Positions 1 through 64,000 of a stretch of 64,000 nucleotides of DNA are shown here, piece by piece. Both the position numbers and the translations under genes were made by a program. The notes under the pieces were generated by a model, which saw nothing but the letters and a program-made list of their open reading frames with translations, was not told where the DNA came from and did no database searches. The stretch is from Escherichia phage E26. The DNA is taken from the sequence record MN655998.1. One strand, 5' to 3'. The first letter of the stretch is position 1; the number at the start of each line of letters is the position of its first letter.

Positions 1-2109
1 TTAAAATTTAACATTCTTAACCAGTTTCATAAAGTCTTGTGCGCGTTTGTCGTTATGCAGAATACGATACCAGTTATCTACAATATCATACAGTAACGGG
101 CTATTCTCTTTAAACTTCGCACAAACTGCTTTAATTCGTTCGTTTGCTGTCGTGAATTTTTCATCACAGATCTTTTTAGTTTCTTCGTCCATAATCCAAC
201 GAGTACGAAGGAGTAACTTGGAAACCTCTTTATTATAATGACGACCGTACAGTCTGTCAATAAATTCTGGAACACAGCGTTCTAGTTCATCGTCATGAAA
301 CAACATAGTGATCACACCCAGATATTCGCCATACCCCAGATGATTGGTCTTAACCTTCTTAGCCAGACCAGCCAGCTTACCGCGAACAAATTCTAGCGCA
401 CATTCCAATTGTTCGTCAACGAGATATTTTTGTGTCTCGTTTCGAGTAATAATATACTTTGTTACCCCGAAGTAGTCAAGCGCCGTGTGTAATGTATTTT
501 CACTATGGATCGATTTACGACTACGGCTTTCGAATGCATCACCTACGCGGAACATGTGCAAGCCTGATAACTCGCGAATCTCTGCCGCTTTCATGTGATG
601 GCTGGTTTTATGCCAACTGTCACCAATCTTTTCCATAATATACACGTTAGGCAGCTTAGGAGTAGCTTCACGTTGTGTACGCTCGGTCTTCTCCGGTTTA
701 ACTGCTTTAGCACGCAGATCATCGGCCTCAGACACTTTAATCACGGTCATTTCAGAATCATCATAATACTGTTTGATGTACTCGAAAGTCTCCATATGTT
801 TTTCGTTGCGCTGACGGAACACCAGTACCTTTTTATTGATTCCGTATTCCTGGAACATGCCGTTAAGAGTCAGTGCACGCAGTTTCGGTTTATCGGTATC
901 ATCAATAAGACACGTAATATCTTCTTTATGCATCCATACAAAATGCGTAATGTTGTATTGACTGCTAACGAAAGCAGGGCGCAATTTACTGATTGTGTGA
1001 CGAGTACGATACAGAGTATACACCTGACCTTCTACGTCATTTGGCGAATCTTTACCCGCATTCACAAACTTATTATAGATTGCTACCGGATCATCCCACT
1101 GCCCGATCTTACCCATCTTGCTAATAATATTGCGTTGAGTCGATGAATACTCGCTCATAAATTGCGCAAGTTTACGCTCTGTTTTAATGTTGGCGATCTT
1201 CTCTTTAACCTTTTCCAACATCATTTCATTGATTTCTGCAATGCGTTTTTCGATGTTCGCTTTAGTCTCAATTGACAAGTGAACTTCTTCACGCGATGGC
1301 ATCAGGTCCAGATCACCCAACTCAAAATTAATGTAAATGGTCTGGTGCTGGCGGTTTACAGCTTCTAACCACGTTCCGCGAACATATTCATACGGGATCG
1401 GATACTGGATCTTACCCATGATTGCATATACTACATAGGAATCGTTATCACGCCCATTGCAAACATAATAATTATCAAAGCTAGGGAAATAATTAATTTC
1501 GATTGCATTGATATTAGGTTTGTGTTCCCCAAAATGACGAAGTACAAATTGTGCTTCTCGATGCCATGTCTGAATGTCTTTTTCTTTCACCGGAATAGTG
1601 ATTTTCAGACCATTGTCTTCATAGGTCGGTTCGTCGAAAATCTGCACCATTTTCGGCATAGAGTTTTGCACAAATGCCGTAAAGCCATAAGCGCGACCAT
1701 TGTAATAGTTTACGATTGTAAAGGTGTCAGTGTAGCTATAAGCAGATTTCGCACCTAAACCAAAAGATCCGATATAATCATTAGTCTGGTCTTTTGTTGA
1801 TTCAAAGTAAACCGTAAACAGTTGTTCTAATTCTTTCTTAGACGGAATACCAGTACCATAATCACGCACAGAAAAATACGGTTCGATTGCAGTCGGTAAA
1901 TGAATATCAAACGGACGATCTAAGGTTCCGGCTTCTTTGTGAGTGTCGGTAGCATTGCACGAATACTCACGGACGCAAGCACGTTCACAATATTGATAAG
2001 TGTTCTTAGAAAGCACCATAAAAGCCTTGCTACTTGCTTTCAGTGAAAAATCAACCGCACCGCTCAAGTCACTGCCAAATACTTCTTCATTATCAATATG
2101 CATTTTCAT
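1..2109 (-). CDS. rIIA: rIIA membrane-associated protein (complete, stop at 1-3)
   Basis: 702 aa; HATPase-like N-terminus (DYGTGIP...FGLGAKSAYSYTDTF) as in T4 rIIA; first gene of T4-convention genome. Confidence 0.85.
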   Translation of the reverse strand: MKMHIDNEEVFGSDLSGAVDFSLKASSKAFMVLSKNTYQYCERACVREYSCNATDTHKEAGTLDRPFDIHLPTAIEPYFSVRDYGTGIPSKKELEQLFTVYFESTKDQTNDYIGSFGLGAKSAYSYTDTFTIVNYYNGRAYGFTAFVQNSMPKMVQIFDEPTYEDNGLKITIPVKEKDIQTWHREAQFVLRHFGEHKPNINAIEINYFPSFDNYYVCNGRDNDSYVVYAIMGKIQYPIPYEYVRGTWLEAVNRQHQTIYINFELGDLDLMPSREEVHLSIETKANIEKRIAEINEMMLEKVKEKIANIKTERKLAQFMSEYSSTQRNIISKMGKIGQWDDPVAIYNKFVNAGKDSPNDVEGQVYTLYRTRHTISKLRPAFVSSQYNITHFVWMHKEDITCLIDDTDKPKLRALTLNGMFQEYGINKKVLVFRQRNEKHMETFEYIKQYYDDSEMTVIKVSEADDLRAKAVKPEKTERTQREATPKLPNVYIMEKIGDSWHKTSHHMKAAEIRELSGLHMFRVGDAFESRSRKSIHSENTLHTALDYFGVTKYIITRNETQKYLVDEQLECALEFVRGKLAGLAKKVKTNHLGYGEYLGVITMLFHDDELERCVPEFIDRLYGRHYNKEVSKLLLRTRWIMDEETKKICDEKFTTANERIKAVCAKFKENSPLLYDIVDNWYRILHNDKRAQDFMKLVKNVKF

Positions 2110-2123
2110 AATATAATCCTCAC

Positions 2124-2381
2124 TTAATTAAAATCTTCTTTGTCCATCTCTGCGTAGATTACATCCCACGCCCATAAATCAATAAACGCATTATATGTCA
2201 CGGTGCAATCGTTGTCAATCACTTCTTTCGCATATTTCTTGATGTTTTCGTAGGAAACTTGCGGATCAATTTTGTGTTTACGAAGATGCGCATATTCATA
2301 CCTCAAACACTCCATAAACAGGTCCATCGATTTCTTTTCTCGATGACACTTGGCGATCAGAAAATCAAAACTTCGACTCAT
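2124..2381 (-). CDS. hypothetical protein (rIIA.1 position)
   Basis: ORF tiling on minus strand; no recognisable motif. Confidence 0.5.
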   Translation of the reverse strand: MSRSFDFLIAKCHREKKSMDLFMECLRYEYAHLRKHKIDPQVSYENIKKYAKEVIDNDCTVTYNAFIDLWAWDVIYAEMDKEDFN

Positions 2382-2391
2382 TTTCTACTCC

Positions 2392-2586
2392 TTATACATT
2401 TTCAATCACCCATTGCAGATGGGCTTCTGCGTCAACCAGTTCAGCGCGGCTTTTCTCTAAGCACTTGCTGTATTCTTTACGTTCCCAATCAGCAATTTCG
2501 TTTTTCAAGACTTCTTCATAGTAAGCAATTACGCCTTTCAGATCGGAAACTCTACGGCTTGCCAGTTCGATGTAATGGTTACGCAT
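2392..2586 (-). CDS. hypothetical protein
   Basis: ORF tiling; no motif. Confidence 0.45.
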   Translation of the reverse strand: MRNHYIELASRRVSDLKGVIAYYEEVLKNEIADWERKEYSKCLEKSRAELVDAEAHLQWVIENV

Positions 2587-2782
2587 TTTGATTCTCCTTT
2601 GTTACTAGATAACGAATTTGGTCTTGCATTGCGATCAGTTCCCAGCGTGCTACTTTCATCATGGAAACCGACTCTTTGAACATAATATTAGCTTTTTCAT
2701 TATTCCCTGTCAAGTAGATTTCTGCAATTTTTTCACAAAATTTTTGAGTTTCTTCATTCTTAAACGGTTTCATATAAGTCAA
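2579..2782 (-). CDS. hypothetical protein
   Basis: ORF tiling; no motif. Confidence 0.45.
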   Translation of the reverse strand: MTYMKPFKNEETQKFCEKIAEIYLTGNNEKANIMFKESVSMMKVARWELIAMQDQIRYLVTKENQNA

Positions 2783-2839
2783 CCTTTTGTTTTCGATGGG
2801 GACATTATGATATATCCCCGATCCAGTGTCAACAGATTT

Positions 2840-3139
2840 TTAATCTTTTTTCAATGCATCCATTACTCGCTCTGCGATCAGTTCTCGTAAGCACTGATAA
2901 CCATGATATTTGATGGCAATGTCACGCAGATCATTAACCAGTTCCCGTACTTCATGGTCTTTCAGATCGTCTCTGTATTTCGATTTAACCGTGTCTTTAG
3001 GTGGATTGTGGATAACCTGAAAACCTTGTTCTGCAATCACTGCGGCTTCTCGCTGGCGTTCATGCTGTACTGTATTTTTGATCAGGTCTGCTTCCATGAA
3101 CTTTGCCATACTCATCATCATGTTATTCTTTTTGCTCAT
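2840..3139 (-). CDS. hypothetical protein (start placed at internal Met after promoter cassette)
   Basis: Track ORF 2840..3220 runs through promoter; GAGGA RBS 8 nt before ATG at 3139. Confidence 0.45.
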   Translation of the reverse strand: MSKKNNMMMSMAKFMEADLIKNTVQHERQREAAVIAEQGFQVIHNPPKDTVKSKYRDDLKDHEVRELVNDLRDIAIKYHGYQCLRELIAERVMDALKKD

Positions 3140-3173
3140 TATTAAATCCTCATAAAAGAAAAGGGAGACTCCC

Positions 3174-3201
3174 ATTATAGAGAATCTCCCTTGTATGTCA
3201 A
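3174..3201 (-). promoter_or_regulatory. early promoter cassette (TTGACA-N16-TATAAT)
   Basis: rc tgtcaa at 3196-3201, rc attata at 3174-3179; palindrome gggagactccc downstream. Confidence 0.5.
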
Positions 3202-3204
3202 GTG

Positions 3205-5028
3205 TTATGATTGCATCCAAATTTTGCGCTGATCTGCATCTTCACTATAGAGCAAATCGAATAGCTCTTTATAGTTTTCCGGTAACGTGATGATCTCCAT
3301 GACAGGATCGTTGATCACGCGATGATAGTCTGATTCTGTGAGCGATGCTAAACCTTTGATATATCGAATGTTGTAACCTTTGATATTATCTCGGTCGTTC
3401 TCGAAATCTTCTAGGTCATAATACCATCGAACATCATCACCTTTCTTTGGTTCAGCAATGATAATAGGTGTTTTGATAAACCGGATTCGTCCATCTTCGA
3501 ACAATTCAGGCCAACGTGCAAAGAAAGAGATCAGACTAGGTTTAATAGACCCGATCCCGTCGGTATCCGCGTCTGTCATAATCGCAATATTTTTGTATTG
3601 CATAACTTCCAATGCATCAACACCAAATTGCAAACCAGTGATCGCCATGATGTTAAAAATTTCGGCGTTCTTAACGATCTTTGCCTCCGGTTGTTCCCAC
3701 GTTGTAAGAGTTTTGCCTCGCAACGGGAAACCGCCATGTAAATCTTGATCACGTACAGAGATCAGATAGTTGATCGCGGAATCACCTTCCGTCAAAAACA
3801 GGGTAGTTTCTGCGTCAGTTCCAATAAGGTTAGCTTTAACATGTTTTGCTACCTTAGCCCGTTTCGCTGCCTTTGCTGCCTTAGTCGCTGCCGCTTTATC
3901 GGCTGCCTCTTTGCGTGCCAGGACTACAGCAATAATAGGCATGATAATGTTTTCTTTCTTCGCAATGACTTTAGCCAGCTTTTTAAAATCAAGATCAATA
4001 TGACGCTTGATATCACCAGTCGGGTTAGTCAAGCGTTCTTTTGTCTGTGAATCAAAACGAAGGTTAGGCAATTCACGAACAATAAGAATACAGGTCAATC
4101 CAGACTTAACCGCAGCTTTAGTAACATCAACCTTATATTCTTTCTTGATTCGTTTTACAATCTCTTCACAAAGATCATCTGTCACGTAGTCTACGTGTGT
4201 TCCCCCGTTTTTGGTAAACAGACCATTAGCAAAGGATACTGATTTAAAACCTTCTCCCTCGACCGCAGGAACTAGGGCAAGTGAGAAGTTTTTATCCTCG
4301 ATGACAAACGGATCATCATTGTATAGTTTAGCATAATCCTTAAACTTGCTGGTTATCTTTTTGCCATTAAACTTAAACGTGATCTTAGGAAAGATTACAC
4401 TTAAGGAATACATACGGTCACAAATTACATCTGAAATTTCTTGTGACATGATCATGCCTTCAAAATGATCGAAATCAGGGCAGAATGTAACCTTAGTCCC
4501 TTTCAGCTTTGATGGTTTAGATGACCAACTAATATTTTCAGCGCCATTGGTGCATTGTACGGTCAATTCATTCTCACCATCGCATGTCACACCAGTAAAC
4601 CACGATGAGAAAAATGATGTGAGCGCGCTTCCTATCCCATTCATCCCCATAGTGACACGATTTGTATCATCAAAGTTAGATCCTGCTTTAGCTCGTGTCC
4701 ATGCAGCCACTGGTTGGGGAATCTGTTTCCCTTCTGGTGTAGTGACTATATGTTGTGGAATGCCGCGACCGTTATCTGTTACCGACACAATGTTATCTTT
4801 GATATCTACGCTAATAACATTAGCGTATTCAAAATTAGTGCGGATCGCTTCGTCTACAGAGTTGTCGATAATCTCATCAATAATTTTAACTAGACCGGGA
4901 ACATATGATACTTTGGTCCATTTTCCAAAAAGGAAACGATTATGTGATTCATAAGTCGTTGACCCTATGTACATCGAAGGTCTTTTAAGACAGTGAGCGC
5001 GATCATCTAACAGCAAAAATTCAGACAT
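3205..5028 (-). CDS. 39: DNA topoisomerase II large subunit, GyrB-like ATPase + Toprim (gp39 and gp60 fused)
   Basis: 607 aa; PSMYIGST, DNGRGIP, MTDADTDG motifs; length matches fused 39+60 of non-T4 T-evens. Confidence 0.9.
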   Translation of the reverse strand: MSEFLLLDDRAHCLKRPSMYIGSTTYESHNRFLFGKWTKVSYVPGLVKIIDEIIDNSVDEAIRTNFEYANVISVDIKDNIVSVTDNGRGIPQHIVTTPEGKQIPQPVAAWTRAKAGSNFDDTNRVTMGMNGIGSALTSFFSSWFTGVTCDGENELTVQCTNGAENISWSSKPSKLKGTKVTFCPDFDHFEGMIMSQEISDVICDRMYSLSVIFPKITFKFNGKKITSKFKDYAKLYNDDPFVIEDKNFSLALVPAVEGEGFKSVSFANGLFTKNGGTHVDYVTDDLCEEIVKRIKKEYKVDVTKAAVKSGLTCILIVRELPNLRFDSQTKERLTNPTGDIKRHIDLDFKKLAKVIAKKENIIMPIIAVVLARKEAADKAAATKAAKAAKRAKVAKHVKANLIGTDAETTLFLTEGDSAINYLISVRDQDLHGGFPLRGKTLTTWEQPEAKIVKNAEIFNIMAITGLQFGVDALEVMQYKNIAIMTDADTDGIGSIKPSLISFFARWPELFEDGRIRFIKTPIIIAEPKKGDDVRWYYDLEDFENDRDNIKGYNIRYIKGLASLTESDYHRVINDPVMEIITLPENYKELFDLLYSEDADQRKIWMQS

Positions 5029-5034
5029 ATTATA

Positions 5035-5778
5035 TCATTCTCCGTCAGTTCGTTTCAGGTATTCCAACGCTGCATATAGTCTTTGCGGATCGTCTTTGAA
5101 CATTCCTAATCCGGCGTTACATTTTCCACAAAGAACACCTCTTATCTTACCAGTCTTATGATTATGGTCAAGATGTTTCCACTTTTGGCGTTTTCTCTCG
5201 CCGCATCGTTCATTTATGAATTTTACACCGCATATCTCGCAATTGTCAACTCTGTCTAAAATTTCTAGCGCTTCTCGTTTTGTTATTTTTATACCATCTT
5301 CGGCGTGGTGATATGGTCTATCTAGTTCTCGTTCTCGTTTCTCAAACAATCGACACTCATCAGAACAATACTTTTGAGATGCGTTTATTGCAACAAATGG
5401 TTTACCGCATTTAGCGCATTCTCGTTCAATCTTTATGTTTTGTGTCTGATCCAACGATGCGCAACGAGAACAGCAAAATTTATGATAGCCTCTAGAGTAT
5501 GTATGATAATTTACAGGATTTGGGCATCTTGCACATTTAACTATTCCTGTTATTCCGTGGCGCAATCTATAAACAGCCTCGTTATATGGTTGTTGATTTC
5601 TGAGACCTCCATTACAGAACTTAAACTCATTCCTTATAATCTGAAATTCCGCAGGATACAATTTTTCCATTTCTGGAATTTTATTTTCTTTAAAAAGATT
5701 TGAGTTTAGTCTATTTCCGCTTTTCGCCTCCAGAACATCAACAATAAACTTTTTGATGTTCACTTTTTCTCTCTCCAA
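5035..5778 (-). CDS. HNH (endonuclease VII-type) homing endonuclease-like protein with N-terminal Cys clusters
   Basis: C-terminal HLDHNHKTGKIRGVLCGKCN motif; several CxxC pairs; track start is TTG, true start may be GTG at 5763. Confidence 0.65.
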   Translation of the reverse strand: MEREKVNIKKFIVDVLEAKSGNRLNSNLFKENKIPEMEKLYPAEFQIIRNEFKFCNGGLRNQQPYNEAVYRLRHGITGIVKCARCPNPVNYHTYSRGYHKFCCSRCASLDQTQNIKIERECAKCGKPFVAINASQKYCSDECRLFEKRERELDRPYHHAEDGIKITKREALEILDRVDNCEICGVKFINERCGERKRQKWKHLDHNHKTGKIRGVLCGKCNAGLGMFKDDPQRLYAALEYLKRTDGE

Positions 5779-5870
5779 TACATAACATAACCATAACTTA
5801 CTGCAACCGCCACAAAGACGGCTGCAACAATCATATTAAAAATTGAGTGATTGTCAAGTATATGACTCAT
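5760..5870 (-). CDS. small membrane protein (36 aa, below track cutoff)
   Basis: Hand-translated MSHILDNHSIFNMIVAAVFVAVAVSYGYVMYWREKK; ATGA stop-start overlap with upstream gene. Confidence 0.35.
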   Translation of the reverse strand: MSHILDNHSIFNMIVAAVFVAVAVSYGYVMYWREKK

Positions 5871-6040
5871 GACACGCGCACATTTTTATCATAGTACCCG
5901 CCATTAATCCCGCGCGGGGCAGTCAATCCCTGTTTGCATTCTTTACCACATTCAGGGCATTCTGCCTTTTCACGCTCGGAAATTTTGCGGATTTTCTGAA
6001 ATTGACCGTGTTCTTCACAAGAATAATCGTATAATGGCAT
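5867..6040 (-). CDS. FmdB-like zinc-ribbon protein
   Basis: MPLYDYSCEEHG...CPECGKEC; start at internal Met of track ORF 5867..6121. Confidence 0.5.
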   Translation of the reverse strand: MPLYDYSCEEHGQFQKIRKISEREKAECPECGKECKQGLTAPRGINGGYYDKNVRVS

Positions 6041-6041
6041 A

Positions 6042-6710
6042 TTATCCCCTTTGTTTCTTAACTGAATTTGGATCTGGATTTTCTGGTAGGTCTTCCAGAC
6101 CCATAGCATAACGTTGTGCATAGATTAGCATAAGAATATCGCGAGCGCAATCATGAATTGCATCATGTGCGATAAAACCATCTAGCGTACCCATTGGTAA
6201 CGGACACTCACACATCCCGCGATGCATCAATGTACGCTCAATGGCGGTGCGAACATCTCGGATATTCCAGAATCGCACAGGTTCAAGGCTGAACGTCTCT
6301 CGTGTATTGTGTGCACGGCGGATCATATCAACTAGCAACGGAATATCAAACGCATTACCGCGTGACCACATTACTGATTTAACCGGATCTACTCCTACGG
6401 CTTCACAGAATGCGTTAAAACGAGCTAAACCTTCTTTAGTTGATACTTCCGTACCATTTGTGATTAATTGCTTTCTCATGCCTTCTGAGGCGGTATTCTT
6501 CCACCATTCAACCACACCATGATCAAACACTCTTACACCTTTCTGGGAAGGAATATCAAATTTTACCAGAAAGGAATTGTCAACCAGTTCTTTAAATGTA
6601 GGTGGATTGTGCGGATCTTCTTTAAATCCGATTGCCGCCATATTGATAACCGCCCCATCAGGCGGATAACCTAAACTTTCAAAGTCAATCATTAAATCCA
6701 CTGGAAGCAT
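6042..6710 (-). CDS. dexA: exonuclease A (DEDD 3'-5' exonuclease)
   Basis: DFESLG...H motifs; T4 synteny upstream of topo II; start at MLPVDL internal Met. Confidence 0.8.
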   Translation of the reverse strand: MLPVDLMIDFESLGYPPDGAVINMAAIGFKEDPHNPPTFKELVDNSFLVKFDIPSQKGVRVFDHGVVEWWKNTASEGMRKQLITNGTEVSTKEGLARFNAFCEAVGVDPVKSVMWSRGNAFDIPLLVDMIRRAHNTRETFSLEPVRFWNIRDVRTAIERTLMHRGMCECPLPMGTLDGFIAHDAIHDCARDILMLIYAQRYAMGLEDLPENPDPNSVKKQRG

Positions 6711-6711
6711 T

Positions 6712-6954
6712 TTAAATATCCTCCGCGATATGCCGGAACAACTCCAGATCGTTTTTATCCAGAATGAAACCGCTACAATCAATAATCCCGTTACCGTAAT
6801 TATCGGTTAACAGTCGTTCCGTTGCCATGTATGCGCGTACTTTGTTGTTAAAATTCATTACATGTTGTGCATAGTCACAATGAATCTTTTGACGGTTCCA
6901 CGCGACAATTGATTGTAGATGTATTACATTAGCCATATCATTAATAACAACCAT
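6712..6954 (-). CDS. hypothetical protein
   Basis: ORF tiling; no motif. Confidence 0.45.
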   Translation of the reverse strand: MVVINDMANVIHLQSIVAWNRQKIHCDYAQHVMNFNNKVRAYMATERLLTDNYGNGIIDCSGFILDKNDLELFRHIAEDI

Positions 6955-6955
6955 A

Positions 6956-7123
6956 TCAAAAACCTCTCTTAGTGAAATGCTCGATCATTTTATTGATACA
7001 TGCAGCTTCACTATCGCCGGACACGTTCCAGCCGTATAGACCCCATCTAAAGCACATGGTAACAGTTCCATTGTGACGGCTTACCGTCACATCATTAAAT
7101 TCTGGGATACTTCGCATAATCAT
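6956..7123 (-). CDS. small hypothetical protein (55 aa, below track cutoff)
   Basis: Hand-translated ORF with GAGGAA RBS; fills gap between dda and downstream gene. Confidence 0.35.
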   Translation of the reverse strand: MIMRSIPEFNDVTVSRHNGTVTMCFRWGLYGWNVSGDSEAACINKMIEHFTKRGF

Positions 7124-7133
7124 AATAATTTCC

Positions 7134-8525
7134 TCAAATATAGTCTACTCGATACCTCGCACGGGTAACACCCACATATAATAACTGCATTGCCAATTCA
7201 AAGTCAACATTGTCTGTACACATGCAAGGAGTATACAGGAACACGCGGTCTACGCTGATCCCTTGTGACTTATGAATGGTGCAAGCTGGTAATGCTTTTA
7301 CATTCAAGAACATACGCTTCATCGTCCAGAATGAATCCCAATCTGGTTTAAATTTTGGATTCTCTTTCTTCATTTCGCGATATTGTCCGGCGACCGTATT
7401 CAGATAGATAGAGAAAATGTTCTTCTGACGTTGTTCTGTCAGAATGTTGATTTCTACTAAATCCGGTTTATCTGTAGTGATTCCGACTGCATCTAAACCG
7501 ACTTTCTGATTTAGGATTTCTTTGTCTTCGTCATCATCGACGCTTTCCACTTTCAGAGTATAGCCTAAAACTGGTTGCGGATCTACCCCCGTGCAACGTA
7601 ATGTAAATTCACGCGGTATAACCTCTTTAACCCGGATCATCTCACCATTGTTAAAAATAACATTGGGAATTTTCTTCCCGCGTTCATCTCGCAGATATTC
7701 GATCAACGGTTCCTGAGTAACCAGAATTTCATCTACAATCACTGGTTCATCGGTGTTATAAACGCGCTTGCGCACAATTTCATTGAGTTTTTCGACGCTC
7801 TTGTTAGTGTAAGCCAGAATACGGTTTTCTAGAAGGTCTTCCGGCGTTTTAACGGTTTCGAAATAATGCTTCATAAACTCCGGCAGAGTTGAGCTATGGA
7901 ATACACCCTCGTTACCGCACTGCTTTTCGAATACCCATTTACCGTTACGGACAGCGGTCGCCACATCAATGATCGGTGCATTAGATCGTTTAATTTCTGT
8001 CAACTCCACGTTTTGAAAATTTTCATCCGTGAAGAAAGGAGAAATTGACGTTGCACCGCTCGGATCAACTGGTCGTAACTGGTGCGGATCGCCAACTGCA
8101 ATAACAACAATTCGACCGTTGATACTCTTCATGAGAATATCAAATAGTTTCTTATCGACCATACTCGCTTCATCAACAATGATGATCTGAACATCATCTA
8201 GCTTAGGAGTATCTTTTTGCTCAAATACTTGAGTATCTTCATAGTTGGTCGGGTTTAGTCGCAGTAGTGCATGTAAAGTAAATGCTTGACGACCTACCGC
8301 TTTACTCAAAACTTTTTTAGCCTGGTGGGTAGGCGTTGCCAAAACCACACCAGTTACACCACGGCGGACCATTTCCTGAACAATGAATTTCATCATTGCG
8401 GTTTTACCAGTACCAGCCGCACCCCGGACAGTTGTATGCTTCTTTTGTTCAATGCGTTTCATTAGAACATCAAAAGCATGTTTTTGCCCGTCTGTTAACA
8501 TATCGAAAGTTAATACTCTGCTCAT
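7134..8525 (-). CDS. dda: Dda DNA helicase (SF1)
   Basis: Walker A GAAGTGKT; KRSNAPIIDVATAVRNGKW; LYVGVTRARY C-terminus as in T4 Dda. Confidence 0.9.
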   Translation of the reverse strand: MSRVLTFDMLTDGQKHAFDVLMKRIEQKKHTTVRGAAGTGKTAMMKFIVQEMVRRGVTGVVLATPTHQAKKVLSKAVGRQAFTLHALLRLNPTNYEDTQVFEQKDTPKLDDVQIIIVDEASMVDKKLFDILMKSINGRIVVIAVGDPHQLRPVDPSGATSISPFFTDENFQNVELTEIKRSNAPIIDVATAVRNGKWVFEKQCGNEGVFHSSTLPEFMKHYFETVKTPEDLLENRILAYTNKSVEKLNEIVRKRVYNTDEPVIVDEILVTQEPLIEYLRDERGKKIPNVIFNNGEMIRVKEVIPREFTLRCTGVDPQPVLGYTLKVESVDDDEDKEILNQKVGLDAVGITTDKPDLVEINILTEQRQKNIFSIYLNTVAGQYREMKKENPKFKPDWDSFWTMKRMFLNVKALPACTIHKSQGISVDRVFLYTPCMCTDNVDFELAMQLLYVGVTRARYRVDYI

Positions 8526-8839
8526 TATCCTAAAATCCTCACCTTGCGAACACAGATAGTATTGAGTTCTCGCCGTACCCGTTCTTTTTCATATTCAGGA
8601 ATTTTATATTCGATACCATCCCGAACAATTTCAGAAGACCGGATTATGCCAAATTTTCGTTTAGGTACAACCTTGTATTTCGGTTCACCTGCCAATAGAC
8701 TCTCACAATAATCTATCTGATCACACATTGACGCTAACGCAGCATCATGTGTTTCGCAAGTTAGGACGCGACCCTTCGCGTCCACTGAGTATTGAAAGAA
8801 TCCGTCTTTATCACGATAACATACAGCAAATACATGCAT
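8525..8839 (-). CDS. hypothetical protein (dda.1 position)
   Basis: ORF tiling. Confidence 0.45.
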   Translation of the reverse strand: MHVFAVCYRDKDGFFQYSVDAKGRVLTCETHDAALASMCDQIDYCESLLAGEPKYKVVPKRKFGIIRSSEIVRDGIEYKIPEYEKERVRRELNTICVRKVRILG

Positions 8840-9594
8840 TATAAACCTACCTTCGCTTTCATCAATTCAATCCACGACGCATCAATCGGAAGCCCGTATT
8901 TCACGCGTTCTTTTTGTGCTGGCGTTAAGTTCTCATACTTAGAAAGAGATTCAATCAAAACGCTGGTATATTTTAGCACGACTTCGGTATTGTTTGCAAT
9001 AGCCTTAAGTTTTTCTTCTTTCTTGTTGATTTCGCTAAGGGCTTGCTTGAGATCTGCAATTTTCTGATAACGTTCTTCCATACGGAAGAGAGTATTTTTA
9101 ATCGCTCGCTCGGCTGCCTCTGCTTTCTCCGGTTCGTTGTGCTTTTTGTGGCGCTCGATTGCTAATTTCTTTTCTTCGATTGCTATTTCCTGATTTTTGA
9201 TGCGATTCTCGTTAAGTTCGATCCACTCGATGTACTTCGCACGTAGGGCAATTTCATCATCAGAAAGTTTACCGTTAGTTCCTAGTTCCTGGATCTCTTT
9301 AAGAGATTCGATAGTGTGATTGCCACGGAAAGAATTGTATTTCAGTTTAACCGGAATTACATTGCCATCAACATATCCCAGATTGCAATCAATGCGCTCT
9401 AAGGAGAGTCCATCATCACCTTCACCGAAAGCCTCACCGGAATAGGCGCAATGAGTCTGTCGGTAAATGTTACGCACAGTGACTAAGCTCATAGAGAAGT
9501 CTTTGTTGCGACGTGAAGCACCAGCCATGATAGAGTTCAGCCGGAAAACAACCAGCGCCAATTCTTCGTTAGATTTAAAAGCAAACAGTTTCAT
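8839..9594 (-). CDS. hypothetical protein with degenerate HNH-like motif and long C-terminal coiled coil
   Basis: LSLERIDCNLGYVDGNVIPV...FRGNH then K/E-rich heptads; AGGAGAATCAA RBS. Confidence 0.45.
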   Translation of the reverse strand: MKLFAFKSNEELALVVFRLNSIMAGASRRNKDFSMSLVTVRNIYRQTHCAYSGEAFGEGDDGLSLERIDCNLGYVDGNVIPVKLKYNSFRGNHTIESLKEIQELGTNGKLSDDEIALRAKYIEWIELNENRIKNQEIAIEEKKLAIERHKKHNEPEKAEAAERAIKNTLFRMEERYQKIADLKQALSEINKKEEKLKAIANNTEVVLKYTSVLIESLSKYENLTPAQKERVKYGLPIDASWIELMKAKVGL

Positions 9595-9622
9595 AATTGA
9601 TTCTCCTTAGTTGGTATGTGTG

Positions 9623-9652
9623 TATTATTGTCTATCTGGTTTGTGCTGTCAA
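9623..9652 (-). promoter_or_regulatory. early promoter cassette
   Basis: TTGACA at 9647-9652 (rc); A/T-rich -10; conserved leader to AGGAGAATCAA-ATG. Confidence 0.45.
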
Positions 9653-9655
9653 CAC

Positions 9656-10159
9656 TTAAATTAAAGAAAATTTGTAAATCTCTATCAGATCGCCGTTACA
9701 CGCGTAAACTTCCTCGATCTCGTCAAGGATCATGGTCGTCCCTGTCTTGTATATGCACTCGCGCTCATCTGCCAACATAGCATACAAAGACAGTCGAGTA
9801 GTCGGATTGTCATACTCTTTAGACACCACTCGGTCAATAGCATGTTCGTAATAATTCATGCAAGGCTTGGTAGGTTTTATTGCAATAATCTTTCCTGTTG
9901 CATAAACATCGGTTGCAAAGTCCTCTGCTGTTGATTGCAGTGGCGTAAAGCTCATAGGACGCTCTACAACGAAAGAATCACCTACAATTAAGGTATCCAG
10001 CTTACGGCCTTCTCTTTTGCTCACACCGCGATACAAGGCTTCGTGATGCACTAACCGCTCGGTCTTTTCGATCAATCCATTAAGGATCGACATATCGATA
10101 TTTTCTTTAGAGTTCATCACTTCATCAATGATGTTAAGTTCTTCTGGTGTAAATTGCAT
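9656..10159 (-). CDS. putative ADP-ribosyltransferase (ModA/ModB-like)
   Basis: Ordered R (LYRGV), S-T (LQSTAEDF), E-x-E (ADEREC) triad; T4 mod position. Confidence 0.5.
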   Translation of the reverse strand: MQFTPEELNIIDEVMNSKENIDMSILNGLIEKTERLVHHEALYRGVSKREGRKLDTLIVGDSFVVERPMSFTPLQSTAEDFATDVYATGKIIAIKPTKPCMNYYEHAIDRVVSKEYDNPTTRLSLYAMLADERECIYKTGTTMILDEIEEVYACNGDLIEIYKFSLI

Positions 10160-10162
10160 AAT

Positions 10163-10192
10163 AAAAAAGCCTCCAATCTTTCGACGGGAGGC
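10163..10192 (-). promoter_or_regulatory. hairpin sequestering the GGAGG Shine-Dalgarno of the ADP-ribosyltransferase gene
   Basis: GCCTCC-N12-GGAGGC stem plus U-run; ATG at 10159. Confidence 0.4.
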
Positions 10193-10221
10193 ATAATAAA
10201 ACCATTATAGAGTAGTGTCAA
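10193..10221 (-). promoter_or_regulatory. early promoter (TTGACA-N17-TATTAT) initiating inside RBS-sequestering hairpin
   Basis: rc tgtcaa 10216-10221; -10 at 10193-10198. Confidence 0.4.
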
Positions 10222-10228
10222 CTAATTT

Positions 10229-10753
10229 TTAGTAGCCGCGTTCTTGACGGGCGAAGTTTTCAGCATTTTTCAGATAGTACAGAATAAAGAGTTCTTGAGC
10301 GTCAATACCCAGCGGGATCATCTTTGACAGAATGAAGTGGATCGCGTCCACAAATTCAAATTTCACTTCAAGCTGATCTTCAGGTGACAGTTCAGAGAAT
10401 TTACGCGATCGCGCTTCTCCGTGGTTCTTTTTCCACATTTTCCAGATTGCACTTGCATCTTTACCATTGGACATTCCACCCAGCGATGTGTAAAGCTCTC
10501 GTGTTTCGTCTGCGATAGCGTCATCCATCCGCTGCATCCAATCCAGCATTTCACCGCAAGTCTCTAGCTTAGTTGGATTTGGGACCCAATCAAATTTTTC
10601 GGATAATGCAACCTGCAAACCAGTTTGCATTTCGAGCATCACCTGAAACGGATCTTTACCTTCTGCAATCGCGTGATGATATGCGGCGATTGCCGCGTTA
10701 ATATCTTTTTCGTTAACCAGACCAGCACAAGAATTAAATTCTGACATATTCAC
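10229..10753 (-). CDS. 56: dCTP pyrophosphatase (MazG-like dCTPase gp56)
   Basis: DPFQVMLEMQ...KLET...SPEDQLEVKFEFVD...YYLKNAENFARQERGY matches T4 gp56. Confidence 0.85.
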   Translation of the reverse strand: MNMSEFNSCAGLVNEKDINAAIAAYHHAIAEGKDPFQVMLEMQTGLQVALSEKFDWVPNPTKLETCGEMLDWMQRMDDAIADETRELYTSLGGMSNGKDASAIWKMWKKNHGEARSRKFSELSPEDQLEVKFEFVDAIHFILSKMIPLGIDAQELFILYYLKNAENFARQERGY

Positions 10754-10761
10754 CTCATTAA

Positions 10762-11790
10762 TTAAAATTTACAATATTTCATAAACCGCATTTTAGCCAT
10801 CAGACCTTGTACGGTGTTCTCTTTGATGTATTCCATGATCTGGTCGCGTGTAGCGCCCTCGTCCTGAATCATGGCGTTAACGTCTTTAGAATGCCACGGG
10901 CAGCGATCCCACAAAACAATCTTTTCCCCTGCATTGATAAACTTTTCCAGTCGGTGCATTGTATCGGCAGACCGTGGTTCCGCATCAAGTACAAACACTC
11001 GCTGGTCTGGGAAAGGGATTTCATCTAATCCCAAAGTACCGCCAGTAATTGCACACCCGTTATCAATAAACAATGAATCGATCGGACCTTCTAAGAAATA
11101 CACCGGTTTACTCGGATCGGCGCGTTCAAGACCATAGACCTTACTCGCTAACTCATGAGTTTTAATCGTCATATATTTGGTCTTTCCGTAATCCTTTCTC
11201 AATGCTCGCCCCTGAATGGATTCTATCTTGTTCTCGCGGTTAAAGATAGGAATCACTAAACGCGGTTCCGGTTGCGGATTCTTGAAGGTATCCGCTTTAA
11301 TGTGATTTGCTACCTTTTGCCATTCTCTCGTGAAATACAGAAGATCCCATTTATCATGAGGGATGCAACGATCACTGACATACTTTATTATAGGATGATT
11401 AGCCGGAAGAGTATCTAATCTATCGCAGAAAGGCAATGTTTGCACTTTCTTAATCCCCGGCTTTTCTACCTTTTTCAGTGGCTTGAACGTAGTGTTCTTG
11501 TGATCGCCTTGTTCCTTCCGTCGTTCCATAAGCCATTCCCTGAATAGGTCCGGCTTATACTGTTTGAGAAATTCACCTAACGGCTGATTGTAGTTACAGT
11601 TGAAACATCCTGCTCGCAAACTATCCTTATAGGTATAGATACGGAATCGCGCTTGAGTATGATTTTTCTTTGAGTCACCGCAGATCGGACAACTACAGAC
11701 CAGCGTAAATGAGCTAGTATGCAACCGTTTAAAATTTCGTTCGCCGTATATGGCTTTTTCCGCTATTTCATAATCTGCGTAGTAAATCAT
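10762..11790 (-). CDS. 61: DNA primase gp61
   Basis: 342 aa; N-terminal zinc ribbon CSCPICGDS...CFNC; Toprim region; T4 gp61 length. Confidence 0.9.
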   Translation of the reverse strand: MIYYADYEIAEKAIYGERNFKRLHTSSFTLVCSCPICGDSKKNHTQARFRIYTYKDSLRAGCFNCNYNQPLGEFLKQYKPDLFREWLMERRKEQGDHKNTTFKPLKKVEKPGIKKVQTLPFCDRLDTLPANHPIIKYVSDRCIPHDKWDLLYFTREWQKVANHIKADTFKNPQPEPRLVIPIFNRENKIESIQGRALRKDYGKTKYMTIKTHELASKVYGLERADPSKPVYFLEGPIDSLFIDNGCAITGGTLGLDEIPFPDQRVFVLDAEPRSADTMHRLEKFINAGEKIVLWDRCPWHSKDVNAMIQDEGATRDQIMEYIKENTVQGLMAKMRFMKYCKF

Positions 11791-11799
11791 AATAACCTC

Positions 11800-12003
11800 T
11801 TATAGCTCAAATTTCATGAAAGTTCCTACACTTTCATTTTCATTCTCTCCGTTTTCATCTAAGCCAAATTTGTAGACACTACCATCTGGCGATGTGTAAG
11901 AGAATACACGAAAACGGCCTACCGAATCAAGTTCTGTAAATTCATATTCTTTTCCGGCTTCAAAAAGTGCATATGTGCTTTTAAGACATTTCATCGTAAT
12001 CAT
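11800..12003 (-). CDS. hypothetical protein
   Basis: ORF tiling; start overlaps upstream stop (ATGA). Confidence 0.45.
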   Translation of the reverse strand: MITMKCLKSTYALFEAGKEYEFTELDSVGRFRVFSYTSPDGSVYKFGLDENGENENESVGTFMKFEL

Positions 12004-12143
12004 TTAAGCGCCACCGACAACAGAATGAGAACTACACCAACATACATTGTGATCTCGGATAACTTTTCTGTTTTTGTTTTGTGTCCAGATAATCCGAAAA
12101 CAACAACACCGATAATAGCGGACAGCAAGCCAACGATAAACAT
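12000..12143 (-). CDS. small two-helix membrane protein (47 aa, below track cutoff)
   Basis: Hand-translated MFIVGLLSAIIGVVVFGLSGHKTKTEKLSEITMYVGVVLILLSVALK; TGA overlaps next ATG. Confidence 0.4.
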   Translation of the reverse strand: MFIVGLLSAIIGVVVFGLSGHKTKTEKLSEITMYVGVVLILLSVALK

Positions 12144-12310
12144 GATGATACTAAGCACCGTCTTTCTTTACCCGCTACACTAGGTCCACGATTGGTGATA
12201 GATCCGCTCGTTTCACCTGCTGCGATCTTCTCAGGATTGCCGCCAGCATCGCCAGCGGTCATATCTTCTTTGAGTTTATTTTCTTCAACAAACTGTTTAA
12301 AGCCAATCAT
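12032..12310 (-). CDS. uncertain ORF; N-terminal 44 codons protein-like, remainder overlaps the 12000..12143 frame
   Basis: C-terminal half Cys/Leu/Ser-rich as for out-of-frame translation. Confidence 0.25.
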   Translation of the reverse strand: MIGFKQFVEENKLKEDMTAGDAGGNPEKIAAGETSGSITNRGPSVAGKERRCLVSSCLSLACCPLLSVLLFSDYLDTKQKQKSYPRSQCMLV

Positions 12311-12684
12311 AGAATAATCTCTTTCAGTAAGTCAACAATCTGGTCTTTCGTCAGTTTATCCTGATTCTCTACAATCTTGATAACACAAGCGTTAACATCT
12401 TTTCGAGTCACGCGGGAGATCGTTTTAATGCGGTTAAATGGTTCGTAGAAATATACTGCTTCATTATAGAGAGCGGATACTTTACGACGCATTTGATCTT
12501 TATCTGACAAGAAAACAAGTGCTGTTTTATGACCTTCTACACCCGCCACGTTATATAGTTCAGCAACACCCCAGCGACCTTCCGGTTCAATCATTCCGGC
12601 GTGTTTACCGTCGATAAAAATAAGAATATCTCCGTTGAATGCGGTTTTGAATGCTACATCTTCCGGCTTAATCATATTTTTCAT
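12307..12684 (-). CDS. hypothetical protein
   Basis: ORF tiling. Confidence 0.5.
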   Translation of the reverse strand: MKNMIKPEDVAFKTAFNGDILIFIDGKHAGMIEPEGRWGVAELYNVAGVEGHKTALVFLSDKDQMRRKVSALYNEAVYFYEPFNRIKTISRVTRKDVNACVIKIVENQDKLTKDQIVDLLKEIIL

Positions 12685-12714
12685 AATATAGTCTCCTTAG
12701 AGTTTCATTATAGA

Positions 12715-13350
12715 TCAATCGAATGTAGAAAGCAACTGTTTTGTTTCTTTCAGTTGTCGTTCAAGATTTTTGCGTTTCTCTTTAAGTTGCATTTTAGCAT
12801 TATTTCGCTCTCTTGTAACCTCTTTATCAATGCTCTTATTCCAGTTATCAATATCAGAATAAGTTGGCATACCCAATTCTAAACCTAATGCGGTTGGATG
12901 CAGGGTAACAGTCCATAAACCGCTAATCTTCTTAAATAGGTCTGGGTGTAGTGTACTATCTACATCTTCCGGTGTCAACTCTTTTTCTTCTTTCAGTGGT
13001 GGGTTCTCGTCATATGGTTCCAGTGCATTTACTTTAATATCAGATACCTCATCAAAGAATCCGCGTACATCCGCAGGAAATACACAAGCAATTTCCCAAC
13101 CGTGTTCACGCAGAGAAGTAATATTTTTCACTTCCCCACCATGTGCGATAATTGACGTAACATTACCATCAAGATCCACAGAATTTACAAGAAACGGCTT
13201 ATCGTCTGTCAGATCATTATAAAATTGTGCTTCGGCGGTAGTCATCTCCAGAAAAAGGTCACGAATAGGTCGACCATCTGGTGCATTGCCTTCCTTGAGA
13301 GTGTAGATTCGACTTACGATCCATTTTGGCGGTAAAGTATTAGCGATCAT
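12715..13350 (-). CDS. hypothetical protein
   Basis: ORF tiling; AGGAG RBS. Confidence 0.5.
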   Translation of the reverse strand: MIANTLPPKWIVSRIYTLKEGNAPDGRPIRDLFLEMTTAEAQFYNDLTDDKPFLVNSVDLDGNVTSIIAHGGEVKNITSLREHGWEIACVFPADVRGFFDEVSDIKVNALEPYDENPPLKEEKELTPEDVDSTLHPDLFKKISGLWTVTLHPTALGLELGMPTYSDIDNWNKSIDKEVTRERNNAKMQLKEKRKNLERQLKETKQLLSTFD

Positions 13351-13378
13351 GTTATATCTCCTATCAAATCATTCACCA

Positions 13379-13394
13379 GCGCCCCGCAGGGCGC
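13379..13394 (-). promoter_or_regulatory. intercistronic GC-rich stem-loop after gene 41
   Basis: GCGCCC-cgca-GGGCGC; no U-tract on minus strand. Confidence 0.3.
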
Positions 13395-13400
13395 ATTTTA

Positions 13401-14813
13401 TTAGAAAGTCATATTATTTGCTAGCTCGTCGAGTTTTTCGCGTTTCTCGGCTTGCTGTGCGCTTTGTGGTTTAACTTGTGCATTCTCCTGATCTGCGATC
13501 TGGTTTGGAACTTCATACCAACGCTGATTTCCTTTTTTCACACCAACGTTAAACCGTGAATAATAGTTCTTATCACCGTAACGAGACTTGATCTGCTTCA
13601 TGAGTTGGACGCCCATTTTAGCCAGGTCTTCGGTTTCGATAACACCCAACATAAAGTCGGCTGTAGCCGGAAGACCTGCTGATTCAGCGGTATCACTCAT
13701 GTTAAGGTCGGAAGCATCCCAACCCGCGCGGGTAGTCTGTGCCGCAGTCCAACCAACAACATCCCACTTAACAAAAAATCCGCGAAGTTCTTCCGCAATC
13801 GCTTTAACGAGAGTGTAGCTATTCTCAGAGTATACACGCAAGCGAGACGATGCGCAAATCCCCAGATAATCAACAATCACAACATCAGGTTTAAACTGTT
13901 TCTTGAGTCGCAATTCATTCATTAACGCCTCAAAGTGATTGGAGTTTGCGCCACCAGTCGGATATTGCTTGATCATCAATTTTCCAACCGGACGATCTCC
14001 GATCTTCTTATTCTTAACACGCTTCATACGTGCGGAATATTCCGCAAAAGAAACATTACCATTATCCAATTCATCTAAGGTAATGTCAAGTAAGTTTGCA
14101 TCAATACGTTTGGCTACGACATGCTCTGCCATCTCCATTGAGATATACAATACATCATAACCACATTCCATATAATCCGCAGCAAGAGAACACAATCCAA
14201 GCGATTTGCCAACGTTTACACCAGCAAGCAACACATTTAGAGTTTTTCTTTCCGCCCCTCCTTTCGTGATTTTATTCAACATAGGCAGTTTAAACGGGAT
14301 CTTATTCGCTTTAGTCTGATATAGCAAGAATCGTTTTTCAAAGTCATTAAACCAGTCATGACCTACATCAGAATCAAACGTAATGGATAGTGCTTCCTGC
14401 ATGATCTCAGGAATAGCTCCCTCACTCGGCAATTTCTTATTCTGTTTCTCTTTTGGTAGTTGTGCGTTCGCCTGAATCTCTAGCGCCCGTGACATTGCAT
14501 TATACATGGCACGGTCACGAATAAATTTTTCGGTTTCCTTCATTAACCAATCAAGGTCTTCCGGTGTATTCTCCAGCGAATCGAGAAGAGTTTTAGCCCC
14601 TTCATATGTTGTCTGATTGCCTCTCTCCTTGTCCAAAGCAATCTGTAATGCAGTTGGCGTAGGAATATTGGAATATTCGTCTACGTGCTTTTTAATCAGC
14701 TTATAAATCAGTTTTTCTTCGTCTTCGGTGAAGTAGTCCGCTTTAAGGTGAGGCCATACATTCGTAAAGAATGCGCCATTGTAAATCAACTGTGAAAAGA
14801 TAGTTTTAATCAT
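13401..14813 (-). CDS. 41: replicative DNA helicase gp41 (DnaB-like)
   Basis: Walker A GVNVGKS; DnaB-family C-terminal domain; 470 aa; synteny 61-41-uvsX. Confidence 0.9.
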   Translation of the reverse strand: MIKTIFSQLIYNGAFFTNVWPHLKADYFTEDEEKLIYKLIKKHVDEYSNIPTPTALQIALDKERGNQTTYEGAKTLLDSLENTPEDLDWLMKETEKFIRDRAMYNAMSRALEIQANAQLPKEKQNKKLPSEGAIPEIMQEALSITFDSDVGHDWFNDFEKRFLLYQTKANKIPFKLPMLNKITKGGAERKTLNVLLAGVNVGKSLGLCSLAADYMECGYDVLYISMEMAEHVVAKRIDANLLDITLDELDNGNVSFAEYSARMKRVKNKKIGDRPVGKLMIKQYPTGGANSNHFEALMNELRLKKQFKPDVVIVDYLGICASSRLRVYSENSYTLVKAIAEELRGFFVKWDVVGWTAAQTTRAGWDASDLNMSDTAESAGLPATADFMLGVIETEDLAKMGVQLMKQIKSRYGDKNYYSRFNVGVKKGNQRWYEVPNQIADQENAQVKPQSAQQAEKREKLDELANNMTF

Positions 14814-15127
14814 ACATAGCCCCCAACTACACGCATAACAAAGGTCTTGAGTTTATACCAGAAAGTTTCTTTTTTCAACTTTTCTTCTGCTTCTTTGATC
14901 TGCGCGGTTAACGCCTTAATGACGTGTGGATATACCACATCACGATCTGACGGCGTGGAGTAGTCGACCACAATACCTTTAGTGTCTGGATCGTATTCAA
15001 CATTATGAATATAGACAATATGATGTTCTCCCTCTTCATCAACAATTATCATTTCCTGAATAACTGTCTTCATTGCTTCTTGAATCAAGCCGTGTGCTTC
15101 TTCTAAACTTGTTGGCTTATTATCCAT
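14810..15127 (-). CDS. hypothetical protein (T4 gene 40 position)
   Basis: ORF tiling; synteny only. Confidence 0.45.
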   Translation of the reverse strand: MDNKPTSLEEAHGLIQEAMKTVIQEMIIVDEEGEHHIVYIHNVEYDPDTKGIVVDYSTPSDRDVVYPHVIKALTAQIKEAEEKLKKETFWYKLKTFVMRVVGGYV

Positions 15128-15150
15128 AATATAATCCTCTCTAGATATGA

Positions 15151-15169
15151 AAAAGGGGCACGTAGCCCC
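15151..15169 (-). terminator. rho-independent terminator after uvsX
   Basis: GGGGC-tacgt-GCCCC followed by UUUU on minus strand. Confidence 0.45.
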
Positions 15170-15182
15170 TTTACTACCATTG

Positions 15183-16253
15183 TTATGCTAACATATCTTC
15201 GATTTCTTTGTCAACTGCTTCGTCGCTGATCACTTGCCCCAGCTTATAATGATCGTTGATTGCTTCGTTAAACTTATCGTTTGTCAGAAGTGGTTTCCAG
15301 AACTCAATGCTATTGGTTTCTTTAGCACGGAACTTGCGTTCTTCGGTTTCCATCTCTCCGGTCTCAGTATTCAGGATTGAACGAGAATACCAGCCGTTTG
15401 ACGGTTTCACTACCCAGCCTAACTCTACAGCCAACTCCAACAAACCGGAATAAGGATCGATGCCACCGCTAAATGTTACGCTAATCGGGAACTTAGATTT
15501 TTCTTTAACGGTTCGTGATTTTTCCGCATTCAGGATAAAATCATAACCAGTAATTTCGGTTCCTTCTTTCTGCTGACGACGACCAATAATGAAAACTTCA
15601 TTGGCTGAATACATCGCTCCAGTACCGCCGGACATAACGGTCTTACTAAACATTTCTTGCGTTTCGTAAGTGTGGTTAATAGCGATGCACGGGATATCAT
15701 TCATAGTCAGATACGGCGTAACCATACGGAACAAGCCTTTAAGTGCTTTCGCTCGCGTCATATCCTGTGCGGATTTCTCATTAATCGCGTCTTCAACTTC
15801 TTTTTTACTTGCTAAGTTACCGATTGAGTCAATAAAGATGATCACTTTATCTTCACGGGTAATTTGCTCAAGCTGGTTCATGATTTCAAATTTAAGTTCT
15901 TCGATGTTCTTGATTGGAACATGCACTACGCGATCAGGATCTACGCCCATAGATTCCAGATAAGCGGGCGTAATACCGAACTCAGAATCAAAGAACAAAC
16001 AAGCCGCATCGGGATTCTGTTTCATGTATGCACTAACACAAGTTAATCCCATGTTTGATTTAAAGTGCTTAGACGGACCAGCAAAGAAAATCAGACCAGA
16101 TTGAAAGCCTTTTTTAAGATCACCGGAAAACGCAATATTCAGCATCGGGATCTTAGTGCGAGTATTTGTTTTTTCGTTAAAGAAGCTGGATTTAGACAGT
16201 ACCGCAGTAGTTTTCAGGGTAGAGTTCTTTTTCAGTTTTTCCAGTACAGACAT
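15183..16253 (-). CDS. uvsX: UvsX RecA-like recombinase
   Basis: RecA-fold motifs (FFAGPSKHFKS Walker A-like, FFDSEFG); 356 aa. Confidence 0.9.
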   Translation of the reverse strand: MSVLEKLKKNSTLKTTAVLSKSSFFNEKTNTRTKIPMLNIAFSGDLKKGFQSGLIFFAGPSKHFKSNMGLTCVSAYMKQNPDAACLFFDSEFGITPAYLESMGVDPDRVVHVPIKNIEELKFEIMNQLEQITREDKVIIFIDSIGNLASKKEVEDAINEKSAQDMTRAKALKGLFRMVTPYLTMNDIPCIAINHTYETQEMFSKTVMSGGTGAMYSANEVFIIGRRQQKEGTEITGYDFILNAEKSRTVKEKSKFPISVTFSGGIDPYSGLLELAVELGWVVKPSNGWYSRSILNTETGEMETEERKFRAKETNSIEFWKPLLTNDKFNEAINDHYKLGQVISDEAVDKEIEDMLA

Positions 16254-16264
16254 TATTAATACCT

Positions 16265-16492
16265 CTATTCAGTTAATCCGTAATACTTTAATTGCTTCAT
16301 TGTTATTCGATCTTTGTAGTGCTCTTGAATTAACTTTTTCATCGCATCAACATCGATCGTCACAAATACTTCGTTGCTGTGATTTCCGTGAACTTTCTTG
16401 AAATGCTCTATGCCTTCCTCACGTTCACGTTTAATCTTTTCAATGTCTCTCATAGTATATTTCTCACGTTGGCGGGTATCGTCACCCAACAC
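16265..16492 (-). CDS. hypothetical protein
   Basis: Only ORF between uvsX and 43. Confidence 0.45.
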   Translation of the reverse strand: MLGDDTRQREKYTMRDIEKIKREREEGIEHFKKVHGNHSNEVFVTIDVDAMKKLIQEHYKDRITMKQLKYYGLTE

Positions 16493-16514
16493 CCGCCATT
16501 ATACACACATTATC

Positions 16515-19193
16515 TTAAATGTCAAACAGGTCCGTAAGCGATGCCACCTTTTCATATTGCAGCTTTGCAGCCGTGGTAATGTTCTCAAGCGGTTTGACGA
16601 AAGTCTTATTAAACAACAAAGGCCAGTCTAACCACTTCAACACTTCTGATTCAATTTCTGGCGGAATACGAGTACCAGACAACCAACCAAAACAGATTTC
16701 TCCAAACGGATTTCGATCTTTAAGCGGTACAATCATAACCTTCTCGCCTTCACGAATCGGATCTAGTCCGAATTTTCTGGCATTACGATTATAACACAAT
16801 ACACTCTTAACCGCATACGGACAACCCTTAATCGGATACCCGTTTGAATCGCTGTATTTCTGTAGGTTGTTTGCCGATGATACCGCAGCAACCTCAAGAT
16901 AATCAAGTCTTCTAAATTCTTGCTCAAAAATACCGTAGTATTCCTGTAATGACTCTTCCCCTTCCTGCAACATACGGCGAATACATTCTTTCAGTGATTT
17001 CTGACATGCTTTAGGTGTAGAACTACGTTGTGTTTCCAAGCCCATGATTTTTAGCTTAGGTTCAGCAAAGCGCGTTCCTTCCATATCCCAAACATTAAGA
17101 GCATAACGCTTTTTACCAGTCCAGAATCCACCGATACCCGCAGATTTCAATGGAGGACCAGCAATTGCCTCACGGTCCATAAACATCAAGTGCTCATAGT
17201 TGTTCATGTACTCGCATAACTCGCGATATCCCTTGTCGATAATAGGTTCCATTCGATGTTTACCGAAATTATCAAGGAAGTCAACAAGTTTTTCGGTATC
17301 GTCGAAACGGTCTTCCCCGCCAACCTTATCAACAACATTGTTAACCAGCACATAAACGGAGTCAGTATCACAATAACGAACATATGCAAAATCAGTTGTT
17401 CCGCAAAGCTCGTTTAAGTATTCGTTAATCTTACGCTCAATCCACTGAATTGCAAGCTGACCGAACAGTGTGATCGCACTAGCGTTACGGAGATCATAAA
17501 AACGGAATTTAGGATTCCCCAACGCACCATAAAGGGAGTTGATCAAAACTTTTCGGGAAAGCTGGTTTGTATTGCACAAGATCGACTCGTCTTTACATTC
17601 TTCCAGCAATTTTTCTAGGGTATCTTTGCTTAATTCCAAAAGCATAGATTTAAACGCTTCATCGAAGTCATGACGCACTTCAACGCTATAGCTAATGGTT
17701 CCCCCATAAACATGATTTTCATCGTGTAGAATCGCTTTACAGAGTTCAGCATTGCGATCACATGCCAACATCATGTTTTTGTACTGCTTACGCTGATCGA
17801 ATACCTTTTTAATCTCAATCGGTACGATACCATGAATATCTTTTCGATACATCCATCCGTTAGGCGAGCAAGAATACTCATCACTCGGACGCGGGGCAGT
17901 TTTATTGATATACTCGTGCATCGGTGCAGCATCAAAAGATCCAGCGATAGTTTCGGGTGAAATATTTACCTGCCTAATTATTGAAGGATACAAACTCGTG
18001 AGATCGAAGCTCATCATCCAACGGTAAGCATTCGGCACAGGTTCTTTTACAAATGCGCCTGGATACGTCTGCTTAGGCTGTATCTTATTTTCCGGTACTA
18101 CTTTACCCTCTGCTTTCAGAGATCCGAAGATAATAGCATCCCATACTTTCATCGGATTATAAACATGGTTAAATTTAATCTTTGCATAGAAACATAGGCT
18201 ATACACCAGATCAATAAAACCACGCTTTTTATCAATCGCCAGCACACGGTCAACGTCGCCGATGTTATAATCGATGTAAAGTTGATGGTTGTCATCACGC
18301 AATTTCTTTAATGGACCATCATAATCAACCTTACCGATTCCTGTCTCATATTCAGCAACATAATCTAATGCATATGTTGGTTGAGTCGTAAAGCTAAATT
18401 TCTTGTACAGGTCAATATAATCAAGGCTTTCGATCCCCATGATCGTAAATGCTTCACGCTCGTTGCCAAAATCATCCTGTGAGATTCGGGATTTAATCTT
18501 ACCGCACGGGCTTAATCGGTTTGCCGTTCGACTTCCAAACTTATTACTGATACGCTTAATGATATATGGAATATCGAATGTTTCTGTGTTCCAGCCAGTG
18601 AAGCCAACTGGTCGGTTTTCCTCAAAGAATCGGATGTATTCTAATAGCAATTCATCTTCTGTATCATAGACGTTATAAACAACGCGCTCTACAATATCAG
18701 GTCGAAGAATAGATTTGCTTGCTTCCCAGATTTCACCGTTCTTTCCTTTCAAATCAAATACAAAGAAACGATCATGTACGGAATCATAATGCGTAATTGC
18801 ATCGATAGGATATTTCGCTTCTTCTGGTTTAGGAAATTCAGGTGCAGTGACCTCAATATCAACCCATGCTACACGGATTTTATTTCGGTCATATCGAATC
18901 TCTCCTTTATACGTATCGGACAGATAGGAGATGATAAAATCATCCATCCCTAGTGCCTCTTGCCCCATCTCCCCCATCTTTTTACGCCATTTGTTGGCCT
19001 CGTTCATAGATGGGAATTTTTTAGCAATGCAAGGCTTGCCATAGATATCTTTATAATTCGTAACCATACCAGGCGCGGCATGATGAAATAAAGTTGGCGT
19101 ATATTCAACGTAACGCTCTTGCTCTTGTCCAGCATCATCAATATAACGCTCGTAGATCTTATCACCTACTCGCTCACATGACAGAAAATACAT
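16515..19193 (-). CDS. 43: DNA polymerase gp43 (family B)
   Basis: SLYPSII, YGDTDS-like YCDTDSVY, exonuclease motifs; start at Met 11 after AAGGAG RBS. Confidence 0.95.
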   Translation of the reverse strand: MYFLSCERVGDKIYERYIDDAGQEQERYVEYTPTLFHHAAPGMVTNYKDIYGKPCIAKKFPSMNEANKWRKKMGEMGQEALGMDDFIISYLSDTYKGEIRYDRNKIRVAWVDIEVTAPEFPKPEEAKYPIDAITHYDSVHDRFFVFDLKGKNGEIWEASKSILRPDIVERVVYNVYDTEDELLLEYIRFFEENRPVGFTGWNTETFDIPYIIKRISNKFGSRTANRLSPCGKIKSRISQDDFGNEREAFTIMGIESLDYIDLYKKFSFTTQPTYALDYVAEYETGIGKVDYDGPLKKLRDDNHQLYIDYNIGDVDRVLAIDKKRGFIDLVYSLCFYAKIKFNHVYNPMKVWDAIIFGSLKAEGKVVPENKIQPKQTYPGAFVKEPVPNAYRWMMSFDLTSLYPSIIRQVNISPETIAGSFDAAPMHEYINKTAPRPSDEYSCSPNGWMYRKDIHGIVPIEIKKVFDQRKQYKNMMLACDRNAELCKAILHDENHVYGGTISYSVEVRHDFDEAFKSMLLELSKDTLEKLLEECKDESILCNTNQLSRKVLINSLYGALGNPKFRFYDLRNASAITLFGQLAIQWIERKINEYLNELCGTTDFAYVRYCDTDSVYVLVNNVVDKVGGEDRFDDTEKLVDFLDNFGKHRMEPIIDKGYRELCEYMNNYEHLMFMDREAIAGPPLKSAGIGGFWTGKKRYALNVWDMEGTRFAEPKLKIMGLETQRSSTPKACQKSLKECIRRMLQEGEESLQEYYGIFEQEFRRLDYLEVAAVSSANNLQKYSDSNGYPIKGCPYAVKSVLCYNRNARKFGLDPIREGEKVMIVPLKDRNPFGEICFGWLSGTRIPPEIESEVLKWLDWPLLFNKTFVKPLENITTAAKLQYEKVASLTDLFDI

Positions 19194-19225
19194 AATATAA
19201 ACTCCTTCACTTACGAAAGACACTC

Positions 19226-19254
19226 ATTATAGGGGAATCGACCTAGTTTGTCAA
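19226..19254 (-). promoter_or_regulatory. early promoter of gene 43 (TTGACA-N17-TATAAT)
   Basis: rc tgtcaa 19249-19254; rc attata 19226-19231; inverted repeat ATAGGGG/CCCCTAT. Confidence 0.55.
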
Positions 19255-19275
19255 TACCCCTATCCCATCAGTATC

Positions 19276-19638
19276 TTAGCGTCCGATCTGATATTTCTCG
19301 ATCAGCGTCCACTCTTCTTTCTGTTTAAAAGACAGTACACGGAAATTATTAACTTCGGTAGTTTCAAAATCACTATCAATCAGGGTACACAGATTCCACT
19401 GCGCCAGAAGTTTTGCAATGTTATTGCGGCGTAATTCATCTTCCCACGTCATTTTAACACTACGACCATCTAATTTCAACAACTCCTTGAAATGAACGAT
19501 GTAATAGCGCCCTTTCTTCTGGAGAATATGACAAGACTGATACAGTGTCTTGTCTCGATTGTTGGCAATGCCGCAGCGGGTTAAAGTCTCCTTAATTTTA
19601 AGGAAGTTTTCAGGACTAATCAAATTAATTTCAATCAT
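19276..19638 (-). CDS. regA: RegA translational repressor
   Basis: MIEINL...KETLTRCGIANN...LYQSCHILQKKG...NNFRVLSFKQK matches T4 RegA. Confidence 0.9.
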   Translation of the reverse strand: MIEINLISPENFLKIKETLTRCGIANNRDKTLYQSCHILQKKGRYYIVHFKELLKLDGRSVKMTWEDELRRNNIAKLLAQWNLCTLIDSDFETTEVNNFRVLSFKQKEEWTLIEKYQIGR

Positions 19639-19639
19639 T

Positions 19640-20218
19640 TTACCACCTTTCTATAATCTTTTTAAGTCGTTTCCTTTCTGTCTGATTCTTAGTAACACCC
19701 GCCAAAAGTTCATCGGTCGCATACGGTTTAATGTGCTTCAATAACTTGTCCATATATCCCTTTTCATTAGCCAAATCGAGATAAAACCGGGCGTCATCCA
19801 TATTTACACAATATGCTTTCGCCACTGCCGTTAAAACCAATTTTTGGTCCAATTCTTCTGTTAGTTTAGCCCATTTACCGTATCGTTTCCCCTTAGAAAT
19901 ACTCTGTAAGAGATAATCAAAATGCATTTGATCTGGGAGGCCATGACCGATTAAATTCATCACATACGCGCTATATAGGCAATCTGCGTGCTGGGAAAGA
20001 GCGGTGTTAATCCATCTCTGGTTATATGCAGAATTGTTTCCCACATTAACGCGCTGTTTATCTAAGGTGATATGATCCATCAGAGCAAATAATGCATTGT
20101 CGGTTTTCTCGGTGAATGTATCCGCTAATTCAGACACCTTTTCCCAATCACGAGAACGCCATGCAATTTCATGCTCGTTTAATTGTGTATCATCTTCACC
20201 GAAAAATTGACCTAACAT
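19640..20218 (-). CDS. 62: clamp loader small subunit gp62
   Basis: QLNEHEIAW...KRYGKWAKL as in T4 gp62. Confidence 0.8.
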   Translation of the reverse strand: MLGQFFGEDDTQLNEHEIAWRSRDWEKVSELADTFTEKTDNALFALMDHITLDKQRVNVGNNSAYNQRWINTALSQHADCLYSAYVMNLIGHGLPDQMHFDYLLQSISKGKRYGKWAKLTEELDQKLVLTAVAKAYCVNMDDARFYLDLANEKGYMDKLLKHIKPYATDELLAGVTKNQTERKRLKKIIERW

Positions 20219-21207
20219 TATACGAACTCCAATTCAACCATTAATTGCATTAACAAAAAGACAATGTGAATCTCTTTATCAGCCGCGTGCGCAAACATCT
20301 GATTATTTTCACCGATAATCTCAGTGAGACGAATAATAGAAGCTGGCTTAACTTGAGTATACAACTCATTATAAAGTTTCTTGACAAATTGAGCGTATGT
20401 ATTGGTATATCGTGGCGCAAGTTTACGCACATTAGCAAACTGTTTAGTTTTAAGTGCTTCCACCACATCGGTTACTTCGGTATTGCTACTTTCGATAACC
20501 ATGCTCAATACGCCAGCATCAATTTTACCGTGTTTTGCGTAACGGTCCAAGAGTTTCATTACGCGCCGGAAATCTGGGAAGTTCTGCTTAACCAGTTCCG
20601 CCAATACGCGCATTTCTTCTACTGGAACACCTTCTTTATCAAGAATTGCTTTACACCGGACGATCATTTCTTTCATCATGCGAAGCTGATCATCTTTAGT
20701 CGGAGATCCAAACGTGATTGGATCAAATCGAGATCTCAACGCTGGGATAATACCTTCTAGATCGTTTGCTGTGATAATGAAGGTCACATTGTTTGAGTAT
20801 GCCTCAGAGAAACTACGCAAGTGTCTTTGAGCATCAGCCAGCCCCGCTCGGTCATACTCATCGATAATAACAACTTTGCCTTTTTCTCGTTTTTCTTCAT
20901 CGAGTGATACACTCTGCGCAAAGCGTGTAATCTCATCGCGGATAAAATCAATCTTACAATCTGCGCCGTTAACAAACAGATAATCAACACCCACATCTTC
21001 ACAAAGCGCCTTAGCAACGGTTGTTTTACCAGTACCCGGCGATGGGCTATGCAGAATCATTGAAGGGATTCGGCCTTGTTTCACGATCTGCGCGAAGATC
21101 TTTTTATCTGCTTCCGGCAGAATACATTCAGAAATTGATTTAGGACGGTATTTCTGTTCCCACTGAAACTCATTTTCATTAACACTCAGCATATAATCAC
21201 CTCTCAC
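20218..21207 (-). CDS. 44: clamp loader ATPase gp44 (AAA+)
   Basis: Walker A SPSPGTGKTT; Walker B IIDEYD; SRF-like SRC motif. Confidence 0.9.
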   Translation of the reverse strand: MRGDYMLSVNENEFQWEQKYRPKSISECILPEADKKIFAQIVKQGRIPSMILHSPSPGTGKTTVAKALCEDVGVDYLFVNGADCKIDFIRDEITRFAQSVSLDEEKREKGKVVIIDEYDRAGLADAQRHLRSFSEAYSNNVTFIITANDLEGIIPALRSRFDPITFGSPTKDDQLRMMKEMIVRCKAILDKEGVPVEEMRVLAELVKQNFPDFRRVMKLLDRYAKHGKIDAGVLSMVIESSNTEVTDVVEALKTKQFANVRKLAPRYTNTYAQFVKKLYNELYTQVKPASIIRLTEIIGENNQMFAHAADKEIHIVFLLMQLMVELEFV

Positions 21208-21220
21208 AAGTTACATCATT

Positions 21221-21244
21221 AAAAAGGGGAGTTTTATACTCCCC
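21221..21244 (-). terminator. rho-independent terminator after gene 45
   Basis: GGGGAGT-loop-ACTCCCC followed by UUUUU. Confidence 0.5.
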
Positions 21245-21256
21245 ATAATCATTATA

Positions 21257-21946
21257 TTAGTCGGTGTAGCTGGAGTCAAGGTCACACGCGATCATGTAAG
21301 ACACGGTTTCACTTGCCAACCATACAGCCTTACGGCGAGTGAAGCTCAATTTATAATCGCCGAAGTCAGTAGCAACCAGTTTCATGTTATCTTTACGAAT
21401 AAAGAAATGGAAGTCGGCGGTTCCGGTATATTCGCCCATATCAAGACAAAACATCTCATTCGGATTGTTTTTGTCAATCTCTTCCCAGCCTTTGATCATC
21501 AGACGACCATCAATCGGAAGAAATTCAAGGCGATCCACTTTAAGCTGATTGCTCATTTTCATAAGCTGTTTCAGATCGTCGTTGCTCAGTTCGTAATCTA
21601 CATCGCTTGCAGGTGGAGTAACTCGGCCTTTCGGTGATACGATAGCAGCAGCACTAGCACCAGGATAATTAATTTTCAGACGATCATTAGACACACGAAT
21701 GTTTCCGGTGCGGTTATCAACCGTAATATCTGCTTCATCGCCTACCAGATTCAGAATACCCAAGAAAGAGTTAAGATCATAGATCCCAATTTCGTGTTCC
21801 AGTTCTTGATTCAGAGTCGCTTCACCATATACAACGTTTGTCATGTTTTTGGTGATCAGGACGTTTCCTTTTTTCAGGATGATACCTGGGTTAATAGCGG
21901 AAAAGTTTTTCAGGGTAGCAATGGTTTCTTTAGTCAGTTTCATCAA
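21257..21946 (-). CDS. 45: sliding clamp gp45
   Basis: 229 aa; LKNFSAINPGI..., IYDLNSFLGIL as in T4 gp45. Confidence 0.9.
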   Translation of the reverse strand: MMKLTKETIATLKNFSAINPGIILKKGNVLITKNMTNVVYGEATLNQELEHEIGIYDLNSFLGILNLVGDEADITVDNRTGNIRVSNDRLKINYPGASAAAIVSPKGRVTPPASDVDYELSNDDLKQLMKMSNQLKVDRLEFLPIDGRLMIKGWEEIDKNNPNEMFCLDMGEYTGTADFHFFIRKDNMKLVATDFGDYKLSFTRRKAVWLASETVSYMIACDLDSSYTD

Positions 21947-21973
21947 ATCACCTTTATCATGTTAATCAATTAA

Positions 21974-22372
21974 TTACGGGTTTACTTCGTGTTCGTTACG
22001 AATCTTGAGCATTTTGTTTTGGAAGTTTTCCGCAGCTTGCTCATCAATAGCATGAGTATACTTAAATCCAATGTATGCTGTCAAGTATTGTTGCAGAGCA
22101 TAGACAGTAACAGGATTCTTTGCGGTCTTCTTGGCTTCGAGATATATCAGATCACCACGAACATCAAACGCAAGTTTACGACGAATCACATTATCAACAA
22201 ACTCATCAACAACAAAATGCCAAATGTTGCTATCGGTTCCAATATCAAAATTAACCACACAGCCTTGTTTGACATAATCAAACGGTATCGGGAATAGTTT
22301 ATAGTCAAGATCGATAAACATTAATTGTTCTTTTAAGCTCATACGTTTCATTCTATCACTTCCCATCAGCAA
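21974..22372 (-). CDS. hypothetical protein (rpbA position by synteny)
   Basis: Synteny only. Confidence 0.4.
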   Translation of the reverse strand: MLMGSDRMKRMSLKEQLMFIDLDYKLFPIPFDYVKQGCVVNFDIGTDSNIWHFVVDEFVDNVIRRKLAFDVRGDLIYLEAKKTAKNPVTVYALQQYLTAYIGFKYTHAIDEQAAENFQNKMLKIRNEHEVNP

Positions 22373-22748
22373 TTGCGATCAGACGAGTTACTACTACGCT
22401 AGCGGCTTCAATCAGCAGTTCATCGGTGTCAATCTGATAACCTTTTTCGAGAATATCTTTACCTCGAATGGTTTTAGCTCCTTTAGCAATGGAATCATCG
22501 TAATACTTGCGCATTGCCGCGATCCATTCTTTTTGCACCATATCATCAATATGCGCGTACAGTTCAAAGCGTGCTTGCTGCGGGATAACCTTCATTTTAG
22601 CTTTCTCGCTTTCCGGCATTTGCAGTACCCACGCTTTACGGATCTTGTTCATTGCTCGGTCAAATTCGAGACTGGTTTTCTTGTTCTGAATGTCTGCTAC
22701 AGTAATTTTAGCCAGGTTTGCGGAAGTAGTCATAATATTAATCTCCAA
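22356..22748 (-). CDS. hypothetical protein
   Basis: ORF tiling. Confidence 0.45.
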   Translation of the reverse strand: MEINIMTTSANLAKITVADIQNKKTSLEFDRAMNKIRKAWVLQMPESEKAKMKVIPQQARFELYAHIDDMVQKEWIAAMRKYYDDSIAKGAKTIRGKDILEKGYQIDTDELLIEAASVVVTRLIAIADGK

Positions 22749-22763
22749 AATAAAATCAGTATA

Positions 22764-22994
22764 TCACGTTCTAAAGTTTGTTGCAACCCCAGCATCAGGG
22801 TAATCAAGTTTATCAAAGTTGGGGACCAACATAAACTCATGATGACGACAAGACAACATTTTTGTTATGTCTTCATCGCTGTATATGCTGTTTTTCATAT
22901 CCCCCATACTAACTACATATTCTTCACCGGAATATAGATTGATTAATGTATACAATTCTAACTCCGGCTGCGTTACTCTGTCAAATGTTAACAT
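22764..22994 (-). CDS. hypothetical protein
   Basis: ORF tiling. Confidence 0.4.
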   Translation of the reverse strand: MLTFDRVTQPELELYTLINLYSGEEYVVSMGDMKNSIYSDEDITKMLSCRHHEFMLVPNFDKLDYPDAGVATNFRT

Positions 22995-24678
22995 TCATTT
23001 CAGTGAATCGCCCACGTTTAACCATCTTGAGATGACGGCTAAAATCATCAGGGTTATGGTCACGATGGCTGATAATATACACGTTATCATCTAACTTGTC
23101 AATGATGGAATCAAGTGCTTTTACGCCCTGAACGTCCGTAGCCCCATCATAAATTTCGTCGAGTACCAACAAAGAAATATTAGTACCAGATACTTTACCA
23201 GCAACATCACGCCATGTAAAGAGCATCGCAAGATCAATACGTGCTTTTTCGCCTTGACTGAATGATGTATACGAAAACGATTCACGCCCCCGTGATTTGA
23301 TTGTTTCGTTAAACTCTTCATCTAGCGTAAAGATATAATCCGCTTCCATGATATCAAGATAATACGCAATCCGATCATTGAAATATGGAATATATTTCTT
23401 GACGATAGACGCCTTAACACCGGAATCCTTCAACATTTCTGTTACAAATCCGCGATGATATTTTTCAAGAACTAGTTTTGATTTTTCATTGGTAATCTCT
23501 ACCAGTTCGTGTTCCAGTTTAGCAAGTTCTTCGGAATTGTCAACCCTTTCTTTTTGCAATTCTTGCATTGCTTTCTGGATCTGTTTAGCCCGACCTACAG
23601 ATGCCGTTAAATTCGCTCTCTGTGACTCTATAGCGCGTTTAATTTCCAAGACCTTAGTTTGTGCTGTCTGGAAAGAATTGGCCTTCTCCGCGTATTCTAC
23701 GCGTTTCTCGTCAATCAGAGACAGTTTATGTTCGGCTTGTGCTTTTTGTTCGCGTACAGCCTGATCATTACCCTGAATGATCGGTTGTGTACACGTAGGA
23801 CAGACACCGCCTTTCTCGTGCATATGGATAACACGATCAAAGTTCTGGATCTGTGCCCCAATCTGTGCGATAGCCGTATTAATTTTAGCCAATGCCGCGC
23901 TGGGATCTTCCGGCATAACAACAGCCAATAGCTCATCGGTCAAGCGAGTTTCTTCGGCTTTAAATGCTTTAGCCGATTCCACCTCTTTATCATACATATT
24001 CTGTAAACGCTGGAGATTCTCGGCACTCGCCTTGCTAGCGTCTTCTATGTACTTTTTATGAGTGTTGATTTGTTGCTGAACGTGATTAGCTTTCATTTCC
24101 TGCATTTGGATATTCTGGGTAATCTCGCGCACATACGCTTTATTCAGTTTATCCATTTCGCCTAGCGTAGCAATATCAAGCAAATCCTCGACCAGCTTAC
24201 GGCGACCCGCTGCCGGAAGACTCATAAACGGAACATAACCCGCAGTGCCTAAAACAACAATCTGCTTAAAGCTGGCTAGGTTCATGCCTATGATACCTTC
24301 AAAATATTCCTGAAAGTCTTTGGTGCTTGCGCTCTCATCGATCTTTTGACCGTCGCGATGCACTTCGAATACTTCCGGCTTTTGTCCACGTTTAATATAA
24401 AATTCTTTCCCGTCCAGTTCAAACCAGACTTCGACTAACAGTTTCTTTTTGTTGACGCTGTTAATCAATTGGCCTTTCTTGATACTACGAAACGGTTTAC
24501 CAAACAATACAAAGCAAAGCGCCTCGATCATTGTTGATTTACCAGCACCGTTAACACCAGTGATCAGTGTCTTTTTGAATCCGTCTAGCTGAATCTCAAC
24601 AGGTTCAGCACCCACGCTCATTATATTTTGATAGCGCAAGGTTTTAAAATTTAACTTTGCCATTAAGCCACTCCGCAA
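22981..24678 (-). CDS. 46: recombination endonuclease subunit gp46 (Rad50/SbcC-like)
   Basis: Walker A GVNGAGKST; long coiled coil with CPTC zinc hook; C-terminal signature and D-loop LLVLDE. Confidence 0.9.
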   Translation of the reverse strand: MRSGLMAKLNFKTLRYQNIMSVGAEPVEIQLDGFKKTLITGVNGAGKSTMIEALCFVLFGKPFRSIKKGQLINSVNKKKLLVEVWFELDGKEFYIKRGQKPEVFEVHRDGQKIDESASTKDFQEYFEGIIGMNLASFKQIVVLGTAGYVPFMSLPAAGRRKLVEDLLDIATLGEMDKLNKAYVREITQNIQMQEMKANHVQQQINTHKKYIEDASKASAENLQRLQNMYDKEVESAKAFKAEETRLTDELLAVVMPEDPSAALAKINTAIAQIGAQIQNFDRVIHMHEKGGVCPTCTQPIIQGNDQAVREQKAQAEHKLSLIDEKRVEYAEKANSFQTAQTKVLEIKRAIESQRANLTASVGRAKQIQKAMQELQKERVDNSEELAKLEHELVEITNEKSKLVLEKYHRGFVTEMLKDSGVKASIVKKYIPYFNDRIAYYLDIMEADYIFTLDEEFNETIKSRGRESFSYTSFSQGEKARIDLAMLFTWRDVAGKVSGTNISLLVLDEIYDGATDVQGVKALDSIIDKLDDNVYIISHRDHNPDDFSRHLKMVKRGRFTEMNVNI

Positions 24679-24907
24679 TCACACATTCCATAATATTAAA
24701 TGCTAACACATCTTCATCAATGTTGTAAACACTTGCAGCCTTCACTTTAACTAGTGTGTCTCTGCGATCTGGCAACATGATCACATAATCCAGTGTCGCC
24801 GGATCATATGTCATAAAGGGATCAATGTAAATCCCTTTATTCAATGCCAGATATTCGCGAAGACCTTCTATAACCCTGTGTCTAAGGTAGGCCATCGATA
24901 GAATCAT
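24644..24907 (-). CDS. hypothetical protein
   Basis: ORF tiling. Confidence 0.4.
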   Translation of the reverse strand: MILSMAYLRHRVIEGLREYLALNKGIYIDPFMTYDPATLDYVIMLPDRRDTLVKVKAASVYNIDEDVLAFNIMECVIAEWLNGKVKF

Positions 24908-25500
24908 TTTAGTTTATGTTCCTCTAAAAATTCTTCAATTTCACCTTGCAGGTCTTCCGCTTGCTGTTCCAGAATATCGCGAAATTCACCTACAGTCAAG
25001 CGGTGATCACATTTCACCAGTCTATGCGGGAGAATATACCCCTTGTACATTGTCTCTGACGCTTCCAGGAATACCCCGCTATGCATGACAGAGATCCAAC
25101 CTGTTAGAGTCAATGGAGTATTCGGAAAATAATATTTGCTGGATTGTTTCCACTGGACGAAAGCACCATATACAATCGGATTATATTCACCAACCACACT
25201 CTTAATAATAGCTTCTACTTTGTCTTTTACAAATACGCCCATATCCATATTGATCATCAATTCTTGTGGATGTATCACTTTAAGATAACGATGATAACCA
25301 TCATCATAATACAGCTTAACCACTGGCTGACCCCACGTAGATGAAATATTCGCTTTCAGATAACCATAAATCGGATTCTTGTAATGTGATTGTTTTATCG
25401 TGTAGTTATGCAACAGCGTAATAAAATGTTGCATTACCAATTTATCTGGATCAGCCGCGACCATAGTCGTATTCATAATATGTTCCCCATTCAATCTCAT
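24904..25500 (-). CDS. hypothetical protein
   Basis: ORF tiling. Confidence 0.45.
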   Translation of the reverse strand: MRLNGEHIMNTTMVAADPDKLVMQHFITLLHNYTIKQSHYKNPIYGYLKANISSTWGQPVVKLYYDDGYHRYLKVIHPQELMINMDMGVFVKDKVEAIIKSVVGEYNPIVYGAFVQWKQSSKYYFPNTPLTLTGWISVMHSGVFLEASETMYKGYILPHRLVKCDHRLTVGEFRDILEQQAEDLQGEIEEFLEEHKLK

Positions 25501-25768
25501 ATTGTTTCAGGTCTTCTAAAAGTTCATCCATTGCTTGTTTCAGCACATGACGCAGCGTAAAGTAATAGCTTTCATCAAATTCTATTTCATCGCGAGGAAT
25601 AGAGCGAAACTTACACTTAACGGTAGTGTCAGTGAGTCGCTTTTCGAGCATCATCCGAACTTCTTCATGCTCTTTGGAATACCATACATCAACGGAGATC
25701 CCCTTACGGCGAGCAAACATAGGCAACGCTGCATTAAATTCCATTACTTTTTGTGCAAGTGTTTTCAT
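25451..25768 (-). CDS. hypothetical protein
   Basis: ORF tiling. Confidence 0.4.
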   Translation of the reverse strand: MKTLAQKVMEFNAALPMFARRKGISVDVWYSKEHEEVRMMLEKRLTDTTVKCKFRSIPRDEIEFDESYYFTLRHVLKQAMDELLEDLKQYEIEWGTYYEYDYGRG

Positions 25769-26016
25769 CGTACAGACTCCATAGACCCACGAGCAATAAC
25801 ATTCTGGGTAATATCAGCAACCTTACGGGATACGATGGTTGCTAGTTCCAGTCTAGTGATATTGTCTCGGTCGAAAGGAATTTCATCATGTGTCCACATC
25901 CCGTAATTAGAACGGAAGGATAGCATATGTTGACCATTCCGAACAACCTCAAAAACTCGGATCTTAGTAAACTTCTCTAAACTTGCGTTAAATTCTTTCA
26001 GTGTGTCAGTAATCAT
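25765..26016 (-). CDS. hypothetical protein
   Basis: ORF tiling. Confidence 0.4.
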   Translation of the reverse strand: MITDTLKEFNASLEKFTKIRVFEVVRNGQHMLSFRSNYGMWTHDEIPFDRDNITRLELATIVSRKVADITQNVIARGSMESVR

Positions 26017-26071
26017 AATAACCTCCCATCAATTTTTTAGAGAGTATAACGGGGATTTCTCCCCGCGTCAA

Positions 26072-27097
26072 CTAACTTTTTGCGCTATTTACTTCGGCTA
26101 AAAGCTCATCGGAGATACGCTTAACTGCCGCAAGTTCTTCCGGTTCTAGGTTTTGTTCTTCCAGATATTCATAGACCATCTGAATAGTGCTTTTAACTTC
26201 AATAACACCTGTTTCCTGTGATGCGCTACTCTCCAGCTTATGGACCACTTTTAGCTTGTGTACAACGGCCTCTAACGCGCTTTCTAACTTAGTTAACCCA
26301 TTATCAGCGACCGTTGCAATTAGGCGCACACTAAGCCCTTTAAAGCGTTCTACATCGATTTTATCATCTGACGGGTAAGTGATACGCACATGATAAGTTT
26401 TGTCATTCTGGATAAACTCCTTTTTGTGTGTATCTGTATCGAATACCCAAAAACCACGCGGATCATTTTCGTCGCCAGCCGTTAGTGTGTATGGTGTGCC
26501 AATATACGTTACGTTACCGCCATCACTGATAGTATGAAAGTGACCGGAAAACACTTCACGGTATTTCTTGAGGAAGTCCGCGCTATAACCTTCGGATTTT
26601 AACCCTTTATAGAAATAGTAGCCGGACAATTCCCAATGGCCTACACAATATTCGCTGAATGAATTTTGAATAAACTCTAAAACCTCGGATTTATTGTCAT
26701 CACAAAACCACGGGAACAGGTCGAATGATACCCCATCAAAGGTAACTGTTTCTGGCTTATCAATAACCTTAATGCAATCATACTGGCTTAACACTTCACG
26801 CGGCGCGTTAGGCTGGATCTTATTGCGTTTAAACATATCATGATTCCCGACCGTGATATAACAGGTGATTCCTGCCTCTTCCAGTAATGGGATGACCTTA
26901 GTACGGTTAAATTTCATGGTTTCATGTGTGATAGCCTTGCGACAATCAAACCAATCCCCTGTTTGAATCCATATCTTAATACCATTTTCTTTAGAATAAT
27001 CAACAGCTTTCTTGATCGTGTCTAAAATATACTCATGCACCCACGGATCATCGCCACCGATACCAGTATGCAGATCACCCAAAAGCAAAATTTTCAT
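26072..27097 (-). CDS. 47: recombination endonuclease subunit gp47 (Mre11/SbcD-like)
   Basis: Calcineurin-like phosphoesterase motifs (GDLH, GDWFD, GNHD, GHxH). Confidence 0.9.
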   Translation of the reverse strand: MKILLLGDLHTGIGGDDPWVHEYILDTIKKAVDYSKENGIKIWIQTGDWFDCRKAITHETMKFNRTKVIPLLEEAGITCYITVGNHDMFKRNKIQPNAPREVLSQYDCIKVIDKPETVTFDGVSFDLFPWFCDDNKSEVLEFIQNSFSEYCVGHWELSGYYFYKGLKSEGYSADFLKKYREVFSGHFHTISDGGNVTYIGTPYTLTAGDENDPRGFWVFDTDTHKKEFIQNDKTYHVRITYPSDDKIDVERFKGLSVRLIATVADNGLTKLESALEAVVHKLKVVHKLESSASQETGVIEVKSTIQMVYEYLEEQNLEPEELAAVKRISDELLAEVNSAKS

Positions 27098-27187
27098 AGT
27101 CTCTTCCTCTCTTCGTTTTCGATGCTCTCACTATATCATAGAAAAATAAAAAGGGAAACCCCTTTCGGAGTCTCCCTTATAAAGCCA

Positions 27188-27475
27188 TTACAGCATACTT
27201 AATACCGTTTGCCGTGTACTAATCCACATAGCAGAAAGCAGTTCTGGCGTGTGTGGCTGTTTGTAGATATCACGTAACTTTCCGATAGCGTAGATATACG
27301 CATCACGGTTATCATCGATGATAGCTTGTTCAGCCCACCGCTTAAGGCGTGCAATCTCTCGCGAGTTCTTACGCAAGATCTTTTCCGCTTTCTTAGCGGC
27401 TTTAGCCTCTAGTTCTGCTTGTACTTTGTCTACTTCATTCACTGCAATCTTGTCATGCTGTTCATCGTAAGTCAT
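27188..27475 (-). CDS. hypothetical protein
   Basis: ORF tiling. Confidence 0.45.
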   Translation of the reverse strand: MTYDEQHDKIAVNEVDKVQAELEAKAAKKAEKILRKNSREIARLKRWAEQAIIDDNRDAYIYAIGKLRDIYKQPHTPELLSAMWISTRQTVLSML

Positions 27476-27476
27476 G

Positions 27477-27704
27477 TTATTTTACCTCTGGGATATAATC
27501 AATTATTAAAGAAAATTCATCTTCTGATACATTATAGCTATGTGAGATTGTACCCGTCAAGACCTCAAGATCCGGTGATTTGATATTGCACGGATCGATA
27601 ATCACCGGAACGCCGCAATCTCTCAAAAATAATTTGGCGAAATACGGCACGAGGTCAGTTTCAAACTCTGCTTCTTCCAGCAAACGGGAAATGTTAATTT
27701 TCAA
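27477..27704 (-). CDS. hypothetical protein
   Basis: ORF tiling. Confidence 0.4.
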
Positions 27705-28227
27705 TCACATAAAATTGGTCCAGGCTAGGCAATTCCTCAGTCAATACATCTTCAACCTTTGGCGCTTTCGGTTTATTGACCGATTCCTCGTAGTTGTTGA
27801 TTTTATCGTAAATGTCCTGTATGAATGCCTCATCAGCAATCTGGCACATATCAGCGTCGCGTTCGTCATATACATGATGCACAAAATATTTGTATTTTGC
27901 GGCTGTCGCTGTTCTCTCTTTTTTAATGCGCTGTACAAAAGCATTAAAGCACGCTTGCGTGATGTAAGCATGAGGATTTTTATACTTTGTCTCGTCAAAA
28001 TTAATCAAACCCTTGACCGCCGCTTCGATTCCGTCGTCGATCATTTCTTCGCGCCATGTTTGACTATAACCAGAAAAGTTAAAACGACGTGATAGATTTT
28101 TAGAGATTTGCATAATTGCTAGGCCGATTTGATCGCTCATTGGAACTTGCCGACCTTCTGCTGCAATTTGTTGTTTCCAACGGCAAATTTCTTCGTAAAG
28201 CTCTTTATTGTTTACATAATCAGACAC
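27694..28227 (-). CDS. 55: late transcription sigma factor gp55
   Basis: [23 protein letters not shown]...[22 protein letters not shown] matches T4 gp55. Confidence 0.85.
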
Positions 28228-28267
28228 TTCGCACCCTCGCTATTATTTAGGAAATAACCCTTTCGGG

Positions 28268-29737
28268 CTATTCCCCATTACCATTATACTTTCTTTGCTT
28301 AGTTATCCACACTCTAACCATCTCTACTGATTCACCATCAGACGGATCAAGAGTTTTTCCTTTTTTCTTCATGCGATACTTAAATCCGTTAAATCTTGCA
28401 TTCTCTTGCTCGTTAAAGTCGAACATCTTTTTAAATGATTTTCTCCCTTTACGCTCACCACATTCTAGCGGAATCATTCGGTCTGTTATTACATTGGCAT
28501 TAGGTAGAAACGTTTTTAGATAATCCACCAACGCCCAATCAGGAACATATAGATTAACATTCTCCTTGCTCTCGTTGTCTCTCAGGTTACAACGCAAACA
28601 TAATTGAAATGCTGGTTCCAGATAATCAGACACATGACGCGCTTTCAAAAACTCGTTTGTCGGGAGATCACAACTATTAGCAAGACCTTTTAAAATATCA
28701 ATCTCCCATCGTTGAGGGTTAAAGCTGAACATCACAGCAACATTTTTATGATGAATGTAAGAGTTAAGACCATAAGATCCGTAAGGTATCCGCTCACCAA
28801 TACCATTTGTGCACGCTTCACGGTCCCGATTCACGGTATAAATGAAGTCATCGCCACATTCATTTTTAACCATATCAACAAGACGTTCAAAGGTATTGTT
28901 TGTTTCTGACTGGTGACGCGACCAGCGTTCGGAGTCAGTCATAAGGATGATGTTAACTCTATCTGTATTTTTATACTCTTTGAAATATAGTCTGGATTCT
29001 AGCGCACTCGGAACAAAATCGCAATTTGCATAGTATCGTAGATACTTCCCACTATATGTATCAAAGAGATTTGCACATGCTATCGTAACCTTTTTAAAGT
29101 CTCCCCACGTACCGTGTTTGTTATCGTTCAAGAAAACAATTTTCGACCCATTCTTCCGGTGTCCTTCGTTATGTTTTACCATAACGTTGATTTTCTTCTC
29201 TAATAACGCCTCATAAAGCCCTCTAAGAGAAGAATCGATCATATCAGTACCATCCTTTGCACTTTCTATCTTTTCTTTGATAGCGGCCTTCTCAGAGTCT
29301 TTTAGAACTAAGTTCTGTAGGCATTCCGATTCGTCGGCGATTGGTTCGCAATGCTTCGTGATAAGTTCAAGATTAGACTTAAACGGATACTCATTAAATT
29401 CAACCAGTTGAGGAACTTCATCAATGTAAAGAGCATATTCACCAAACATTTTTGAACGTTCCATATTAGATAACGCTGTATGTGTAATGAATATCACATC
29501 AGCACCGTCTTTAACTGATTGCATTATCGACGCTTGCACTGTCTTAAGGCTTCTTAGTCTTGTGCTATCGATCAAGACAGCACGACCGCCCATTCTTTTA
29601 AACTTATTGTAAGATTGTTCACTTAAAACACGAGATGGCGAAGCAATAACCGCTTTTTCTTTTGTCTCTAGGACGTGGGAAAGTATAGCATCAGTTTTCC
29701 CCGCCGCTGGCAATGCGATTAATGTTTCAATCTTCAT
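28268..29737 (-). CDS. P-loop NTPase of unknown function with Cys/Lys-rich C-terminus
   Basis: Walker A-like ALPAAGKTD, Walker B-like LYIDEVPQ about 95 aa later; not recognised as a T4 core gene. Confidence 0.5.
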   Translation of the reverse strand: MKIETLIALPAAGKTDAILSHVLETKEKAVIASPSRVLSEQSYNKFKRMGGRAVLIDSTRLRSLKTVQASIMQSVKDGADVIFITHTALSNMERSKMFGEYALYIDEVPQLVEFNEYPFKSNLELITKHCEPIADESECLQNLVLKDSEKAAIKEKIESAKDGTDMIDSSLRGLYEALLEKKINVMVKHNEGHRKNGSKIVFLNDNKHGTWGDFKKVTIACANLFDTYSGKYLRYYANCDFVPSALESRLYFKEYKNTDRVNIILMTDSERWSRHQSETNNTFERLVDMVKNECGDDFIYTVNRDREACTNGIGERIPYGSYGLNSYIHHKNVAVMFSFNPQRWEIDILKGLANSCDLPTNEFLKARHVSDYLEPAFQLCLRCNLRDNESKENVNLYVPDWALVDYLKTFLPNANVITDRMIPLECGERKGRKSFKKMFDFNEQENARFNGFKYRMKKKGKTLDPSDGESVEMVRVWITKQRKYNGNGE

Positions 29738-30042
29738 TAGAAACCCTTACGTCGTGCTTTCTGGCATTTCTTGATCATTTTATCAGAAATTTCGCGCTTA
29801 GGTGCAAGCTCTTTCACACCGAAAGCACTAATGCCAAATTCAGAGAGAATATATTCAACCAACAATTCACGCACACGCGCTTTACCGATATTCACGCCGT
29901 TATTTTTCAGATATGTCTGGCCTTCGACTTGCATCAGATCTAAATCTGCGTCGGTAATATTGATTTCTTCCCTGCGCCCAAATCGAGAATAAACCATGTG
30001 TGCGATTGCATTGTGTACTAACATAATATATTCCTCACTCAA
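29737..30042 (-). CDS. hypothetical protein
   Basis: ORF tiling; track start is TTG. Confidence 0.4.
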   Translation of the reverse strand: MSEEYIMLVHNAIAHMVYSRFGRREEINITDADLDLMQVEGQTYLKNNGVNIGKARVRELLVEYILSEFGISAFGVKELAPKREISDKMIKKCQKARRKGF

Positions 30043-30045
30043 GAA

Positions 30046-30204
30046 TTACTTAATGATACTTACTTTACCAGATCCATGACAATGAGCGCAACACCCATCA
30101 CCGCGCAATCCTGTCCCGTTACAGTGTTTACACGTCTTCAACGGTAAAGCCATTATAGCAAATAAAGCAATAATGAACACCGAAACTAAATTCTCAATAA
30201 TCAT
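30046..30204 (-). CDS. membrane-anchored DnaJ-type zinc-finger microprotein (52 aa, below track cutoff)
   Basis: Hand-translated MIIENLVSVFIIALFAIMALPLKTCKHCNGTGLRGDGCCAHCHGSGKVSIIK; GAGGG RBS. Confidence 0.35.
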   Translation of the reverse strand: MIIENLVSVFIIALFAIMALPLKTCKHCNGTGLRGDGCCAHCHGSGKVSIIK

Positions 30205-30463
30205 AAATCGCCCTCAGTTCTTTATAGCCTCCAATGTGCTCGTTGTCAATGAATATCTGGGGGTATACAAACCGGAGGCTCTTTGAGTTTAGCCTCCCCG
30301 CCAGCTCTTCAATCATATCACGGTCGGGAATAATGTCAACCCCGACCTGCTTGAATACTGGTTTAAGTGTATACGGAATACCCAGATCATCCAGTAGCTT
30401 CATTGCACCAATACAACCATAACAATGATAAGCCTCTTTCGGTATACCGTATATCTCGATCAT
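30194..30463 (-). CDS. nrdH: glutaredoxin-like protein (NrdH-like)
   Basis: CYGC active site, 89 aa, glutaredoxin fold pattern; adjacent to nrd genes. Confidence 0.65.
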   Translation of the reverse strand: MIEIYGIPKEAYHCYGCIGAMKLLDDLGIPYTLKPVFKQVGVDIIPDRDMIEELAGRLNSKSLRFVYPQIFIDNEHIGGYKELRAIYDY

Positions 30464-30966
30464 TTCTCAGCCTTTAATCTTTCTAGTTCTTCTTCCAGTT
30501 CCTTAATGCGCTTCTCGCGTTCAATATCACGTTGGATCTTAGTGGCGAATACTCGTTTAAACTGATTATAGTCATCAATTTTAAATACTTCCTCTTCACC
30601 ATATCGACGTACAGAAACTTCGTAGTTGTTGAAAAATTGTTCCAACATTGCATCAGTGGTCAGTTCTGCCGATACCACTTTAAAATGACGTTCTTCTGAT
30701 TGCAAAAACCAGTTGTGCGCGTATTCCCGTACATCATCAACATTGCGGCAGGTGTATACCGTGCCATCAATTTCAATCACAGAAACATAATTCACATCCG
30801 ATGCATGGTGATCAAATGCGATAACTTTAAATGGACGGTCGCCTATAAACTCTGCTATTGCATCATTTGCAACGCTAAAGTTTGCAAAATCTTCTCTCGT
30901 TTTCTTATCTTTCCACTGATAGGTCACGCCAGCAACAAACATATTACCATCCTCGCTCTTTACCAA
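30460..30966 (-). CDS. paralog family A member 1
   Basis: GVTYQWKDKKTREDF N-motif, C-terminal coiled coil; similar to neighbours. Confidence 0.55.
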   Translation of the reverse strand: MVKSEDGNMFVAGVTYQWKDKKTREDFANFSVANDAIAEFIGDRPFKVIAFDHHASDVNYVSVIEIDGTVYTCRNVDDVREYAHNWFLQSEERHFKVVSAELTTDAMLEQFFNNYEVSVRRYGEEEVFKIDDYNQFKRVFATKIQRDIEREKRIKELEEELERLKAEK

Positions 30967-31480
30967 TCAAAAATTCAACTTCACGACGTTTAATGTCTTC
31001 TTGAAGGTCTTTAATCTTCTGTCGATCTTGCATGATTTCGTCCATCTTGTCAAGTGCTGTAATGAAGTCATCGAAACGTTCAAAGGTTTTACCTTCATTT
31101 GCTTCGCCAAATTTAACCATTGTCAGGCCGTAACGACTACTAAACAGACGTTTCAACTGTCCAACGATTTTAGAATCAGTGGTTATAACTTCCAATTCTT
31201 CTACTTCACGAAAGAATTTTCTATCGAATGGACTAAAGAAATATGTTGACGTCCAAATGTCTTTTCCTGTAGCAGTTTTCGTCGTATGCTCGACCCCATC
31301 GAGTTCTATTACATTAATCCAACCATTATCATCGATCTCGATGATGGTAAATGGCTTGTCACCAATAGCTGCACTAATATCGCTGTTAAGTGGAGAAAGA
31401 ACACCTTCTCCGTTAGTAATAAACTCAGTTTTAGCGTTTTCGTCTTTCCAGGTGTAAGTTTTACCAATTTCCCATTTCAT
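30944..31480 (-). CDS. paralog family A member 2
   Basis: GKTYTWKDENAKTEF; C-terminal FITALDKM + coiled coil. Confidence 0.55.
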   Translation of the reverse strand: MKWEIGKTYTWKDENAKTEFITNGEGVLSPLNSDISAAIGDKPFTIIEIDDNGWINVIELDGVEHTTKTATGKDIWTSTYFFSPFDRKFFREVEELEVITTDSKIVGQLKRLFSSRYGLTMVKFGEANEGKTFERFDDFITALDKMDEIMQDRQKIKDLQEDIKRREVEFLIGKERGW

Positions 31481-31492
31481 AATATAGTCCCC

Positions 31493-31993
31493 TTAACCGA
31501 TTTTATCAAGTTCGTTTAATGCTTTCTCTGCTTCCTGTATAGCTTGCACCCTTTCCGGCATTTTGTCAAGAAAATCTTTCAACTCTTCAAAACTGGAGAT
31601 ATGACGCAAGGCGTTAGCACCGATAGCCGCATGTGATTTGCATTCAAAGCGGATTTTATAATTATCCATCGCCAATTTGAGAAGGTCTATTAGATCATAT
31701 TCATGACCAGGCAATAAAACTTCTTTGAAGCACGCTCGGTCGCCATCGGAAAACCATATATTATCACCAACATCGATAGAACTAATATAATCCCCTTCGT
31801 GATTATAGATTGAACGTACATTACCCCAACGGTCTACCGTAGCGACAGTAAATGGTTTATCTAGATATGTAAACACACCATCAATATTAGGTTTTTGTTC
31901 GTAACGCCAACCATCACGCAAAATACGCTTTTCGTCCTCACCAACCAACTTATATGTCTTCCCTTCTTCCCATTTCATAATATCATCTCTCAT
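31493..31993 (-). CDS. paralog family A member 3
   Basis: GKTYKLVGEDEK; C-terminal LKDFLDKMP + coiled coil. Confidence 0.55.
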   Translation of the reverse strand: MRDDIMKWEEGKTYKLVGEDEKRILRDGWRYEQKPNIDGVFTYLDKPFTVATVDRWGNVRSIYNHEGDYISSIDVGDNIWFSDGDRACFKEVLLPGHEYDLIDLLKLAMDNYKIRFECKSHAAIGANALRHISSFEELKDFLDKMPERVQAIQEAEKALNELDKIG

Positions 31994-32519
31994 TTTTGAT
32001 ACGTGATTCTAATTGGATCATACGGTCGCGCGTTTGCTTATATTCGCGGATAGCACCGATTCGGCTAGGCATACCATCCAGTACGCTCTTAATACCTTCT
32101 AGGGTAGTGATTTTAGCAATGCTATTATGCAATCCTGTCTTATCGATCAACTGAATGTCGTAGGCTTCCATAAGCAGACCCAGACGTTCTAAAGTTAGGT
32201 CTTCTTCTTTTTCTTCCGATTCTGGAATCTTAGGTTCAATAGTAACTTCGGTAAAGAAACGACGCTCAGCAGCCCAAAACCACACACCGGAACAGCCAAT
32301 AGGGGATTCTTTTAACGTCATAGAGTCGAAATCACTACCAATAATAGTAATTTCTCTAACATCACCATCATCGTCAATGTCTTCTACCATAAACGGGCGA
32401 CCAGCCAACAAGTCCACAATACATCTGTTAATAGACGACGAAAATTTAGTCAGTTCGGCTTTCGACGCTTCGCATTCAATCTTGTAAGTTTTACCAACTT
32501 CCCATTCCATAATAATCAC
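31983..32519 (-). CDS. paralog family A member 4
   Basis: GKTYKIECEASKAEL; C-terminal IKSVLDGMP + coiled coil. Confidence 0.55.
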   Translation of the reverse strand: MIIMEWEVGKTYKIECEASKAELTKFSSSINRCIVDLLAGRPFMVEDIDDDGDVREITIIGSDFDSMTLKESPIGCSGVWFWAAERRFFTEVTIEPKIPESEEKEEDLTLERLGLLMEAYDIQLIDKTGLHNSIAKITTLEGIKSVLDGMPSRIGAIREYKQTRDRMIQLESRIKNER

Positions 32520-32520
32520 C

Positions 32521-33030
32521 TCAAATAATTTTCACTGGAATACTATTAACAATCTTGTATTGTACTTGATTGTCAGACCCCCGCCACGGCTTCTTCGTTG
32601 GCATATCTTTAATATAACGACCATCTATGAACATGTCAACTGATTCTACAATTTTTCTTTGCTCATCATTCAATTGGTCAAGGGTATAACCGGACCATAG
32701 CCAAATATCTTTATTTGGCATCCATGATTTTACTTCATCGATGATCCGCTGTACACCCTTTAAATTGCGTTTATACAGCGGATCACCACCTAAGAATGTT
32801 AACCCCTGAATAAAATCAGGTCTAAGCAGATCCAGAATCAATCCCATTGTATCATCGGTGAATGGTTCCCCGTTCTTAGGATTGAGTAGGCTAGCATTAA
32901 AGCAACCATCACATGCGTGTGAACATCCGGTAACGTAAAGGGAGACTCTCACTCCCTCACCGTTAACCATATCACAATCTTTAATATCGGCATAGCGTAG
33001 TTTGCCGTATGTATCAGAACTCATATTCAA
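32521..33030 (-). CDS. nrdG: anaerobic ribonucleotide reductase activating protein (radical SAM)
   Basis: CxxxCxxC cluster CSHACDGC; 169 aa; adjacent to nrdD. Confidence 0.85.
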   Translation of the reverse strand: MNMSSDTYGKLRYADIKDCDMVNGEGVRVSLYVTGCSHACDGCFNASLLNPKNGEPFTDDTMGLILDLLRPDFIQGLTFLGGDPLYKRNLKGVQRIIDEVKSWMPNKDIWLWSGYTLDQLNDEQRKIVESVDMFIDGRYIKDMPTKKPWRGSDNQVQYKIVNSIPVKII

Positions 33031-33166
33031 TTACCCCGAACTCGTTTACAATCTGCGCTTTATAGTAACCACCGCGAGATGCTAATAGATAAGCTGGGCT
33101 TAGGTATTCGTATTCACGGATTTCTACTTGTGCGTTTTCAGTTTCCCAAATCAGTAAAGTCCACAT
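33014..33166 (-). CDS. small hypothetical protein (start after promoter cassette)
   Basis: Track ORF 33014..33241 includes promoter; ATG at 33166 follows AGGAGAATCAAAT. Confidence 0.4.
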   Translation of the reverse strand: MWTLLIWETENAQVEIREYEYLSPAYLLASRGGYYKAQIVNEFGVIEYEF

Positions 33167-33208
33167 ATTTGATTCTCCTGTAAAGTTGTATCTCGTCTTG
33201 ATGAATAT

Positions 33209-33237
33209 AGTATAGGGGATCGCGAGATCCCCGTCAA
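33209..33237 (-). promoter_or_regulatory. early promoter cassette (TTGACG-N17-TATACT)
   Basis: Palindrome GGGGATCGCGAGATCCCC in spacer. Confidence 0.45.
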
Positions 33238-33241
33238 GCAT

Positions 33242-33775
33242 TTATTTTAAATTTTTTCGAATGTATTCAGACCATTCCTTCCCTGTCAGTTCGGTCCCAT
33301 TCTGGAAACTGAAATATTCATACGGCATCGAGTCAAGATAAAACAGGATCATACATCGCGCCATATAATACCAATCACGATTAAAGTAAACTACGTTATC
33401 TCCAGTACCATCAGCACCTTTATCATAACCATCGCGGGTACGGGCGACCCATTGAATGGTATCATTTTTCTCACGGATAGTAACAGGTTCCCAATATCCA
33501 GCACACCCAGCATGACCACACGAACAAGTAAGGAAATATTGACCTTTTGCTTTGTTGTCATCCCATTCACGATGGATTGGTTTGATCTCGTGAAACAGTG
33601 CCAAACAATCATGATTATGCAACACTGGCTTACCATCAATCAATGCATGGAATGTATACAAACGACCCGTAGACAAATAGCTATCCTCACGCTCAACCAG
33701 TTCAATAGCAATCTTTTTAGCTCGTTCTTTGTGTCGTTGTGCTTTACGTTTACGGTTTAATGATTTCATAGTCAC
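33242..33775 (-). CDS. hypothetical protein with Cys/His cluster
   Basis: CSCGHAGCAGYWE; no family recognised. Confidence 0.45.
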   Translation of the reverse strand: MTMKSLNRKRKAQRHKERAKKIAIELVEREDSYLSTGRLYTFHALIDGKPVLHNHDCLALFHEIKPIHREWDDNKAKGQYFLTCSCGHAGCAGYWEPVTIREKNDTIQWVARTRDGYDKGADGTGDNVVYFNRDWYYMARCMILFYLDSMPYEYFSFQNGTELTGKEWSEYIRKNLK

Positions 33776-33786
33776 CTCACATTATT

Positions 33787-34326
33787 TCAAAGATCGCGAT
33801 ATTGTACATTATGAAAATGAGAACTTGCATTACCAATATTGTAGATAACAAATTCTTCATCCGGCGCTTGCGCTACAAATTGAGTATGAGCAACCGCCAC
33901 AACCTTAAAAATACGATCCGTGATCTTGTGTTTAATTTCTGCCCCTACTTCCATAGGAACATATTCATTTGTTTCTGTTTCAGTCGCAAAACAGCCATCT
34001 TCTTCATAAGCACGAACAAATCGGTCGCAATCAGTACGCTTAACAAATTCAAGAGTATATAATTCTCGTGAATTGTCGGTATAGACCAATACAGAATTAT
34101 TATGATAGCGAATCACATACAGGTTATTATCATCGTCAATTACACAAAAGCTACGGATTCCTTCGCCTTGACTCCAGCAGACATTAACCACCGTTCCTCT
34201 AATAAAAAAACTTTCCTTTAAATTAAAACTAGTCAATGTGCTAGCGTGCATTTTAACAACAACACCATCGCCAATTTCCAGTTTACGAAGTTTAACTTCT
34301 TTGCTCAGTACACAAAACATCATCAT
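33787..34326 (-). CDS. hypothetical protein
   Basis: ORF tiling; preceded by promoter cassette. Confidence 0.45.
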   Translation of the reverse strand: MMMFCVLSKEVKLRKLEIGDGVVVKMHASTLTSFNLKESFFIRGTVVNVCWSQGEGIRSFCVIDDDNNLYVIRYHNNSVLVYTDNSRELYTLEFVKRTDCDRFVRAYEEDGCFATETETNEYVPMEVGAEIKHKITDRIFKVVAVAHTQFVAQAPDEEFVIYNIGNASSHFHNVQYRDL

Positions 34327-34355
34327 GTTGTCCTCTCGTTGTTTTCGATGTGAGC

Positions 34356-34383
34356 ATTATACATTAGCTAATCAGGTTGTCAA
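34356..34383 (-). promoter_or_regulatory. early promoter cassette (TTGACA-N16-TATAAT)
   Basis: Immediately downstream of nrdD terminator. Confidence 0.5.
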
Positions 34384-34395
34384 CACCCAAAAACG

Positions 34396-34420
34396 AAAAA
34401 GCCGACCCTTTCGGATCGGC
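34396..34420 (-). terminator. rho-independent terminator after nrdD
   Basis: GCCGATCCGAAAGGGTCGGC + UUUUU. Confidence 0.55.
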
Positions 34421-34426
34421 TGAAAA

Positions 34427-36289
34427 TTACATGTGCTTAACGCGGTTTACCATCTCGGAGTGTTTCCCGTGGTTGAATGGACGCAGATCAACAGATCCAA
34501 GATATCCACTAACGCGACGGATAACATTCATCTTTTCCAGATTGTCGTTGCCGCAATCAGGACAAACAAAACCAGACTCGGTCGCTCTCATTTCCTTATT
34601 AGATCCGCATACATGACATACATCAGAAGGAGTATTAACACCGAAGTAGTGCAATTTATCCATTGCATAGTCTACTACAGTTTCAAGACCTTTCAGGTTG
34701 TTTTTCATGTCTGGGAACTCAACATAAGAGATCATGCCACCGGACGCCAGCCAGTGATAATCTTTCTCAAAGTCGATTTTCTCAAATGGTGTGACTTTCC
34801 GGTCTACGTCAAGGTGGAATGAGTTGGTGTACCAGTCTTTATCGGTAGCACCCTTAACAATACCAAATTGCTCTCGATCCAGTCGATTAAATCGATAGCA
34901 AAGGCTCTCGGCTGGCGTACCGTAAAGACTAAACCCAAGTCCGGTTTCATCCTTCCATTTTTCAGTATAATGACGCAAGATCTTAAGAATATGTTTACCG
35001 TATCGCTGCGCATCTTCCGAATCAAACGGATGAACACCAAACAGGACGCTCAATACCTCATGTAAACCAATATATCCAAGAGAGATACTAGCGCGACCAT
35101 CTTTCAACACTTCCAAAATTTCATCGTTTTGATGAATACGGAAAAATGCACCTTCTGTATACAGCACCGGAGCAACATTGGCTTTAGCGCCTTTTAAAGC
35201 GTCTACGCGACTCATGAGCGCATCAAAGCAAATAGGCATACGATTGGCTAGCTCTTGTTCGAATAGCTCAATTCTGCGCATTACAGACGCTTTACCAGCA
35301 CGAAGCGCGGCAATAAGGGCAATACGCGGAAGATTCAGAGTCACAACACCTAAGTTATTACGTCCGTCTAATACTTCTTCGCCTTTCTCATTATGCCACA
35401 CACCCAGGAAGCTACGACAACCCATCGGGCTAACCGGAACACTAGATCCAGTGATGCTACGGTTATTCTTCGCAGAGATATAATCAGGGTAAAGACGCTT
35501 ACTAGAACATTCCAATGCAAGTTGCTTAATGTCGTAGTTCGGATCTTCCGGTTTAAGGTTTAATCCTTCTTCTAAGAACATCACCAGCTTAGGAAACACC
35601 GGAGTTATACCATCTTTACCTAAACCTTTAGTTCGAACTTTCAGGATCGCTTTCTGAATCAGTTTTTCTTCCCAGCTAGTACCCATACCAAAGGTTAAAG
35701 TCACAAAAGGCGTTTGACCGTTGGTGGAGAACAAAGTGTTGATTTCATATTCCAACGCTTGATACCCGTCTAAAGTTTCTTTTTCTGTCTTCTCTTGTGC
35801 ATAGAGAGTATCAGCTTTGATTCCGTAGGTTTCGGCATCAGCAAGGTGTTTATGATATGTTTTCTCAACGTATGGCGCTAAAACCTGATCGATGTTTGCA
35901 ATTGTGGTCCCGCCATATTGATGACTTGCCACCTGTGCGATAATTTGAGCGGTTACAGCACAAGCAACGCCGATTGATTTCGGACTTTCGATTTGTGCGC
36001 TACCCAATTTAAAACCATTCTCTAACATGTCTTTGAGATTAACAAGACAGCAGTTAGTAAACGGCATAGCGGGTGCATAATCCATATCATGATAATGAAT
36101 ATCACCGTCTACATGCGCTTTATAGATGTGCTCAGGTAACACGGTTTTAGCAATCTGTTTAGACACAGCACCAGCAATCAGATCTCGACGTGTCGGGAAT
36201 GTTCGCGCGTCTTTGTTCGCGTTCTCTTTGCTTACTTCGTTTTCTTTACCCGTTGCGATCTCTGTAATGTCTTTGATTAGTTTTTCCAT
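34427..36289 (-). CDS. nrdD: anaerobic ribonucleoside-triphosphate reductase (glycyl radical enzyme)
   Basis: 620 aa; C-terminal glycyl radical motif RVSGYLG and zinc ribbon CHVCGS...CPDCG. Confidence 0.95.
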   Translation of the reverse strand: MEKLIKDITEIATGKENEVSKENANKDARTFPTRRDLIAGAVSKQIAKTVLPEHIYKAHVDGDIHYHDMDYAPAMPFTNCCLVNLKDMLENGFKLGSAQIESPKSIGVACAVTAQIIAQVASHQYGGTTIANIDQVLAPYVEKTYHKHLADAETYGIKADTLYAQEKTEKETLDGYQALEYEINTLFSTNGQTPFVTLTFGMGTSWEEKLIQKAILKVRTKGLGKDGITPVFPKLVMFLEEGLNLKPEDPNYDIKQLALECSSKRLYPDYISAKNNRSITGSSVPVSPMGCRSFLGVWHNEKGEEVLDGRNNLGVVTLNLPRIALIAALRAGKASVMRRIELFEQELANRMPICFDALMSRVDALKGAKANVAPVLYTEGAFFRIHQNDEILEVLKDGRASISLGYIGLHEVLSVLFGVHPFDSEDAQRYGKHILKILRHYTEKWKDETGLGFSLYGTPAESLCYRFNRLDREQFGIVKGATDKDWYTNSFHLDVDRKVTPFEKIDFEKDYHWLASGGMISYVEFPDMKNNLKGLETVVDYAMDKLHYFGVNTPSDVCHVCGSNKEMRATESGFVCPDCGNDNLEKMNVIRRVSGYLGSVDLRPFNHGKHSEMVNRVKHM

Positions 36290-36333
36290 TGTATCACCTA
36301 TGAAAAAGCGGGATTTCTCCCGCTCGTTGATAG

Positions 36334-36828
36334 TTATTTTACCAGTTCTGCTAATTCTTTTTCCGCCGCTTCCAGTTCAGCTTTAAGCTGTTTAATCTCT
36401 TGTCGCTTCTTATTAGCGGCTTCCTGCTTACTATTTCGGATAACCTGATCTAGATACAACTCCCAATCCTGAATATTTTTGATAATGTAGCCGTCAACAT
36501 TAATTGGTCGTAGATTCAGTACAGCTTCCAGTTTAGTCGCAAAAACTTTAATTGCTGGTGTGAAGTATTCATATTCGTTATCTTCAAACCAATAACCTAG
36601 ACTTGCATTATCAATACGAAGACGAAGTTCAAGATCAAGGTCTTTATCTTCGGTGTAAAGATCTTTCACCTGACCCAGCGAACTAACAACAACTTTAAAA
36701 CGAATTTTATCTACACCACCAAACACATCAGTAAGTATACCAGCAATTGAGCTATTAGCGCAAGATTGGTCGCTGAATGCGTCAAGGTTTTCTTTAGTTA
36801 CAGTATACCAAACATCTTGTACCCACAT
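36334..36828 (-). CDS. paralog family A member 5
   Basis: C-terminal coiled coil KQLKAELEAAEKELAELVK; family-like N-domain. Confidence 0.5.
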   Translation of the reverse strand: MWVQDVWYTVTKENLDAFSDQSCANSSIAGILTDVFGGVDKIRFKVVVSSLGQVKDLYTEDKDLDLELRLRIDNASLGYWFEDNEYEYFTPAIKVFATKLEAVLNLRPINVDGYIIKNIQDWELYLDQVIRNSKQEAANKKRQEIKQLKAELEAAEKELAELVK

Positions 36829-36858
36829 AATATAATCCTCTCGTTGTTAAGTGGGAGT

Positions 36859-36886
36859 ATTATAGCATACTCCCTTCGCATGTCAA
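36859..36886 (-). promoter_or_regulatory. early promoter cassette (TTGACA-N16-TATAAT)
   Basis: Stem GGGAGTAT/ATACTCCC spans -10. Confidence 0.5.
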
Positions 36887-38061
36887 GCACTAACTTTTTT
36901 CTTTACTGCTTTCACCTTCTGGCGAATTGCTCGAATCTCTTCGATCTCTTTTTCAGTATCTTTAACAATTTCTTTGCGATTCTGAATATCTTTATCGAGA
37001 TTATCATCAAGTTTAGGCAGCATGTCAATCAAGAACTTTTTAAGGTCTTTCAGGTTGCGAATAACAGTACCTTCACCCATTACCGCCACACCTACACCGT
37101 CCGGCAGATCACCAAACAGTTTAACCAGTTCAGACAGATGATCATGATCTTCTAGTGCTTCTTCCGGTTCAGATGGCAGTTCAACAAAGTTATAACGTTC
37201 ATCATTGCTGATCAAGTGATACCAGCAAAGCCCGAAAGATTTCGGTGTATATTCTACACCATCAATTTCAACCGCGTCAACACTTCCATAATCATCTACT
37301 TTAGTTACCTTAAATCCTTGTCCCAGCTTTTGAACAATTTCAACAACATGACTTGATACAGTTTCAGCGGTAAACCAATATGGCAAATTATGCTGATTTG
37401 GCTTGTAGCGTTCACCTACTTTAAATCTCTGACCATCCGCTTGCATAGAATGAAATTGTTGTTTCGTGATTTCCGCGAAGTATTCAAATTCGCTACCGTC
37501 AAACAAGCAATTCCATTGATCACAAAAACGATCCGCCTTAACAGTTTCACCTTTCGCGGTGATCATGGTAGCTGATCCGTGCAATTCTTCTTCAACTAAA
37601 AAGCCATATTCGACAAAATCAACAAGTTTCATAGCTTCTTTGTGATCTGGATCATGCTCTCCCCAGAATCGCTTAAATTCTTGCAAACCTTCTGGTGTAA
37701 ACGAATAACATTTACCTTTTTCAAAGTAAGTCGGCATTGCATCCTCTTTCTTGTTCATCGCTTCGTATGCCTCTTTTGAGATGCGTTTAAAGTATTTACG
37801 CTCATCGTGCATAATCATAGTAGCCCAATAATAAACGATATCCTCAGCGGAATAAACTACATCTCCAGCTTCAATAGTAATAACATGACCGTTGTCATCT
37901 TTTTCTAATACTTTAAAGCCCTTTTCGACGATTTCAGCAACCCGAATATGACCACGGCGCGAAGCATCGGTCAGAATAATTGAATAGCGAGAAAAGTCTA
38001 GAAACTCATCTTTACCACCTTCACGGAATGCATAGTAATGACCTTCAAAGAATTTAGCCAT
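36883..38061 (-). CDS. paralog family A member 6 (three tandem family domains in one protein)
   Basis: Repeats GHYYAFREGGKDEF / GKCYSFTPEGLQEF / GERYKPNQ; ERKYFKRISK; C-terminal LKKFLIDMLP + coiled coil. Confidence 0.55.
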   Translation of the reverse strand: MAKFFEGHYYAFREGGKDEFLDFSRYSIILTDASRRGHIRVAEIVEKGFKVLEKDDNGHVITIEAGDVVYSAEDIVYYWATMIMHDERKYFKRISKEAYEAMNKKEDAMPTYFEKGKCYSFTPEGLQEFKRFWGEHDPDHKEAMKLVDFVEYGFLVEEELHGSATMITAKGETVKADRFCDQWNCLFDGSEFEYFAEITKQQFHSMQADGQRFKVGERYKPNQHNLPYWFTAETVSSHVVEIVQKLGQGFKVTKVDDYGSVDAVEIDGVEYTPKSFGLCWYHLISNDERYNFVELPSEPEEALEDHDHLSELVKLFGDLPDGVGVAVMGEGTVIRNLKDLKKFLIDMLPKLDDNLDKDIQNRKEIVKDTEKEIEEIRAIRQKVKAVKKKVSA

Positions 38062-38092
38062 AATATAATCCTCTAGTTGTTTAAATGGGAGT

Positions 38093-38121
38093 ATCTTACT
38101 ACTCCCGTTTCATCATGTCAA
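38093..38121 (-). promoter_or_regulatory. early promoter cassette (TTGACA-N17-TAAGAT)
   Basis: Stem GGGAGTA/TACTCCC. Confidence 0.45.
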
Positions 38122-38124
38122 GTG

Positions 38125-38703
38125 TTAAAGTGACTTTTGGATCTCTTTCAGTTCAGCTACTTTATCGGCGCTGAATTTAGCGTAGGTATCATGTCGAATA
38201 ATTTCACTTTCAAGAAAGGTTTCCAGCCGAGATCTATTTTCAATAAGGAACTCTTTCAGGTCTTCCGCGTTCTTGATAAAGATTTTATTGTCAGTAATGT
38301 CATCTTCAATCGCAAAGGAGATAGAGCGAACTTTACCAAACAAGTTAATCAGATCTTCCAGAGATTCTTCTTTCTTAACTGGTTTCATTTCTTCAAACTG
38401 CTTTTTAGTGATGCGTTTAAAGTATTTGCGCTCGCTTGCATCAATCATGATTGACGCACCCTCATAATCATGAGTTTCTACCAAATACACTTTACCCATA
38501 ACATTAACCGTAAGAACTTTAAAGCCCCTGTGAAGCACACCATACAGGAACTTGTTATGTTGTGGATAGCGTTTAACAAATTCCTCTGCGGACTCAGCAT
38601 TACGGAAAGTGTAATAACGACCTCGTTCAAAAACAGCATCATTTGAAGACTTAGCTGGATACAATTTATACGTTTTCTGTACCATAATACAATCCTCTAT
38701 CAT
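38125..38703 (-). CDS. paralog family A member 7
   Basis: GRYYTFRNAESAEEF; ERKYFKRITK; C-terminal LKEFLIENR + coiled coil. Confidence 0.55.
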   Translation of the reverse strand: MIEDCIMVQKTYKLYPAKSSNDAVFERGRYYTFRNAESAEEFVKRYPQHNKFLYGVLHRGFKVLTVNVMGKVYLVETHDYEGASIMIDASERKYFKRITKKQFEEMKPVKKEESLEDLINLFGKVRSISFAIEDDITDNKIFIKNAEDLKEFLIENRSRLETFLESEIIRHDTYAKFSADKVAELKEIQKSL

Positions 38704-38972
38704 TTCACTAATTGAACAGCACGAAACAGAATGCGGTCACACGGAAGAAGCATAAATTCCCAACGCGGATCAAAGTCTTTAGCGGTATATGTTTTCCCAT
38801 CAACCGAGATTTCACTTACATAACCAATAGGTGACACTTTAAGAACAGTAAATCCATTCTTGATGACTTCGTAGGTATCTTTCAAACCTTCGTAGTCATC
38901 CTCTAAGAAGTCTTTACGTGCTTGCTCAGATTTAAAAACATAGGCAACACCGGATTTAAACATCTTACGCAT
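38700..38972 (-). CDS. paralog family A member 8 (single domain)
   Basis: GVAYVFKSEQARKDF...DGKTYTAKDF. Confidence 0.5.
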   Translation of the reverse strand: MRKMFKSGVAYVFKSEQARKDFLEDDYEGLKDTYEVIKNGFTVLKVSPIGYVSEISVDGKTYTAKDFDPRWEFMLLPCDRILFRAVQLVK

Positions 38973-39003
38973 TGTTGATTCTCCTTCTTGATTAGATGGG
39001 AGT

Positions 39004-39032
39004 ATTTTACTACTCCCATTTCATGCTGTCAA
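39004..39032 (-). promoter_or_regulatory. early promoter cassette (TTGACA-N17-TAAAAT)
   Basis: Stem GGGAGTA/TACTCCC. Confidence 0.45.
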
Positions 39033-39035
39033 CTA

Positions 39036-39524
39036 CTATCTTAATCTTTGTATAAATTGTTTCTTATACTTCTTCGTGATCTCTTCTCTTGTATCAGCGT
39101 CACAATAATCGAAACCTTCTGCGTCCATAATAGCAACCATCTCCGCGCGTGTCAAGCGTGAAAATCGTTTTACTTTATCAACAGCATATTGAGGATGTAA
39201 ATGATTGTTGGTGTAGTCTCCTTTGATGTAATTAACATAGTTTGTCGCCCAAACAACGAAATCAGCACCTAAAGCACCAACACCAAACCGTTTAAAGTCT
39301 CCGGTCAACGATCCTTCTAGGCGGTTGCAACACGAATGAAGCAATCCCCTTACGCGGCCTTGCCCTTTACCATCTAGATCGTGGTCGTGGTCAAGATGGT
39401 TTTTGCTCATATCCTCAAAAAGTGGCAATTGACAAAGGGGGCAAATGCCCCCCTGTTTTTCGAATAGTTCTTGTTTGTACTCTTTAGCACTCTTAGCAGT
39501 CAGTAACATAAATTCACCCTCCAA
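39036..39524 (-). CDS. 49: recombination endonuclease VII (Holliday junction resolvase gp49)
   Basis: CPLCQ...HLDHDHDLDG...RVRGLLHSCCN matches T4 endo VII. Confidence 0.9.
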   Translation of the reverse strand: MEGEFMLLTAKSAKEYKQELFEKQGGICPLCQLPLFEDMSKNHLDHDHDLDGKGQGRVRGLLHSCCNRLEGSLTGDFKRFGVGALGADFVVWATNYVNYIKGDYTNNHLHPQYAVDKVKRFSRLTRAEMVAIMDAEGFDYCDADTREEITKKYKKQFIQRLR

Positions 39525-39533
39525 AGAAGGTAT

Positions 39534-39827
39534 TTAACCATGAATCTTGTTTTTGACTACAAAGGATCGGAACTCATCAAAGCCACCAATATAATCACCA
39601 TCATAGAAAATCTGCGGCATGGTGGCAATAACTTCTACCCCTGCGCGATCCTGAATATCGGCAATGATAGAATCAATCTTTACGGGGCGACCGTTTTCGT
39701 CAACACCATCATTAACCGGAATGTAGATGTAAGGGATCTTACGCGATTCACAAAGGCGCTTTGCATTCTGGCAATACTTACAGTTGTAACCTTCAAAACC
39801 AAAAATTTCTACCATATTATACCTCAA
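39534..39827 (-). CDS. nrdC: glutaredoxin/thioredoxin-like protein (NrdC-like)
   Basis: CKYCQNAKRL active site; PQIFYDGDYIGGFDEF; 97 aa. Confidence 0.8.
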   Translation of the reverse strand: MRYNMVEIFGFEGYNCKYCQNAKRLCESRKIPYIYIPVNDGVDENGRPVKIDSIIADIQDRAGVEVIATMPQIFYDGDYIGGFDEFRSFVVKNKIHG

Positions 39828-40636
39828 TCTACGTTAGTTACATAAACTTCTTGCGTATCAGAAGACTTGCCACCTGAACGGTCTAGGCAATAGGTCTTAT
39901 TCAACAGGACGCAGTTTAAATCATTCCGCTTGATAAAGTCAAGAAGATGATCGTTTACCTTTCCCTTATGATGCGTGACATTACTGATACCAAACTGAAA
40001 ACCACGCGCCATAATAGATTCCACCCACCGATAGAATTTAATCTCTTCCTCGTCACTCCAGAACTTATTATATTCCGCAGAAGTGATAAGGTACGGCGGG
40101 TCCAAATAAACGAAATCACCTGGCAAGATCTCGATCTCGTCATAACGACCAGACGTAAAACTGATTCGACCGTCTTTGTTTTCTTCCTTAAAATTCAGGA
40201 CACGCTCTACCGCGTTTTCGTTAAAAGTCCGGCGACCAAAATTAGCATTAAATTCGCCCTTTCGGTTATGGCGGTTAATGTTGCTAAAACTGTGCTGAAT
40301 CAACACAAACAGCGATAGCGGATCTGGATTCTCGTTATACTTCTTACGGAATGCCATGTAAGCGTCTTTATCATCACGAGACAAACCATTTTCGGAAATA
40401 ATCCGATTGATTGTAGAAACCGGATCAGGACACGCATCAATGGCCTTGTAAGCGTCAATTAAACGATGGTCATAGTCATTAGCCAACACATCACCTTCGA
40501 CGTACAGAGACACGCTCAAACCGCCACAAAAGGCATCAACAAAGCGGTTATAGTGCTTAGGGAAATACTTACTAACACCTGGCAATAGCTTTTCCTTATT
40601 GCCAGTATAGGGAATTAAACCTAATGCTTTCTTCAT
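39824..40636 (-). CDS. dam: DNA adenine methyltransferase (Dam, N6-adenine)
   Basis: FVDAFCGGLSV (SAM binding) and DPPY catalytic motif. Confidence 0.9.
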   Translation of the reverse strand: MKKALGLIPYTGNKEKLLPGVSKYFPKHYNRFVDAFCGGLSVSLYVEGDVLANDYDHRLIDAYKAIDACPDPVSTINRIISENGLSRDDKDAYMAFRKKYNENPDPLSLFVLIQHSFSNINRHNRKGEFNANFGRRTFNENAVERVLNFKEENKDGRISFTSGRYDEIEILPGDFVYLDPPYLITSAEYNKFWSDEEEIKFYRWVESIMARGFQFGISNVTHHKGKVNDHLLDFIKRNDLNCVLLNKTYCLDRSGGKSSDTQEVYVTNVD

Positions 40637-41067
40637 TATCCCTTCCTCAAATAAGTTCGCTCAATCTCTACCAGTTCGAAAAAATCTTGCCAGTCGCAAG
40701 GAAAATTGCAGTTTCCGAAATGATCCTCTTTGTAAAGTTCTTTACCGGATGGCAGCTTAATATCTGTTACGCTGTAGTATCCGCAACAATCGCAATCACC
40801 CTCTGTATATTCTGTTTTGGTAGGAATATCCATCATTGCCAGATACAAAGGCACATCGTCTTGCTCAAAGTTCATGTAACCTTCATGGTCGAATGAAACA
40901 AAGTTATCATCACCACCGAAAGGGATATAATGGTCATAATCTGTTACAGGTTGACCGTGTAATTCCCATTCTACAATTTTAACATTACCGCTAAACTTGA
41001 TACCCATAATTTCAACAATAAAATGAGTATCGTCAATGTAAATCTTACCAGGAGTTGGATAAACCAT
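40636..41067 (-). CDS. hypothetical protein
   Basis: ORF tiling. Confidence 0.45.
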   Translation of the reverse strand: MVYPTPGKIYIDDTHFIVEIMGIKFSGNVKIVEWELHGQPVTDYDHYIPFGGDDNFVSFDHEGYMNFEQDDVPLYLAMMDIPTKTEYTEGDCDCCGYYSVTDIKLPSGKELYKEDHFGNCNFPCDWQDFFELVEIERTYLRKG

Positions 41068-41077
41068 TATATAATCC

Positions 41078-41374
41078 TCATATCTCAGAGAATAGAATCT
41101 CTGTTAGCTTCACTGACTGCTCTCTGAATGTTAGCGTATACTCGAAAGGAAAGTCAACACCCAATTTCAAAAGAGAATAGCCTACCGCCTCTTTATGCTT
41201 ATCGGTTAGGGCGATCCTAACCAATTCCCGTTGAATCTCTTTAGGCGGTGAATGGATAGTAACACGGGTATCATGTAATGTCCAGTCACCATTACGAATC
41301 AGGATTAACGGTTTATCGTCATTAAAGATCACCGACCCCTTTCCGGTCGGTGAGTGTTTTATACTAATCATCAA
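41078..41374 (-). CDS. hypothetical protein
   Basis: ORF tiling. Confidence 0.4.
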   Translation of the reverse strand: MMISIKHSPTGKGSVIFNDDKPLILIRNGDWTLHDTRVTIHSPPKEIQRELVRIALTDKHKEAVGYSLLKLGVDFPFEYTLTFREQSVKLTEILFSEI

Positions 41375-41585
41375 ATTCTAAGAAATATTCTGGAACGATA
41401 TAACCGTTAAAGTCATTGCACTTATAAAAATGTGGTGCATTTAATGCTGGATGAGCGTTTGTAAAGAGTTTACCCTCTAGAAACAGAATGTAATTAATAG
41501 GTCTTATACCGACAGAATCAGGGTCTAATCCTTTTTCTCTCAGTTCAGCCAGCGTTAAAACTCGTCCAGATCGTAACTTAGCCAT
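41364..41585 (-). CDS. hypothetical protein
   Basis: ORF tiling. Confidence 0.4.
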   Translation of the reverse strand: MAKLRSGRVLTLAELREKGLDPDSVGIRPINYILFLEGKLFTNAHPALNAPHFYKCNDFNGYIVPEYFLEFDD

Positions 41586-41871
41586 GATTTACCCCCAATT
41601 CATCAAGATTGTGTCGCAGCATTTCAGAGTATTTTTCTACTTCCTTAATCTTAGTGTGGATCTCCACGATCTCATCTTCACTATCAGAAAGTTTAATGGC
41701 AATAGCGGTACTGCTTTTACCCGCTTTCATAGTCTCTTTCAGTTCAACCAACAGGTCCGCGTGTTTCAGTAGCAGTTCTTCACGTCGAACATAAGCGACG
41801 GTCAAAGCCTCATCAGCGATTTCTAAAGCATTTTCAGCGACACCAACAACCATTTTACGAGTAGACAGCAT
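41578..41871 (-). CDS. hypothetical protein
   Basis: ORF tiling. Confidence 0.4.
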   Translation of the reverse strand: MLSTRKMVVGVAENALEIADEALTVAYVRREELLLKHADLLVELKETMKAGKSSTAIAIKLSDSEDEIVEIHTKIKEVEKYSEMLRHNLDELGVNHG

Positions 41872-41885
41872 AAATTCACCTCACA

Positions 41886-42194
41886 TTATTTCACGTTAAC
41901 GCCGCCATCAATCCAGCCGACGCTATTTGGTTTAACAGTTTTACCATAGGATGCATACTTAATCAAGCATGGTTTAACATCATTATCAAATCTTCCTAAG
42001 CGTACTCCCAAATCAGGAATATCCATGTAAGCGGCTTTATATCCCCATGTACAATATTCAGCATCAATCTCAACCGGACGGCCTTTAAAAGCATACACTA
42101 CACCGTAACGGTCAACGATAACATAGCGATAGCCAGCCGGAAGATACACAGTTTCGCCGTAAACTTTAACTGGAGTAGCAGAAGAGATAAACAT
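41886..42194 (-). CDS. hypothetical protein
   Basis: ORF tiling. Confidence 0.45.
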   Translation of the reverse strand: MFISSATPVKVYGETVYLPAGYRYVIVDRYGVVYAFKGRPVEIDAEYCTWGYKAAYMDIPDLGVRLGRFDNDVKPCLIKYASYGKTVKPNSVGWIDGGVNVK

Positions 42195-42228
42195 AATATA
42201 TTCCTCACATCGTTCATTTGATGCGGCT

Positions 42229-42257
42229 ATTATAGGATAACCGCATTTTCATGTCAA
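42229..42257 (-). promoter_or_regulatory. early promoter cassette (TTGACA-N17-TATAAT)
   Basis: Inverted repeat GCGG/CCGC in spacer. Confidence 0.45.
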
Positions 42258-42263
42258 CAGTTT

Positions 42264-42638
42264 TTAAAAATCTTCTTCCGGTTTATATCGACCGTCGTCT
42301 TCTTGTTTTGGGCTGAATCCGGTATGTTTGCGCGGCTTCGCTTCCGGTTTACCCGCAATCATCAAACCAAAACATTTCAGCCCCTTATAACACATAACAA
42401 TATAAACTACTGTCCACGTTATAGGCCAGATGATTGCGGCAATACAAAATGCTCCTGTATCGACCTCTTTCGTGTCCTTATCGAATCTGGCATACAAGCA
42501 GAATATAAGATACGAGATCATTGCACCCGTAGGCCAGATATAAAGCACATTAACAATATCTTGTGTTGTCACATTGTCCTCCTTACATGTCTTGCAGTGC
42601 GTAGAAGCATTTTTCTTCATAGTCATAGAAAATGTCAA
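42264..42638 (-). CDS. hypothetical membrane protein
   Basis: Two hydrophobic segments. Confidence 0.4.
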   Translation of the reverse strand: MTFSMTMKKNASTHCKTCKEDNVTTQDIVNVLYIWPTGAMISYLIFCLYARFDKDTKEVDTGAFCIAAIIWPITWTVVYIVMCYKGLKCFGLMIAGKPEAKPRKHTGFSPKQEDDGRYKPEEDF

Positions 42639-42861
42639 AGTATGCTTTTTCTACATACTCGCCATTGATCCAAGCGGCAGTAACAATCAGGGTAGTCCAG
42701 TTAGATCCGCTCTCAACGGTAAAGGTTTTAATACCCAGCTTCACAGCAAGGTCACGCGCAAACTGGTCGCAACCACGGCAGGAAGTGATATTGGAAGTTT
42801 TGATTTTGATGCCACCGCGAGTTTTAGAAATTTCTACTTTAGCGAAAGACAGGTTGCTCAT
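42583..42861 (-). CDS. hypothetical protein (start after promoter cassette)
   Basis: ATG at 42861 follows AGGAGAATCAAA leader. Confidence 0.45.
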   Translation of the reverse strand: MSNLSFAKVEISKTRGGIKIKTSNITSCRGCDQFARDLAVKLGIKTFTVESGSNWTTLIVTAAWINGEYVEKAYFDIFYDYEEKCFYALQDM

Positions 42862-42904
42862 TTTGATTCTCCTTAAGAAAAGTGTGTTTCGTTTTGATGT
42901 GTGT

Positions 42905-42933
42905 AGTATAGGGGATACGCGATCCCCTGTCAA
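42905..42933 (-). promoter_or_regulatory. early promoter cassette (TTGACA-N17-TATACT)
   Basis: Palindrome GGGGATACGCGATCCCC in spacer; leader GTTTCGTTTTGA. Confidence 0.5.
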
Positions 42934-42948
42934 CAACTTTTTATGATT

Positions 42949-43269
42949 TTAGTGAATTAACTCTACACCAAAATGAGGCACAGAGAACGCCTTACGAAAC
43001 ACATATTCATCATGTTTAGGGATCGCCCCTAACCTCTCTATTTCGCTCGCCATAACGATAAACTGTTTATCTGGTGCATATGCCTTGTGTGCTTCAACAA
43101 CGCACGGAAAACGCGTTTTAGAGAGTTCTGGATAGTTTTCTGAATCCAGAAGGACGATGAATACCCTATTACATTGATTGTAGAATCCTGTTTTTGATTT
43201 CATCAAGTTTTTTTCTATGTACATTTCGTGCAATCTTCCTTTCATGATTTCGTTGGTTCTTGTCTTCAC
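42949..43269 (-). CDS. hypothetical protein
   Basis: ORF tiling; start uncertain. Confidence 0.4.
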   Translation of the reverse strand: MKTRTNEIMKGRLHEMYIEKNLMKSKTGFYNQCNRVFIVLLDSENYPELSKTRFPCVVEAHKAYAPDKQFIVMASEIERLGAIPKHDEYVFRKAFSVPHFGVELIH

Positions 43270-43510
43270 ACTTTACCCACTCAACAAGATCTTTACCTAA
43301 CTCGAAAGCCCATTCTCGGTCTTGCTTTACGTTTTGTAGGTATGGGCTTTCCGACACTCGACGAAGTGATCTTGTCGTAACAAGAATGATCCCAGGAATG
43401 GTCGGATGTTCTTTTCCATATACAATAGGACGCGAGTCACTATCAATACCTTGTAAGAAGGTGTATCCTGAATCACTTAGAATCATATACTTTTTCATTT
43501 CACACATCAC
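43169..43510 (-). CDS. hypothetical protein
   Basis: ORF tiling. Confidence 0.4.
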   Translation of the reverse strand: MMCEMKKYMILSDSGYTFLQGIDSDSRPIVYGKEHPTIPGIILVTTRSLRRVSESPYLQNVKQDREWAFELGKDLVEWVKCEDKNQRNHERKIARNVHRKKLDEIKNRILQSM

Positions 43511-43764
43511 AGATTCCTCAACCAGTTATTAAAGCGAGCAAACCATGATGCTTTTCGTGCTTCTTTTACTTTATGTGCACGAAAACCACTGAAACACCAT
43601 TCATAATCATCACCGAAACATGATTCAACAGGAACACCCGCATTTCGTAGTTCTCTGGTCTTTATCATGAATCCTTGACATAAGGGTCGACCTTCAACAA
43701 TGATAGGAAGTTTAACTTTTTCCATGAAAGTATACCCAGCACGGTCAATAATTTCAATCTTCAT
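43507..43764 (-). CDS. small paralog family B member
   Basis: MKIEIIDRAGYTFMEKVKLPIIVEGR; paralog of 43783..43980. Confidence 0.5.
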   Translation of the reverse strand: MKIEIIDRAGYTFMEKVKLPIIVEGRPLCQGFMIKTRELRNAGVPVESCFGDDYEWCFSGFRAHKVKEARKASWFARFNNWLRNL

Positions 43765-43782
43765 AATATAATCCTCAATTAG

Positions 43783-43980
43783 TTATACCGCCCAGGCTTC
43801 ATTTGCACGAAAACACCATTCATACTCAGGAAAATAACCTTTAATTGGCACGCCAGCTTTTTGTAGTTCCTGCGTTTCTACAAGATAATCAAGCCCATAA
43901 CGACGACCTTCCACGATGATAGGAAGTTTAACGCCATTCATGAAAGAAAATCCACCATCATCAATAATTTCAATTTTCAT
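43783..43980 (-). CDS. small paralog family B member
   Basis: MKIEIIDDGGFSFMNGVKLPIIVEGR. Confidence 0.5.
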   Translation of the reverse strand: MKIEIIDDGGFSFMNGVKLPIIVEGRRYGLDYLVETQELQKAGVPIKGYFPEYEWCFRANEAWAV

Positions 43981-44224
43981 TTACATTGTCTCCATAGATC
44001 TTTCCAGCAATATCAATTTCACCAGCGCGAACATCTAGGATAAGATGCGGTAGGTGTATGCAGTTTTCCCACCCTACGCGCTTCATTTCTTCTACGGTAA
44101 CGTAAGCCCACCCGTTCGCTGTAATAAAGTCTACTTCAACCTTGAGAGGAAAGCAAGACTTTTCTATGTCTTCGAATCCGACAATATGTTTTGTTGTTGA
44201 ATATGGAATATATCCGGTGATCAT
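43970..44224 (-). CDS. hypothetical protein
   Basis: ORF tiling. Confidence 0.4.
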   Translation of the reverse strand: MITGYIPYSTTKHIVGFEDIEKSCFPLKVEVDFITANGWAYVTVEEMKRVGWENCIHLPHLILDVRAGEIDIAGKIYGDNVNEN

Positions 44225-44655
44225 TTTGTGATCTCCTTATACTCAACACACCATAAGCGGGTAGCCCATGATAAACGCTCATAACGCTGGCAGAAATCGG
44301 ACCATAGATATTGTGTACCGTCTTGCATAGTTGAAATATGCGTTTTCTCTCCTACTTTCACGAAAGAAGTATTCGATTTTGTGATCTCGACAGGAGTATA
44401 TCCGAAAGCTGGTTCCAAGTCAACATCTGAACTAAATGCCAATTTAACAGAATTTGTTTTTCTGACCGCTGTCCGGTTTCCTTCTGGGTATAGCACAGCA
44501 GGTTTAGCGCCTAAGCGGATAAACTCAGTATTTTTAATGAACAGAATATCATGATAACCGTCATATTCCGACACTTCCATAGTAACAGGAAAATCGATAT
44601 GTGCTAAACCTGGTAGATCTCGCATGTCATGAAATGTAGCCATCAACTTTTTCAT
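44221..44655 (-). CDS. paralog family C member
   Basis: C-terminal ITKSNTSFVKVGEKTHISTM...YERLSWA shared with 44666..44911. Confidence 0.5.
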   Translation of the reverse strand: MKKLMATFHDMRDLPGLAHIDFPVTMEVSEYDGYHDILFIKNTEFIRLGAKPAVLYPEGNRTAVRKTNSVKLAFSSDVDLEPAFGYTPVEITKSNTSFVKVGEKTHISTMQDGTQYLWSDFCQRYERLSWATRLWCVEYKEITK

Positions 44656-44665
44656 TTTGTATTCC

Positions 44666-44911
44666 TCACTCTTCTGTAATTACTTCATATTCAATTTTCC
44701 ATACATCAATCGCCCAGCTTAAAAGCTCATACGATTTACAGAAAGATGACCAAATATACTGTTTTCCGTGCATCGTTGTTATGTGTGTACGCTCGCCAAC
44801 CTCAACGAAAGACATATTTGACTTTGTGATAACTATAGGAATGCGACCGAAAGCTGGCGGTATTACTGATTCGTTGGTCTTCATTCTATGTTCCTCACTC
44901 TTCTGTTTCAT
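44666..44911 (-). CDS. paralog family C member
   Basis: ITKSNMSFVEVGERTHITTM...YELLSWA. Confidence 0.5.
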   Translation of the reverse strand: MKQKSEEHRMKTNESVIPPAFGRIPIVITKSNMSFVEVGERTHITTMHGKQYIWSSFCKSYELLSWAIDVWKIEYEVITEE

Positions 44912-45131
44912 TTCTTTTATATGGTACTATAACAGGATTAATACAGTAAGCACCAATTACGTTATGAGCACCACAATTTAAGCATTTATAATCATGGAAC
45001 TTATTAAGGAATCGCCCGAACTCATAACCGACTAGCGCCGCATGTACTTGAGTCTCGATCTCATCCATATCAGCCAATGTTTTAACCCTCATATTATAAT
45101 CCTCAAATGGTAGTTTTGCGAAGATGGTCAT
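44895..45131 (-). CDS. hypothetical protein
   Basis: ORF tiling. Confidence 0.4.
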   Translation of the reverse strand: MTIFAKLPFEDYNMRVKTLADMDEIETQVHAALVGYEFGRFLNKFHDYKCLNCGAHNVIGAYCINPVIVPYKRNETEE

Positions 45132-45393
45132 TACATGCTTTTAATGCATCAGTCGCGGTGTCATAGCGAGTATTATCATAGCACCAGTAACCATCTGTCA
45201 ACTGATAAATTAATCCATCCTTTTTAGCTTCGATGAAAGATAACTCTTTGAAAGTTTCTACTTTCTTTACGGATACTCCACGGTCACGGCGCTCATAGAG
45301 TTTAGCTAAAATGCGTTCAGCTTGTTCCTCTTTATCACCAGACAGATCCCAAATAATGTTGCGGATATGTTTGATTAATTGTTCAGCGGTCAT
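45103..45393 (-). CDS. hypothetical protein
   Basis: ATG follows cassette leader. Confidence 0.45.
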   Translation of the reverse strand: MTAEQLIKHIRNIIWDLSGDKEEQAERILAKLYERRDRGVSVKKVETFKELSFIEAKKDGLIYQLTDGYWCYDNTRYDTATDALKACNDHLRKTTI

Positions 45394-45422
45394 CTTTGAT
45401 TCTCCTTAGTTGGTATGTGTGC

Positions 45423-45450
45423 ATTATAGCACTATGATTTTCATTGTCAA
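45423..45450 (-). promoter_or_regulatory. early promoter cassette (TTGACA-N16-TATAAT)
   Basis: Follows terminator after gp38-like gene. Confidence 0.5.
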
Positions 45451-45460
45451 CACCCAAAAA

Positions 45461-45487
45461 ACAAAAAGGCTATCCCGAAGGATAGCC
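45461..45487 (-). terminator. rho-independent terminator after gp38-like gene
   Basis: GGCTATCC-ttcg-GGATAGCC + U-run. Confidence 0.5.
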
Positions 45488-45494
45488 CATAAAA

Positions 45495-46274
45495 TTACAC
45501 GCGAGCACCGTAGATCGTGCCTACTTTATCCCAGCGAGGGGCATTGCCAGTAACAGCCTTACCAGCCGCACCGCCATTATATTCCGATCCCTGTCCACGG
45601 ATATTACATTTACCACCAGCACCGCCAGCATCACCACCGTTACCGCCATTATATACACCGTTGACAGACCCTTTACCTGGCGCGGAAATAGTACCAGCAG
45701 TAGCACCCCGTTCCATATTAGCAGACCCACCGGCAGCACCAAACGGACGCCCACCACCACCGCCAAAGGTTAATCTCATTTGTGAAAAAGGAGAATAATA
45801 CCCACCGCCGCCACCACCACCGCCACCACAAATAGCGCCGTTATTTGTGATGCGTAAGCGTGTGCCTATACCGTTGTTAATTGCATTACCACCAGCACCA
45901 CCAGCGGAGTTATTGCCACCATTACCACCACGCCCCCAAACATGAACACCGGGGTTAATGATCAATGTTACATATTCGTTTGTTAACGAGCTAGGGAAGT
46001 CAAGACAAGGAACGCCAGTAGATTGGGAAACAATATTACCCGTGATAGTAATTACTACAGGAGTAGACCCTTGTGCTTTCATCCAGTTAATAAGAGTGTC
46101 TTTATTGTAAGAGTTACTAGCACCAATGCTATAATGAATCTCTTTAGAGCGTCCGACCATTGCCGACATATACGCCGGACGACCTAAGCGTACAGCTTGC
46201 ATTGCGGCGCTCATCCACCGTTGACCAGTCTCGGACACCGCAGATGATCCTACCCATCCAGAAGATATTGCCAT
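45495..46274 (-). CDS. glycine-rich gp38-adhesin-like protein (tail-fibre receptor-binding protein homolog)
   Basis: 259 aa; conserved-looking N-domain then poly-Gly motifs (GRGGNGGNNSAGGAGG, GGGGGGGGG, GGGGGRPFGAAGGSA) separated by short variable segments. Confidence 0.55.
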   Translation of the reverse strand: MAISSGWVGSSAVSETGQRWMSAAMQAVRLGRPAYMSAMVGRSKEIHYSIGASNSYNKDTLINWMKAQGSTPVVITITGNIVSQSTGVPCLDFPSSLTNEYVTLIINPGVHVWGRGGNGGNNSAGGAGGNAINNGIGTRLRITNNGAICGGGGGGGGGYYSPFSQMRLTFGGGGGRPFGAAGGSANMERGATAGTISAPGKGSVNGVYNGGNGGDAGGAGGKCNIRGQGSEYNGGAAGKAVTGNAPRWDKVGTIYGARV

Positions 46275-46287
46275 AAAATTTCCTCAC

Positions 46288-46310
46288 AAGAAAAGCCCCA
46301 ATTAAGGGGC
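46288..46310 (-). terminator. terminator-like hairpin just upstream of gp38-like RBS
   Basis: GCCCC-ttaatt-GGGGC + UUUUCUU. Confidence 0.35.
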
Positions 46311-46328
46311 ATTGATTGATAATATTAC

Positions 46329-46550
46329 TTAGATGACCTCGGCTTCACCATCCAGGAAGAAAGACCATGTTTTGTTAGGATAGCGAAGCGCCCAAGATTC
46401 GGCAGTCTTAACACCAGCTTCGAACAATTGACGGCTGGTTACTTTAGCCATACCATCTTCGATGGCAACGTTTTCAATAATCATCGGGTACTTAGCGCCA
46501 CGCATGAAACCGAAACCAGCGGAAGATTTGATAATTTTAACAGTTGCCAT
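46329..46550 (-). CDS. small paralog family B-like member
   Basis: KIIKSSAGFGFMRGAKYPMIIE...QLFEAGV resembles 43507 and 43783 ORFs. Confidence 0.45.
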   Translation of the reverse strand: MATVKIIKSSAGFGFMRGAKYPMIIENVAIEDGMAKVTSRQLFEAGVKTAESWALRYPNKTWSFFLDGEAEVI

Positions 46551-46593
46551 TTTTTTGATTCTCCTAGAAAGTGTATCTCGTTTCGATGGATGT

Positions 46594-46622
46594 ATTATGC
46601 ATTAACACCGGATCGCTGTCAA
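46594..46622 (-). promoter_or_regulatory. early promoter cassette (TTGACA-N17-CATAAT)
   Basis: Conserved leader CATCGAAACGAGA...AGGAGAATCAAA. Confidence 0.5.
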
Positions 46623-46640
46623 CACTTTCTAAGAAAAATT

Positions 46641-46925
46641 TTAAATTAATCGAATATATCCCAGAATTTCAGCACCTTTAGCCAGTCCTAAAACCTCCCA
46701 TTCAAGGTCGCCGTAGTCATAATTTGCAACCATCAGTTCACCATTTTTCATGCAGCAATCATGAGAGAAAATTTGCCCCGCATAAACTACGATAGTAATA
46801 AACTTTCCTGATTCTGGCGGTGTGGAAGACAAAGCGACCATATGACCATTCAGCTTAGTCACCAGTGATGGAACAATAAAATTCGGGCTTACCTGAATGC
46901 AGTTAAATTCGTTTGTGTCTTTCAT
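46641..46925 (-). CDS. hypothetical protein
   Basis: ORF tiling. Confidence 0.45.
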   Translation of the reverse strand: MKDTNEFNCIQVSPNFIVPSLVTKLNGHMVALSSTPPESGKFITIVVYAGQIFSHDCCMKNGELMVANYDYGDLEWEVLGLAKGAEILGYIRLI

Positions 46926-47272
46926 GCCATACCTCGCAAAACACTAATAGCATAATCATGCTGGTTATTCATAATATCAATTGCATTGTGATAACGAGCT
47001 AAACCATCAAGGATAAATTCTTGTTTATCCTGTTTCAGTTTGGTATCACGCGCAGCCATAAGAGCATCAAGAACAGGTCCAAAGTGATTATCTAATTCAT
47101 CTTCGGTTGCAATGTTTCCTATTGCCTCGTCGATCCGTGATTCTAATGCTTGCTTTTCGTTGATCACTTGCTGGGTATATTCCAACACATCAAGAATATC
47201 GCGGGTAACGTCGCCATGATAAGGTATTCCCGCATGAAGATGATCAATTAATCGTTGAATGTCAATGTTCAT
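46922..47272 (-). CDS. hypothetical protein
   Basis: ORF tiling. Confidence 0.45.
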   Translation of the reverse strand: MNIDIQRLIDHLHAGIPYHGDVTRDILDVLEYTQQVINEKQALESRIDEAIGNIATEDELDNHFGPVLDALMAARDTKLKQDKQEFILDGLARYHNAIDIMNNQHDYAISVLRGMA

Positions 47273-47607
47273 TTGTAACCCTCCTCTGAAAGCACATCCC
47301 AGATAATCGGATCAAGGTGCATTAAATTCCACATAATAGAGTCATAACTACCGAAGCCAGAAGTAAAAATTACATCACACTGGCGATATGTCTTATGAAA
47401 ATCGGTGGCTGTCTCTGCATCAATCGGCATATCGTCACCGGAAAGCACCAGACATTTAAGAATCATAACCCTGTTAGCCGTTGGCGCTTGCTTAGTCTTT
47501 TCAGCATATTTTTCGATGATCCGTTTTGCCTTTTCTTCTTTGATACGTCCAGACCAAATCCGGTTTCGGTATTGATTCATAATAATTTCAATCACATCAT
47601 TTTGCAT
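47269..47607 (-). CDS. hypothetical protein
   Basis: ORF tiling. Confidence 0.45.
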   Translation of the reverse strand: MQNDVIEIIMNQYRNRIWSGRIKEEKAKRIIEKYAEKTKQAPTANRVMILKCLVLSGDDMPIDAETATDFHKTYRQCDVIFTSGFGSYDSIMWNLMHLDPIIWDVLSEEGYK

Positions 47608-47806
47608 TCTTCACGGTCTCCATAATTGTTTTGTAAGCCAGTTTAAGATGATCACCGAAAAACTTTGCAGTGTTACCATTCGGATCGCGGAGCATGGTTT
47701 CTACGATCTCATCGGCAGTAACAATTTCTCCTTTCTTTGCTGCATGTTCTACCATATACTTCAAAGTTTCTTCGGAAGCAAGTGCTGCGGCTACTGGATT
47801 AATCAT
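47597..47806 (-). CDS. hypothetical protein
   Basis: ATG follows cassette leader. Confidence 0.45.
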   Translation of the reverse strand: MINPVAAALASEETLKYMVEHAAKKGEIVTADEIVETMLRDPNGNTAKFFGDHLKLAYKTIMETVKNAK

Positions 47807-47835
47807 TTTGATTCTCCTTTGTTGTCGATGTGTGC

Positions 47836-47864
47836 ATTATGCTATACCCTATTCCGGTTGTCAA
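47836..47864 (-). promoter_or_regulatory. early promoter cassette (TTGACA-N17-CATAAT)
   Basis: Conserved leader; follows terminator. Confidence 0.5.
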
Positions 47865-47875
47865 CACCTAAAAAC

Positions 47876-47900
47876 AAAAAAGCCACCCTTTCGGATGGCT
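47876..47900 (-). terminator. rho-independent terminator
   Basis: AGCCATCCGAAAGGGTGGCT + UUUUU. Confidence 0.5.
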
Positions 47901-48133
47901 TTTGATTATATTTTATTCACGTCCATTTGTATAGTAGTGTTTGAATCGACCTTTGCTAAACTAGTTAAACATAGTAACCAATTCACCATCCCTTTCCAAT
48001 GATAACCCTTCCTCGTCTTAGACGGGTCTTCCGATTCGGCAGTAATTGAACACGCGAAAGTATGAGGAAACCAAATAGTTGTGTTAATGCTAGTATTCTT
48101 TTACTTATGGTATGCATCCCACGGTGACTAACA

Positions 48134-48532
48134 TTAAGCCAGTCGAGTGAGTTTATAAATTGTTTTAAAGCATAGAGCTTTGATATCGTCTAAAACACTC
48201 TGTAACGAGCTATCAACATCATTATAAATCTCACTAGCCATTTGCGTTAACTCTTGCAAATAGGCAATTTCGCTAATCTCCTTGCGGACGACCAACTTTG
48301 GCTGATAACGACCAGTGATCCCAATATTGGTTTCAGTGAAATTATCAACCAATTCTTGCATTTCAAGATAGAACTCTTCTAGAGCCTTATGTTTTGCATA
48401 AGATCCAGGACCAGTTACCCCAAAATGCGCAGAATGCATATAAGTAACACTCATCAGACATTCACCGATAAAGCGGTCAACTTTATTAGCCTTTCCCTCT
48501 TCGGAAGTCTTTAGAAAATCACTGAATTTCAT
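48134..48532 (-). CDS. hypothetical protein (start at internal Met)
   Basis: Track ORF 48134..48631; N-terminal 33 codons overlap neighbour. Confidence 0.4.
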   Translation of the reverse strand: MKFSDFLKTSEEGKANKVDRFIGECLMSVTYMHSAHFGVTGPGSYAKHKALEEFYLEMQELVDNFTETNIGITGRYQPKLVVRKEISEIAYLQELTQMASEIYNDVDSSLQSVLDDIKALCFKTIYKLTRLA

Positions 48533-48821
48533 GTTCTCGATTCTCCATATTATGCAACAGAACAAATTGTTGTGCGGCATATCCCCCCATAATAAAACAC
48601 TGCCTAGAATCCATACATTTACTACGAGCATACATCTTCATAATATGGGCATGAAATTTCTGGCTGGTTTCAATGGAAGGAGATATTTTGTTTACATATA
48701 CTATCATTGCGCCGTCGAAATAATCAGTAAAGTCACCAGTTGGATCATATTGATCAGCACTGACACTTCCGACCGCAGTCAAGCATATTGCCGCTGTTAG
48801 AGTTTTACGAATAAATGACAT
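48519..48821 (-). CDS. putative secreted protein
   Basis: N-terminal signal peptide MSFIRKTLTAAICLTAVGSVSA; TATAAATA late-promoter motif upstream. Confidence 0.4.
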   Translation of the reverse strand: MSFIRKTLTAAICLTAVGSVSADQYDPTGDFTDYFDGAMIVYVNKISPSIETSQKFHAHIMKMYARSKCMDSRQCFIMGGYAAQQFVLLHNMENREHEIQ

Positions 48822-48854
48822 AAGTCATTCCCCCAGATTGAAAATATTCAGTTA

Positions 48855-48862
48855 TATTTATA
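48855..48862 (-). promoter_or_regulatory. late-promoter-like motif TATAAATA
   Basis: About 35 nt upstream of secreted-protein ORF 48519..48821. Confidence 0.35.
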
Positions 48863-48889
48863 ATCCGGGGCTTTATTTATGATTAACTC

Positions 48890-49486
48890 TTATTTGGTAG
48901 TACCATCAATAAAATGTTTACGACACACAGAAACATATTTATCCTCTGCACCAACTTCTATTTGAGCACCATCGCGAATAACATTACCATCTTTATCTAC
49001 GCGAAGGACCATAGTCGCTTTCTTGCCACAATGACAAATACCCTTCATTTCGACCAGTTTATCAGCAAATGCCATTAATGCCGCAGATCCTTCAAATAGA
49101 TTGCCCTGAAAGTCAGTGCGAAGGCCATAGCACAGTACAGGGATATTAGCATCATCAACAAGCGCACACAAGCCTAAAACATGCTCTTTAGTCATAAATT
49201 GGGCTTCGTCTACAAAAACTGCATCTGGACGCCATCGATCCGGTCTACGCTTACCTAACGATTCACGATAAACCAAATCGAAAAGATCATCCGATTTAGT
49301 GAAGGTGATCGCTGGGGCACTTAGGCCAATTCGGGAAACGACTTCACTTTCTGAATCTCGATTATCAATCGCTGGCTTAAGAATTAATACTCGCATATCA
49401 CGTTCGGTATAGTTATAAGCACTTTGTAACAGAGAAGTTGATTTGCCAGCGTTCATAGATGCATAGTAGAAATATAATTGCGCCAT
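48890..49486 (-). CDS. tk: thymidine kinase
   Basis: Walker A MNAGKST; CHCGKKA zinc site; matches T4 Tk. Confidence 0.9.
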   Translation of the reverse strand: MAQLYFYYASMNAGKSTSLLQSAYNYTERDMRVLILKPAIDNRDSESEVVSRIGLSAPAITFTKSDDLFDLVYRESLGKRRPDRWRPDAVFVDEAQFMTKEHVLGLCALVDDANIPVLCYGLRTDFQGNLFEGSAALMAFADKLVEMKGICHCGKKATMVLRVDKDGNVIRDGAQIEVGAEDKYVSVCRKHFIDGTTK

Positions 49487-49779
49487 TAATTAATCTCCAA
49501 AAATCCAGCAAGACCTAAACCGATATAAGTCCAGATACCAATAAAAAAGATGTTAATGCTCATGGCAAGGATAAACCATTTCAGCGTTTTGGGATACCCA
49601 ACCCAATATTCCCGACCATCTTCTAACCGGATCAACTTATTGCCTTGCGAGTCCATATCAACGACAACATGTTTATTTCGAGATTGCAATAGATATTGTT
49701 TTACAATCTCTACACCCGCCATAATAACAATAACGAAAATAAAAGTCCACACAACAAGATTAATGATAGTCTCAAGCAT
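49486..49779 (-). CDS. hypothetical membrane protein
   Basis: Two hydrophobic segments. Confidence 0.45.
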   Translation of the reverse strand: MLETIINLVVWTFIFVIVIMAGVEIVKQYLLQSRNKHVVVDMDSQGNKLIRLEDGREYWVGYPKTLKWFILAMSINIFFIGIWTYIGLGLAGFLEIN

Positions 49780-50014
49780 TTTCTATCACCTCCACCCAAT
49801 CAGGTGTTTCCTGAAAGACTCCTTCACCTTCATGATGGTCGCAACCTTTATTGCTACAATACATCCACCAATCCCACATTCCCCACGGTAAACGCTGCAT
49901 ATCGTCGTTACAGCAAGTGAATATAATAGGCCAACCACATCTAACACATCGGCAGTTTTCTTTCATGTGAGCGGTATTAGGCTTCTTCATAGATGACTCC
50001 AATATAATCGACAT
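49772..50014 (-). CDS. hypothetical Cys-rich protein
   Basis: CRCVRCGW...CCNDD...CSNKGCDHH. Confidence 0.4.
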   Translation of the reverse strand: MSIILESSMKKPNTAHMKENCRCVRCGWPIIFTCCNDDMQRLPWGMWDWWMYCSNKGCDHHEGEGVFQETPDWVEVIENA

Positions 50015-50217
50015 TTACATTTAGGGCAATGCGGTTCTTTAATATAATACCCGTCTGTCTTTGGAACACTAACAGGAGCGGTTTTTATATTGTATTCAGT
50101 GAAACAACGAAAACAAGTTACGTTTTCTACAGACTGACGTTTCACCCAATCACCGGAATATAGATCATTTTTATTTGTCATATTCAACCACCACAATGTT
50201 AATGTCTGGAGTAGCAA
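49987..50217 (-). CDS. hypothetical zinc-ribbon protein
   Basis: CFRCF...CPKCKC. Confidence 0.4.
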   Translation of the reverse strand: MLLQTLTLWWLNMTNKNDLYSGDWVKRQSVENVTCFRCFTEYNIKTAPVSVPKTDGYYIKEPHCPKCKCRLYWSHL

Positions 50218-50626
50218 TATTAATGATCTCTTCTACACATTCCCACTCAAGGCCACCGATACCGCAACCGATTTTAGGAATATAGAAAGGCTGTATAGCA
50301 CCTTCAAAAACATCATTGATAGTCTCAAATCCTTTCAGGATAGCACCATATTCAGCATTTGGACCCGGTCGGAATTGGGTATAGAGATTCACCCCGCACC
50401 AGTTATAACCATTAACTTGATGCGTCCAGACACTAAACCCACCCAGCTTTTCTACCTTACCGCGAGAAGTTTGCTTGTCAATCTCTAACGCTTGCGGGAA
50501 CTCTTTCGCGATCTTTGCAGCAATACCAGCGCCCATAGTATGAAAACAATTACAACCATGAATTAAATGACCGTTTCCTTGTTTAAACAGGGCGATGAGA
50601 TCGTCCTTTACAGTATCAATAATCAT
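50171..50626 (-). CDS. putative macro-domain (ADP-ribose binding/processing) protein
   Basis: HGCNCFHTMGAGIAAKIA glycine-rich loop and about 150 aa size. Confidence 0.45.
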   Translation of the reverse strand: MIIDTVKDDLIALFKQGNGHLIHGCNCFHTMGAGIAAKIAKEFPQALEIDKQTSRGKVEKLGGFSVWTHQVNGYNWCGVNLYTQFRPGPNAEYGAILKGFETINDVFEGAIQPFYIPKIGCGIGGLEWECVEEIINIATPDINIVVVEYDK

Positions 50627-50641
50627 AATATAAACCTCTCA

Positions 50642-51001
50642 TTAGTCACGGGACGACAACCCAGCCATAAAACGGCTTAACAGTGTGTCGCGATAAGCAA
50701 AGCATAATTGCTTATCAGGGGCAGTATCACAAAGGTTGCGTTTTGTTTTAGCAAAGCTGGCAATACTCAGATCCCACGCTCGATTTTTTCGTTTTTCGTC
50801 TCGACCTTGTTTGTATGCTTCGTCGAGTTCGAGCGCGATAAAATCACTACACATGTTATCATCATCACAGAAAGTTTTAATGATCTTTTTGTTGATCTCA
50901 AATCCTTTGTATTCAAACTTTGGATAAGGGCGCTCATTACTAGCAAGCGCACCAGCCGAGAACATCATAGCAATCATAGCAATTATTGTCAACTTTTTCA
51001 T
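50642..51001 (-). CDS. putative secreted Cys-containing protein
   Basis: Signal peptide MKKLTIIAMIAMMFSAGALA; four Cys. Confidence 0.45.
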   Translation of the reverse strand: MKKLTIIAMIAMMFSAGALASNERPYPKFEYKGFEINKKIIKTFCDDDNMCSDFIALELDEAYKQGRDEKRKNRAWDLSIASFAKTKRNLCDTAPDKQLCFAYRDTLLSRFMAGLSSRD

Positions 51002-51008
51002 ATATTCC

Positions 51009-51599
51009 TCAATAGCGTTTAGTCTTAAGAATGCCTTTACTCTTTAGATGGTTAGCCTTTTTTAGTACGTCATCAGCATAACCTAATCCGGCTTTATAGT
51101 TCCATCCAGCATTGTAAGAAGCTAGCGCGAGTCGGATATTACCGTTTCTAACATCCAGCCAGTATGCTAACTCATCCATCGCGTAGAATGCAGAAACCTC
51201 GCGATTCATGATAAAGTTGATAGTCTGGCGATCACTCATTTTAACACCGCGCTTTGCATTTTTCGCTTTCACCGTTTTAAGGTAATTTTGAAATAATCCA
51301 TAAGCATGATGATTTTTCTTTGGTGCTAAGTTTGCACCCGCGCTTGATTCTTGCCATGCGATACCCGCCAGGATGTGGCCTAAACCCTTTCCGTTATAGC
51401 GAATATTCGGATGGTACTTTTTCAACTTACCGCTTTTCTCGAATTGCTCGCCGTATTGATAGGCGAAATGTAAATTATCTAGTTGGTGTGCTGTAAAGTT
51501 GTCTATCGGCGCTTTTTTGATCGGTGCGCTAGTCGATGCGTGTGTAGCACCAACGGCTAGTGACAGACTCAATACTATCGCTTTTAGAACTTTTAACAT
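51009..51599 (-). CDS. putative secreted lytic transglycosylase (SLT domain)
   Basis: Signal peptide; AWQESS...GLFQ...YNAG SLT motifs. Confidence 0.6.
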   Translation of the reverse strand: MLKVLKAIVLSLSLAVGATHASTSAPIKKAPIDNFTAHQLDNLHFAYQYGEQFEKSGKLKKYHPNIRYNGKGLGHILAGIAWQESSAGANLAPKKNHHAYGLFQNYLKTVKAKNAKRGVKMSDRQTINFIMNREVSAFYAMDELAYWLDVRNGNIRLALASYNAGWNYKAGLGYADDVLKKANHLKSKGILKTKRY

Positions 51600-51684
51600 T
51601 AATTTCTCCTGTTTGGCTTAACTTTCTGATTCCATAATATAGCCCTATCACCAGAAAGTCAAGCATTAATTTAACCAATTTCCA

Positions 51685-52149
51685 TTATTGGTCCACTTTC
51701 AAAACAACCGCCGACATTTTACCCGCCAGTCGTTTTGGATTCTCTATAATCATTCGGCAGCATAGACCGTGATACGGCTTACCATCTTCAATTAGGTCTA
51801 CTGTCATCCCGATCCACATGTTACCGTCAGTAATTTCTAATCGATTAGGTCGGTTTTCCATTTTCAGGAAGTCGAAGATCTCCGGCAAACGAGTTTCTAT
51901 CTTATTGAATAGTTCCATTGTCTTATGTTCATCGATATGACGATCTGTTAGACGGTCGATCATATGCGGACTAAAGCGAATGAAAATATACTCACCATAA
52001 CCATCATTCAAGCACTTTTCTTTGATCTGCGCATTGGTTTTGCGCATTTCGGTTTCGAAGAATCTACGCAGCTTACTACGGCGAACATGTACGTTAATTG
52101 TTTCCATTTTATTATCCTTTCTTAAACAAATTGCGAAGCCAGTATACAA
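51685..52149 (-). CDS. hypothetical protein
   Basis: ORF tiling. Confidence 0.45.
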   Translation of the reverse strand: MYTGFAICLRKDNKMETINVHVRRSKLRRFFETEMRKTNAQIKEKCLNDGYGEYIFIRFSPHMIDRLTDRHIDEHKTMELFNKIETRLPEIFDFLKMENRPNRLEITDGNMWIGMTVDLIEDGKPYHGLCCRMIIENPKRLAGKMSAVVLKVDQ

Positions 52150-52447
52150 ACGGGATTTCTTTAAACTTGAATTTCTCTATAGTTAATTCTTTAGTAGCAA
52201 GATGAATACCATAAGCATCATGTGTCACGATATGCCATTTTCTATAGTCCAAATGTGAACAACCGTCTGGATCTAGATTAATAAGAGTTTCTCGCTCACT
52301 AGGATTATTTTTCCACAATTTTGTAATCGGATCGCACATAATTCGACCTAGCGTACCATGAATAATCTCACAACGGTAAAGTTTTCCAGCAGTGAGATAG
52401 GCGCACCCGTCATAGTCGGTATAAACAAACACTTCTTTAACACTCAT
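52112..52447 (-). CDS. paralog family D member (start after cassette)
   Basis: GKLYRCEI...CSHLDYRKW. Confidence 0.45.
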   Translation of the reverse strand: MSVKEVFVYTDYDGCAYLTAGKLYRCEIIHGTLGRIMCDPITKLWKNNPSERETLINLDPDGCSHLDYRKWHIVTHDAYGIHLATKELTIEKFKFKEIPFVYWLRNLFKKG

Positions 52448-52478
52448 TTTAATACTCCTTTGTTGTTTCGATGGGGGT

Positions 52479-52507
52479 ATATTACTACCCCCGTTTTGTT
52501 GTGTCAA
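52479..52507 (-). promoter_or_regulatory. early promoter cassette (TTGACA-N17-TAATAT)
   Basis: Stem GGGGGTA/TACCCCC. Confidence 0.45.
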
Positions 52508-52768
52508 CTACTTTTTCAAGATTTTTTTGAGTGCATTCCAAAGACCTTTATTCTCAGGTTGTTTTGGTTCTTCGATCAGTGTCCACGGACGGTCGTCTAA
52601 GTATGCACAGCTTTTCAGAGAAATAAAAAGTTTATATCCTTTATCATCTTTGATGTAACCGTAGGTAGACATTCTTTCATCTGGCGTAAACTTATACAGT
52701 TTATTTGGGGTGATGTAAGATCTACTACTATAAGGTGTCATTACATATTTCATGGTACTAACTCCCAT
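52508..52768 (-). CDS. paralog family D member
   Basis: TPNKLYKFTPDER...CAYLDDRPW. Confidence 0.45.
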   Translation of the reverse strand: MGVSTMKYVMTPYSSRSYITPNKLYKFTPDERMSTYGYIKDDKGYKLFISLKSCAYLDDRPWTLIEEPKQPENKGLWNALKKILKK

Positions 52769-52944
52769 TTATCACCGCGAAGATGAGAACATCTACCATC
52801 AATAAGTATAGTAATACGAAACCCCGCATCATCTTCAATATACCCGATAGTCGGTGGATGTTCGTCTTCTCGTGCCGGAGTAAAATCATACATCTTACCA
52901 GGCGTAATATCTTGTCCTTTATTGCTATTGGTATAAACTTGCAT
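52750..52944 (-). CDS. paralog family D member
   Basis: TPGKMYDFTPARED...CSHLRGDKW. Confidence 0.45.
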   Translation of the reverse strand: MQVYTNSNKGQDITPGKMYDFTPAREDEHPPTIGYIEDDAGFRITILIDGRCSHLRGDKWELVP

Positions 52945-52965
52945 TTTCTTAATCTCCTATATTAA

Positions 52966-53664
52966 CTAACCACGGGTATAGTGTTCCAGAACAACTGTCA
53001 GATGGATATATTCTAATAGATCTTTCCAAAAGTCAACATCTGGTTCTTCCGGCATACCGTTTTTCTTTGCCTCTTCACTCGCGAGTTTAACACGCTCGTA
53101 GAGATCTTTCAATTCTTCCCGCACATTATCAAAGGTTCTTTCTCCTAACTTACACGCTAAAATAGAAGAACATCGCGCGAGCGGGAATTGTAGATCACCA
53201 GTCTGATAGATTTCAAGTAGCTGATAACCAACACGCAGAGCATGAGAAAGGTCTTTCCAGTTACTGAAATACTTTTCAGATTTGGCTACCTGCTTTTTGA
53301 GATAGCCAGACAAACCCCACATACCAACATGATAGAATTTATCACGATGTGTTCGGATGTATTCCCATTCTCTGGAGGATTCAATCAACATGTCACTAGG
53401 CGCGTGTACCATGTCAATAGCGCCAATATCGCCTTTACATGCCAGATTGATAAACCGTTTCAGACTAAACATATTAACGTCAATATCGTCTTTGGTGTTC
53501 TTGATACCTTGACCGCTAGTGCTTTGGTCATAGTGTTCTTTCATCGATCCTAAGATAATTTCTTTCGCAGTCGGAACAAAGATACCACGATAATCTTTAT
53601 CGGAGTTTTCAGTATCAAGGCCGTATAAGTGAGATCCGAAAACCATTTTAACCATTGTATGCAT
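52966..53664 (-). CDS. putative nucleotidyltransferase (Pol-beta superfamily fold)
   Basis: N-terminal FGSHLYGLDTENSDKDYRGIF (GS...D-x-D) motif. Confidence 0.5.
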   Translation of the reverse strand: MHTMVKMVFGSHLYGLDTENSDKDYRGIFVPTAKEIILGSMKEHYDQSTSGQGIKNTKDDIDVNMFSLKRFINLACKGDIGAIDMVHAPSDMLIESSREWEYIRTHRDKFYHVGMWGLSGYLKKQVAKSEKYFSNWKDLSHALRVGYQLLEIYQTGDLQFPLARCSSILACKLGERTFDNVREELKDLYERVKLASEEAKKNGMPEEPDVDFWKDLLEYIHLTVVLEHYTRG

Positions 53665-53710
53665 AATTAAACCCTCAGTTGATTAAGAGATTGCATCATA
53701 TCATCATAAA

Positions 53711-53737
53711 ACGAAAAAGCCAACCCTTTTTGGATTG
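53711..53737 (-). terminator. rho-independent terminator after grcA
   Basis: Imperfect stem AGCCAATCC/GGGTTGGCT + U-run. Confidence 0.4.
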
Positions 53738-53750
53738 GCTTGATGAAAAA

Positions 53751-61610: not shown

Positions 61611-62267
61611 TTAAATGTTCGCGAGAATCGCGCTTTCAAATTCTTCTAATGTACCATTATTTATGATAATGGTTTCACCGTCAATAGGCAAAATTCCTTT
61701 TTCGGTGGAGTGAGTCGATACAATACCAGTATCACGCTGAATATGCAACACCTTAGCACCCATAGCACGCATAAGAGCAATTTCAATAGGCTGACGCACA
61801 TCAACCACTACAAAATACCCTTCTTCATTTTTGCGCTTCATAAACTCATTCACGAAGAGATTACACCAATAAAGCGGATTGATCAAGTTAACCATTATAT
61901 CAGTACCGAGAGTGGTTAACATGAGACGAATAGACCAGACGTTATTATGTTTTTCGCCGATCTCATTAACGACCTTGTAAATCTCAGCCAGACTATCACA
62001 AGTAAAGGAACTACCGCCATACTTCGAATCTAGCATAAGCAGACACTGAATAAACCACTTATGCGCGGTATAGGTATCAATACCTAGATCGGCTTCTCTG
62101 TCACGCCCTAACCCGTCAAAGTCAAGATAAGTCAGACCTAAGTCTGGTTGACATTCGCATAAGATTTCTTTGATCGGTGCTGCCAGTTGATAACTGTGTC
62201 CATCAATGATTAACGCGGCAGTGTCTTTTCCTACTCGCTTTTTACCACAAAGTGCAATCAATTTCAT
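61611..62267 (-). CDS. 1: dNMP kinase gp1
   Basis: Walker A GKKRVGKDT; AAPIKE; RLMLTTLGTDIMVN...VVDVRQPIE match T4 gp1. Confidence 0.85.
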   Translation of the reverse strand: MKLIALCGKKRVGKDTAALIIDGHSYQLAAPIKEILCECQPDLGLTYLDFDGLGRDREADLGIDTYTAHKWFIQCLLMLDSKYGGSSFTCDSLAEIYKVVNEIGEKHNNVWSIRLMLTTLGTDIMVNLINPLYWCNLFVNEFMKRKNEEGYFVVVDVRQPIEIALMRAMGAKVLHIQRDTGIVSTHSTEKGILPIDGETIIINNGTLEEFESAILANI

Positions 62268-62282
62268 AATATAAGCCTCTTA

Positions 62283-62873
62283 TTACTTTCTAAAAGCAGG
62301 ATGCATAGCTTTAATTCCTTCCACTCGCTGACGATCCGCCGCCTGAATTGCAGGGCGAGGAACGATCAGCTGACCATCACGTTCAATGCTCATCGTTTTA
62401 AATGGAAGAATTGCAGTACACACCAGAGATTCATGCATATCATCGGTGTATGTTAACTCAAGTTCCCCCAATTGTGAACACCAACAACCATAAAAGTTAA
62501 AAGTGCACACAATGTTACGGCGTTCGTTGTCCATCATGTGAACTTGAACGGCTTCCGGCATTGAATCCTTCCACGCTGTGGAGTTACCGTTATTGTAGTC
62601 TACTATAGAAAGCATCCATGTGTAAAGGTTTAGATAGCTTTCCAAATGCTCATCGACAATAAACCGGACTACCAACGGGTCAAACTCTACATGACTAGAC
62701 GGATAATCAGCTACTGCCAAACCATATTGACCAGCAACTTGTTTAGTCGGTGGAATGGTTATAGCCGGAAGTGTAACACCTTGACAGTTTAAAGTAAAGC
62801 CTTTTGTTAGTTGACCATCTGGAATGGCAATCTGCCAGTTGCTGGGGTTAGCATAGTTAAAGAGATTAGACAT
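62283..62873 (-). CDS. hypothetical late protein (gp3-like by synteny)
   Basis: Position after gene 1 as in T4; sequence not recognised. Confidence 0.45.
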   Translation of the reverse strand: MSNLFNYANPSNWQIAIPDGQLTKGFTLNCQGVTLPAITIPPTKQVAGQYGLAVADYPSSHVEFDPLVVRFIVDEHLESYLNLYTWMLSIVDYNNGNSTAWKDSMPEAVQVHMMDNERRNIVCTFNFYGCWCSQLGELELTYTDDMHESLVCTAILPFKTMSIERDGQLIVPRPAIQAADRQRVEGIKAMHPAFRK

Positions 62874-62895
62874 TACTGATTCCTCAAATGAAAAT

Positions 62896-62903
62896 ATTTA
62901 TTA
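62896..62903 (-). promoter_or_regulatory. late-promoter-like motif AATAAATA upstream of gp3-like gene
   Basis: One mismatch to TATAAATA; 22 nt before ATG; GAGGA RBS. Confidence 0.3.
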
Positions 62904-63028
62904 ACAATTGTCGCTTTGCGACGTGCCGGAGGCACTGACTACTTTTTAACCGAAACAAATTTTTATTATTCTAAAGATCTTTCTTCGTTTTGGTTATGTT
63001 TTAACCAATAACTATATTTTTATACAGT

Positions 63029-63036
63029 AATAAATA
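63029..63036 (+). promoter_or_regulatory. late-promoter-like motif AATAAATA upstream of plus-strand ORF
   Basis: Same variant box; 26 nt before ATG at 63063. Confidence 0.3.
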
Positions 63037-63062
63037 AAACGGGTACTATACGAGGACTTCTT

Positions 63063-63317
63063 ATGACAGAAGACATTTTGTTAAAACTCTATGATCGTTT
63101 GGATAACGAATTGGCAACATTGCGGGGTGAAGTTCTCTATTTGTCTAAATGCAATACAGATCTGCTTAAGCAGATTGCAGAAAGGGATGATCAAATAAAA
63201 TCCCTTTCAGGTGCATTACGTGATCGCGACAAGGCATTAGAGATTTTACAGCGTGTTACCAATAAGGAAGAATTAAAAGACTTCTTACATGGTTATGCTC
63301 ATGCCATCGATCTATAA
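63063..63317 (+). CDS. hypothetical coiled-coil protein (only plus-strand gene in window)
   Basis: GAGGA RBS 7 nt before ATG; followed by hairpin terminator. Confidence 0.5.
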   Translation: MTEDILLKLYDRLDNELATLRGEVLYLSKCNTDLLKQIAERDDQIKSLSGALRDRDKALEILQRVTNKEELKDFLHGYAHAIDL

Positions 63318-63319
63318 TA

Positions 63320-63343
63320 AAAAAGCCCGTCAATGACGGGCTT
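63320..63343. terminator. bidirectional terminator between converging genes
   Basis: AAAAAGCCCGTCA-ttg-ACGGGCTT. Confidence 0.5.
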
Positions 63344-63347
63344 AATC

Positions 63348-64000
63348 TTATGCATCCTTCCAAACTTTCCTTGCGTCGTATTTCTTGCCTTTTGACATAA
63401 ACTGATATGTAGGCATATAGATAATATTGCTCCAGTCTTTCGGGCTAATCTCAACAAGTTTTGTTTTAATGTGTCCCGGTAGATATGCTTTGATCATGTG
63501 GTCACTACCACGCATACCTTTTACATCGCTCCATTTGATTTTTAAGCGTGTTTTATTGCTCAAGGTAGGAGTAGATGCATATTGCTTTAAAAGTGCCTCT
63601 AAAAACTGCTGACGGGCTTTAGGAGTTACATAGTGTAAGTTAAGACCCAGCATCACAGTATTACCCGCCTTTGTCTTAGAATCACCCAGACAAATGATCA
63701 GCGGGAAAACATCCCAATATGGCAAAGTGTCTTTATACTTAGCATCATACATAAAGGTATAGATTCGCCCTACTTGCGGTTTTACAATCTGGTGTCCCTT
63801 TATTCCAGCTTTTATTGTTTTAGTAAACCACTCCTGTGATTTTTCTTTAGGACGACTCTTTGATACAGCACGCATAGACGCACGAAAATCATTAATCATC
63901 ATCATTGCGCGTTGCTGCTTATTGAGACCCTTTGCGCCTTTCCCTTTTAGTTTTTCAACTTCTATTGCTGTTTTAATTTCGCTGGCATAACGAGACATAC
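63348..64000 (-). CDS. hypothetical late protein (gp2-like by synteny; probably 5'-partial at window edge)
   Basis: ORF open to window end; position after gp3 as in T4. Confidence 0.4.

Follow-up and report, generated by a model that had tools for sequence, protein, structure and literature searches.

Bacteriophage T4 is the reference model of phage DNA replication, and its helicases include the superfamily 2 (SF2) enzyme UvsW, the SF1B enzyme Dda and the DnaB-like enzyme gp41. PriA is an SF2 replication-restart helicase dedicated to primosome assembly. The XPD/Rad3/DinG helicases are 5'-3' SF2 enzymes of 550-740 aa that carry a 4Fe-4S domain, and the CRISPR-associated CasDinG is a member of the XPD/DinG group without an Fe-S cluster. 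In the herpesvirus protein UL9, an SF2 motor is joined to a small C-terminal DNA-binding module. Fusions between SF2-like helicase domains and AEP primases were noted independently by Kazlauskas et al. (2018; PMC5862659). AEP primases of the all3500 family carry such fusions (pVOG1685/9714), and pVOG9714 has been linked to UL9 (PMC5862659). The closest relatives of these helicase domains were reported to be uncharacterised proteins of T4-like phages (PMC5862659), which are probably the T4-like members of the family described here.

The gene considered here received a weak DEAD/DEAH helicase flag in a table published in 2006 (PMC1524935), and its annotation in phage W115 reads 'putative helicase'. 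A literature search for experimental work on the gene, its PHROG or its pVOG gave only this table entry and the probable reference of 2018. A preliminary description of this DNA had called the protein unrecognised, which holds for experimental work and overlooks the two labels. For this never-studied gene, the analysis establishes the ORF and its conservation, its catalytic motifs, an SF2 fold, the family to which it belongs with the fusions found there, its synteny, and its lack in T4.

The window is the whole stretch analysed, 64,000 nucleotides of Escherichia phage E26 (MN655998.1). It contains a 489-aa open reading frame (ORF) on the minus strand, with its ATG at 29737 and its stop codon at 28268-28270 (Table 1). 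The RB49 protein AAQ15319 (RB49ORF044c) is 100% identical to it, and the PHROG 2467 profile matches residues 1-489 (E=8.8e-175). The ORF is genuine and conserved among relatives far beyond chance, and its neighbours are those described earlier, sigma factor 55 and the nrd cluster. The nrd genes lie on the 55.2 side (nrdH, 30194-30463; nrdG, 32521-33030; nrdD, 34427-36289). The helicase gene is embedded in a block that comprises gene 55, the nrd genes and those of the 46/47 recombination nuclease. The 55.2 homologue is 47% identical to T4 55.2, and its TAA stop shares bases with the helicase ATG (TAATG), an overlap that suggests translational coupling of the two genes. T4 gp55.2 has been characterised as an inhibitor of E. 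coli topoisomerase I (PMC4396842). Dda, gp41 and UvsX are also encoded within the window, separately from the 489-aa protein; the idea of a stand-in for an absent Dda is thus ruled out. A search around the helicase gene and around one bacterial homologue detected neither iterons nor origin-like repeats.

Table 1. Features of the helicase locus in the E26 window.
Feature	Position	Strand	Basis
Gene 55 (late sigma factor), downstream of the helicase gene	27694..28227	-	annotation of identical loci
CDS of the predicted SF2 helicase-like protein, RB49ORF044c orthologue	28268..29737 (including stop codon)	-	ORF list
Low-confidence linker (426-431) and basic helical tail (residues 420-489); PLECGER 423-429	28271..28480	-	AF2 model, composition
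RecA-like domain 2, residues ~255-419; 'YGLN' motif (G323, N325), final strand with VPD 398-400	28481..28975	-	
Motif VI, residues 374-387 (EPAFQLCLRCNLRD), Q378/R382/R386; contains CLRCN	28577..28618	-	family alignment
~105 residues (111-215) inserted into RecA-like domain 1, past motif II and ahead of the motif III-like 'TIACAN'	29093..29407	-	model secondary structure
Motif II / Walker B, residues 103-110 (LYIDEVPQ; 'DEVP' variant of DExx)	29408..29431	-	D106, E107 invariant family-wide
Motif I / Walker A, residues 8-16 (ALPAAGKTD)	29690..29716	-	G13, K14, T15 invariant in alignment A1
55.2 homologue (DUF7570), upstream of the helicase gene	29737..30042	-	sequence; Pfam DUF7570 E=1e-27
Sigma-70-like promoter match TTGTCA-18-TATCAT, just upstream of 55.2	30053..30082	-	consensus scan only

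Assignment of the protein to the SF2 helicases/translocases is a well-supported prediction. Motifs I and II in a first RecA-like domain and a second RecA-like domain with the motif VI arginines turned towards the ATP site, by which SF2 is recognised, are both present. Eight residues (K14, D106, E107, G323, N325, Q378, R382 and R386) are invariant in a family alignment of 70 sequences (A3), whose members are as little as ~18% identical. Invariance at this distance favours a working ATPase. The earlier proposal of a P-loop NTPase with helicase-type Walker spacing, possibly an accessory helicase or translocase, agrees with these motifs, which are invariant across relatives, and with the two-domain fold. 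Its Walker A motif is the right one and occupies residues 8-16 instead of 9-16; the Walker B motif was correctly placed about 95 residues further on (K14 to D106, 92 residues). What had been taken for a large C-terminal extension is mostly the second RecA-like domain.

Similarity to known helicases at the sequence level is confined to generic parts of the motor. The Pfam DEAD model, a general model of SF2 domain 1, matches the protein at 27.4 bits (cut-off 26) and matches 51 of the 70 relatives; ResIII matches 30. Neither the single protein nor a close-family profile found anything significant among PDB sequences. A broad-family profile matched PriA best (E=4.6e-7, motifs I-II, ~105 residues only), followed by DEAD-box proteins, reverse gyrase, Mfd and UvrB, with the matches confined to the region of motifs I-II. 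Motifs I, Ia, Ib and II can be aligned to their counterparts in RhlE and PriA; an hhalign comparison of the family with E. coli RhlE was not significant, its single-sequence template being too weak for such a comparison. The N-terminal DNA-binding domains and the Cys-rich zinc insert of PriA are missing from the E26 protein, and PriA is not in the top 60 fold matches of the predicted model. None of T4 UvsW, Dda and gp41 is an orthologue.

The closest overall fold for the AF2 model (pLDDT 87.6, pTM 0.75) is that of XPD/Rad3/DinG. These structures align over 313-370 residues, compared with ~240-256 for others such as Snf2, SecA and HsdR, so that about 100 more residues of the predicted structure align to XPD/DinG than to other two-domain SF2 structures. 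Residues 111-215, inserted after motif II, are therefore a candidate for an arch-like accessory domain. The likeness is at the level of predicted fold. Pfam DEAD_2 and Helicase_C_2, the DinG/XPD profiles, do not match the protein at E<=1, and neither XPD nor DinG is found among the best 60 PDB sequence matches of the family profile. The hhalign probability against E. coli DinG is 0.6%, which is not significant, again with a single-sequence template that is weak for this purpose. The E26 protein is also shorter than the XPD/Rad3/DinG enzymes, has a basic C-terminal tail and lacks their Fe-S domain: there is no Cys in residues 1-129, and only ~60 residues separate motif Ia from motif II. Since CasDinG-type members also have no cluster, its absence alone is compatible with a distant XPD/DinG relationship.

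The last 70 residues hold 18 K/R and 10 D/E; in the core, by contrast, acidic residues outnumber basic ones (59 D/E, 54 K/R). Helices are modelled in this tail at 443-458 and 468-486, and two of its residues, E445 and W477, do not vary among members of the T4-like subfamily. Short-form bacterial relatives have a helix-turn-helix (HTH) where the tail sits, and a C-terminal module of the HTH_23 type occurs in 10 of the 70 relatives; the T4-like subfamily has a conserved basic two-helix tail in which no HTH is recognisable. Because relatives have an HTH at the equivalent position, the basic tail plausibly binds nucleic acid. The lysine-rich, nucleic-acid-binding character ascribed earlier to the C-terminal extension is thus plausible for these ~70 residues and does not extend to the rest. 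The Cys pairs that had been pointed out there are of a different nature. CLRCN (residues 380-384) is part of helicase motif VI. C383 and the Cys of PLECGER, C426, are variable, and C130 and C380 are invariant in the T4-like subfamily only, with I, L or V in the wider family. A zinc finger or Cys-pair metal site is ruled out because these residues vary across the family.

Members of the family are widespread among T4-like phages. In tblastn searches, 54 Krischvirus records match the protein with 99% identity or more, and ~185 other T4-like phages encode full-length relatives with 34-43% identity. The order nrdH - 55.2 - helicase - 55 - a-gt.4 - 47 is found in Krischvirus, Ishigurovirus, Tulanevirus, Bragavirus and Muldoonvirus, with Aeromonas phage 65, AS-gz, Proteus PM2 and Serratia Muldoon as phages in which the helicase precedes gene 55. 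The locus is fixed across distant Straboviridae lineages, and divergence of the helicase broadly parallels that of gp55. An exception on the upstream side is the Aeromonas Tulanevirus phage AS-gz, where an unrelated 191-aa gene lies directly upstream of the helicase and 55.2 further upstream; this arrangement rules out a conserved upstream partner.

T4 itself is different. T4-type phages appear neither in the organism tallies of the tblastn search nor in 50 rows sampled from its 243 matching records, and no helicase homologue was found in the 55-nrdH locus of T4. There, the slot is occupied by 55.1, which is unrelated to the helicase and on that comparison is not a remnant of it. The preliminary description had held that this is not a T4 core gene and had suggested surveying T4-like genomes and looking for homology to a characterised, conserved T4-like gene. 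The gene proves to be present in RB49-type and many other phages and missing in T4, and no T4 homologue was found. Its absence from T4 led to its being overlooked through decades of T4 genetics.

Beyond these phages, a full-library profile search recovered 1330 family representatives (clusters at 50% identity) at E<=1e-3 and 766 at E<=1e-10, from phages and from small integrative islands. Among 195 relatives fetched, 67 reach a length of 700 aa or more. A conserved hhhDxDxG motif, often with GxGNxxFF, lies ~100 residues past the helicase in most of these long forms. Their C-terminal region matches PHROG 9765 'DNA primase' (E=1e-8), and one modelled example is predicted to fold as an AEP primase-polymerase. 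In the family the helicase is often followed in this way by an AEP primase-polymerase and a PriCT-like region. The T4-related jumbo phage Atu_ph07 encodes such a form (AEP-domain HMM, 2e-31). The same HMM matches none of 42 T4-like short forms, and the E26 protein, a short form that stands alone, has no primase domain. It shares a sequence family with helicase-AEP-PriCT fusions, as in mobile-element helicase-primases; the helicase is N-terminal in the fusions found here, whereas those described earlier have C-terminal helicase domains (PMC5862659). SPbeta is the second helicase source named in that study, and the family HMM finds nothing in its whole genome. The bacterial members are encoded in small islands that bear an integrase or a resolvase and also carry defence cargo. 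No other replication genes were recognisable among their Pfam-annotated neighbours. It appears that the family helicase, often fused to AEP, serves as the replication module of small integrative islands and of some jumbo phages.

On balance, and with moderate confidence, the protein is best read as an accessory ATP-dependent DNA helicase or translocase acting in phage replication or recombination, because the family helicase is so often fused to an AEP primase-polymerase and a PriCT-like region. It would be built from a RecA-like domain 1 (motifs I, Ia, Ib and II), the ~105-residue insertion, a RecA-like domain 2 (HGLN-type motif, Q/R/R motif VI) and the basic tail. ATP would be held by K14/T15 and D106/E107 of domain 1 against R382/R386 of domain 2, and hydrolysis would open and close the two domains and so drive movement along single-stranded DNA, the presumed substrate. 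The insertion would probably act as an arch-like clamp as in XPD/DinG, without the Fe-S wedge, and the tail, in whose place relatives have an HTH, would anchor the enzyme on DNA or direct it there. The helicase would be made together with 55.2, early or midway through infection, and may serve the T4-type replisome by opening or remodelling phage DNA at sites where replication initiates or restarts. Several observations count against such a role or leave it little room. Dda, gp41 and UvsX are already encoded in the window, so that there is no obvious gap for this enzyme; T4 and its closest relatives manage without the gene; the short form lacks the primase domain; the tail of this subfamily has no recognisable HTH; and neither iterons nor origin-like repeats turned up around the gene.

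A more specific version, which we regard as distinctly unlikely, is that of a dedicated origin-opening helicase of non-T-even T4-like phages, an initiator comparable to UL9 and derived from an ancestral mobile-element helicase-primase. The tail would then target specific phage DNA sites and the opened DNA would be passed to the gp41/gp61 primosome; the long form would have survived in Atu_ph07, and T4 would have lost the gene and come to rely on R-loop and recombination-primed initiation. The layout of UL9 is common to relatives of the E26 protein. UL9 has a DNA-binding domain, however, whereas the E26 tail of ~70 residues contains no recognisable specific DNA-binding domain. Pfam Herpes_ori_bp (PF02399) matches 2 of the 70 relatives weakly (best E=0.0014) and does not match the E26 protein.

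The predicted fold also invites comparison with DinG, and a 5'-3' repair or conflict helicase that clears R-loops, D-loops or protein roadblocks ahead of forks, with no part in initiation, is an unlikely but serious alternative. Topoisomerase I inhibition favours R-loops, and such an enzyme may for this reason be functionally tied to the co-translated 55.2. The missing Fe-S domain and the lack of any sequence match to DinG/XPD profiles argue against it, as do the AS-gz arrangement, in which the upstream partner is not conserved, and the recurrent fusions of the family, in which the partners are primases and HTH modules instead of repair domains. The defence cargo of the islands could instead suggest, at the level of the family, a conflict protein: an anti-defence or defence/exclusion translocase that strips or blocks host restriction or defence complexes on unmodified-cytosine phage DNA or excludes competing elements. 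This is highly unlikely for a protein that has no nuclease or effector domain and whose deep, syntenic and vertical-looking conservation beside gene 55 is untypical of fast-turnover anti-defence genes. Moreover, the island helicase sits with the integrase/resolvase backbone, outside recognised defence operons, and PADLOC returned no significant match, its sole hit (13.6 bits) being to an unrelated model, on which ground a known defence protein was rejected.

A DEAD-box-like ATPase that remodels mRNA or RNA polymerase, for instance in the gp55-dependent late switch, would fit the DEAD family Pfam match, the DEAD-box proteins among the sequence and fold matches, and the position of the gene directly upstream of gene 55 in most lineages. 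It is nevertheless very improbable: DEAD-box RNA helicases have D-E-A-D, S-A-T and Helicase_C, whereas the E26 protein has D-E-V-P and I-A-C-A-N and no Helicase_C match, DEAD-box structures align over single domains only (130-165 residues), and the AEP primase and HTH fusions of the family indicate DNA. Hardly credible, finally, is a degenerate or non-motor NTPase (kinase, loader or switch) that retains only the P-loop. The preliminary description had listed a kinase among its options, and similarity to known helicases is weak at the sequence level; yet none of the ATPase and arginine-finger residues in either RecA domain varies within the family, the model shows the two-domain helicase fold at high confidence, and no kinase family in Pfam or NCBIfam matches, for which reason the kinase identity was dropped.

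At a fixed locus, very distant T4-like lineages keep a predicted fourth helicase beside Dda, gp41 and UvsW, and the T4-like gene anchors a large uncharacterised SF2 group. Characterisation of one member would give a function to PHROG 2467/31024, would provide an example of a small helicase that combines an XPD-like fold with the lack of Fe-S, and would test whether replication in non-T-even T4-like phages starts or restarts in another way than in T4. Were the initiator version true, most of the T4 superfamily would start replication differently from T4; just another accessory repair helicase would be an ordinary result.

A minor observation concerns expression of the locus. The sigma-70-like match listed in Table 1 comes from a scan in which such sites were not significantly more numerous than in shuffled controls, and it is a weak candidate for an early promoter of the 55.2-helicase pair.

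The 489-aa ORF, here called the helicase, encodes an uncharacterised SF2 helicase, whose XPD-like build without Fe-S is unusual and whose family context is informative. Its SF2 ATPase core is intact and conserved, and is accompanied by an accessory insertion and a basic tail. Pfam returned only a marginal DEAD-family match (27.4 bits, cut-off 26; residues 11-130). The PHROGs match, to phrog_2467 ('unknown function'), spans the full length, while NCBIfam gave no match and PADLOC nothing meaningful. AlphaFold modelled the protein with confidence (pLDDT 87.6, pTM 0.75), showing RecA-like domain 1, an insertion of about 105 residues (111-215) after motif II, RecA-like domain 2 (approximately 255-419) and, beyond a disordered linker at 426-431, a pair of long C-terminal helices. 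About 100 extra aligned residues suggest that the modelled insertion may overlay the Arch domain of XPD/DinG. The helicase lacks the Fe-S domain and has no Cys before residue 130, and no DinG/XPD signal was detected at the sequence level. The protein was therefore filed as a distinct SF2 family of XPD/DinG-like architecture and not as a DinG. Against PDB sequences, the best matches of the broad family profile were PriA (E=4.6e-7), DDX52, reverse gyrase, Mfd, UvrB and XPB, each limited to motifs I-II.

The Walker A-like and Walker B-like motifs of the preliminary description are present as ALPAAGKTD (residues 8-16) and LYIDEVPQ (103-110). Among 42 T4-like sequences, invariant positions include P10, G13-K14-T15, D106-E107, P109, G323, N325, Q378, R382, R386 and VPD398-400. 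In a 70-sequence alignment of the wider family (to ~18% identity), these reduce to K14, D106, E107, G323, N325, Q378, R382 and R386, which is exactly the catalytic set. This is the pattern expected if the two domains form an active ATPase with arginine fingers in motif VI, and the helicase is very probably an active SF2 nucleic-acid motor. Of the Cys pairs described earlier, CLRCN (380-384) belongs to motif VI, and most relatives have S or T in place of C383; the Cys of PLECGER (423-429) is variable and sits in the low-confidence linker. Only the T4-like subfamily keeps C130 and C380 invariant, and elsewhere I/L/V occupy these core hydrophobic positions. A zinc-binding site was thus rejected, the Cys being variable or replaced in the wider family. 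The 'large C-terminal extension' shrinks to the last ~70 residues, which form the basic tail (18 K/R versus 10 D/E); E445 and W477 in this tail are conserved in the 42-sequence alignment. At the tail position, bacterial short forms (relatives without a primase domain) carry a clear HTH (HTH_23, HTH_7 and others; 10 of 70 members), and other relatives have GRP-rich basic tails.

The ORF had been placed exactly, and its neighbours are likewise borne out, with gene 55 downstream and nrd genes upstream. The upstream order is the 55.2 homologue, a 52-aa CxxC ORF, nrdH, four paralogous ORFs, nrdG and nrdD. The helicase ATG overlaps the TAA of the preceding ORF (TAATG) and follows an AAGGG Shine-Dalgarno sequence; the two genes are apparently translationally coupled. 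GC content is uniform over the region, and the flanking genes all lie on the same strand. This shared strand, together with a sigma-70-like site found by consensus scan upstream of 55.2, would point to expression early or in mid-infection. The promoter evidence for this timing is weak because such sites are not enriched over shuffled sequence.

Features of the helicase locus and of the compared loci
Feature	Record	Coordinates	Strand	Remark
Gap between a-gt.4 and gene 47	window	27098-27187		~90 bp
Gene 55	window	27694-28227	minus	downstream of helicase
GC hairpin	window	28257-28267	minus	just past helicase stop, in 40-bp gap before gene 55
Helicase CDS (ORF list)	window	ATG 29737; stop codon 28268-28270	minus	489 aa
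55.2 homologue (DUF7570)	window	29737-30042	minus	47% identity to T4 55.2 over aligned 74 residues
52-aa ORF, RB49ORF046c orthologue	window	30046-30204	minus	hydrophobic N-terminal helix, then two CxxCxGxG repeats (CKHCNGTG ... CAHCHGSG)
Four tandem paralogous ORFs	window	30460-32519	minus	168, 178, 166, 178 aa; between nrdH and nrdG
RB49ORF040c	RB49 (L005)	5141-5695		HNH/AP2 homing-endonuclease-like
Long form	Atu_ph07 (L003)	5908-8196		762 aa, 'hypothetical protein'
Bacterial-member island	L007	6461-17678
Bacterial-member island	L017	2872-13476
Bacterial-member island	L018	1977-8486
Bacterial-member island	L019	4014-11979

Krischvirus genomes, among them JEP8, JSE, ECD7 and RB49, match the region at 99.0-99.5% identity. 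The protein is 100% identical to RB49ORF044c (AAQ15319, 'hypothetical protein'), and a single record, W115, labels it 'putative helicase'. RB49 carries ORF040c between a-gt.4 and gene 47, whereas the window lacks it and therefore derives from a relative of RB49 and not from that phage. By tblastn, the gene was found in 243 phage records, 58 of them Krischvirus (at least 95% identity) and approximately 185 other T4-like phages, at 34-43% identity over full length. Among the latter are Pseudotevenvirus (RB43, RB16), numerous Aeromonas phages (25, 65, PX29, AS-gz) and phages of Proteus, Morganella, Providencia, Serratia, Cronobacter, Citrobacter, Enterobacter and Yersinia; Atu_ph07 and PH357 gave weak, distant matches. 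The order nrdH - (55.2) - helicase - 55 - a-gt.4 - 47 recurs in distant lineages, as checked in Aeromonas phages 65 (Emmerichvirinae) and AS-gz (Tulanevirus), Proteus PM2 (Bragavirus) and Serratia Muldoon; in Pseudotevenvirus the downstream side is rearranged. In these four phages, helicase divergence broadly parallels that of gp55 (helicase/gp55 identity: PM2, 42/62%; Muldoon, 40/60%; AS-gz, 36/50%; 65, 37/39%), which fits long residence at the locus by vertical descent. T4 has 55, 55.2 and a-gt.4, but its helicase slot is taken by the 87-aa gene 55.1, whose product was reported to interact with FolD and UvrA (PMC4396842). Gene 55.1 is unrelated to the helicase and was rejected as a remnant of it, so no characterised T4 homologue emerged there. 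T4-type phages were also absent from the tblastn organism tallies and from 50 rows sampled across the ranking of the 243 records, in keeping with the earlier failure to recognise it as a T4 core gene at this position.

A profile search of 1.84 billion representatives recovered 1330 proteins at E<=1e-3 (766 at E<=1e-10). Long forms (at least 700 aa) made up 67 of 195 fetched family proteins. Most have a conserved hhhDxDxG approximately 100 residues past the helicase, often with GxGNxxFF near the end. Their C-terminal region matches PHROG 9765 'DNA primase' (E=1e-8) and, weakly, PriCT_1, and it models well (pLDDT 89). Its invariant D74, R110 and D156 would correspond to AEP motifs I, II and III, with Arg replacing His in motif II. 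The protein of Atu_ph07, a T4-related Agrobacterium jumbo phage, is such a long form (helicase, 1-446; AEP primase-polymerase/PriCT-like region, 469-760; E=2e-31 to the domain HMM), while the T4-like short forms show no trace of a primase domain. SF2-like helicase domains fused to all3500-family AEPs have been described (Kazlauskas et al., 2018; PMC5862659) and very probably belong to the same family; Atu_ph07 has the helicase first, opposite to the primase-first arrangement in that account. The family HMM did not match SPbeta, which that account names as another source of such helicases. The bacterial members examined come from small islands that combine a tyrosine integrase or serine recombinase/resolvase with defence cargo, namely Pycsar (AGS_C and PycTM), type I RM HsdM/HsdS, a TIR-domain protein or an HNH nuclease. 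Examples are a Pseudomonas asiatica island (int ... helicase-HTH ... resolvase, Pycsar), an Oceanisphaera island (family member with resolvase), a metagenomic contig (helicase-AEP, resolvase, HsdM/HsdS) and another contig (large serine recombinase and TIR-domain protein). No other replication protein was recognisable among their Pfam-annotated neighbours, and the islands may represent small integrative elements of a class not yet described, with the helicase, alone or together with the AEP primase, as their hallmark replication gene.

The family is repeatedly fused to primase or HTH, and the gene is a stable resident of the block that serves replication, recombination and nucleotide metabolism in T4-like genomes. 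The whole package of an active SF2 motor serving as an accessory replication/recombination helicase is on balance favoured. Such a protein would translocate on ssDNA and unwind DNA, the insertion clamping the strand and the basic tail binding DNA, and might open or remodel DNA for the T4-type replisome where replication initiates or restarts. A DinG-like helicase clearing R-loops or roadblocks is attractive because the apparently co-translated neighbour is a homologue of gp55.2, which in T4 inhibits E. coli topoisomerase I (PMC4396842). This upstream partner is, however, not conserved in Aeromonas Tulanevirus, and the reading has a modest chance of being right.

Several points speak against a unique essential role: Dda, gp41, UvsX and gp43 are already encoded in the window, T4 lacks the gene, and no origin-like repeats were found near it. 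That non-T-even T4-like phages have in it their origin/initiator helicase, descended from the helicase-primase of a mobile element, is unlikely. Despite the islands' defence cargo, a conflict or anti-defence translocase is quite unlikely, and an RNA helicase or transcription factor very unlikely; beside the invariant catalytic residues, a non-motor NTPase or kinase is hardly credible. Databases have listed the gene since 2003 as a hypothetical protein. A weak DEAD/DEAH match (E=0.069) was listed for it (Nolan et al., 2006; PMC1524935), and the 2018 survey (PMC5862659) probably alluded to it; literature searches found no experimental work on the gene.

The surroundings offer further observations. 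The repeats of the 52-aa ORF form a DnaJ-type zinc-knuckle signature (weak Pfam DnaJ_CXXCXGXG match, E=0.04), and phage W115 names this ORF 'putative membrane protein'. The four paralogues are 19-27% identical to each other. They have the signature 'KWE.GKTY ... PF.V..D' at the N-terminus and end in a charged, helix-like stretch, and their starts are marked by DNA repeats spaced ~500-530 bp. The array appears variable, since RB49 and JSE annotate ORFs of other sizes there. Past the helicase stop, a short GC hairpin (CCCGAAAGGG) is followed by TTATTTCC and TAAATAATA. It was unflagged by the terminator scan and might act as a weak terminator or RNA-stability element or belong to a gene 55 promoter; in Serratia phage Muldoon, a terminator is annotated at the corresponding position.

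Follow-up and report, generated by a model that had tools for sequence, protein, structure and literature searches.

The gp38 adhesins and the internal-protein loci of T-even phages share a design in which a conserved scaffold carries hypervariable, recombining specificity segments that differ among near-identical phages. Their products are virion proteins with roles in receptor binding or anti-restriction. Another protein of these phages, GoF (ComC-alpha), has been studied genetically since the 1970s-80s. A GoF/Frd.2/MotB.1 family with an 'LSm-like fold' came to be recognised in 2025, on the basis of three T4 genes at separate loci (Kim et al. 2025, PMC12152347). Family traits are early, abundant expression and non-essentiality in the laboratory, and the only experimental lead on function lies at the RNA level, the variant GoF(D25Y) stabilising gene 41 mRNA (PMC12152347). 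In the same study, goF mutants are described as suppressors of rho alleles, wild-type GoF and MotB.1 had no clear reporter effect, D25Y is regarded by the authors as a gain of function, both wild-type proteins ran as monomer and dimer, and AlphaFold3 gave GoF no confident rings (PMC12152347). In a CRISPRi-ART screen of T4, the third gene, frd.2, scored for fitness (PMC11879866). A different process, the PeSL-mediated shuffling of ORFans, has been reported from the hyperplastic regions of RB49 and phi1 (Arbiol et al. 2010, PMC2839356).

We analysed a stretch of 64,000 nucleotides from Escherichia phage E26 (MN655998.1), hereafter the window, which belongs to an RB49/ECD7-like Krischvirus (96-98% nucleotide identity). 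A previous reading of this DNA, made from the sequence alone, had singled out a tandem array of related genes between nrdH and nrdG. Here we describe the composition of this array, the way in which its members vary among relatives, and what this variation may mean for their function.

A tandem array in the nrdG-nrdH interval

The interval between nrdG and nrdH holds four closely spaced paralogs on the minus strand, named A to D (Table 1). The sequence-only reading had correctly located four consecutive minus-strand ORFs; the lengths of 166-178 aa that it assigned to them are corrected in Table 1, using the best-supported starts: ATG codons that are conserved, have a Shine-Dalgarno site (GAGGTGA in D) and agree with annotated orthologs. 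It had also described each start as overlapping the previous stop. The genes are separated instead by 4 nt (D/C), 12 nt (C/B) and 1 nt (B/A), and the sole start/stop overlap is that between the end of A and the start of nrdH (ATGA). Plus-strand ORFs overlap the array, the frames that are conserved and annotated in all relatives being those of the minus strand. A predicted sigma70-type promoter, found at a site where a promoter is also annotated in GEC-3S, would drive a DUF7170 orf, nrdG, D, C, B, A and nrdH; judged from this consensus match alone, the array would be transcribed early. Our scan detected no terminator-like sites between array genes. Its one match within the array (30792-30821, with 3 G-C pairs) lies inside gene A and is within chance, 3 matches being found where 2.9 were expected. 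An Rfam search of both strands of 29500-39500 found no RNA family.

Table 1. Coordinates of array genes, flanks, recombination anchors and other family members in the window
Feature	Position	Strand	Description and support
nrdH (glutaredoxin)	30194-30463	minus	conserved downstream flank of array
Paralog A, 160 aa	30460-30942	minus	NTD ~30667-30942; CTD 30460-30666
Paralog B, 178 aa, one barrel	30944-31480	minus	NTD ~31190-31480; CTD 30944-31189
Paralog C, 161 aa	31493-31978	minus	NTD ~31706-31978; CTD 31493-31705
Paralog D, 175 aa	31983-32510	minus	NTD barrel ~32235-32510; linker + CTD 31983-32234
nrdG (anaerobic RNR activase)	32521-33024	minus	conserved upstream flank of array
Predicted sigma70-type (early) promoter	33209-33237	minus	TTGACG-17-TATACT; consensus scan, 10/12 matches
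3' anchor / deletion junction in B	31196-31225	minus	GATAGAAAATTCTTTCGTGAAGTAGAAGAA, encoding DRKFFREVEE; 30-nt repeat comparison
5' anchor repeat at D start	32483-32514	minus	spacer, ATG, KWEVGKTY; repeat family D1, 32 nt
5' anchor copy, C	31951-31982		78% identity
5' anchor copy, B	31453-31484		94% identity, B vs D
Member E, 164 aa, divergent	36334-36828	minus	NTD HMM E 3.9e-5 (window); weak phrog_3710 link
Member F, 392 aa, three barrels + one CTD	36883-38061	minus	three NTD-HMM domains, E 1e-27 to 1e-29; phrog_8944 E 7e-214
Member G, 186 aa, barrel + CTD	38125-38685	minus	NTD HMM E 1.9e-24; phrog_8944 and phrog_5347 matches
Member H, 90 aa, barrel only	38700-38972	minus	NTD HMM E 5e-29; phrog_16115; phrog_5347 E 5e-8
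Member I, 211 aa, ortholog of RB49 Dc2	12715-13350	minus	NTD HMM E 3e-25; phrog_16187; RB49 annotation dc2

That A-D are true paralogs, similar beyond chance, is borne out by two approaches. Pairwise BLASTP gave 56 bits for both A-B and C-D, 48 for B-D and 42 for B-C, and leave-one-out HMMs, built on three paralogs and searched against 632 window ORFs, recovered the fourth with E values of 3.6e-8 (A), 9e-22 (B), 4e-12 (C) and 3e-21 (D). All four are matched over profile positions 1-165 of phrog_5347 (E 1e-54 to 3e-65; 2.7e-65 for D). The shared N-terminal motif proposed earlier is real. It reads KWE[VI]GKTY in B, C and D, with FVAGVTYQW as the version in A. A C-terminal K-x-F-L-D-x-M-P had been attributed to all four proteins; DxMP is present in C and D and absent from A and B, and the supposed coiled coil that follows is better described as a long predicted C-terminal helix.

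Profile comparisons place A-D in the phage GoF/Frd.2/MotB.1 family. Aligned with hhalign, the family alignment matched T4 GoF with 96.3% probability (E 1.5e-9, 86 columns, residues 2-91 on GoF 4-92), and Frd.2 and MotB.1 weakly (62% and 42%). T4 GoF was scored at 31 bits by the four-paralog HMM, PHROG cross-matches extend to families annotated goF, and the bent five-stranded antiparallel beta-sheet (small barrel) of ~80-90 aa that characterises the N terminus of family proteins is present in the structural prediction. The Pfam FRD2 model (PF03197) had no match in A-D, F, G, H or I, the control T4 Frd.2 giving E 5e-39.

In A-D, the N-terminal domain (NTD) is predicted to form an SH3-like small beta-barrel of ~92 aa with two helices inserted between beta1 and beta2 (residues 14-23 and 26-35 in the model of D, which has no N-terminal helix). 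An acidic flexible linker connects it to a paralog-specific C-terminal domain (CTD), for which a helix, a short hairpin, a second helix and a long terminal helix are predicted. The AF2 model of D has a pLDDT of 74, with 68-90 in barrel blocks and less than 50 in the linker (residues 94-103). Confidence in the CTD fold is poor (pLDDT 46-87 in the D model, 61 for the B CTD modelled alone), so that dimerisation through it is a guess. In BFVD, structural searches at E<=1e-3 returned 57 phage proteins, of which almost all belong to T4-like phages, and Foldseek found no PDB match at E <= 1e-3. Among solved folds the nearest is that of FeoA, an accessory protein of iron transport, which we place with the C-terminal SH3-like domain of DtxR/IdeR among the closest described systems. 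The weak matches include Sm, KOW and NusG barrels, Sm/Hfq proteins not being the nearest neighbours of the barrel. At the sequence level, the Pfam FeoA model had no match above noise in the four paralogs, and a PDB profile search produced only noise (E >= 0.09).

As had been suggested, the family continues past nrdD, where members E, F, G and H are found. F is named 'frd.2' in RB49 and 'goF mRNA metabolism modulator' in RefSeq. The divergent E reached 64 bits in an iterated whole-genome search with E itself included in the iteration, and its link to the family is backed by a bridging protein, P0166. Member I (Dc2) lies directly downstream of the helicase gene 41. Each Krischvirus genome holds 9 family genes with 11-12 barrel modules, compared with 3 genes in T4, an expansion that appears new. 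The persistence of the nrdG-array-nrdH slot in diverged lineages also appears new: it is kept where nrdG is 71-86% and nrdH 56% identical, nrdG flanking the arrays of lineages L017 and L019 and nrdH those of L018 and L020. Copy number in the slot varies: KFS-EC has 3 copies, the window 4 and L017/L018 6, while L019 has a minimum of 3 and L020 a minimum of 2.

Barrel exchange on nearly constant C-terminal domains

Across relatives, each position has several old alleles of barrel plus linker, which are exchanged as a unit (a cassette), and the CTDs are nearly constant. In the compared stretches of seven genomes, NrdH, NrdG and NrdD are 98-100% identical in amino acids where complete (NrdG in all 7), and the CTDs of A-D are 85-100% identical across the Krischvirus genomes compared. 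The NTDs of the same proteins behave differently. Alleles of the A NTD in other Krischvirus genomes share 55-75% identity (A CTD, 85-100%); at C, a 42%-identical NTD allele occurs in RB49, KFS-EC, JK32 and phiS on a CTD that is 96-100% identical across all seven genomes; and the D NTD is 48% identical or absent in relatives. The nucleotide profile falls to 33-62% identity over NTD-coding segments only, so that cassettes have been replaced between phages that are otherwise 95-100% identical. The replacing alleles are old, with dS above 1. On one side the breakpoints lie ~15 nt past the start codon, and on the other they fall in the linker or the first CTD helix. Among 151 family proteins, each CTD type is paired with 2-6 NTD arrangements, including a chimera that joins a D-type NTD to a B-type CTD. 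This exchange of variable heads on a constant tail, with breakpoints at domain edges, appears new.

The breakpoints coincide with two conserved coding anchors, ATG-KWEVGKTY on the 5' side and DRKFFREV on the 3' side, and whole barrels, too, are gained or lost through recombination between anchors. The 5' anchor is a repeat found at the starts of B, C and D (Table 1), and allele breakpoints start just past it. The 3' anchor is present twice in ECD7 and RB49, where two 30-nt copies (29/30 identical) stand 288 nt apart around the second barrel of B. The one-barrel B of the window is the exact product of recombination between such repeats. In most relatives B has two barrels and 274-281 aa, and among the architectures with a B-type CTD we counted 63 two-barrel and 13 one-barrel forms.

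Gene-wide positive selection was considered and rejected, since dN/dS (Nei-Gojobori) is below 1 in nearly all comparisons, with dS saturated in divergent alleles; a single value near 1 (D NTD versus JK32) is based on very few changes. Ratios are ~0.25-0.35 for divergent NTD alleles, which keep their framework residues, and ~0.03 for nrdD; most CTD comparisons give 0.05-0.1, the highest value being 0.36. Values below 1 in both domains indicate that the genes are functional, and NTD divergence is best described as that of old alleles which recombination has redistributed under purifying selection. The cassette polymorphism could also be neutral, the old alleles being functionally equivalent and re-assorted in a phage prone to recombination.

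These results support only in part the arms-race function, such as host takeover or anti-defence, that the sequence-only reading had proposed. Its premises, diversified tandem paralogs in a plastic region, hold, and NTD cassette replacement and copy-number variation lend it further weight; the dN/dS values below 1 do not, and no anti-defence or host-takeover signal was detected. PADLOC, Pfam and NCBIfam scans of the four paralogs gave no matches, PADLOC models matched none of the 9 family proteins, and in the literature we found nothing specific on the RB49 ORF048-051 region or on GoF-like proteins in anti-defence.

Possible roles of the exchanged barrel

The swapping of NTD cassettes among near-identical phages is the polymorphism pattern expected of variable target recognition, and points to it. 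We give a probability of about one half to the proposal that the array proteins are early, non-essential adaptors whose target recognition varies. The constant CTD would serve for self-association or for docking onto a conserved partner, and the variable acidic barrel would recognise a ligand that is not the same in all host strains or competing genetic elements, a protein or peptide being more likely here than RNA. Each phage would carry a repertoire of 11-12 barrels, re-assorted by homologous recombination. For the GoF family, the array amounts to a natural experiment, with many paralogs, a constant tail, a freely exchanged barrel, precise breakpoints and variable copy number, and it speaks for the barrel being a specificity module whose targets vary. 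A wider version of this proposal, which we put forward tentatively and regard as somewhat doubtful, is that the array forms a recombination-driven repertoire of intracellular recognition modules shared by the phage population, in which T4-type recombination at anchors swaps, duplicates and deletes barrels on constant CTD 'handles', the targets being strain-variable factors of the host or of mobile elements (defence systems, competing prophages). If true, such a system would parallel, inside the cell, the mosaicism of tail-fibre adhesins, and the GoF family would consist of variable-specificity adaptors, not RNA chaperones.

The database label 'goF mRNA metabolism modulator' implies the latter role. 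A-D would then be LSm/Hfq-like RNA chaperones that bind transcripts of the phage or the host and modulate mRNA stability or Rho-dependent termination, with barrels picking different RNAs. The barrel is homologous to the NTD of T4 GoF, for which increased reporter mRNA stability (D25Y) and suppression of rho alleles are on record (PMC12152347), Dc2 adjoins the very gene whose mRNA is the GoF(D25Y) target in T4, and Sm, KOW and NusG barrels do appear among the weak structural matches. The fold itself cannot tell, as small barrels fit protein binders (SH3, Tudor, FeoA) and RNA binders (Sm, KOW) alike. The barrels of A-D are acidic, however (pI 4.4-5.2, net charge -4 to -9), which argues against general RNA binding, and their predicted helices lie between beta1 and beta2 where Sm proteins have an N-terminal helix. 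Moreover, the RNA-level effect belongs to a gain-of-function variant, wild-type GoF and MotB.1 showing no clear one, and rings were not confidently modelled for GoF (PMC12152347). We consider RNA chaperone activity unlikely.

The position of the array would be explained by a tie to anaerobic ribonucleotide reduction, with A-D as accessory or regulatory partners of NrdG, NrdD or NrdH. The array genes appear, from their arrangement, to be co-transcribed and translationally coupled with nrdG and nrdH, the slot is kept between strongly diverged copies of these two genes, and FeoA as nearest solved fold would suit an accessory protein. Yet A-D have no sequence similarity to FeoA, synteny alone explains their position, and copy number (3-6) and barrel alleles vary next to NrdG, NrdD and NrdH proteins that are 98-100% identical; a true partner of such conserved proteins should not vary like the array. 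We regard this link as quite improbable. We attach still less credence to the idea that A-D are dispensable ORFan duplicates with no current function, varying through neutral drift and recombination in a hyperplastic region. The loss of one array gene in KFS-EC and of a barrel in the window's B would agree with dispensability, but the CTDs are under strong purifying selection despite diverged synonymous sites (for the A CTD, dN/dS 0.05-0.10 at dS 0.36-0.87), divergent NTD alleles retain their framework at dN/dS ~0.3, 58 GenBank genomes, as well as distant lineages, have intact ORFs and intact Shine-Dalgarno sites, and frd.2 scored in the T4 fitness screen (PMC11879866). Were the variability neutral, the array would come down to a small phage family having expanded in one lineage, as is ordinary.

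Comparison with described systems

The T4 GoF family and A-D both come from T4-like phages, are presumably early accessory genes, and share a barrel, a flexible acidic linker and a CTD, with FeoA as nearest solved fold. They differ in the CTD, which in A-D has a greater length and a long terminal helix not found in T4 GoF or Frd.2, and in genomic layout: T4 has three dispersed single-barrel genes, whereas here most members form two tandem clusters around nrd genes and include multi-barrel proteins. The replacement of barrel cassettes between near-identical genomes, seen here, is not described in PMC12152347.

The likeness to the gp38 and internal-protein loci is one of analogy, not homology. 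Unlike those virion components, the array proteins have no packaging signal, and their target is not known.

PeSL-mediated shuffling takes place in the same phage genus and, like the exchange described here, involves a plastic early region and homologous recombination at short conserved sequences. We rejected it as the process acting on the array genes, which have no promoter-stem-loops between them and gaps of only 1-12 nt; a PeSL-like element lies outside the array (34356-34421), and nrdG, nrdH and ORF048-051 are not mentioned in PMC2839356. Where PeSLs move whole ORFs bordered by intergenic promoter-stem-loops, the array exchanges an intragenic domain bordered by conserved coding anchors. 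Domain-level shuffling within genes is thus a form of variation in T4-type hyperplastic regions that is distinct from the known PeSL shuffling of whole ORFs.

A paralogous array between nrdG and nrdH

Four tandem genes, A to D, lie between nrdG and nrdH, in a region whose genes are all on the minus strand and which shows 96-98% nucleotide identity to RB49-like coliphages (Krischvirus): ECD7, FL37, RB49, GEC-3S and 54 other records. Their paralogy, already claimed by the sequence-only reading, is statistically solid: pairwise BLASTP scores of A-D are 42-56 bits, all four match phrog_5347 over the whole length of that family's profile (E 1e-54 to 3e-65), and an HMM of any three recovers the fourth among the window's 632 stop-to-stop ORFs (E 3.6e-8 to 9e-22). 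That reading had also given lengths of 166-178 aa, with each start overlapping the previous stop. With starts chosen from Shine-Dalgarno sites, the conserved MKWE motif and ortholog annotation, the genes instead encode 160 to 178 aa and stand 4, 12 and 1 nt apart, the sole overlap being that of the A stop with the nrdH start, as ATGA.

The family was correctly said to continue beyond nrdD. Searching the window with an HMM built from the N-terminal domain (NTD), a small beta-barrel, adds F, G, H and I, and E with a weaker but consistent match. The window totals 11 barrel modules, its B having one barrel instead of two; the complete RB49 genome (L013-L016) contains the same genes and no others, nine genes with 12 modules. 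The family is small: when 1.84 billion representative proteins were searched exhaustively by HMM, only 70 clusters reached E<=1e-3. Gene I lies directly downstream of gene 41, the helicase gene whose mRNA is the target of GoF(D25Y) in T4 (PMC12152347). Between 39.2 and dexA, where T4 carries goF, RB49 lacks it.

Features of the window in and around the array
Feature	Coordinates	Strand	Description
I	12715-13350	-	ortholog of RB49 Dc2; 211 aa, phrog_16187; 1 barrel module
gene 47/a-gt.4 interval	27097-27188		no HNH homing-endonuclease gene
489-aa ORF	28268-29737	-	Walker-A-like motif LPAAGKTD
nrdH	30194-30463	-	array flank
A	30460-30942	-	160 aa
terminator-scan match	30792-30821		within A; 3 G-C pairs
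B	30944-31480	-	178 aa
C	31493-31978	-	161 aa
D	31983-32510	-	175 aa
nrdG	32521-33024	-	array flank
small ORF	33014-33241	-	Pfam DUF7170, E 2.5e-17; overlaps nrdG start
predicted promoter	33209-33237		sigma70 type
X	33242-33775	-	ORFan, phrog_8242
Y	33787-34326	-	ORFan, phrog_14838
PeSL-like element	34356-34421	-	hairpin 34400-34421, promoter 34356-34383
E	36334-36828		weaker NTD match
F	36883-38061		3 barrel modules
G	38125-38685		1 barrel module
H	38700-38972		1 barrel module

Distant members from the representative-protein search were traced back to their contigs. In L017/L018, with nrdG 71% and nrdH 56% identical to those of the window, the nrdG-nrdH interval is occupied by a tandem run of six family genes, all full-length (151-171 aa); L019 has at least three members after the nrdG end, and a 24.5-kb T4-like contig (L020) carries a fragment of the C-terminal domain (CTD) and a two-barrel member ahead of nrdH. 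Copy number, which the earlier reading proposed to compare among T4-like genomes, does vary: the slot holds three copies in KFS-EC, four in the window and most Krischvirus, and six in L017/L018.

The promoter is predicted ahead of nrdG and the small DUF7170 ORF, at a place where GEC-3S also annotates one. The terminator scan finds no terminator-like site between array genes, and its lone match inside the array is within chance expectation. A-D are likely co-transcribed with nrdG and nrdH as a translationally coupled early operon. As for the DUF7170 ORF, relatives have only a 50-aa version annotated, and the predicted early promoter is inside the longer ORF.

The unrelated ORFans X and Y, between nrdG and nrdD, each undergo whole-gene allele replacement in one genome (X 48% identical in KFS-EC, Y 59% in JK32), and E is 64% identical in JK32, with flanks of all three at 98-100%. 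The 489-aa ORF is 99.5-100% conserved in Krischvirus; its L020 homolog is 44% identical, with a weak Pfam DEAD (helicase) match. An HNH homing-endonuclease gene separates gene 47 from a-gt.4 in RB49 (26380-26934), JK32 and phiS; the window and KFS-EC lack it.

Kinship and fold of the barrel

A-D have no match in Pfam, NCBIfam, PADLOC or PDB sequences. Their PHROG cross-matches reach families labelled 'goF mRNA metabolism modulator', and a 34-sequence family alignment matches T4 GoF by hhalign with 96.3% probability (E 1.5e-9; residues 2-91 on GoF 4-92), the Frd.2 and MotB.1 matches being weaker. At the level of sequence profiles, the barrel thus ranks as a member of the GoF family. This family has a common N-terminal five-stranded barrel, named 'LSm-like' by Kim et al. 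2025, with FeoA-type SH3-like domains as nearest solved relatives, and variable CTDs (PMC12152347).

As modelled by AlphaFold2 (mean pLDDT 74), D begins with beta1, two helices and beta2-beta5; a disordered, acidic linker at residues 94-103 leads to a helix, a hairpin, another helix and finally a long one. Foldseek finds no significant match in the PDB; in BFVD, T4-like phages that infect enterobacteria and Aeromonas supply nearly all of the 57 phage proteins scoring E<=1e-3. On the two Sm-fold features examined, the barrel departs from that fold: the modelled domain has no N-terminal helix, and its nearest neighbours include no Sm or Hfq protein.

Conserved C-terminal domains and cassette-swapped barrels

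Each of A-D has a two-domain architecture, in which the CTD is conserved and the GoF-homologous barrel is swapped as a cassette. Across the window, seven GenBank Krischvirus genomes and one IMG/VR contig, NrdH, NrdG and NrdD are 98-100% identical in amino acids wherever complete, and the CTDs of A-D 85-100%. The barrels sort into discrete alleles, at 55-56% or 75% identity for A, 42-43% for C and 48% for D in FL04; KFS-EC has no D gene. Nucleotide identity of 95-100% falls to 33-62% over barrel-coding segments only, from ~15 nt past the start codon to the linker or first CTD helix. The D ortholog of ECD7 (L001 3807-4298) is shorter (163 aa), the start of its CTD being divergent or partly deleted; with only 60% of the D CTD covered, at 90% identity, length variation extends to the linker and the first helix of the CTD.

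In a set of 151 family proteins, taken from genomes and metagenomes, several barrel types go with each CTD type: B-type CTDs with n1+n2 (43), n1+n4 (20), n1 alone (10) or one of three rarer arrangements (3 in all), a D-type barrel among them; D-type with n3 (39) or n8 (4); A-type with n5 (16) or n6 (6); C-type with n7 (4), n9 (4) or n11 (1). The metagenome protein P0114 (154 aa) is a natural chimera: it opens with the beginning of a D-type barrel and continues with linker and CTD of the B type, a sign that paralogs from different positions in the array have recombined. Every barrel type keeps KWEVGKTY, F20, N28, PFxV, G49, WF and ERxFFxEV, and variability is concentrated in two inserted helices (residues 10-34) and the beta4-beta5 region (59-76).

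A 32-nt repeat covering spacer, ATG and KWEVGKTY recurs where B, C and D begin (94% identical between B and D). In ECD7 and RB49, the second B barrel lies between two copies of GATAGAAAATTCTTTCGTGAAGTnGAAGAA (DRKFFREVEE), 288 nt apart, and the one-barrel B of the window is the exact recombination product of these copies. The exchangeable unit is delimited by coding 'anchors', KWEVGKTY in 5' and DRKFFREVEE in 3', and barrel modules are gained and lost through anchor recombination.

By the Nei-Gojobori method, divergent barrel alleles show saturated dS (1.2-1.8) against 0.05-0.1 in the flanks, which marks them as old lineages brought in by recombination. The dN/dS ratio is ~0.03 for nrdD and 0.25-0.35 for barrels; CTD comparisons mostly give 0.05-0.1, with values up to 0.36. 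Both barrel and CTD are under purifying selection; these ratios for NTD and CTD alleles do not demonstrate gene-wide positive selection.

Proposed function and comparison with known systems

The CTD could act as a constant handle, self-associating via its long terminal helix or docking to a conserved partner, with the barrel as specificity module. GoF and MotB.1 partly run as dimers (PMC12152347). A protein or peptide is favoured over RNA as the barrel's putative ligand because the barrels are acidic (pI 4.4-5.2), because FeoA, DtxR-SH3 and Tudor-like folds come nearest to theirs, also in topology, and because wild-type GoF showed no clear RNA effect (PMC12152347). An RNA-chaperone function, implied by the 'goF mRNA metabolism modulator' label, seems unlikely. 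The conserved nrdG-nrdH slot hints that the array could be functionally linked to anaerobic ribonucleotide reduction; we give this little credence, and still less to functionless ORFans, a view that the selection data contradict.

Barrels differ among otherwise near-identical phages that infect the same species, so that conserved housekeeping proteins are less likely targets than factors varying from strain to strain, for instance defence systems or prophage and plasmid products. To this extent the data support the arms-race function first suggested for the array; it remains unproven, and PADLOC gives no match.

The gene content is not new: the GoF family was recognised in 2025, and ~58 GenBank genomes already list the proteins as hypothetical. 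In the literature searched, we found neither the lineage-specific family expansion, nor the constant-tail, cassette-barrel organisation with defined anchors, nor the persistence of an nrdG-nrdH slot whose copy number varies. The array makes the GoF question addressable through concrete allele-swap and partner-identification experiments.

Intergenic gaps and a promoter/terminator scan reveal no PeSL (promoter-stem-loop element) between A, B, C and D. A PeSL-like element lies just downstream of nrdD: a terminator-like hairpin, then a perfect sigma70 consensus promoter (TTGACA-16-TATAAT), where GEC-3S annotates terminator plus promoter. In layout (barrel, acidic linker, CTD) the array proteins resemble the GoF family. 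The PeSL cassettes of RB49 and phi1 are intergenic and move whole ORFans (PMC2839356), whereas in the array coding anchors bound the exchanged unit.

Follow-up and report, generated by a model that had tools for sequence, protein, structure and literature searches.

The two gene arrays that flank the anaerobic ribonucleotide reductase (RNR) genes of phage E26 probably represent an expansion, specific to Krischvirus, of the GoF/Frd.2/MotB.1 family known from T4-like phages; their barrel domains might serve as binding modules directed at components of mRNA turnover or termination. We assign this explanation, taken as a whole, a probability of roughly 0.6. The window, which is the entire 64-kb stretch of MN655998.1 analysed here, represents the genome of a Krischvirus (RB49-like) phage. 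The gene-family expansion is real, yet it has largely been catalogued already: two of the genes are labelled goF in RefSeq and PHROGs, where RB49p058 and RB49p059 bear the RefSeq name "goF mRNA metabolism modulator" and the PHROG goF families 8944, 13003, and 2980 were matched. The family was described in 2025 as proteins with an "LSm-like fold" (Kim et al. 2025, PMC12152347), in a report that has no mention of RB49-like phages, paralogue arrays, or tandem-domain forms. The sequence-only reading of this DNA had named neither GoF/Frd.2/MotB.1 as the family nor PeSL as the cassette type.

Domain architecture of the two blocks

Block 2 (36334-38972) comprises four neighbouring ORFs, all on the minus strand and at the coordinates first read from the sequence, each with an N-terminal domain of about 95 residues that occurs three times in tandem in a 392-aa protein. 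The 90-aa protein encoded at 38700..38972, the orthologue of RB49p060, consists of one such domain without the C-terminal domain and carries the motif GVAYVFKSEQARKDF (phrog_16115, 5347, and 622; leave-one-out HMM E-value 3e-14). The 186-aa protein at 38125..38685, orthologous to RB49p059, has an N-terminal SH3-like barrel followed by a linker, a small C-terminal domain, and a long helix (phrog_8944, 1e-101; phrog_13003, 9e-7; leave-one-out 2.5e-11). Its ORF does exist at 38125..38703 as originally delimited, with the motifs GRYYTFRNAESAEEF and ERKYFKRITK, but the gene most likely starts at 38685 (MVQKT...) and 38703 is an upstream in-frame ATG, because AGAGGATT-N-TATTATG precedes position 38685 as in the neighbouring genes and the same start is annotated in relatives. 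The 164-aa protein at 36334..36828, the RB49p057 orthologue, joins an N-terminal domain to a coiled-coil-like C-terminus (phrog_15067; phrog_3710, 2e-4) and is the most divergent family member. The motifs that had been quoted for the family are present in the other three ORFs, whereas this one carries only a degenerate version, DVWYTVTKENLDAF.

The 392-aa protein (36883..38061, minus strand; phrog_8944, 7e-214) is the orthologue of RB49p058 "frd.2" and contains the motifs GHYYAFREGGKDEF, GKCYSFTPEGLQEF, GERYKPNQ, and LKKFLIDMLP. The proposal that it fuses three family domains was borne out by three domain matches in leave-one-out searches from which the whole protein was omitted. Outside its own protein, domain 1 (residues 1-106; 37744..38061; 4e-11) has its nearest paralogous domain in the 38125 protein (35% identity) and domain 3 (residues 209-306; 37144..37437; 4e-7) in the 38700 protein (36% identity). 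Domain 2 (residues 109-206; 37444..37737; 0.014) is the most divergent repeat and reached 6.5e-15 with a broad profile that includes domain 2 itself. The C-terminal region (36883..37143) comprises LSELVKLFG..., LKDLKKFLIDMLP, and a long lysine/glutamate-rich helix, the helix spanning residues 337-391. The region, to which the LKKFLIDMLP motif pointed out earlier belongs, is colinear with its paralogues (residues 246-383 against 57-192 of the 38125 protein), but homology of the C-terminal domain is not significant when taken alone (leave-one-out E-values from 0.005 to above 1). With repeats just 26-38% identical to one another, the triple fusion is ancient; it was found in 58 of 58 Krischvirus records at about 90-99% protein identity and nowhere outside the genus. 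A "two-piece" tblastn match in FL04, considered as a variant architecture, was merely a neighbouring paralogue joined to the orthologue.

Block 1 (30460..32519, minus strand) begins directly after nrdG, with no gap, and holds four single-domain paralogues at 31983-32519, 31493-31993, 30944-31480, and 30460-30966, none separated by more than 12 nt (phrog_5347, 1e-54 to 3e-65). The bracketing of nrdG...nrdD by blocks 1 and 2 is supported as proposed, whereas the "at least eleven" copies claimed for the two blocks came to 10 (4+6) in this window. Eleven is the two-block count in 56 of the 58 related genomes, because the orthologue of the 30944 gene has two domains there. The E26 gene (30944..31480, minus strand) shows an exact in-frame loss of 96 residues, corresponding to one domain, between two DRKFFREVEE repeats. 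The 274-aa form with two tandem domains is carried by 56 of 58 relatives, and ELT4 is the sole phage in the listed records that matches across the deletion junction. The number of domains has changed here by unequal recombination between repeats. The 11th domain copy in the window lies outside both blocks, in a 211-aa family member (12715..13350, minus strand; 1.3e-7 and 1.7e-8, with 2.2e-8 for the broad profile) next to the gene 41 helicase (13401-14813), on its downstream side.

Homology within the family and to T4 proteins

That block 2 belongs to the same family as block 1 was confirmed. An HMM made only from block 1 sequences matched the block 2 proteins at E-values of 1e-13 to 9e-5, the reverse search also succeeded, and leave-one-out HMMs recovered every family protein; the cross-block and leave-one-out E-values were obtained with small local databases (636-1016 sequences). 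In these searches, the repeats align to each other and to the 30460-32519 proteins far beyond chance, with low pairwise identities among the family domains (20-38%). The weakest member, the 36334 protein, scored 0.014 with window sequences only and 1e-8 with a broader family profile lacking it and its two closest relatives. Six long repeat proteins (P0074, P0082, P0087, P0092, P0096, and P0097) gave many short-stretch profile matches and, after two of them had been inspected, were all excluded as spurious.

When the window-only profile was searched against 1.84 billion representatives, 73 clusters were obtained at E<=1e-3, one of which was T4-GoF-like, and two- and three-domain forms recurred among the relatives. 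Word-indexed searches returned almost exclusively Krischvirus proteins, and the one that used a 75-sequence family alignment found just 24 proteins. Pfam, NCBIfam, PADLOC, Rfam, and a profile search of PDB sequences gave no meaningful match for the family; the Pfam matches to RecT (0.0012) and the KIB1-4 beta-propeller (0.0013) were weak, below threshold, and disregarded.

The T4 proteins were matched by the window-only domain HMM (GoF, 1.8e-10; Frd.2, 2.5e-4; MotB.1, 0.019) and by the broader family profile (1.7e-18, 2.1e-12, and 4.6e-7, respectively), all being small-database E-values. The T4 and Krischvirus members share an acidic character and a homologous N-terminal five-strand barrel of about 90 residues with the motif positions F/W-x-x-G-x-x-Y, PF-x-V, G-x-V, and E-x-x-F-F-x-E-V. 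In both, a linker leads into a C-terminal domain that varies. The genes are early in T4 and have early-type promoters in Krischvirus. However, T4 has three dispersed single-domain genes, whereas nine or more genes, with 11-12 domains, occur in Krischvirus, and two arrays hold eight of these genes. Unlike T4, Krischvirus encodes three tandem barrels in one protein and, in most relatives, two in another, and the Krischvirus C-termini carry an extra helix of 35-45 residues that the T4 proteins do not have.

Predicted fold

The AF2 model of the 38125 protein, computed from a 57-sequence paralogue alignment, has pLDDT values of 86-96 for residues 21-110 (numbered along the 192-aa ORF from 38703). 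It shows a five-strand SH3-like barrel (strands 30-33, 61-66, 72-76, 83-87, and 95-98) in which two helices are inserted between the first two strands, followed by a low-confidence segment (111-145) and helices at 146-191. Homology suggests that the barrel fold extends to the other members, including three predicted barrels in the 392-aa protein, whose whole-length model, built from an alignment of eight close orthologues, had a pLDDT of 40.

The solved structure closest to the 38125 model is FeoA, of the SH3-like type, with 13% identity, and the FeoA-type SH3 is the nearest solved fold for the T4 family as well. The resemblance to FeoA and DtxR C-terminal SH3-like domains (CATH 2.30.30.90) lies at the level of the fold only: unlike FeoA, the Krischvirus proteins lack metal-binding histidines and have another gene context, and they gave no match to the FeoA family Pfam PF04023, which places them outside that family by sequence. 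The sub-threshold Foldseek list for the PDB contained mainly ribosomal proteins, alongside clear SH3-like barrels that included the Spt5 KOW domain, a Mib repeat, the KIN SH3-like tandem, and the MntR C-terminal domain. Foldseek against BFVD gave 50 matches, of which all the named ones came from T4-like phages save phAPEC8, with GoF of phage VR7 at 1.5e-5.

Like Hfq/Sm (LSm) proteins, the Krischvirus barrel is small, antiparallel, and five-stranded, and GoF(D25Y) suggests a link to RNA stability. The Krischvirus barrel differs from them in the placement of the helices and in its acidic surfaces; the 38125 model had no significant structural match to Hfq/Sm, ten window proteins (eight of them family members) had no LSM/Hfq Pfam match at E<=1, and PDB sequences searched with the family profile gave no match. 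Of the ten barrels encoded by the two blocks, only that of the 38125 protein is basic (+5, pI 9.45); the other nine are acidic or neutral, with a net charge of -7 to -10 in seven cases. The conserved barrel positions are mostly aromatic, hydrophobic, or glycine, and the remaining positions vary between paralogues.

Promoter/stem-loop cassettes and terminators

Three cassettes of the PeSL (promoter-early stem-loop) type belong to block 2, all on the minus strand. In cassette 1 (38998..39032; TTGACA-17 nt-TAAAAT), predicted to drive the 38700 and 38125 genes, a GGGAGTA/TACTCCC stem forms a hairpin (-13.8 kcal/mol, z -3.4) whose loop contains the -10 hexamer. Cassette 2 (38087..38121; TTGACA-17 nt-TAAGAT) and cassette 3 (36853..36886; perfect TTGACA-16 nt-TG-TATAAT, 12/12), each with a hairpin over the -10, are the predicted promoters of the 392-aa gene and the 36334 gene, respectively. 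Altogether, the sigma-70 promoters match at 10-12/12 positions, the hairpins range from -11.9 to -14.7 kcal/mol (z -2.6 to -3.4), and the joint promoter and stem-loop pattern occurred 3 times against 0.00 expected. The three cassettes are homologous over about 75 nt and share the GGGAGTA/TACTCCC stem, found nowhere else in the window, which suggests that they were copied along with the genes.

PeSL cassettes were defined and supported with reporter data in RB49 and phi1 (Arbiol et al. 2010, PMC2839356; see also Comeau et al. 2014, PMC4122927), where nrdD was named as a PeSL-associated gene whose surroundings are a plastic, PeSL-rich site (PMC2839356). The block 2 cassettes possess the same elements, namely sigma-70 -35 and -10 hexamers, an overlapping stem-loop, a Shine-Dalgarno sequence, a start codon, and an intergenic location before an ORFan; we found no essential difference, and the position in a plastic region is also alike. 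The published class is further characterised by promoter and terminator/attenuator activity and by mini-circle formation (PMC2839356). An intrinsic-terminator-like hairpin, GAGCGGGA-GAAA-TCCCGCTT followed by TTT (36303..36325, minus strand; -17 kcal/mol, z -4.6), separates the 36334 gene from the start codon of nrdD. Just after nrdD, a terminator hairpin and, behind it, a perfect sigma-70 promoter (34356..34421, minus strand) form the nearest upstream cassette for 33787, 33242, 33014, nrdG, and block 1. The notion that each block is served by its own promoter cassette thus applies to block 2, with three, but not to block 1, which has none in its own intergenic space.

Conservation, selection, and allele exchange

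Block 2 is conserved with intact ORFs in 58 of 58 Krischvirus genomes. The family genes are under purifying selection, with dN/dS of 0.12-0.40 in orthologue comparisons, 3-8 times more relaxed than nrdD, nrdG, nrdH, gp49, and nrdC (0.02-0.08). Several of them occur as divergent alleles (75-88% nucleotide identity, raised dS) within genomes that are otherwise 97-99% identical; these alleles have been exchanged between genomes. The "active diversification" put forward by the sequence-only reading accordingly holds for the one-domain loss and allele swapping, but not for the triple fusion, which is old and fixed, nor with respect to the purifying dN/dS. A comparison with the nrdC.x region, which the same reading had advised, was negative: the 38-60 kb region of T4 contains no family member.

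Discussion

GoF has posed a puzzle since the 1970s, as its mutants rescue T4 on rho mutant hosts, and the family around this long-standing puzzle was recognised only in 2025. GoF(D25Y) stabilises gene 41 mRNA post-transcriptionally, with a longer half-life and independently of Hfq, and T4 GoF and MotB.1 run as dimers (PMC12152347). [quoted passage not shown]

In the explanation that we favour, the Krischvirus proteins would be early effectors, transcribed immediately after infection by the host sigma-70 RNA polymerase, to judge from their promoters. Each protein is predicted to have an SH3-like barrel of about 95 residues, which a poorly conserved linker joins to a small C-terminal module and then to a long helix that could mediate self-association. 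The barrels could act as binding modules in which the conserved residues provide a structural scaffold and the variable positions set the target. By analogy with GoF(D25Y), the targets would most likely be mRNA turnover or termination components, either RNA itself or, more plausibly given the acidic domains, host proteins that handle RNA. Avidity might be gained where barrels are in tandem or oligomeric.

The acidity of most domains argues against direct RNA binding and bears on a quite unlikely alternative, in which the proteins are true LSm/Hfq-like RNA chaperones that bind phage or host RNA as rings of barrels or, for the 392-aa protein, as a three-barrel pseudo-ring dimerised to six. The five antiparallel strands, the "LSm-like fold" classification and mRNA stabilisation by GoF(D25Y) (PMC12152347), and the basic 38125 barrel (pI 9.45) fit such chaperones, and three fused barrels with a dimerising helix would make six, the stoichiometry of Hfq. 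However, the majority of the barrels are strongly acidic, the helices separate strand 1 from strand 2 instead of standing at the N-terminus as in Sm proteins, and neither the AlphaFold3 results nor the small RNA effect of wild-type GoF agrees with it (PMC12152347). An acidic SH3-like scaffold with mainly hydrophobic or glycine residues at conserved positions and variability elsewhere could belong to a repertoire of decoys or inhibitors directed at host proteins, in the service of takeover or counter-defence and with no specific link to RNA, the number of paralogues and the allele swapping reflecting an arms race. FeoA, the DtxR C-terminal domain, and other SH3-like domains of this sort act in protein-protein contacts (PMC12152347), and early genes of non-essential type behind PeSL cassettes in hyperplastic regions, divergent alleles with raised dS in near-identical genomes, and dN/dS 3-8 times that of flanking genes are all in keeping with it. 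We nonetheless regard this repertoire as rather unlikely, since no defence or anti-defence model was matched, whole-gene dN/dS was below 1 wherever tested with no sign of positive selection, the GoF pull-down contained no host partner (PMC12152347), and the sole known phenotype of the family is at the mRNA level.

A role as accessory factors of the anaerobic RNR, for instance as regulators or assembly factors of NrdD/NrdG, is highly improbable. The Krischvirus records examined gene by gene all have the blocks on either side of nrdG...nrdD, but in T4 gene 49 adjoins nrdD and the 38-60 kb region is free of family members, block 2 has its own promoters and is separated from nrdD by a terminator, another member adjoins gene 41, and the nrdD surroundings are known to be plastic and PeSL-rich (PMC2839356). 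We rejected such a functional tie on the basis of T4 synteny and the intervening terminator. That the copies are functionless, decaying duplicates or resemble each other by chance might be suspected from the low pairwise identity and the lack of a curated family match, yet this was effectively refuted by the significant cross-block and leave-one-out HMMs, the 73 database clusters, the intact ORFs and dN/dS values, the confident fold, and the conserved Shine-Dalgarno sequences and promoter cassettes.

As a tentative and rather improbable extension of the favoured explanation, the arrays might constitute a modular repertoire in which each barrel has evolved its own macromolecular target and barrels are recombined into one-, two-, and three-barrel proteins by repeat-mediated unequal crossing-over and PeSL-mediated cassette exchange. 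The phage population would then carry a shuffling set of multivalent early effectors acting on host factors of mRNA decay, termination, or defence. If true, this would show what wild-type members of the long-enigmatic GoF family do. In other respects, this is an expected sort of phage accessory-gene family. RB49-like phages have about three times as many family members as T4, in one-, two-, and three-barrel formats, and the set, with basic and acidic barrels and a natural domain-number polymorphism, is ready for comparative work on the barrel target and the role of multivalency. It also offers a clean example of how a hyperplastic region of T4-like phages grows, by gene and intragenic domain duplication with copied PeSL cassettes, and then by unequal crossing-over and allele exchange.

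Family membership and domain copies

The four genes of block 1 (30460-32519, minus strand; 31983-32519, 31493-31993, 30944-31480 and 30460-30966) and the four of block 2 (36334-38972, minus strand; named by their low coordinates 38700, 38125, 36883 and 36334) encode proteins of the T4 GoF/Frd.2/MotB.1 family, whose common element is an N-terminal domain of about 95 residues. The sequence-only reading had proposed block 2 as a second array of the same family, with three domains fused in the 392-aa product of 36883. We found its four ORFs and quoted motifs in the window, and the repeats do align with each other and with block 1. In an all-against-all BLASTP, the 38125 protein aligned to segments 2-124, 113-207 and 246-383 of the 392-aa protein. 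With HMMs built from the ten excised domains of ~95 aa (block 1 contributed four, block 2 six), a block-1-only model detected the proteins of block 2, and a block-2-only model those of block 1. In leave-one-out tests the HMMs recovered every protein from local databases of ~640-1000 translated ORFs, most weakly fusion repeat 2, when the whole 392-aa protein was omitted, and the 36334 protein (E 0.014 for each). The latter reached 1e-8 against a broader family profile made without itself and its two nearest relatives, and shares phrog_3710 with four clear family members.

Pfam, NCBIfam and PADLOC gave no meaningful match for the block proteins. PHROGs 5347, 622, 3710 and 5804 connect both blocks with each other, and PHROGs also connect them to three families labelled 'goF' (8944, 13003 and 2980). 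The window-only HMM matched T4 GoF at 1.8e-10, Frd.2 at 2.5e-4 and, marginally, MotB.1 at 0.019; when the profile was enlarged with database representatives, these values became 1.7e-18, 2.1e-12 and 4.6e-7. Shared positions in the alignment are F/W-x-x-G-x-x-Y, PF-x-V, G-x-V and E-x-x-F-F-x-E-V. Among 1.84 billion proteins, a profile built from the window's ten domains retrieved 73 clusters (50% identity, E<=1e-3), mostly single-domain proteins of 120-190 aa; about ten clusters have two domains, and two have three, one being the 392-aa orthologue and the other an unrelated protein of 354 aa. We dropped from the list six long repeat proteins of low complexity (P0074, P0082, P0087, P0092, P0096 and P0097; 800-1600 aa). 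Each had 3-10 matches to the central V-x-V-D-x-x-G-x-V-x-x-I-x-V-D-G part of the profile, and the two sequences inspected, P0074 and P0096, are highly repetitive; their matches probably reflect composition or beta-hairpin repeats rather than homology.

The initial count of at least eleven copies in the two blocks has to be lowered to ten, four plus six. An eleventh copy lies outside both, in a 211-aa family member at 12715-13350 (minus strand), the next gene downstream from that of the gene 41 helicase (13401-14813). The family's only known phenotype, that of T4 GoF(D25Y), concerns the mRNA of gene 41. A 211-aa protein of phage ECD7, named 'Dc2' in BFVD, is possibly its orthologue. Marginal partial matches to the family profile at 42586-42948 (minus strand, E 0.018) and 11800-12003 (minus strand, E 0.17; 1016-sequence database) may represent highly diverged or truncated members, or may have arisen by chance. 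For the 38125 gene, 38685 is the most likely start, judging from AGAGGATTGTATTATG at that position, which recurs in the initiation regions of 36883 and 36334, and from relatives that annotate this start.

Predicted fold and possible function

AlphaFold2 with only close orthologues gave no usable model of the 392-aa protein (pLDDT 40). The 38125 protein, modelled from 57 aligned sequences (paralogues with their orthologues), reached a pLDDT of 76 overall and 86-96 across residues 21-110. The model runs from a strand (30-33) through two helices (36-57) to strands at 61-66, 72-76, 83-87 and 95-98, followed by a low-confidence linker and helices 146-191. Foldseek found nothing significant in the PDB; ribosomal proteins predominate in the sub-threshold list, which includes the SH3-like barrels of Spt5-KOW, the Mib repeat, the KIN SH3-like tandem and the MntR C-terminal domain. 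Against viral models there were 50 matches (E<=1e-3), including GoF of phage VR7; the named ones belong to T4-like phages of many hosts, with the sole exception of phAPEC8. These results support the predicted SH3-like barrel fold class and the family assignment, but not a specific relationship to Sm/Hfq proteins. Kim et al. 2025 (PMC12152347), who defined the family as an N-terminal five-strand barrel, a linker and a variable C-terminal domain, termed the barrel 'LSm-like' and placed it nearest to FeoA-type SH3 domains; RB49-like phages, paralogue arrays and tandem-domain forms are not mentioned there.

The barrels might serve as binding modules, and the long C-terminal helix might mediate self-association; GoF and MotB.1 run as dimers (PMC12152347). 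[quoted passage not shown] Most of the barrels are acidic, seven having net charges of -7 to -10, and only that of 38125 is basic (+5). For most members, this charge makes RNA-handling or other host proteins more likely targets than RNA itself. On that view, GoF(D25Y) would represent a gain-of-function exception, a suggestion also made by Kim et al. 2025 (PMC12152347). We consider this specific functional reading doubtful, and family membership and the evolutionary account below very probable; to our best explanation as a whole we would assign a probability of about 0.6.

Evolution of the family genes

The 36300-39000 region is 96-98% identical to RB49, JSE, PHB13, kaaroe and 50-odd further genomes of Krischvirus, the RB49-like genus of the Straboviridae. 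The RB49 counterparts of the four block 2 ORFs are RB49p057-p060, of which p058 was named 'frd.2' by the submitters and p058 and p059 are 'goF mRNA metabolism modulator' in RefSeq. By tblastn, the 392-aa fusion is full length in 58 of 58 Krischvirus records and was found in none outside the genus; in the exhaustive protein search it formed a single cluster. Its repeats share only 26-38% identity, and the domains nearest to repeats 1 and 3 outside the protein are the barrels of 38125 and 38700, respectively; the triplication is therefore old.

RB49, Phi1, JSE, Whisky and FL37 served for comparison with the window. In these five phages, the flanking genes nrdD, nrdG, nrdH, gene 49 and nrdC show 97-99% identity and dN/dS of 0.02-0.08. 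Several family genes occur as discrete, divergent alleles. That of 30460 is 75-77% identical in four phages and that of 36334 78% in Whisky; 38125 stands at 87-88% in both Whisky and Phi1, and in 31493 the N-terminal half has been replaced. The family genes have raised dS, and their dN/dS of 0.12-0.40 in the five phages gives no sign of gene-wide positive selection; they are thus coding genes under selection, with exchange of alleles. Domain number also varies. The orthologue of 30944-31480 has 274 aa and two domains in all five phages, and this allele is present in 56 of 58 Krischvirus records; the window carries a rare allele in which an exact in-frame deletion of 96 aa, with both its ends inside the DRKFFREVEE repeat, removes one of the two tandem domains, and among the matches listed the junction is contiguous only in phage ELT4 (OM803178.1). 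Other lineages contain two-domain relatives whose C-termini are of the GoF type, and phrog_13003 'goF' is a 239-position profile, so tandem duplication of the barrel is recurrent in the family.

In T4, gene 49 abuts nrdD and the nrdH-nrdG interval holds just the small 55.8 gene, whereas here block 2 lies between gene 49 (endonuclease VII) and nrdD, and block 1 between nrdG and nrdH. The family profile matched no ORF in T4 38-60 kb, including nrdC.1-nrdC.11, so the suggested comparison with the T4 nrdC.x region has no family member to draw on. A functional linkage to the anaerobic reductase might be read from the position of the blocks; since the same T4 interval lacks family genes, we reject it and regard the site as a Krischvirus insertion site. 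The finding is an expansion of an already known gene family: the family, the early promoter cassettes and the goF label for two block 2 genes are in the literature or databases. From the literature searched, what appears undescribed is how far the family has expanded in Krischvirus (at least nine genes with 11-12 barrels, versus three in T4), its tandem-barrel architectures, the extra helix at the C-terminus and the polymorphism in domain number.

The nrdG-nrdD interval also holds two non-family ORFs (33242-33775 and 33787-34326, minus strand; phrog_8242 and phrog_14838, both without functional annotation), with divergent alleles in JSE (L006 4104-5201; 74-77% nucleotide identity, 96-99% in other phages). 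The 75-aa ORF at 33014-33241 (minus strand) has an uncertain start; relatives annotate just a gene of 153 nt (RB49p053) that overlaps the start of nrdG. In JSE (L006 5304-7926), a homing-endonuclease gene splits nrdD, intact in the window (34427-36289), into two ORFs.

Promoter cassettes and terminators

All three block 2 intergenic gaps (cassettes 36853-36886, 38087-38121 and 38998-39032, minus strand) contain TTGACA, a spacer of 16-17 nt and a -10 hexamer situated within the loop of a GGGAGTA/TACTCCC hairpin, predicted at -12 to -15 kcal/mol. Three copies of the joint pattern are present in the 64-kb window, every one in block 2 (expected 0.00), and homology among the cassettes extends over ~75 nt to the start codon. 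They match the subclass of RB49/phi1 promoter-early stem-loops (PeSLs) whose stem lies over the -10. In experiments, PeSLs acted as strong early promoters and terminators and mediated modular shuffling (PMC2839356). The block genes would accordingly be expected among early transcripts. The idea that each block has its own promoter cassette holds for block 2, with three; block 1 follows nrdG directly with gaps of at most 12 nt, and its nearest upstream cassette is a terminator with a perfect promoter at 34356-34421 (minus strand).

A strong terminator-like hairpin (-17 kcal/mol) at 36303-36325 (minus strand) separates the 36334 gene from nrdD. It lies only ~14 nt upstream of the start codon of nrdD, with no consensus promoter in between, so nrdD must presumably be expressed by read-through or from a putative non-sigma-70 promoter. 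A candidate promoter at 32611-32639 (minus strand; TTGACA, 17 nt, TATATT; 11/12 sigma-70 consensus) lies within the 3' end of nrdG, ~90 nt ahead of the first gene of block 1, and might serve that block as an internal promoter.

Follow-up and report, generated by a model that had tools for sequence, protein, structure and literature searches.

Why does a glycine-rich gene with the look of a T-even receptor-binding adhesin lie among the early genes of Escherichia phage E26, away from gene 37 and the late tail-fibre cluster? We consider this question for a stretch of 64,000 nucleotides of the phage genome (sequence record MN655998.1), referred to below as the window. A preliminary description, made from the letters and open reading frames of this DNA, had recognized the architecture of the adhesin gp38 in a 259-aa product, and had proposed that it could be a second, displaced adhesin, a decoy or receptor-masking protein, or a non-virion glycine-rich protein.

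Identity of the gene product

The gene, designated g38 here, and the two domains of its product are as follows.

45495..46274, minus strand: g38, 259 aa with an ATG start (ORF call; Pfam, PHROG and PDB matches)
Residues 1 to ~45, minus strand: Gp38_N domain, gp37-docking (Pfam)
Residues 45-259, minus strand: GP38 domain, glycine-rich motifs alternating with hypervariable loops (Pfam)

The reading frame is the one initially described, and its product contains all three of the glycine-rich stretches pointed out there, namely GRGGNGGNNSAGGAGG, a run of nine consecutive glycines (G150-G158) and GGGGGRPFGAAGGSA. The Pfam family GP38 (PF05268) covers residues 45-259 along its entire profile (positions 1-218 of 218, E = 9.3e-73), and its score of 245.1 bits, against a gathering threshold of 25, excludes a chance resemblance. 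The N-terminal family Gp38_N (PF21721) matches residues 1-40 (E = 3.9e-18, 65.6 bits, cut-off 25). A match over the full length was obtained with PHROG 2056 (4.9e-102), annotated as 'tail fiber protein; host specificity', and gp38 of Salmonella phage S16 (PDB 6f45, chain D) aligns over residues 1-257 of the product and 1-247 of its own (2.3e-50), with the N-terminal domain and all glycine-rich motifs in register. In the alignment with relatives, invariant glycine runs border the variable loops. The Pfam, PHROG 2056 and end-to-end 6f45_D matches identify the product, as judged from its sequence, as a genuine, full-length gp38 adhesin of the T2/T6/S16 type and as more than a look-alike, which bears out the architecture suggested in the preliminary description.

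A single-sequence AlphaFold2 model of the product reached a pLDDT of 32.7 and is unusable, so that the fold is taken from sequence homology only; from the alignment to 6f45_D, we infer a polyglycine-II sandwich for the receptor-binding domain. S16 is a T-even-like phage (PMC9569957), and its gp38 is a homolog of E26 gp38 over the full length. The hypervariable loops of the two proteins differ, and presumably the receptor differs too.

The G+C content of g38 is 49.7%, and that of its C-terminal part 53.3%, compared to 40.3% for the window. Since this excess follows from the density of glycine codons, it provides no evidence for a foreign origin. A proline-rich ORF of 93 aa at 45517-45798 on the plus strand, antisense to g38, was rejected as a gene; it mirrors the glycine codons, each GGN appearing as NCC on the opposite strand.

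Genomic position, copy number and function

Judged from the context of g38, the window represents a Krischvirus genome of the RB49/GEC-3S-like kind. The 4 kb surrounding the gene show 94-98% identity to vB_EcoM_011D4 (011D4 below), PHB13, Makalu 001-003, ECD7, GEC-3S, JSE and RB49, and at least 43 phage records cover at least 80% of this 4-kb context. In GEC-3S, Makalu_003 and Phi1, g38 is flanked by the same ORFans as in the window. The distance from rIIA (1-2109) to g38, which is on the early strand and not directly downstream of gene 37, is about 45 kb, and tk occupies 48890-49486 (Pfam TK, 1e-51). The curated record of Phi1, which is collinear, gives the gene order as gp49, nrdC, dam, ORFans, g38, ORFans, rI.-1, rI and tk. 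The landmarks named at the outset (rIIA some 45 kb away, the nrdC region and tk) were thus correct by the window's ORFs and the Phi1 order, and the layouts of Phi1 and 011D4 confirm an early-strand gene away from gene 37.

This displacement of g38 into the early genes is typical of the whole genus and has already been published. Trojet et al. 2011 (PMC3157838) state it explicitly and cite Desplats 2002, which we quote for the displacement as cited there. The GenBank record of Phi1 already names the gene '38, gp38 distal long tail fiber adhesin'. Golomidova et al. 2022 (PMC9569957) isolated spontaneous host-range mutants of RB49 in which the sole changes were the gp38 substitution E230K, alone or together with Y231S, and reported that RB49-like gp38 recognizes O-antigens and OmpA. 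In addition, a receptor-screen preprint of 2026 presents an AlphaFold3 model of the interaction between OmpA and the receptor-binding protein of RB49. The identity and odd position of g38 are therefore established for the genus by the studies of 2011 and 2022 and the 2026 preprint, and the observation that raised our question is real, ordinary and already known. We envisage that in a Krischvirus ancestor g38 moved from beside gene 37 to the hyperplastic ORFan region that extends from nrdC/dam to rI/tk.

What, then, occupies the position after gene 37? In Phi1 and in 011D4, the closest relative, the gene order of the late tail-fibre cluster is g34, g35, g36, g37, an ORF of 79 aa and holin t.

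L002:19628-19867 (Phi1): 79-aa ORF in the slot after gene 37
L006:10038-10277 (011D4): 79-aa ORF in the slot after gene 37

The small ORF is conserved between the two phages and belongs to phrog_402 (function unknown), with no Pfam match in either Phi1 or 011D4. It was considered as a remnant of g38 and rejected, given that it shows no alignment whatever to gp38; perhaps it encodes a fibre accessory.

If the gene encoded a second or extra adhesin, or an early-made decoy or receptor-masking protein, a normal g38 should be found beside gene 37 in addition. The early strand, the surrounding ORFans, the sigma-70-type promoters upstream and the lack of a nearby late promoter would suit such a role. 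However, a tblastn search with the protein returned exactly one g38 match per record for every Krischvirus among the matches listed, and in Phi1 and 011D4 no other gp38 adjoins gene 37, the next genes being the unrelated 79-aa ORF and the holin. Moreover, the gp37-docking N-terminal domain of the E26 product is intact and conserved, and in RB49 this very gene is the site of the host-range mutations (PMC9569957). The same evidence from copy number, the slot after gene 37 and RB49 host range speaks against a non-virion glycine-rich protein, so that none of the three roles first proposed for the product is upheld; that of a second adhesin or decoy strikes us as improbable in the extreme.

Scarcely better placed, and still highly improbable, is the reading that g38 encodes a gp38 of the T4 type, that is, a non-structural assembly chaperone and not a virion adhesin. 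Its product is named 'distal long tail fiber assembly catalyst' in GEC-3S and JSE, its first ~110 residues are homologous to the short T4-like gp38s, and it is matched by phrog_1121 (3e-24) and by RB32 gp38 (49% identity over residues 6-113). Against this, phrog_1121, a profile of 181 positions, matches only residues 1-85, and the E26 product differs from the T4 type (~180 aa, no glycine-rich receptor-binding domain) in its 259 aa and complete GP38 domain, which aligns with the S16 adhesin structure along its whole length; 'assembly catalyst' is a T4 gene name carried over. Substitutions in gp38 alter the host range of RB49 (PMC9569957), and the gp37 that we examined, that of 011D4, has its own intramolecular chaperone (Peptidase_S74 at residues 864-923 of 972, E = 1.5e-11). 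This partner was seen in relatives only, as gene 37 of E26 falls outside the window. It is on gp37 proteins with an S74 chaperone that a separate gp38 is mounted as the tip (PMC9569957). At the sequence level, the tip of 011D4 gp37 gave no match to the S16 gp37 chains of 6f45, even at E = 10.

Taking together the single g38 per Krischvirus listed, the published displacement and the RB49 mutations, we are strongly persuaded that g38 encodes the single, functional, receptor-recognizing adhesin at the tips of the long tail fibres of this RB49-like Krischvirus, and hence its sole working long-tail-fibre adhesin. We propose the following model, based on homology to S16 and T2. A C-terminal S74-type chaperone domain of its own would assist the gp37 trimer in folding and then be cleaved off, and one gp38 monomer would dock on the exposed gp37 tip via the conserved N-terminal domain (approximately residues 1-45). 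In the C-terminal domain, the glycine-rich motifs would form a polyglycine-II scaffold that presents the hypervariable loops to the host receptor, which in RB49 is OmpA or certain O-antigens.

The assignment tells which gene determines the host range in an RB49-like phage, a member of a genus used in phage-therapy cocktails. The displacement of g38 dates in the literature from 2002 and 2011, and the gene's role has genetic confirmation from RB49. For annotators, the practical consequence is that g38 of RB49-like phages is not to be sought beside gene 37. Public names for the gene are inconsistent and include 'assembly catalyst', 'tail assembly' and 'hypothetical protein'. The GEC-3S record HE978309 (g38 at L001 4261-5040) also contains a garbled minus_10_signal feature of about 1 kb (4363-5358).

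The receptor-binding allele

How does the E26 gene compare to other members of the family? In RB49, Phi1, JSE and GEC-3S, this Krischvirus gene occupies the displaced locus seen in E26 and is flanked by the same ORFans and signals. The amino acid identity of gp38 to the E26 protein amounts to 99.6% for GEC-3S, 98.1% for 011D4, 83.3% for RB49 and 81.4% for Phi1. RB49 and Phi1 differ from E26 only in the allele of the receptor-binding loops, with E26 carrying the GEC-3S-class allele: where E26 has YYSPFSQMRLTF, the RB49/Phi1 class has NRGILV, and a 4-residue indel follows GKGSV. The difference to Phi1 is concentrated in one part of the gene.

45495..45944, minus strand: hypervariable receptor-binding part of g38 (aa 111-259), marked by a drop in identity to Phi1

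At the DNA level, the region coding for aa 111-259 is 70.6% identical to Phi1, compared to 97.9% for the N-terminal part of g38 and 90-100%, mostly about 98%, for the remaining segments of the block in which the gene lies (see below). The same allele was found in 14 Krischvirus records of the phage database, at 96.9% identity or above. Next-closest are about 30 Tequatrovirus genomes at 86-89% amino acid identity, followed by other Krischviruses at 81-84%. Tequatrovirus gp38, as in slur02 and FriedrichMiescher, shares the architecture of the E26 protein, and the identity of 86-89% applies to residues 6-259, the hypervariable loops among them. The loops YYSPFSQMRLTF and GVYNGGNGGDAGG agree with slur02 and differ from Phi1. 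In the gp37-docking part (first ~45 residues), E26 matches Phi1 exactly and departs from slur02, the Tequatrovirus proteins being of a different subtype here. DNA identity to Tequatrovirus g38 is only 77%, and in the case of slur02 this similarity starts and stops at the boundaries of the g38 ORF.

Unlike in E26, g38 of slur02 belongs to the late strand, where it comes right behind gene 37; S16 g38 adjoins gene 37 as well. Despite the different genomic address, receptor-binding segments of the gene are evidently still exchanged with Tequatrovirus g38, as the distribution of loop sequences suggests. Modular shuffling of receptor-binding segments has been described by Trojet et al. 2011 (PMC3157838). 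The mosaic C-terminus would represent the selection pattern of a working adhesin.

Transcription signals and flanking PeSL-type elements

Which promoters could serve an adhesin gene at this location? The signals upstream of g38 are listed in the order of their distance from the gene.

46280..46310, minus strand: g38 leader with a hairpin, then a GAGGA ribosome-binding site
46594..46622, minus strand: nearest upstream sigma-70-like (early-type) promoter, TTGACA-17-CATAAT, 11/12 matches
48855..48862, minus strand: T4-type late promoter TATAAATA between tk and rI, the closest such site upstream of g38 (distance 2.6 kb)

The leader contains the terminator-like hairpin that had been noticed just upstream of the ribosome-binding site: GCCCCTTAATTGGGGC followed by TTTTCTT at 46310-46295, with a 5-bp, all-GC stem that makes it a weak terminator or attenuator. 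Sequestration of the ribosome-binding site, for which T4 genes e and soc are known, was not found in the g38 leader (fold z = -0.02; site unpaired in the centroid structure). The promoter at 46594..46622, for which the GEC-3S record annotates a promoter at the equivalent site, is predicted to drive the 73-aa ORF at 46329-46550, and may possibly also serve g38 by read-through of the weak hairpin.

Late promoters were scanned for with TATAAATA at up to one mismatch, a search wide enough to include WATAAATA, a variant reported from RB49. Between g38 and position 48850, the coding strand holds no T4-type late promoter except a poor TATGAATA inside an ORF. A second late-promoter motif, CATAAATA, is found at 48874-48881 on the minus strand, beside TATAAATA in the tk-rI intergenic region. 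The motifs of this region correspond to RB49 Pl:48756, the only late promoter predicted in that part of RB49 (Nolan 2006 supplement). Two terminator-like hairpins intervene between the late promoter at 48862-48855 and g38. Considering these signals, we infer that g38 is most likely transcribed from the sigma-70-type promoters at 46622 and 47864, with read-through of the weak hairpin at 46310; the late promoter at 48862, upstream of rI, might contribute additionally or instead, past the two hairpins. The transcript would end at the strong terminator at 45488-45467. A literature search found neither a transcriptome nor a virion proteome of a Krischvirus.

That terminator and the promoter at 47864 are parts of two composite elements.

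45423..45488, minus strand: downstream PeSL-type element, terminator plus promoter
47836..47903, minus strand: upstream PeSL-type element, a homolog of the first

The terminator that the preliminary description had placed after the gene (45488-45467; 9-bp stem and T-run) is situated directly 3' of the g38 stop codon. It is followed by a promoter at 45450-45423 (TTGACA-16-TATAAT with an upstream TG) that matches the sigma-70 consensus at 12 of 12 positions and is predicted to drive the ORF next after g38. The upstream element consists of a terminator at 47903-47878 (11-bp stem) and a promoter at 47864-47836 (11/12 matches). Window positions 45390-45468 align with the relatives' counterparts of 47803-47882, and the reverse comparison likewise, at approximately 76-79% identity; the two copies of the window also align directly with each other. 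Together they bound a block of 2.4 kb containing g38, five ORFans and the internal sigma-70-like promoter at 46622-46594.

PeSLs of RB49 and Phi1 were described as promoter-terminator motifs and proposed as mediators of cassette shuffling (Arbiol 2010, PMC2839356). The elements at 45488-45423 and 47903-47836 fit this definition, being intergenic combinations of a sigma-70 promoter and a stable stem-loop in a hyperplastic region, and they share with the published cassettes the stop codon, stem-loop, T/AT-rich stretch, sigma-70 promoter, Shine-Dalgarno sequence and ATG. The published mini-circle experiments concerned ORFans, whereas the E26 block holds g38, and the main text of that study contains no mention of 'g38', 'gp38' or 'gene 38' (PMC2839356).

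We speculate that Krischvirus g38 might constitute a cassette of the early region that combines transcription from sigma-70 promoters of the PeSL type with mobility of the 2.4-kb block, a scenario that we consider rather unlikely on balance. It would require that the promoters at 46622 and 47864, rather than a gp55 late promoter, mainly transcribe g38, and the fibre-tip protein would then be made before the remaining virion. The block would excise as a mini-circle and carry the adhesin between co-infecting phages. Measurements of the timing or mobility of the g38 block were not found in the literature.

The surroundings of g38 contain further small genes with signs of duplication. The 73-aa ORF at 46329-46550, which adjoins g38 directly upstream, is paralogous to two other minus-strand ORFs at 43507-43764 (85 aa) and 43783-43980 (65 aa). 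The three products are 32-34% identical, share the pattern KI.II..G..FM..K.P.I.E...AGV..W.F and belong to phrog_7345. Two other minus-strand ORFs, at 44221-44655 (144 aa) and 44666-44911 (81 aa), are related in that the 81-aa product shares 60% identity with the last 65 residues of the 144-aa product, indicating a partial tandem duplication. Some 200 bp of this region (indel at 44678-44879) are missing in GEC-3S and Phi1 and present in Makalu_003 and 011D4.

Follow-up and report, generated by a model that had tools for sequence, protein, structure and literature searches.

Why should a small phage protein that is annotated as a modifier of a cytoplasmic aminoacyl-tRNA synthetase begin with what looks like an export signal, and what connects it with the cell wall-cutting enzyme that appears to be encoded directly upstream of it? 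The question is raised by two open reading frames on the minus strand of a 64,000-nucleotide stretch of DNA from Escherichia phage E26 (MN655998.1), referred to below as the window. Over 2.2 kb around the gene pair the window is 98.5-99% identical to the RB49-group coliphages MIZ4, JSE, Phi1 and RB49 (Krischvirus); judged by sequence it is a Krischvirus, an RB49/JSE-like coliphage of the T4 type. Both reading frames are real and lie where the preliminary description of this DNA had placed them, at 51009..51599 and 50642..51001. Sequence comparison identifies the former as the RB49-group orthologue of T4 vs.1 and the latter as that of T4 vs, both of them early genes. The first encodes a precursor of 196 aa, predicted to be an exported lytic transglycosylase of family 1 (SLT/GH23); the second encodes a precursor of 119 aa, predicted to be a small exported protein with four helices and four cysteines, and is annotated as 'valyl-tRNA synthetase modifier'. 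Vs.1 of the window is 98-100% identical to Krischvirus Vs.1 and matches phrog_600 at 1e-59. Vs matches phrog_1256 ('valyl tRNA synthetase modifier') over its full length at 1.8e-33, and PF26829 is precomputed on all Vs homologues; this profile match and the place of the gene directly downstream of vs.1 put the protein in the Vs family. In the JSE record vs.1 is listed as 'conserved hypothetical protein' and vs as 'valyl-tRNA synthetase modifier', with regB upstream and tk.4 downstream. The order regB, vs.1, vs, tk.4 is identical in T4, and all four genes are on the minus strand of the window.

T4 Vs.1 (ORF 61.4; phrog_600) is an orthologue with 52% identity over 158 aa and shares with the window protein its position between regB and vs, the signal peptide and the SLT motifs. 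The window Vs.1 is somewhat longer (196 aa versus 181 aa in T4), with a slightly longer N-terminal linker past the signal peptide. T4 Vs is an orthologue of the window Vs by profile and synteny, at 27% identity; the signal peptide and the four conserved cysteines are shared, whereas the second cysteine pair is spaced CX8C in the window and CX10C in T4. Identities of 27-55% have been kept by Vs.1 and Vs over hundreds to thousands of phage genomes. The pair had been described as unusual for a phage, which does not hold, as vs.1 and vs are catalogued genes of T4 itself and widely conserved. Nor is the muralytic reading frame a novelty: an SLT match of vs.1 is already in print (PMC1524935). That the small partner bears the 'valyl-tRNA synthetase modifier' annotation was missed in the preliminary description. 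What is notable is the set of export hallmarks in Vs, which stand against its cytoplasmic label.

The N-terminus of Vs.1 (aa 1-21; 51537..51599, minus strand) reads MLKVLKAIVLSLSLAVGATHA, with predicted cleavage before STS, and consists of a basic n-region, a hydrophobic core and a small-x-small site. That of Vs (aa 1-20; 50942..51001, minus strand) reads MKKLTIIAMIAMMFSAGALA, with predicted cleavage before SNE, and has a basic n-region, an uncharged hydrophobic h-region and again a small-x-small site. Both have the make-up of a Sec signal as read from the sequence. Signal peptides were scored by a crude heuristic of our own (basic n-region, uncharged hydrophobic core, and a small-x-small site or lipobox), which was run on the IMG/VR orthologues and on 707 other ORFs of the same loci. 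A signal-like N-terminus was found in 38/38 Vs and 64/69 Vs.1 proteins, against 11.7% of the 707 other ORFs, so the observation is real and far beyond chance, and the signal peptides first proposed for the two window proteins are borne out by the heuristic and by their conservation in orthologues. The five Vs.1 proteins that failed are probably mostly a matter of start-codon choice, and every row of an alignment of 24 Vs.1 orthologues has a signal-like N-terminus. Members of the CC31/Karamvirus-type clade of Vs carry a lipobox instead (L-x-G-C, with LSG, LFG, LLG or LVG before the cysteine), which predicts that they are lipoproteins. Export of both Vs.1 and Vs is thus regarded as very likely from the sequences. 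No mention of a signal peptide in Vs was found in the literature searched.

Vs.1 matches the Pfam SLT domain (PF01464) over residues 76-167 with 25.8 bits (E 8.1e-6), above the curated gathering cut-off of 21.3. The three SLT motifs reported for this ORF in the preliminary description were all found, with AWQESS at aa 81-86, GLFQ at aa 101-104 and YNAG at aa 162-165. The Glu-Ser motif is formed by E84 and S85. All 24 aligned orthologues share E84, S86, H-x-AYG-x-FQN and SY-x-AG without variation. The Glu84 codon (GAA; 51348..51350, minus strand), within the motif IAWQES, is predicted to specify the catalytic acid/base. Alignment with hhalign against the single sequences of Slt70 and MltE, used merely for placing this residue, set Glu84 on Glu505 of Slt70 (precursor numbering; Glu478 in the mature protein) and on Glu64 of MltE, at very low probabilities (0.5% and 0.2%); these two are the catalytic residues of their enzymes. 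A catalytic glutamate, on which the earlier assignment had been made to depend, was in this way recovered by alignment. In an AF2 model of mature Vs.1 (pLDDT 86.7, pTM 0.84) Glu84 stands at the end of a predicted helix. The 14 best Foldseek matches of the model in the PDB are all lytic transglycosylases (probability 0.75-1.0, E 0.02-0.2, TM 0.40-0.53), with MltD and Slt of P. aeruginosa and Slt70 of E. coli at the top (probability 0.97-1.0, TM 0.45-0.53, E only 0.02-0.2). The model has the goose-lysozyme-like helical fold, with weak E-values. The core matched by Pfam is preceded by a conserved N-terminal helix specific to the family (F-x-x-x-Q-L-D-N-L-x-x-A-Y-x-Y-G). The released form would be a basic (pI 9.9) single-domain protein of roughly 19.8 kDa. 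Searches of Vs.1 and Vs against the sequences of solved structures gave no meaningful match, and NCBIfam gave none for either protein. Profile, motifs and fold match support an SLT-type lytic transglycosylase, and an active enzyme is likely.

In its architecture Vs.1 resembles E. coli MltE (EmtA) and also VirB1, P19, IpgF and EtgA, the 'specialised' single-domain SLT proteins of secretion and conjugation systems, with one SLT domain of ~150-200 aa behind a signal peptide, a Glu-Ser motif and a predicted periplasmic site. Vs.1 is unlike the MltE- and VirB1-type enzymes in being encoded by a virulent phage, in its early expression and in having an N-terminal helix of its own, and unlike the VirB1-type proteins it has no known envelope-spanning machine to serve. 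Similarity of vs.1 to SLT was reported for six T4-like phages by Nolan et al. in 2006, with earlier PSI-BLAST matches for T4 cited there (PMC1524935). The searchable literature assigns no function to Vs.1, and a 2020 paper on T4 spackle still puts the number of lysozyme genes in T4 at just two, e and 5.

A sigma-70-type early promoter for vs.1-vs is predicted in the regB-vs.1 spacer (51634..51662, minus strand), where TTGACT and TATTAT are separated by 17 nt and a consensus scan gave 10/12 matches. In the 1986 T4 record (X04567) vs.1 (ORF 61.4) is preceded by a potential promoter, vs (ORF 60.9) by a ribosome binding site only. The late-promoter motif TATAAATA occurs twice in the window, at rI and at 59 kb, with neither copy near vs.1-vs; a late promoter for the pair was rejected. 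Taken together, the sigma-70 promoter, the marks in X04567 and the lack of a late motif close by make early co-transcription of vs.1 and vs the best reading of the sequence, in agreement with the early expression first proposed for the pair. The Shine-Dalgarno region of vs.1 contains GGAG (51606..51609, minus strand), a possible RegB cleavage motif, in the window and not in T4. Shut-off by RegB through this motif was considered and set aside: GGAG is present in 13/40 distinct upstream regions, and its absence from T4 and most relatives makes a general importance doubtful.

Mature Vs is a protein of 99 aa and 11.6 kDa. It has exactly four cysteines, at positions 45, 51, 91 and 100, as had been counted before for this ORF, and in an alignment of 38 sequences these four and two glycines are the six invariant positions. 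Members outside its own group are just 17-35% identical to the window Vs. The cysteines are spaced through the family as one CX5-6C and one CX8-10C pair. Mature Vs is modeled by AF2 with four helices (pLDDT 83.3); Cys45 and Cys51 flank the first helical hairpin, and Cys91 and Cys100 link the last helix with a loop. Such a placement suggests two local disulfides, Cys45-Cys51 and Cys91-Cys100, and the pairing is probable on the model. Foldseek against viral models returned other Vs proteins alone at E <= 0.01. Among 1.84 billion representative proteins, searched exhaustively with a profile, only 27 relatives came up, all single-domain and 77-134 aa in length, and no fusions or distant relatives.

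Co-occurrence of the two genes was counted from 69 IMG/VR loci encoding Vs.1. Vs is present in 38 of them, always on the same strand and with its start -8 to +4 nt from the vs.1 stop (38/38); the arrangement is also found in T4, STP4-a, KPV15, CC31 and Acinetobacter phage 133. In the remaining 31 loci no vs gene lies at a distance of up to 4 kb, which indicates that Vs.1 needs no Vs. Vs is tightly coupled to Vs.1 where it is present, and Vs.1 is independent of Vs. That the coupling is also functional is a tentative view, with chances a little short of even.

The mechanism best supported by the sequences and models combines a periplasmic family-1 lytic transglycosylase, Vs.1, with a small, disulfide-bonded Vs that is periplasmic or lipid-anchored. 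The sigma-70 promoter predicted between regB and vs.1 would drive early transcription of both genes, vs.1 and vs, together. Vs.1 would be made with a cleavable Sec signal peptide and then freed into the periplasm, where, with Glu84 as its single catalytic acid/base, it would act on the host sacculus from within the envelope before lysis, by cutting MurNAc-GlcNAc bonds. Vs would be exported too, would form its two local disulfides in the periplasm and would be a lipoprotein in one clade. From its predicted export, periplasmic disulfides and lipoprotein clade we conclude that Vs probably acts in the envelope, with partnership or modulation of Vs.1 as the likeliest role, and not on the cytoplasmic valyl-tRNA synthetase (ValRS). 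Of all this, the identity of the genes, their conservation and synteny, and the features of sequence and fold are shown, from which export, enzymatic activity, the pairing of the disulfides and any interaction between Vs and Vs.1 are inferred. The explanation as a whole, that of an early co-transcribed exported pair in which a periplasmic transglycosylase is joined by an envelope-acting partner or modulator, is considered somewhat more probable than even. More than 2000 sequenced virulent phages, from at least three families, have a conserved Vs.1; if the explanation is true, a periplasmic wall-cutting enzyme appearing minutes after infection is an unstudied step in the best-known phage life cycle.

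In classical T4 genetics and biochemistry vs is known for a factor of roughly 10 kDa (tau), which binds the cytoplasmic ValRS and changes its stability and properties. The export predicted for all Vs members conflicts with the name of ValRS modifier, and this conflict is the most interesting lead offered by the locus. By its predicted export signal or lipobox and its cysteine pairs, Vs does not appear as a resident of the cytoplasm, which lowers the functional label of Vs and leaves its membership in the sequence family as it is. Should Vs be periplasmic, its minimal-medium phenotype and a fifty-year-old textbook assignment need to be re-read; should the classical assignment stand, Vs is an odd, signal-bearing protein that acts in the cytoplasm. 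The latter supposes that Vs is tau, a cytoplasmic protein that binds and modifies ValRS, that its hydrophobic N-terminus does not serve for export or that export takes only a portion of the protein, and that its adjacency to vs.1 is ordinary packing. Such adjacency would not be exceptional, tight or overlapping spacing being common among T4 early genes, and the ValRS-modifier annotation is carried by all T4-type genomes. The mass of mature T4 Vs (11.05 kDa; precursor 13.06 kDa) is close to the ~10 kDa reported for the ValRS-bound factor, a fit to the cleaved protein that is not decisive. Against this, the Sec-type signal is kept in every Vs scored in spite of the low identity within the family, with the lipobox in one clade, and the invariant CX5-6C and CX8-10C pairs are typical of oxidized periplasmic proteins. 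The 1986 sequence record names the vs reading frame only as 'ORF 60.9' (X04567). A 2021 survey in which T4 Vs was expressed with a His tag and at its full length in the cytoplasm of E. coli found the protein to be insoluble, and does not mention a signal peptide (PMC8076793).

Phenotypes of the T4 genes are available from a Tn-seq study, HIDEN-SEQ, as mean insertion counts in its supplementary tables, with the LB and M9 values in Data S8 (bioRxiv 10.1101/2025.11.20.689424). Insertions in vs fell from 103.3 in the reference library to 26.6 in liquid LB and 5.0 in M9 glucose, and were 33.9 and 23.0 in the two liquid LB samples of the RexAB experiment. Those in vs.1 fell from 75.7 to 22.6 and 11.9, with 15.0 and 22.8 in the LB samples of the RexAB experiment. 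The counts for the same three conditions were 259, 290 and 275 in tk.4, 230, 179 and 403 in regB, and 634, 652 and 626 in vs.3 (649.7 and 683.3 in the RexAB experiment). Neighboring genes thus retained 180-650 after competition in liquid LB and showed no comparable loss; insertions in vs and vs.1 being depleted and those in the neighbors not, disruption of either gene costs fitness. According to the preprint, no T4 gene is depleted more strongly than vs in M9 glucose as compared with LB (log2FC -2.19, adjusted p 0), whereas the change for vs.1 (log2FC -0.87, p 0.0055, adjusted p 0.155) is not significant after correction, and a clean T4 vs knockout plates poorly on M9 glucose (bioRxiv 10.1101/2025.11.20.689424). 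An impairment specific to M9 glucose, where amino acids are made de novo, speaks for the tau assignment; in its favor too, polarity of the vs.1 insertions on vs could by itself explain the weaker depletion of vs.1, without any role for Vs.1. The M9 defect fits a role in aminoacylation as well as one in the envelope. On balance the identity of Vs with cytoplasmic tau is unlikely. Somewhat better, and still only possible, is the view that Vs is exported to the periplasm (as a lipoprotein in some phages) and has an envelope role together with Vs.1, that the M9 defect is an envelope phenotype, and that the ValRS factor is encoded elsewhere or is bound only after cell breakage.

If Vs does act in the envelope, it might be an inhibitor in the manner of spackle, either restraining the Vs.1 of its own phage against a premature breach of the wall or blocking the muralytic enzymes of superinfecting phages. 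T4 spackle (gp61.3), the periplasmic inhibitor of the gp5 tail lysozyme, is like Vs made as a precursor of about 100 aa with a signal peptide of about 20 aa. The architecture of Vs is spackle-like in being small, all-helical, of orphan fold and, by prediction, Sec-exported and disulfide-bonded, with the difference that spackle has one disulfide and Vs two predicted ones. The gene adjoins vs.1 and is co-transcribed with it whenever it is present in Vs.1 loci, and its product has the higher rate of evolution (identity between the T4 and window proteins 27% for Vs, 52% for Vs.1). The M9 effect is also worse for insertions in vs than for those in vs.1, as if loss of the enzyme gave partial relief. 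These points are countered by the depletion of vs.1 insertions, which is about 3-5 fold in liquid LB; a toxin and antidote would predict vs.1 insertions to be neutral, polar or not. Since they are not neutral, the simple toxin/antidote form is disfavored, and a modulator is compatible with the data. Furthermore, no Vs stands beside the close Vs.1 relatives of Aeromonas phages, Ackermannviridae and Felixounavirus, and T4 already has spackle. In sequence or fold, Vs shows no similarity to the known inhibitor families (spackle, Ivy, MliC/PliC and PliG), and hhalign of Vs with T4 spackle aligned nothing beyond the initial MKK. A conserved charge complementarity between Vs and Vs.1 was rejected, as the pI of Vs ranges from 4.4 to 9.0 against a basic Vs.1. 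A spackle orthologue in the window was rejected as well, the sole tblastn match being a spurious one inside gene 41. A specific inhibitor function for Vs is accordingly rated as doubtful, and so is the spackle-like scenario as a whole in either of its two forms.

That Vs.1 is devoid of enzyme activity, and that its SLT domain survives as a remnant with a structural or peptidoglycan-binding role, is highly improbable: the Pfam score is just modestly above threshold, the Foldseek matches are weak in E-value with TM of 0.45-0.53, and the 2006 survey graded the SLT match as marginal (PMC1524935), but the Glu-Ser, G-x-F/M-Q and Y-N-A/S-G motifs hardly vary, if at all, in the Vs.1 homologues of Straboviridae, Ackermannviridae and Felixounavirus, a conservation over three phage groups that is not expected of a dead enzyme.

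Homologues of Vs.1 were found in 2085 phage records, which include Straboviridae of many hosts, Ackermannviridae (FEC14), Felixounavirus (VSe102) and large Aeromonas phages; the homologues inspected from these groups all have signal peptides. In VSe102 the vs.1 homologue follows rIIA-rIIB. Vs has a narrower range, with 354 records for an RB49-type query and 796 for a T4-type query. In one Klebsiella phage two unrelated genes separate vs.1 from vs. In Aeromonas phage Aes012, whose Vs.1 shares 45% identity with that of the window, Vs is absent and a different lipoprotein is encoded between vs.1 and tk.4. In 12 of the 38 loci with Vs a third exported ORF overlaps the vs stop. The Aes012 lipoprotein and these third ORFs indicate that the interval between regB and tk.4 collects genes for exported proteins.

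Adjoining vs on the minus strand of the window is a macrodomain ORF (50171..50626) that is orthologous to T4 tk.4. In the HIDEN-SEQ preprint the T4 gene is given the name AdfM and is shown to be required for resistance to the DarTG2 defence system (bioRxiv 10.1101/2025.11.20.689424). A near-consensus sigma-70 site (TTGACA, 17 nt, TG-TATGAT; 11 of 12 positions matching the consensus) is placed within the first codons of vs, at 50964..50992(-). RNA started at this site would be without the vs start and could be a source of tk.4 transcript; the site may also be a chance match, the DNA being AT-rich.

Pfam family PF26829 is precomputed on every Vs homologue (P0001-P0038); a search with a local copy of Pfam did not report it for Vs of the window. 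In 12 of the 38 IMG/VR loci that contain Vs, the vs stop is overlapped by a third predicted exported ORF of about 130-140 aa, with two conserved cysteines and a signal peptide ending at ..NA/WEK(LPGYP). L044 (4803-5204) is one of these 12 loci. The ORF is also present in L006 (1818-2219), L007 (Klebsiella phage KPV15, 1740-2132), L008 (1737-2156) and L009 (1722-2141), and neither the window nor T4 has it. Aeromonas phage Aes012 (L012) has Vs.1 and lacks Vs. Its vs.1 and tk.4 are separated by an ORF of 146 aa (3059-3499) that has an apparent lipobox (..SIYG/C) and may fill the Vs niche without being homologous to Vs. For vs.1 of KPV15 (L007 860-1423), the annotation covers only a fragment of 120 aa. 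The missing N-terminus is encoded by in-frame upstream sequence, with the ATG out of frame by one base at an A-run, and the break is likely either an error in sequencing the homopolymer or a genuine frameshift.

The JSE locus (L001) carries a homing endonuclease gene (6681-7211) that separates nrdC.11 from vs.6, whereas the same interval in the window is a mere 86-nt spacer (53665..53750). The signal heuristic used for Vs.1 and Vs, a crude test for a basic n-region, an uncharged hydrophobic core and a small-x-small site or lipobox, also picked up very small ORFs (50-79 aa) elsewhere in the window. About a dozen of them form a run at 54800..60300(-); their N-termini are hydrophobic, and they look like small membrane proteins. 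A signal-like N-terminus is also seen in the orthologue of the lysis-inhibition gene rI (48519..48821, minus strand). Directly upstream of it, at 48855..48862(-), lies one of the only two late-promoter motifs TATAAATA within the 64 kb window.
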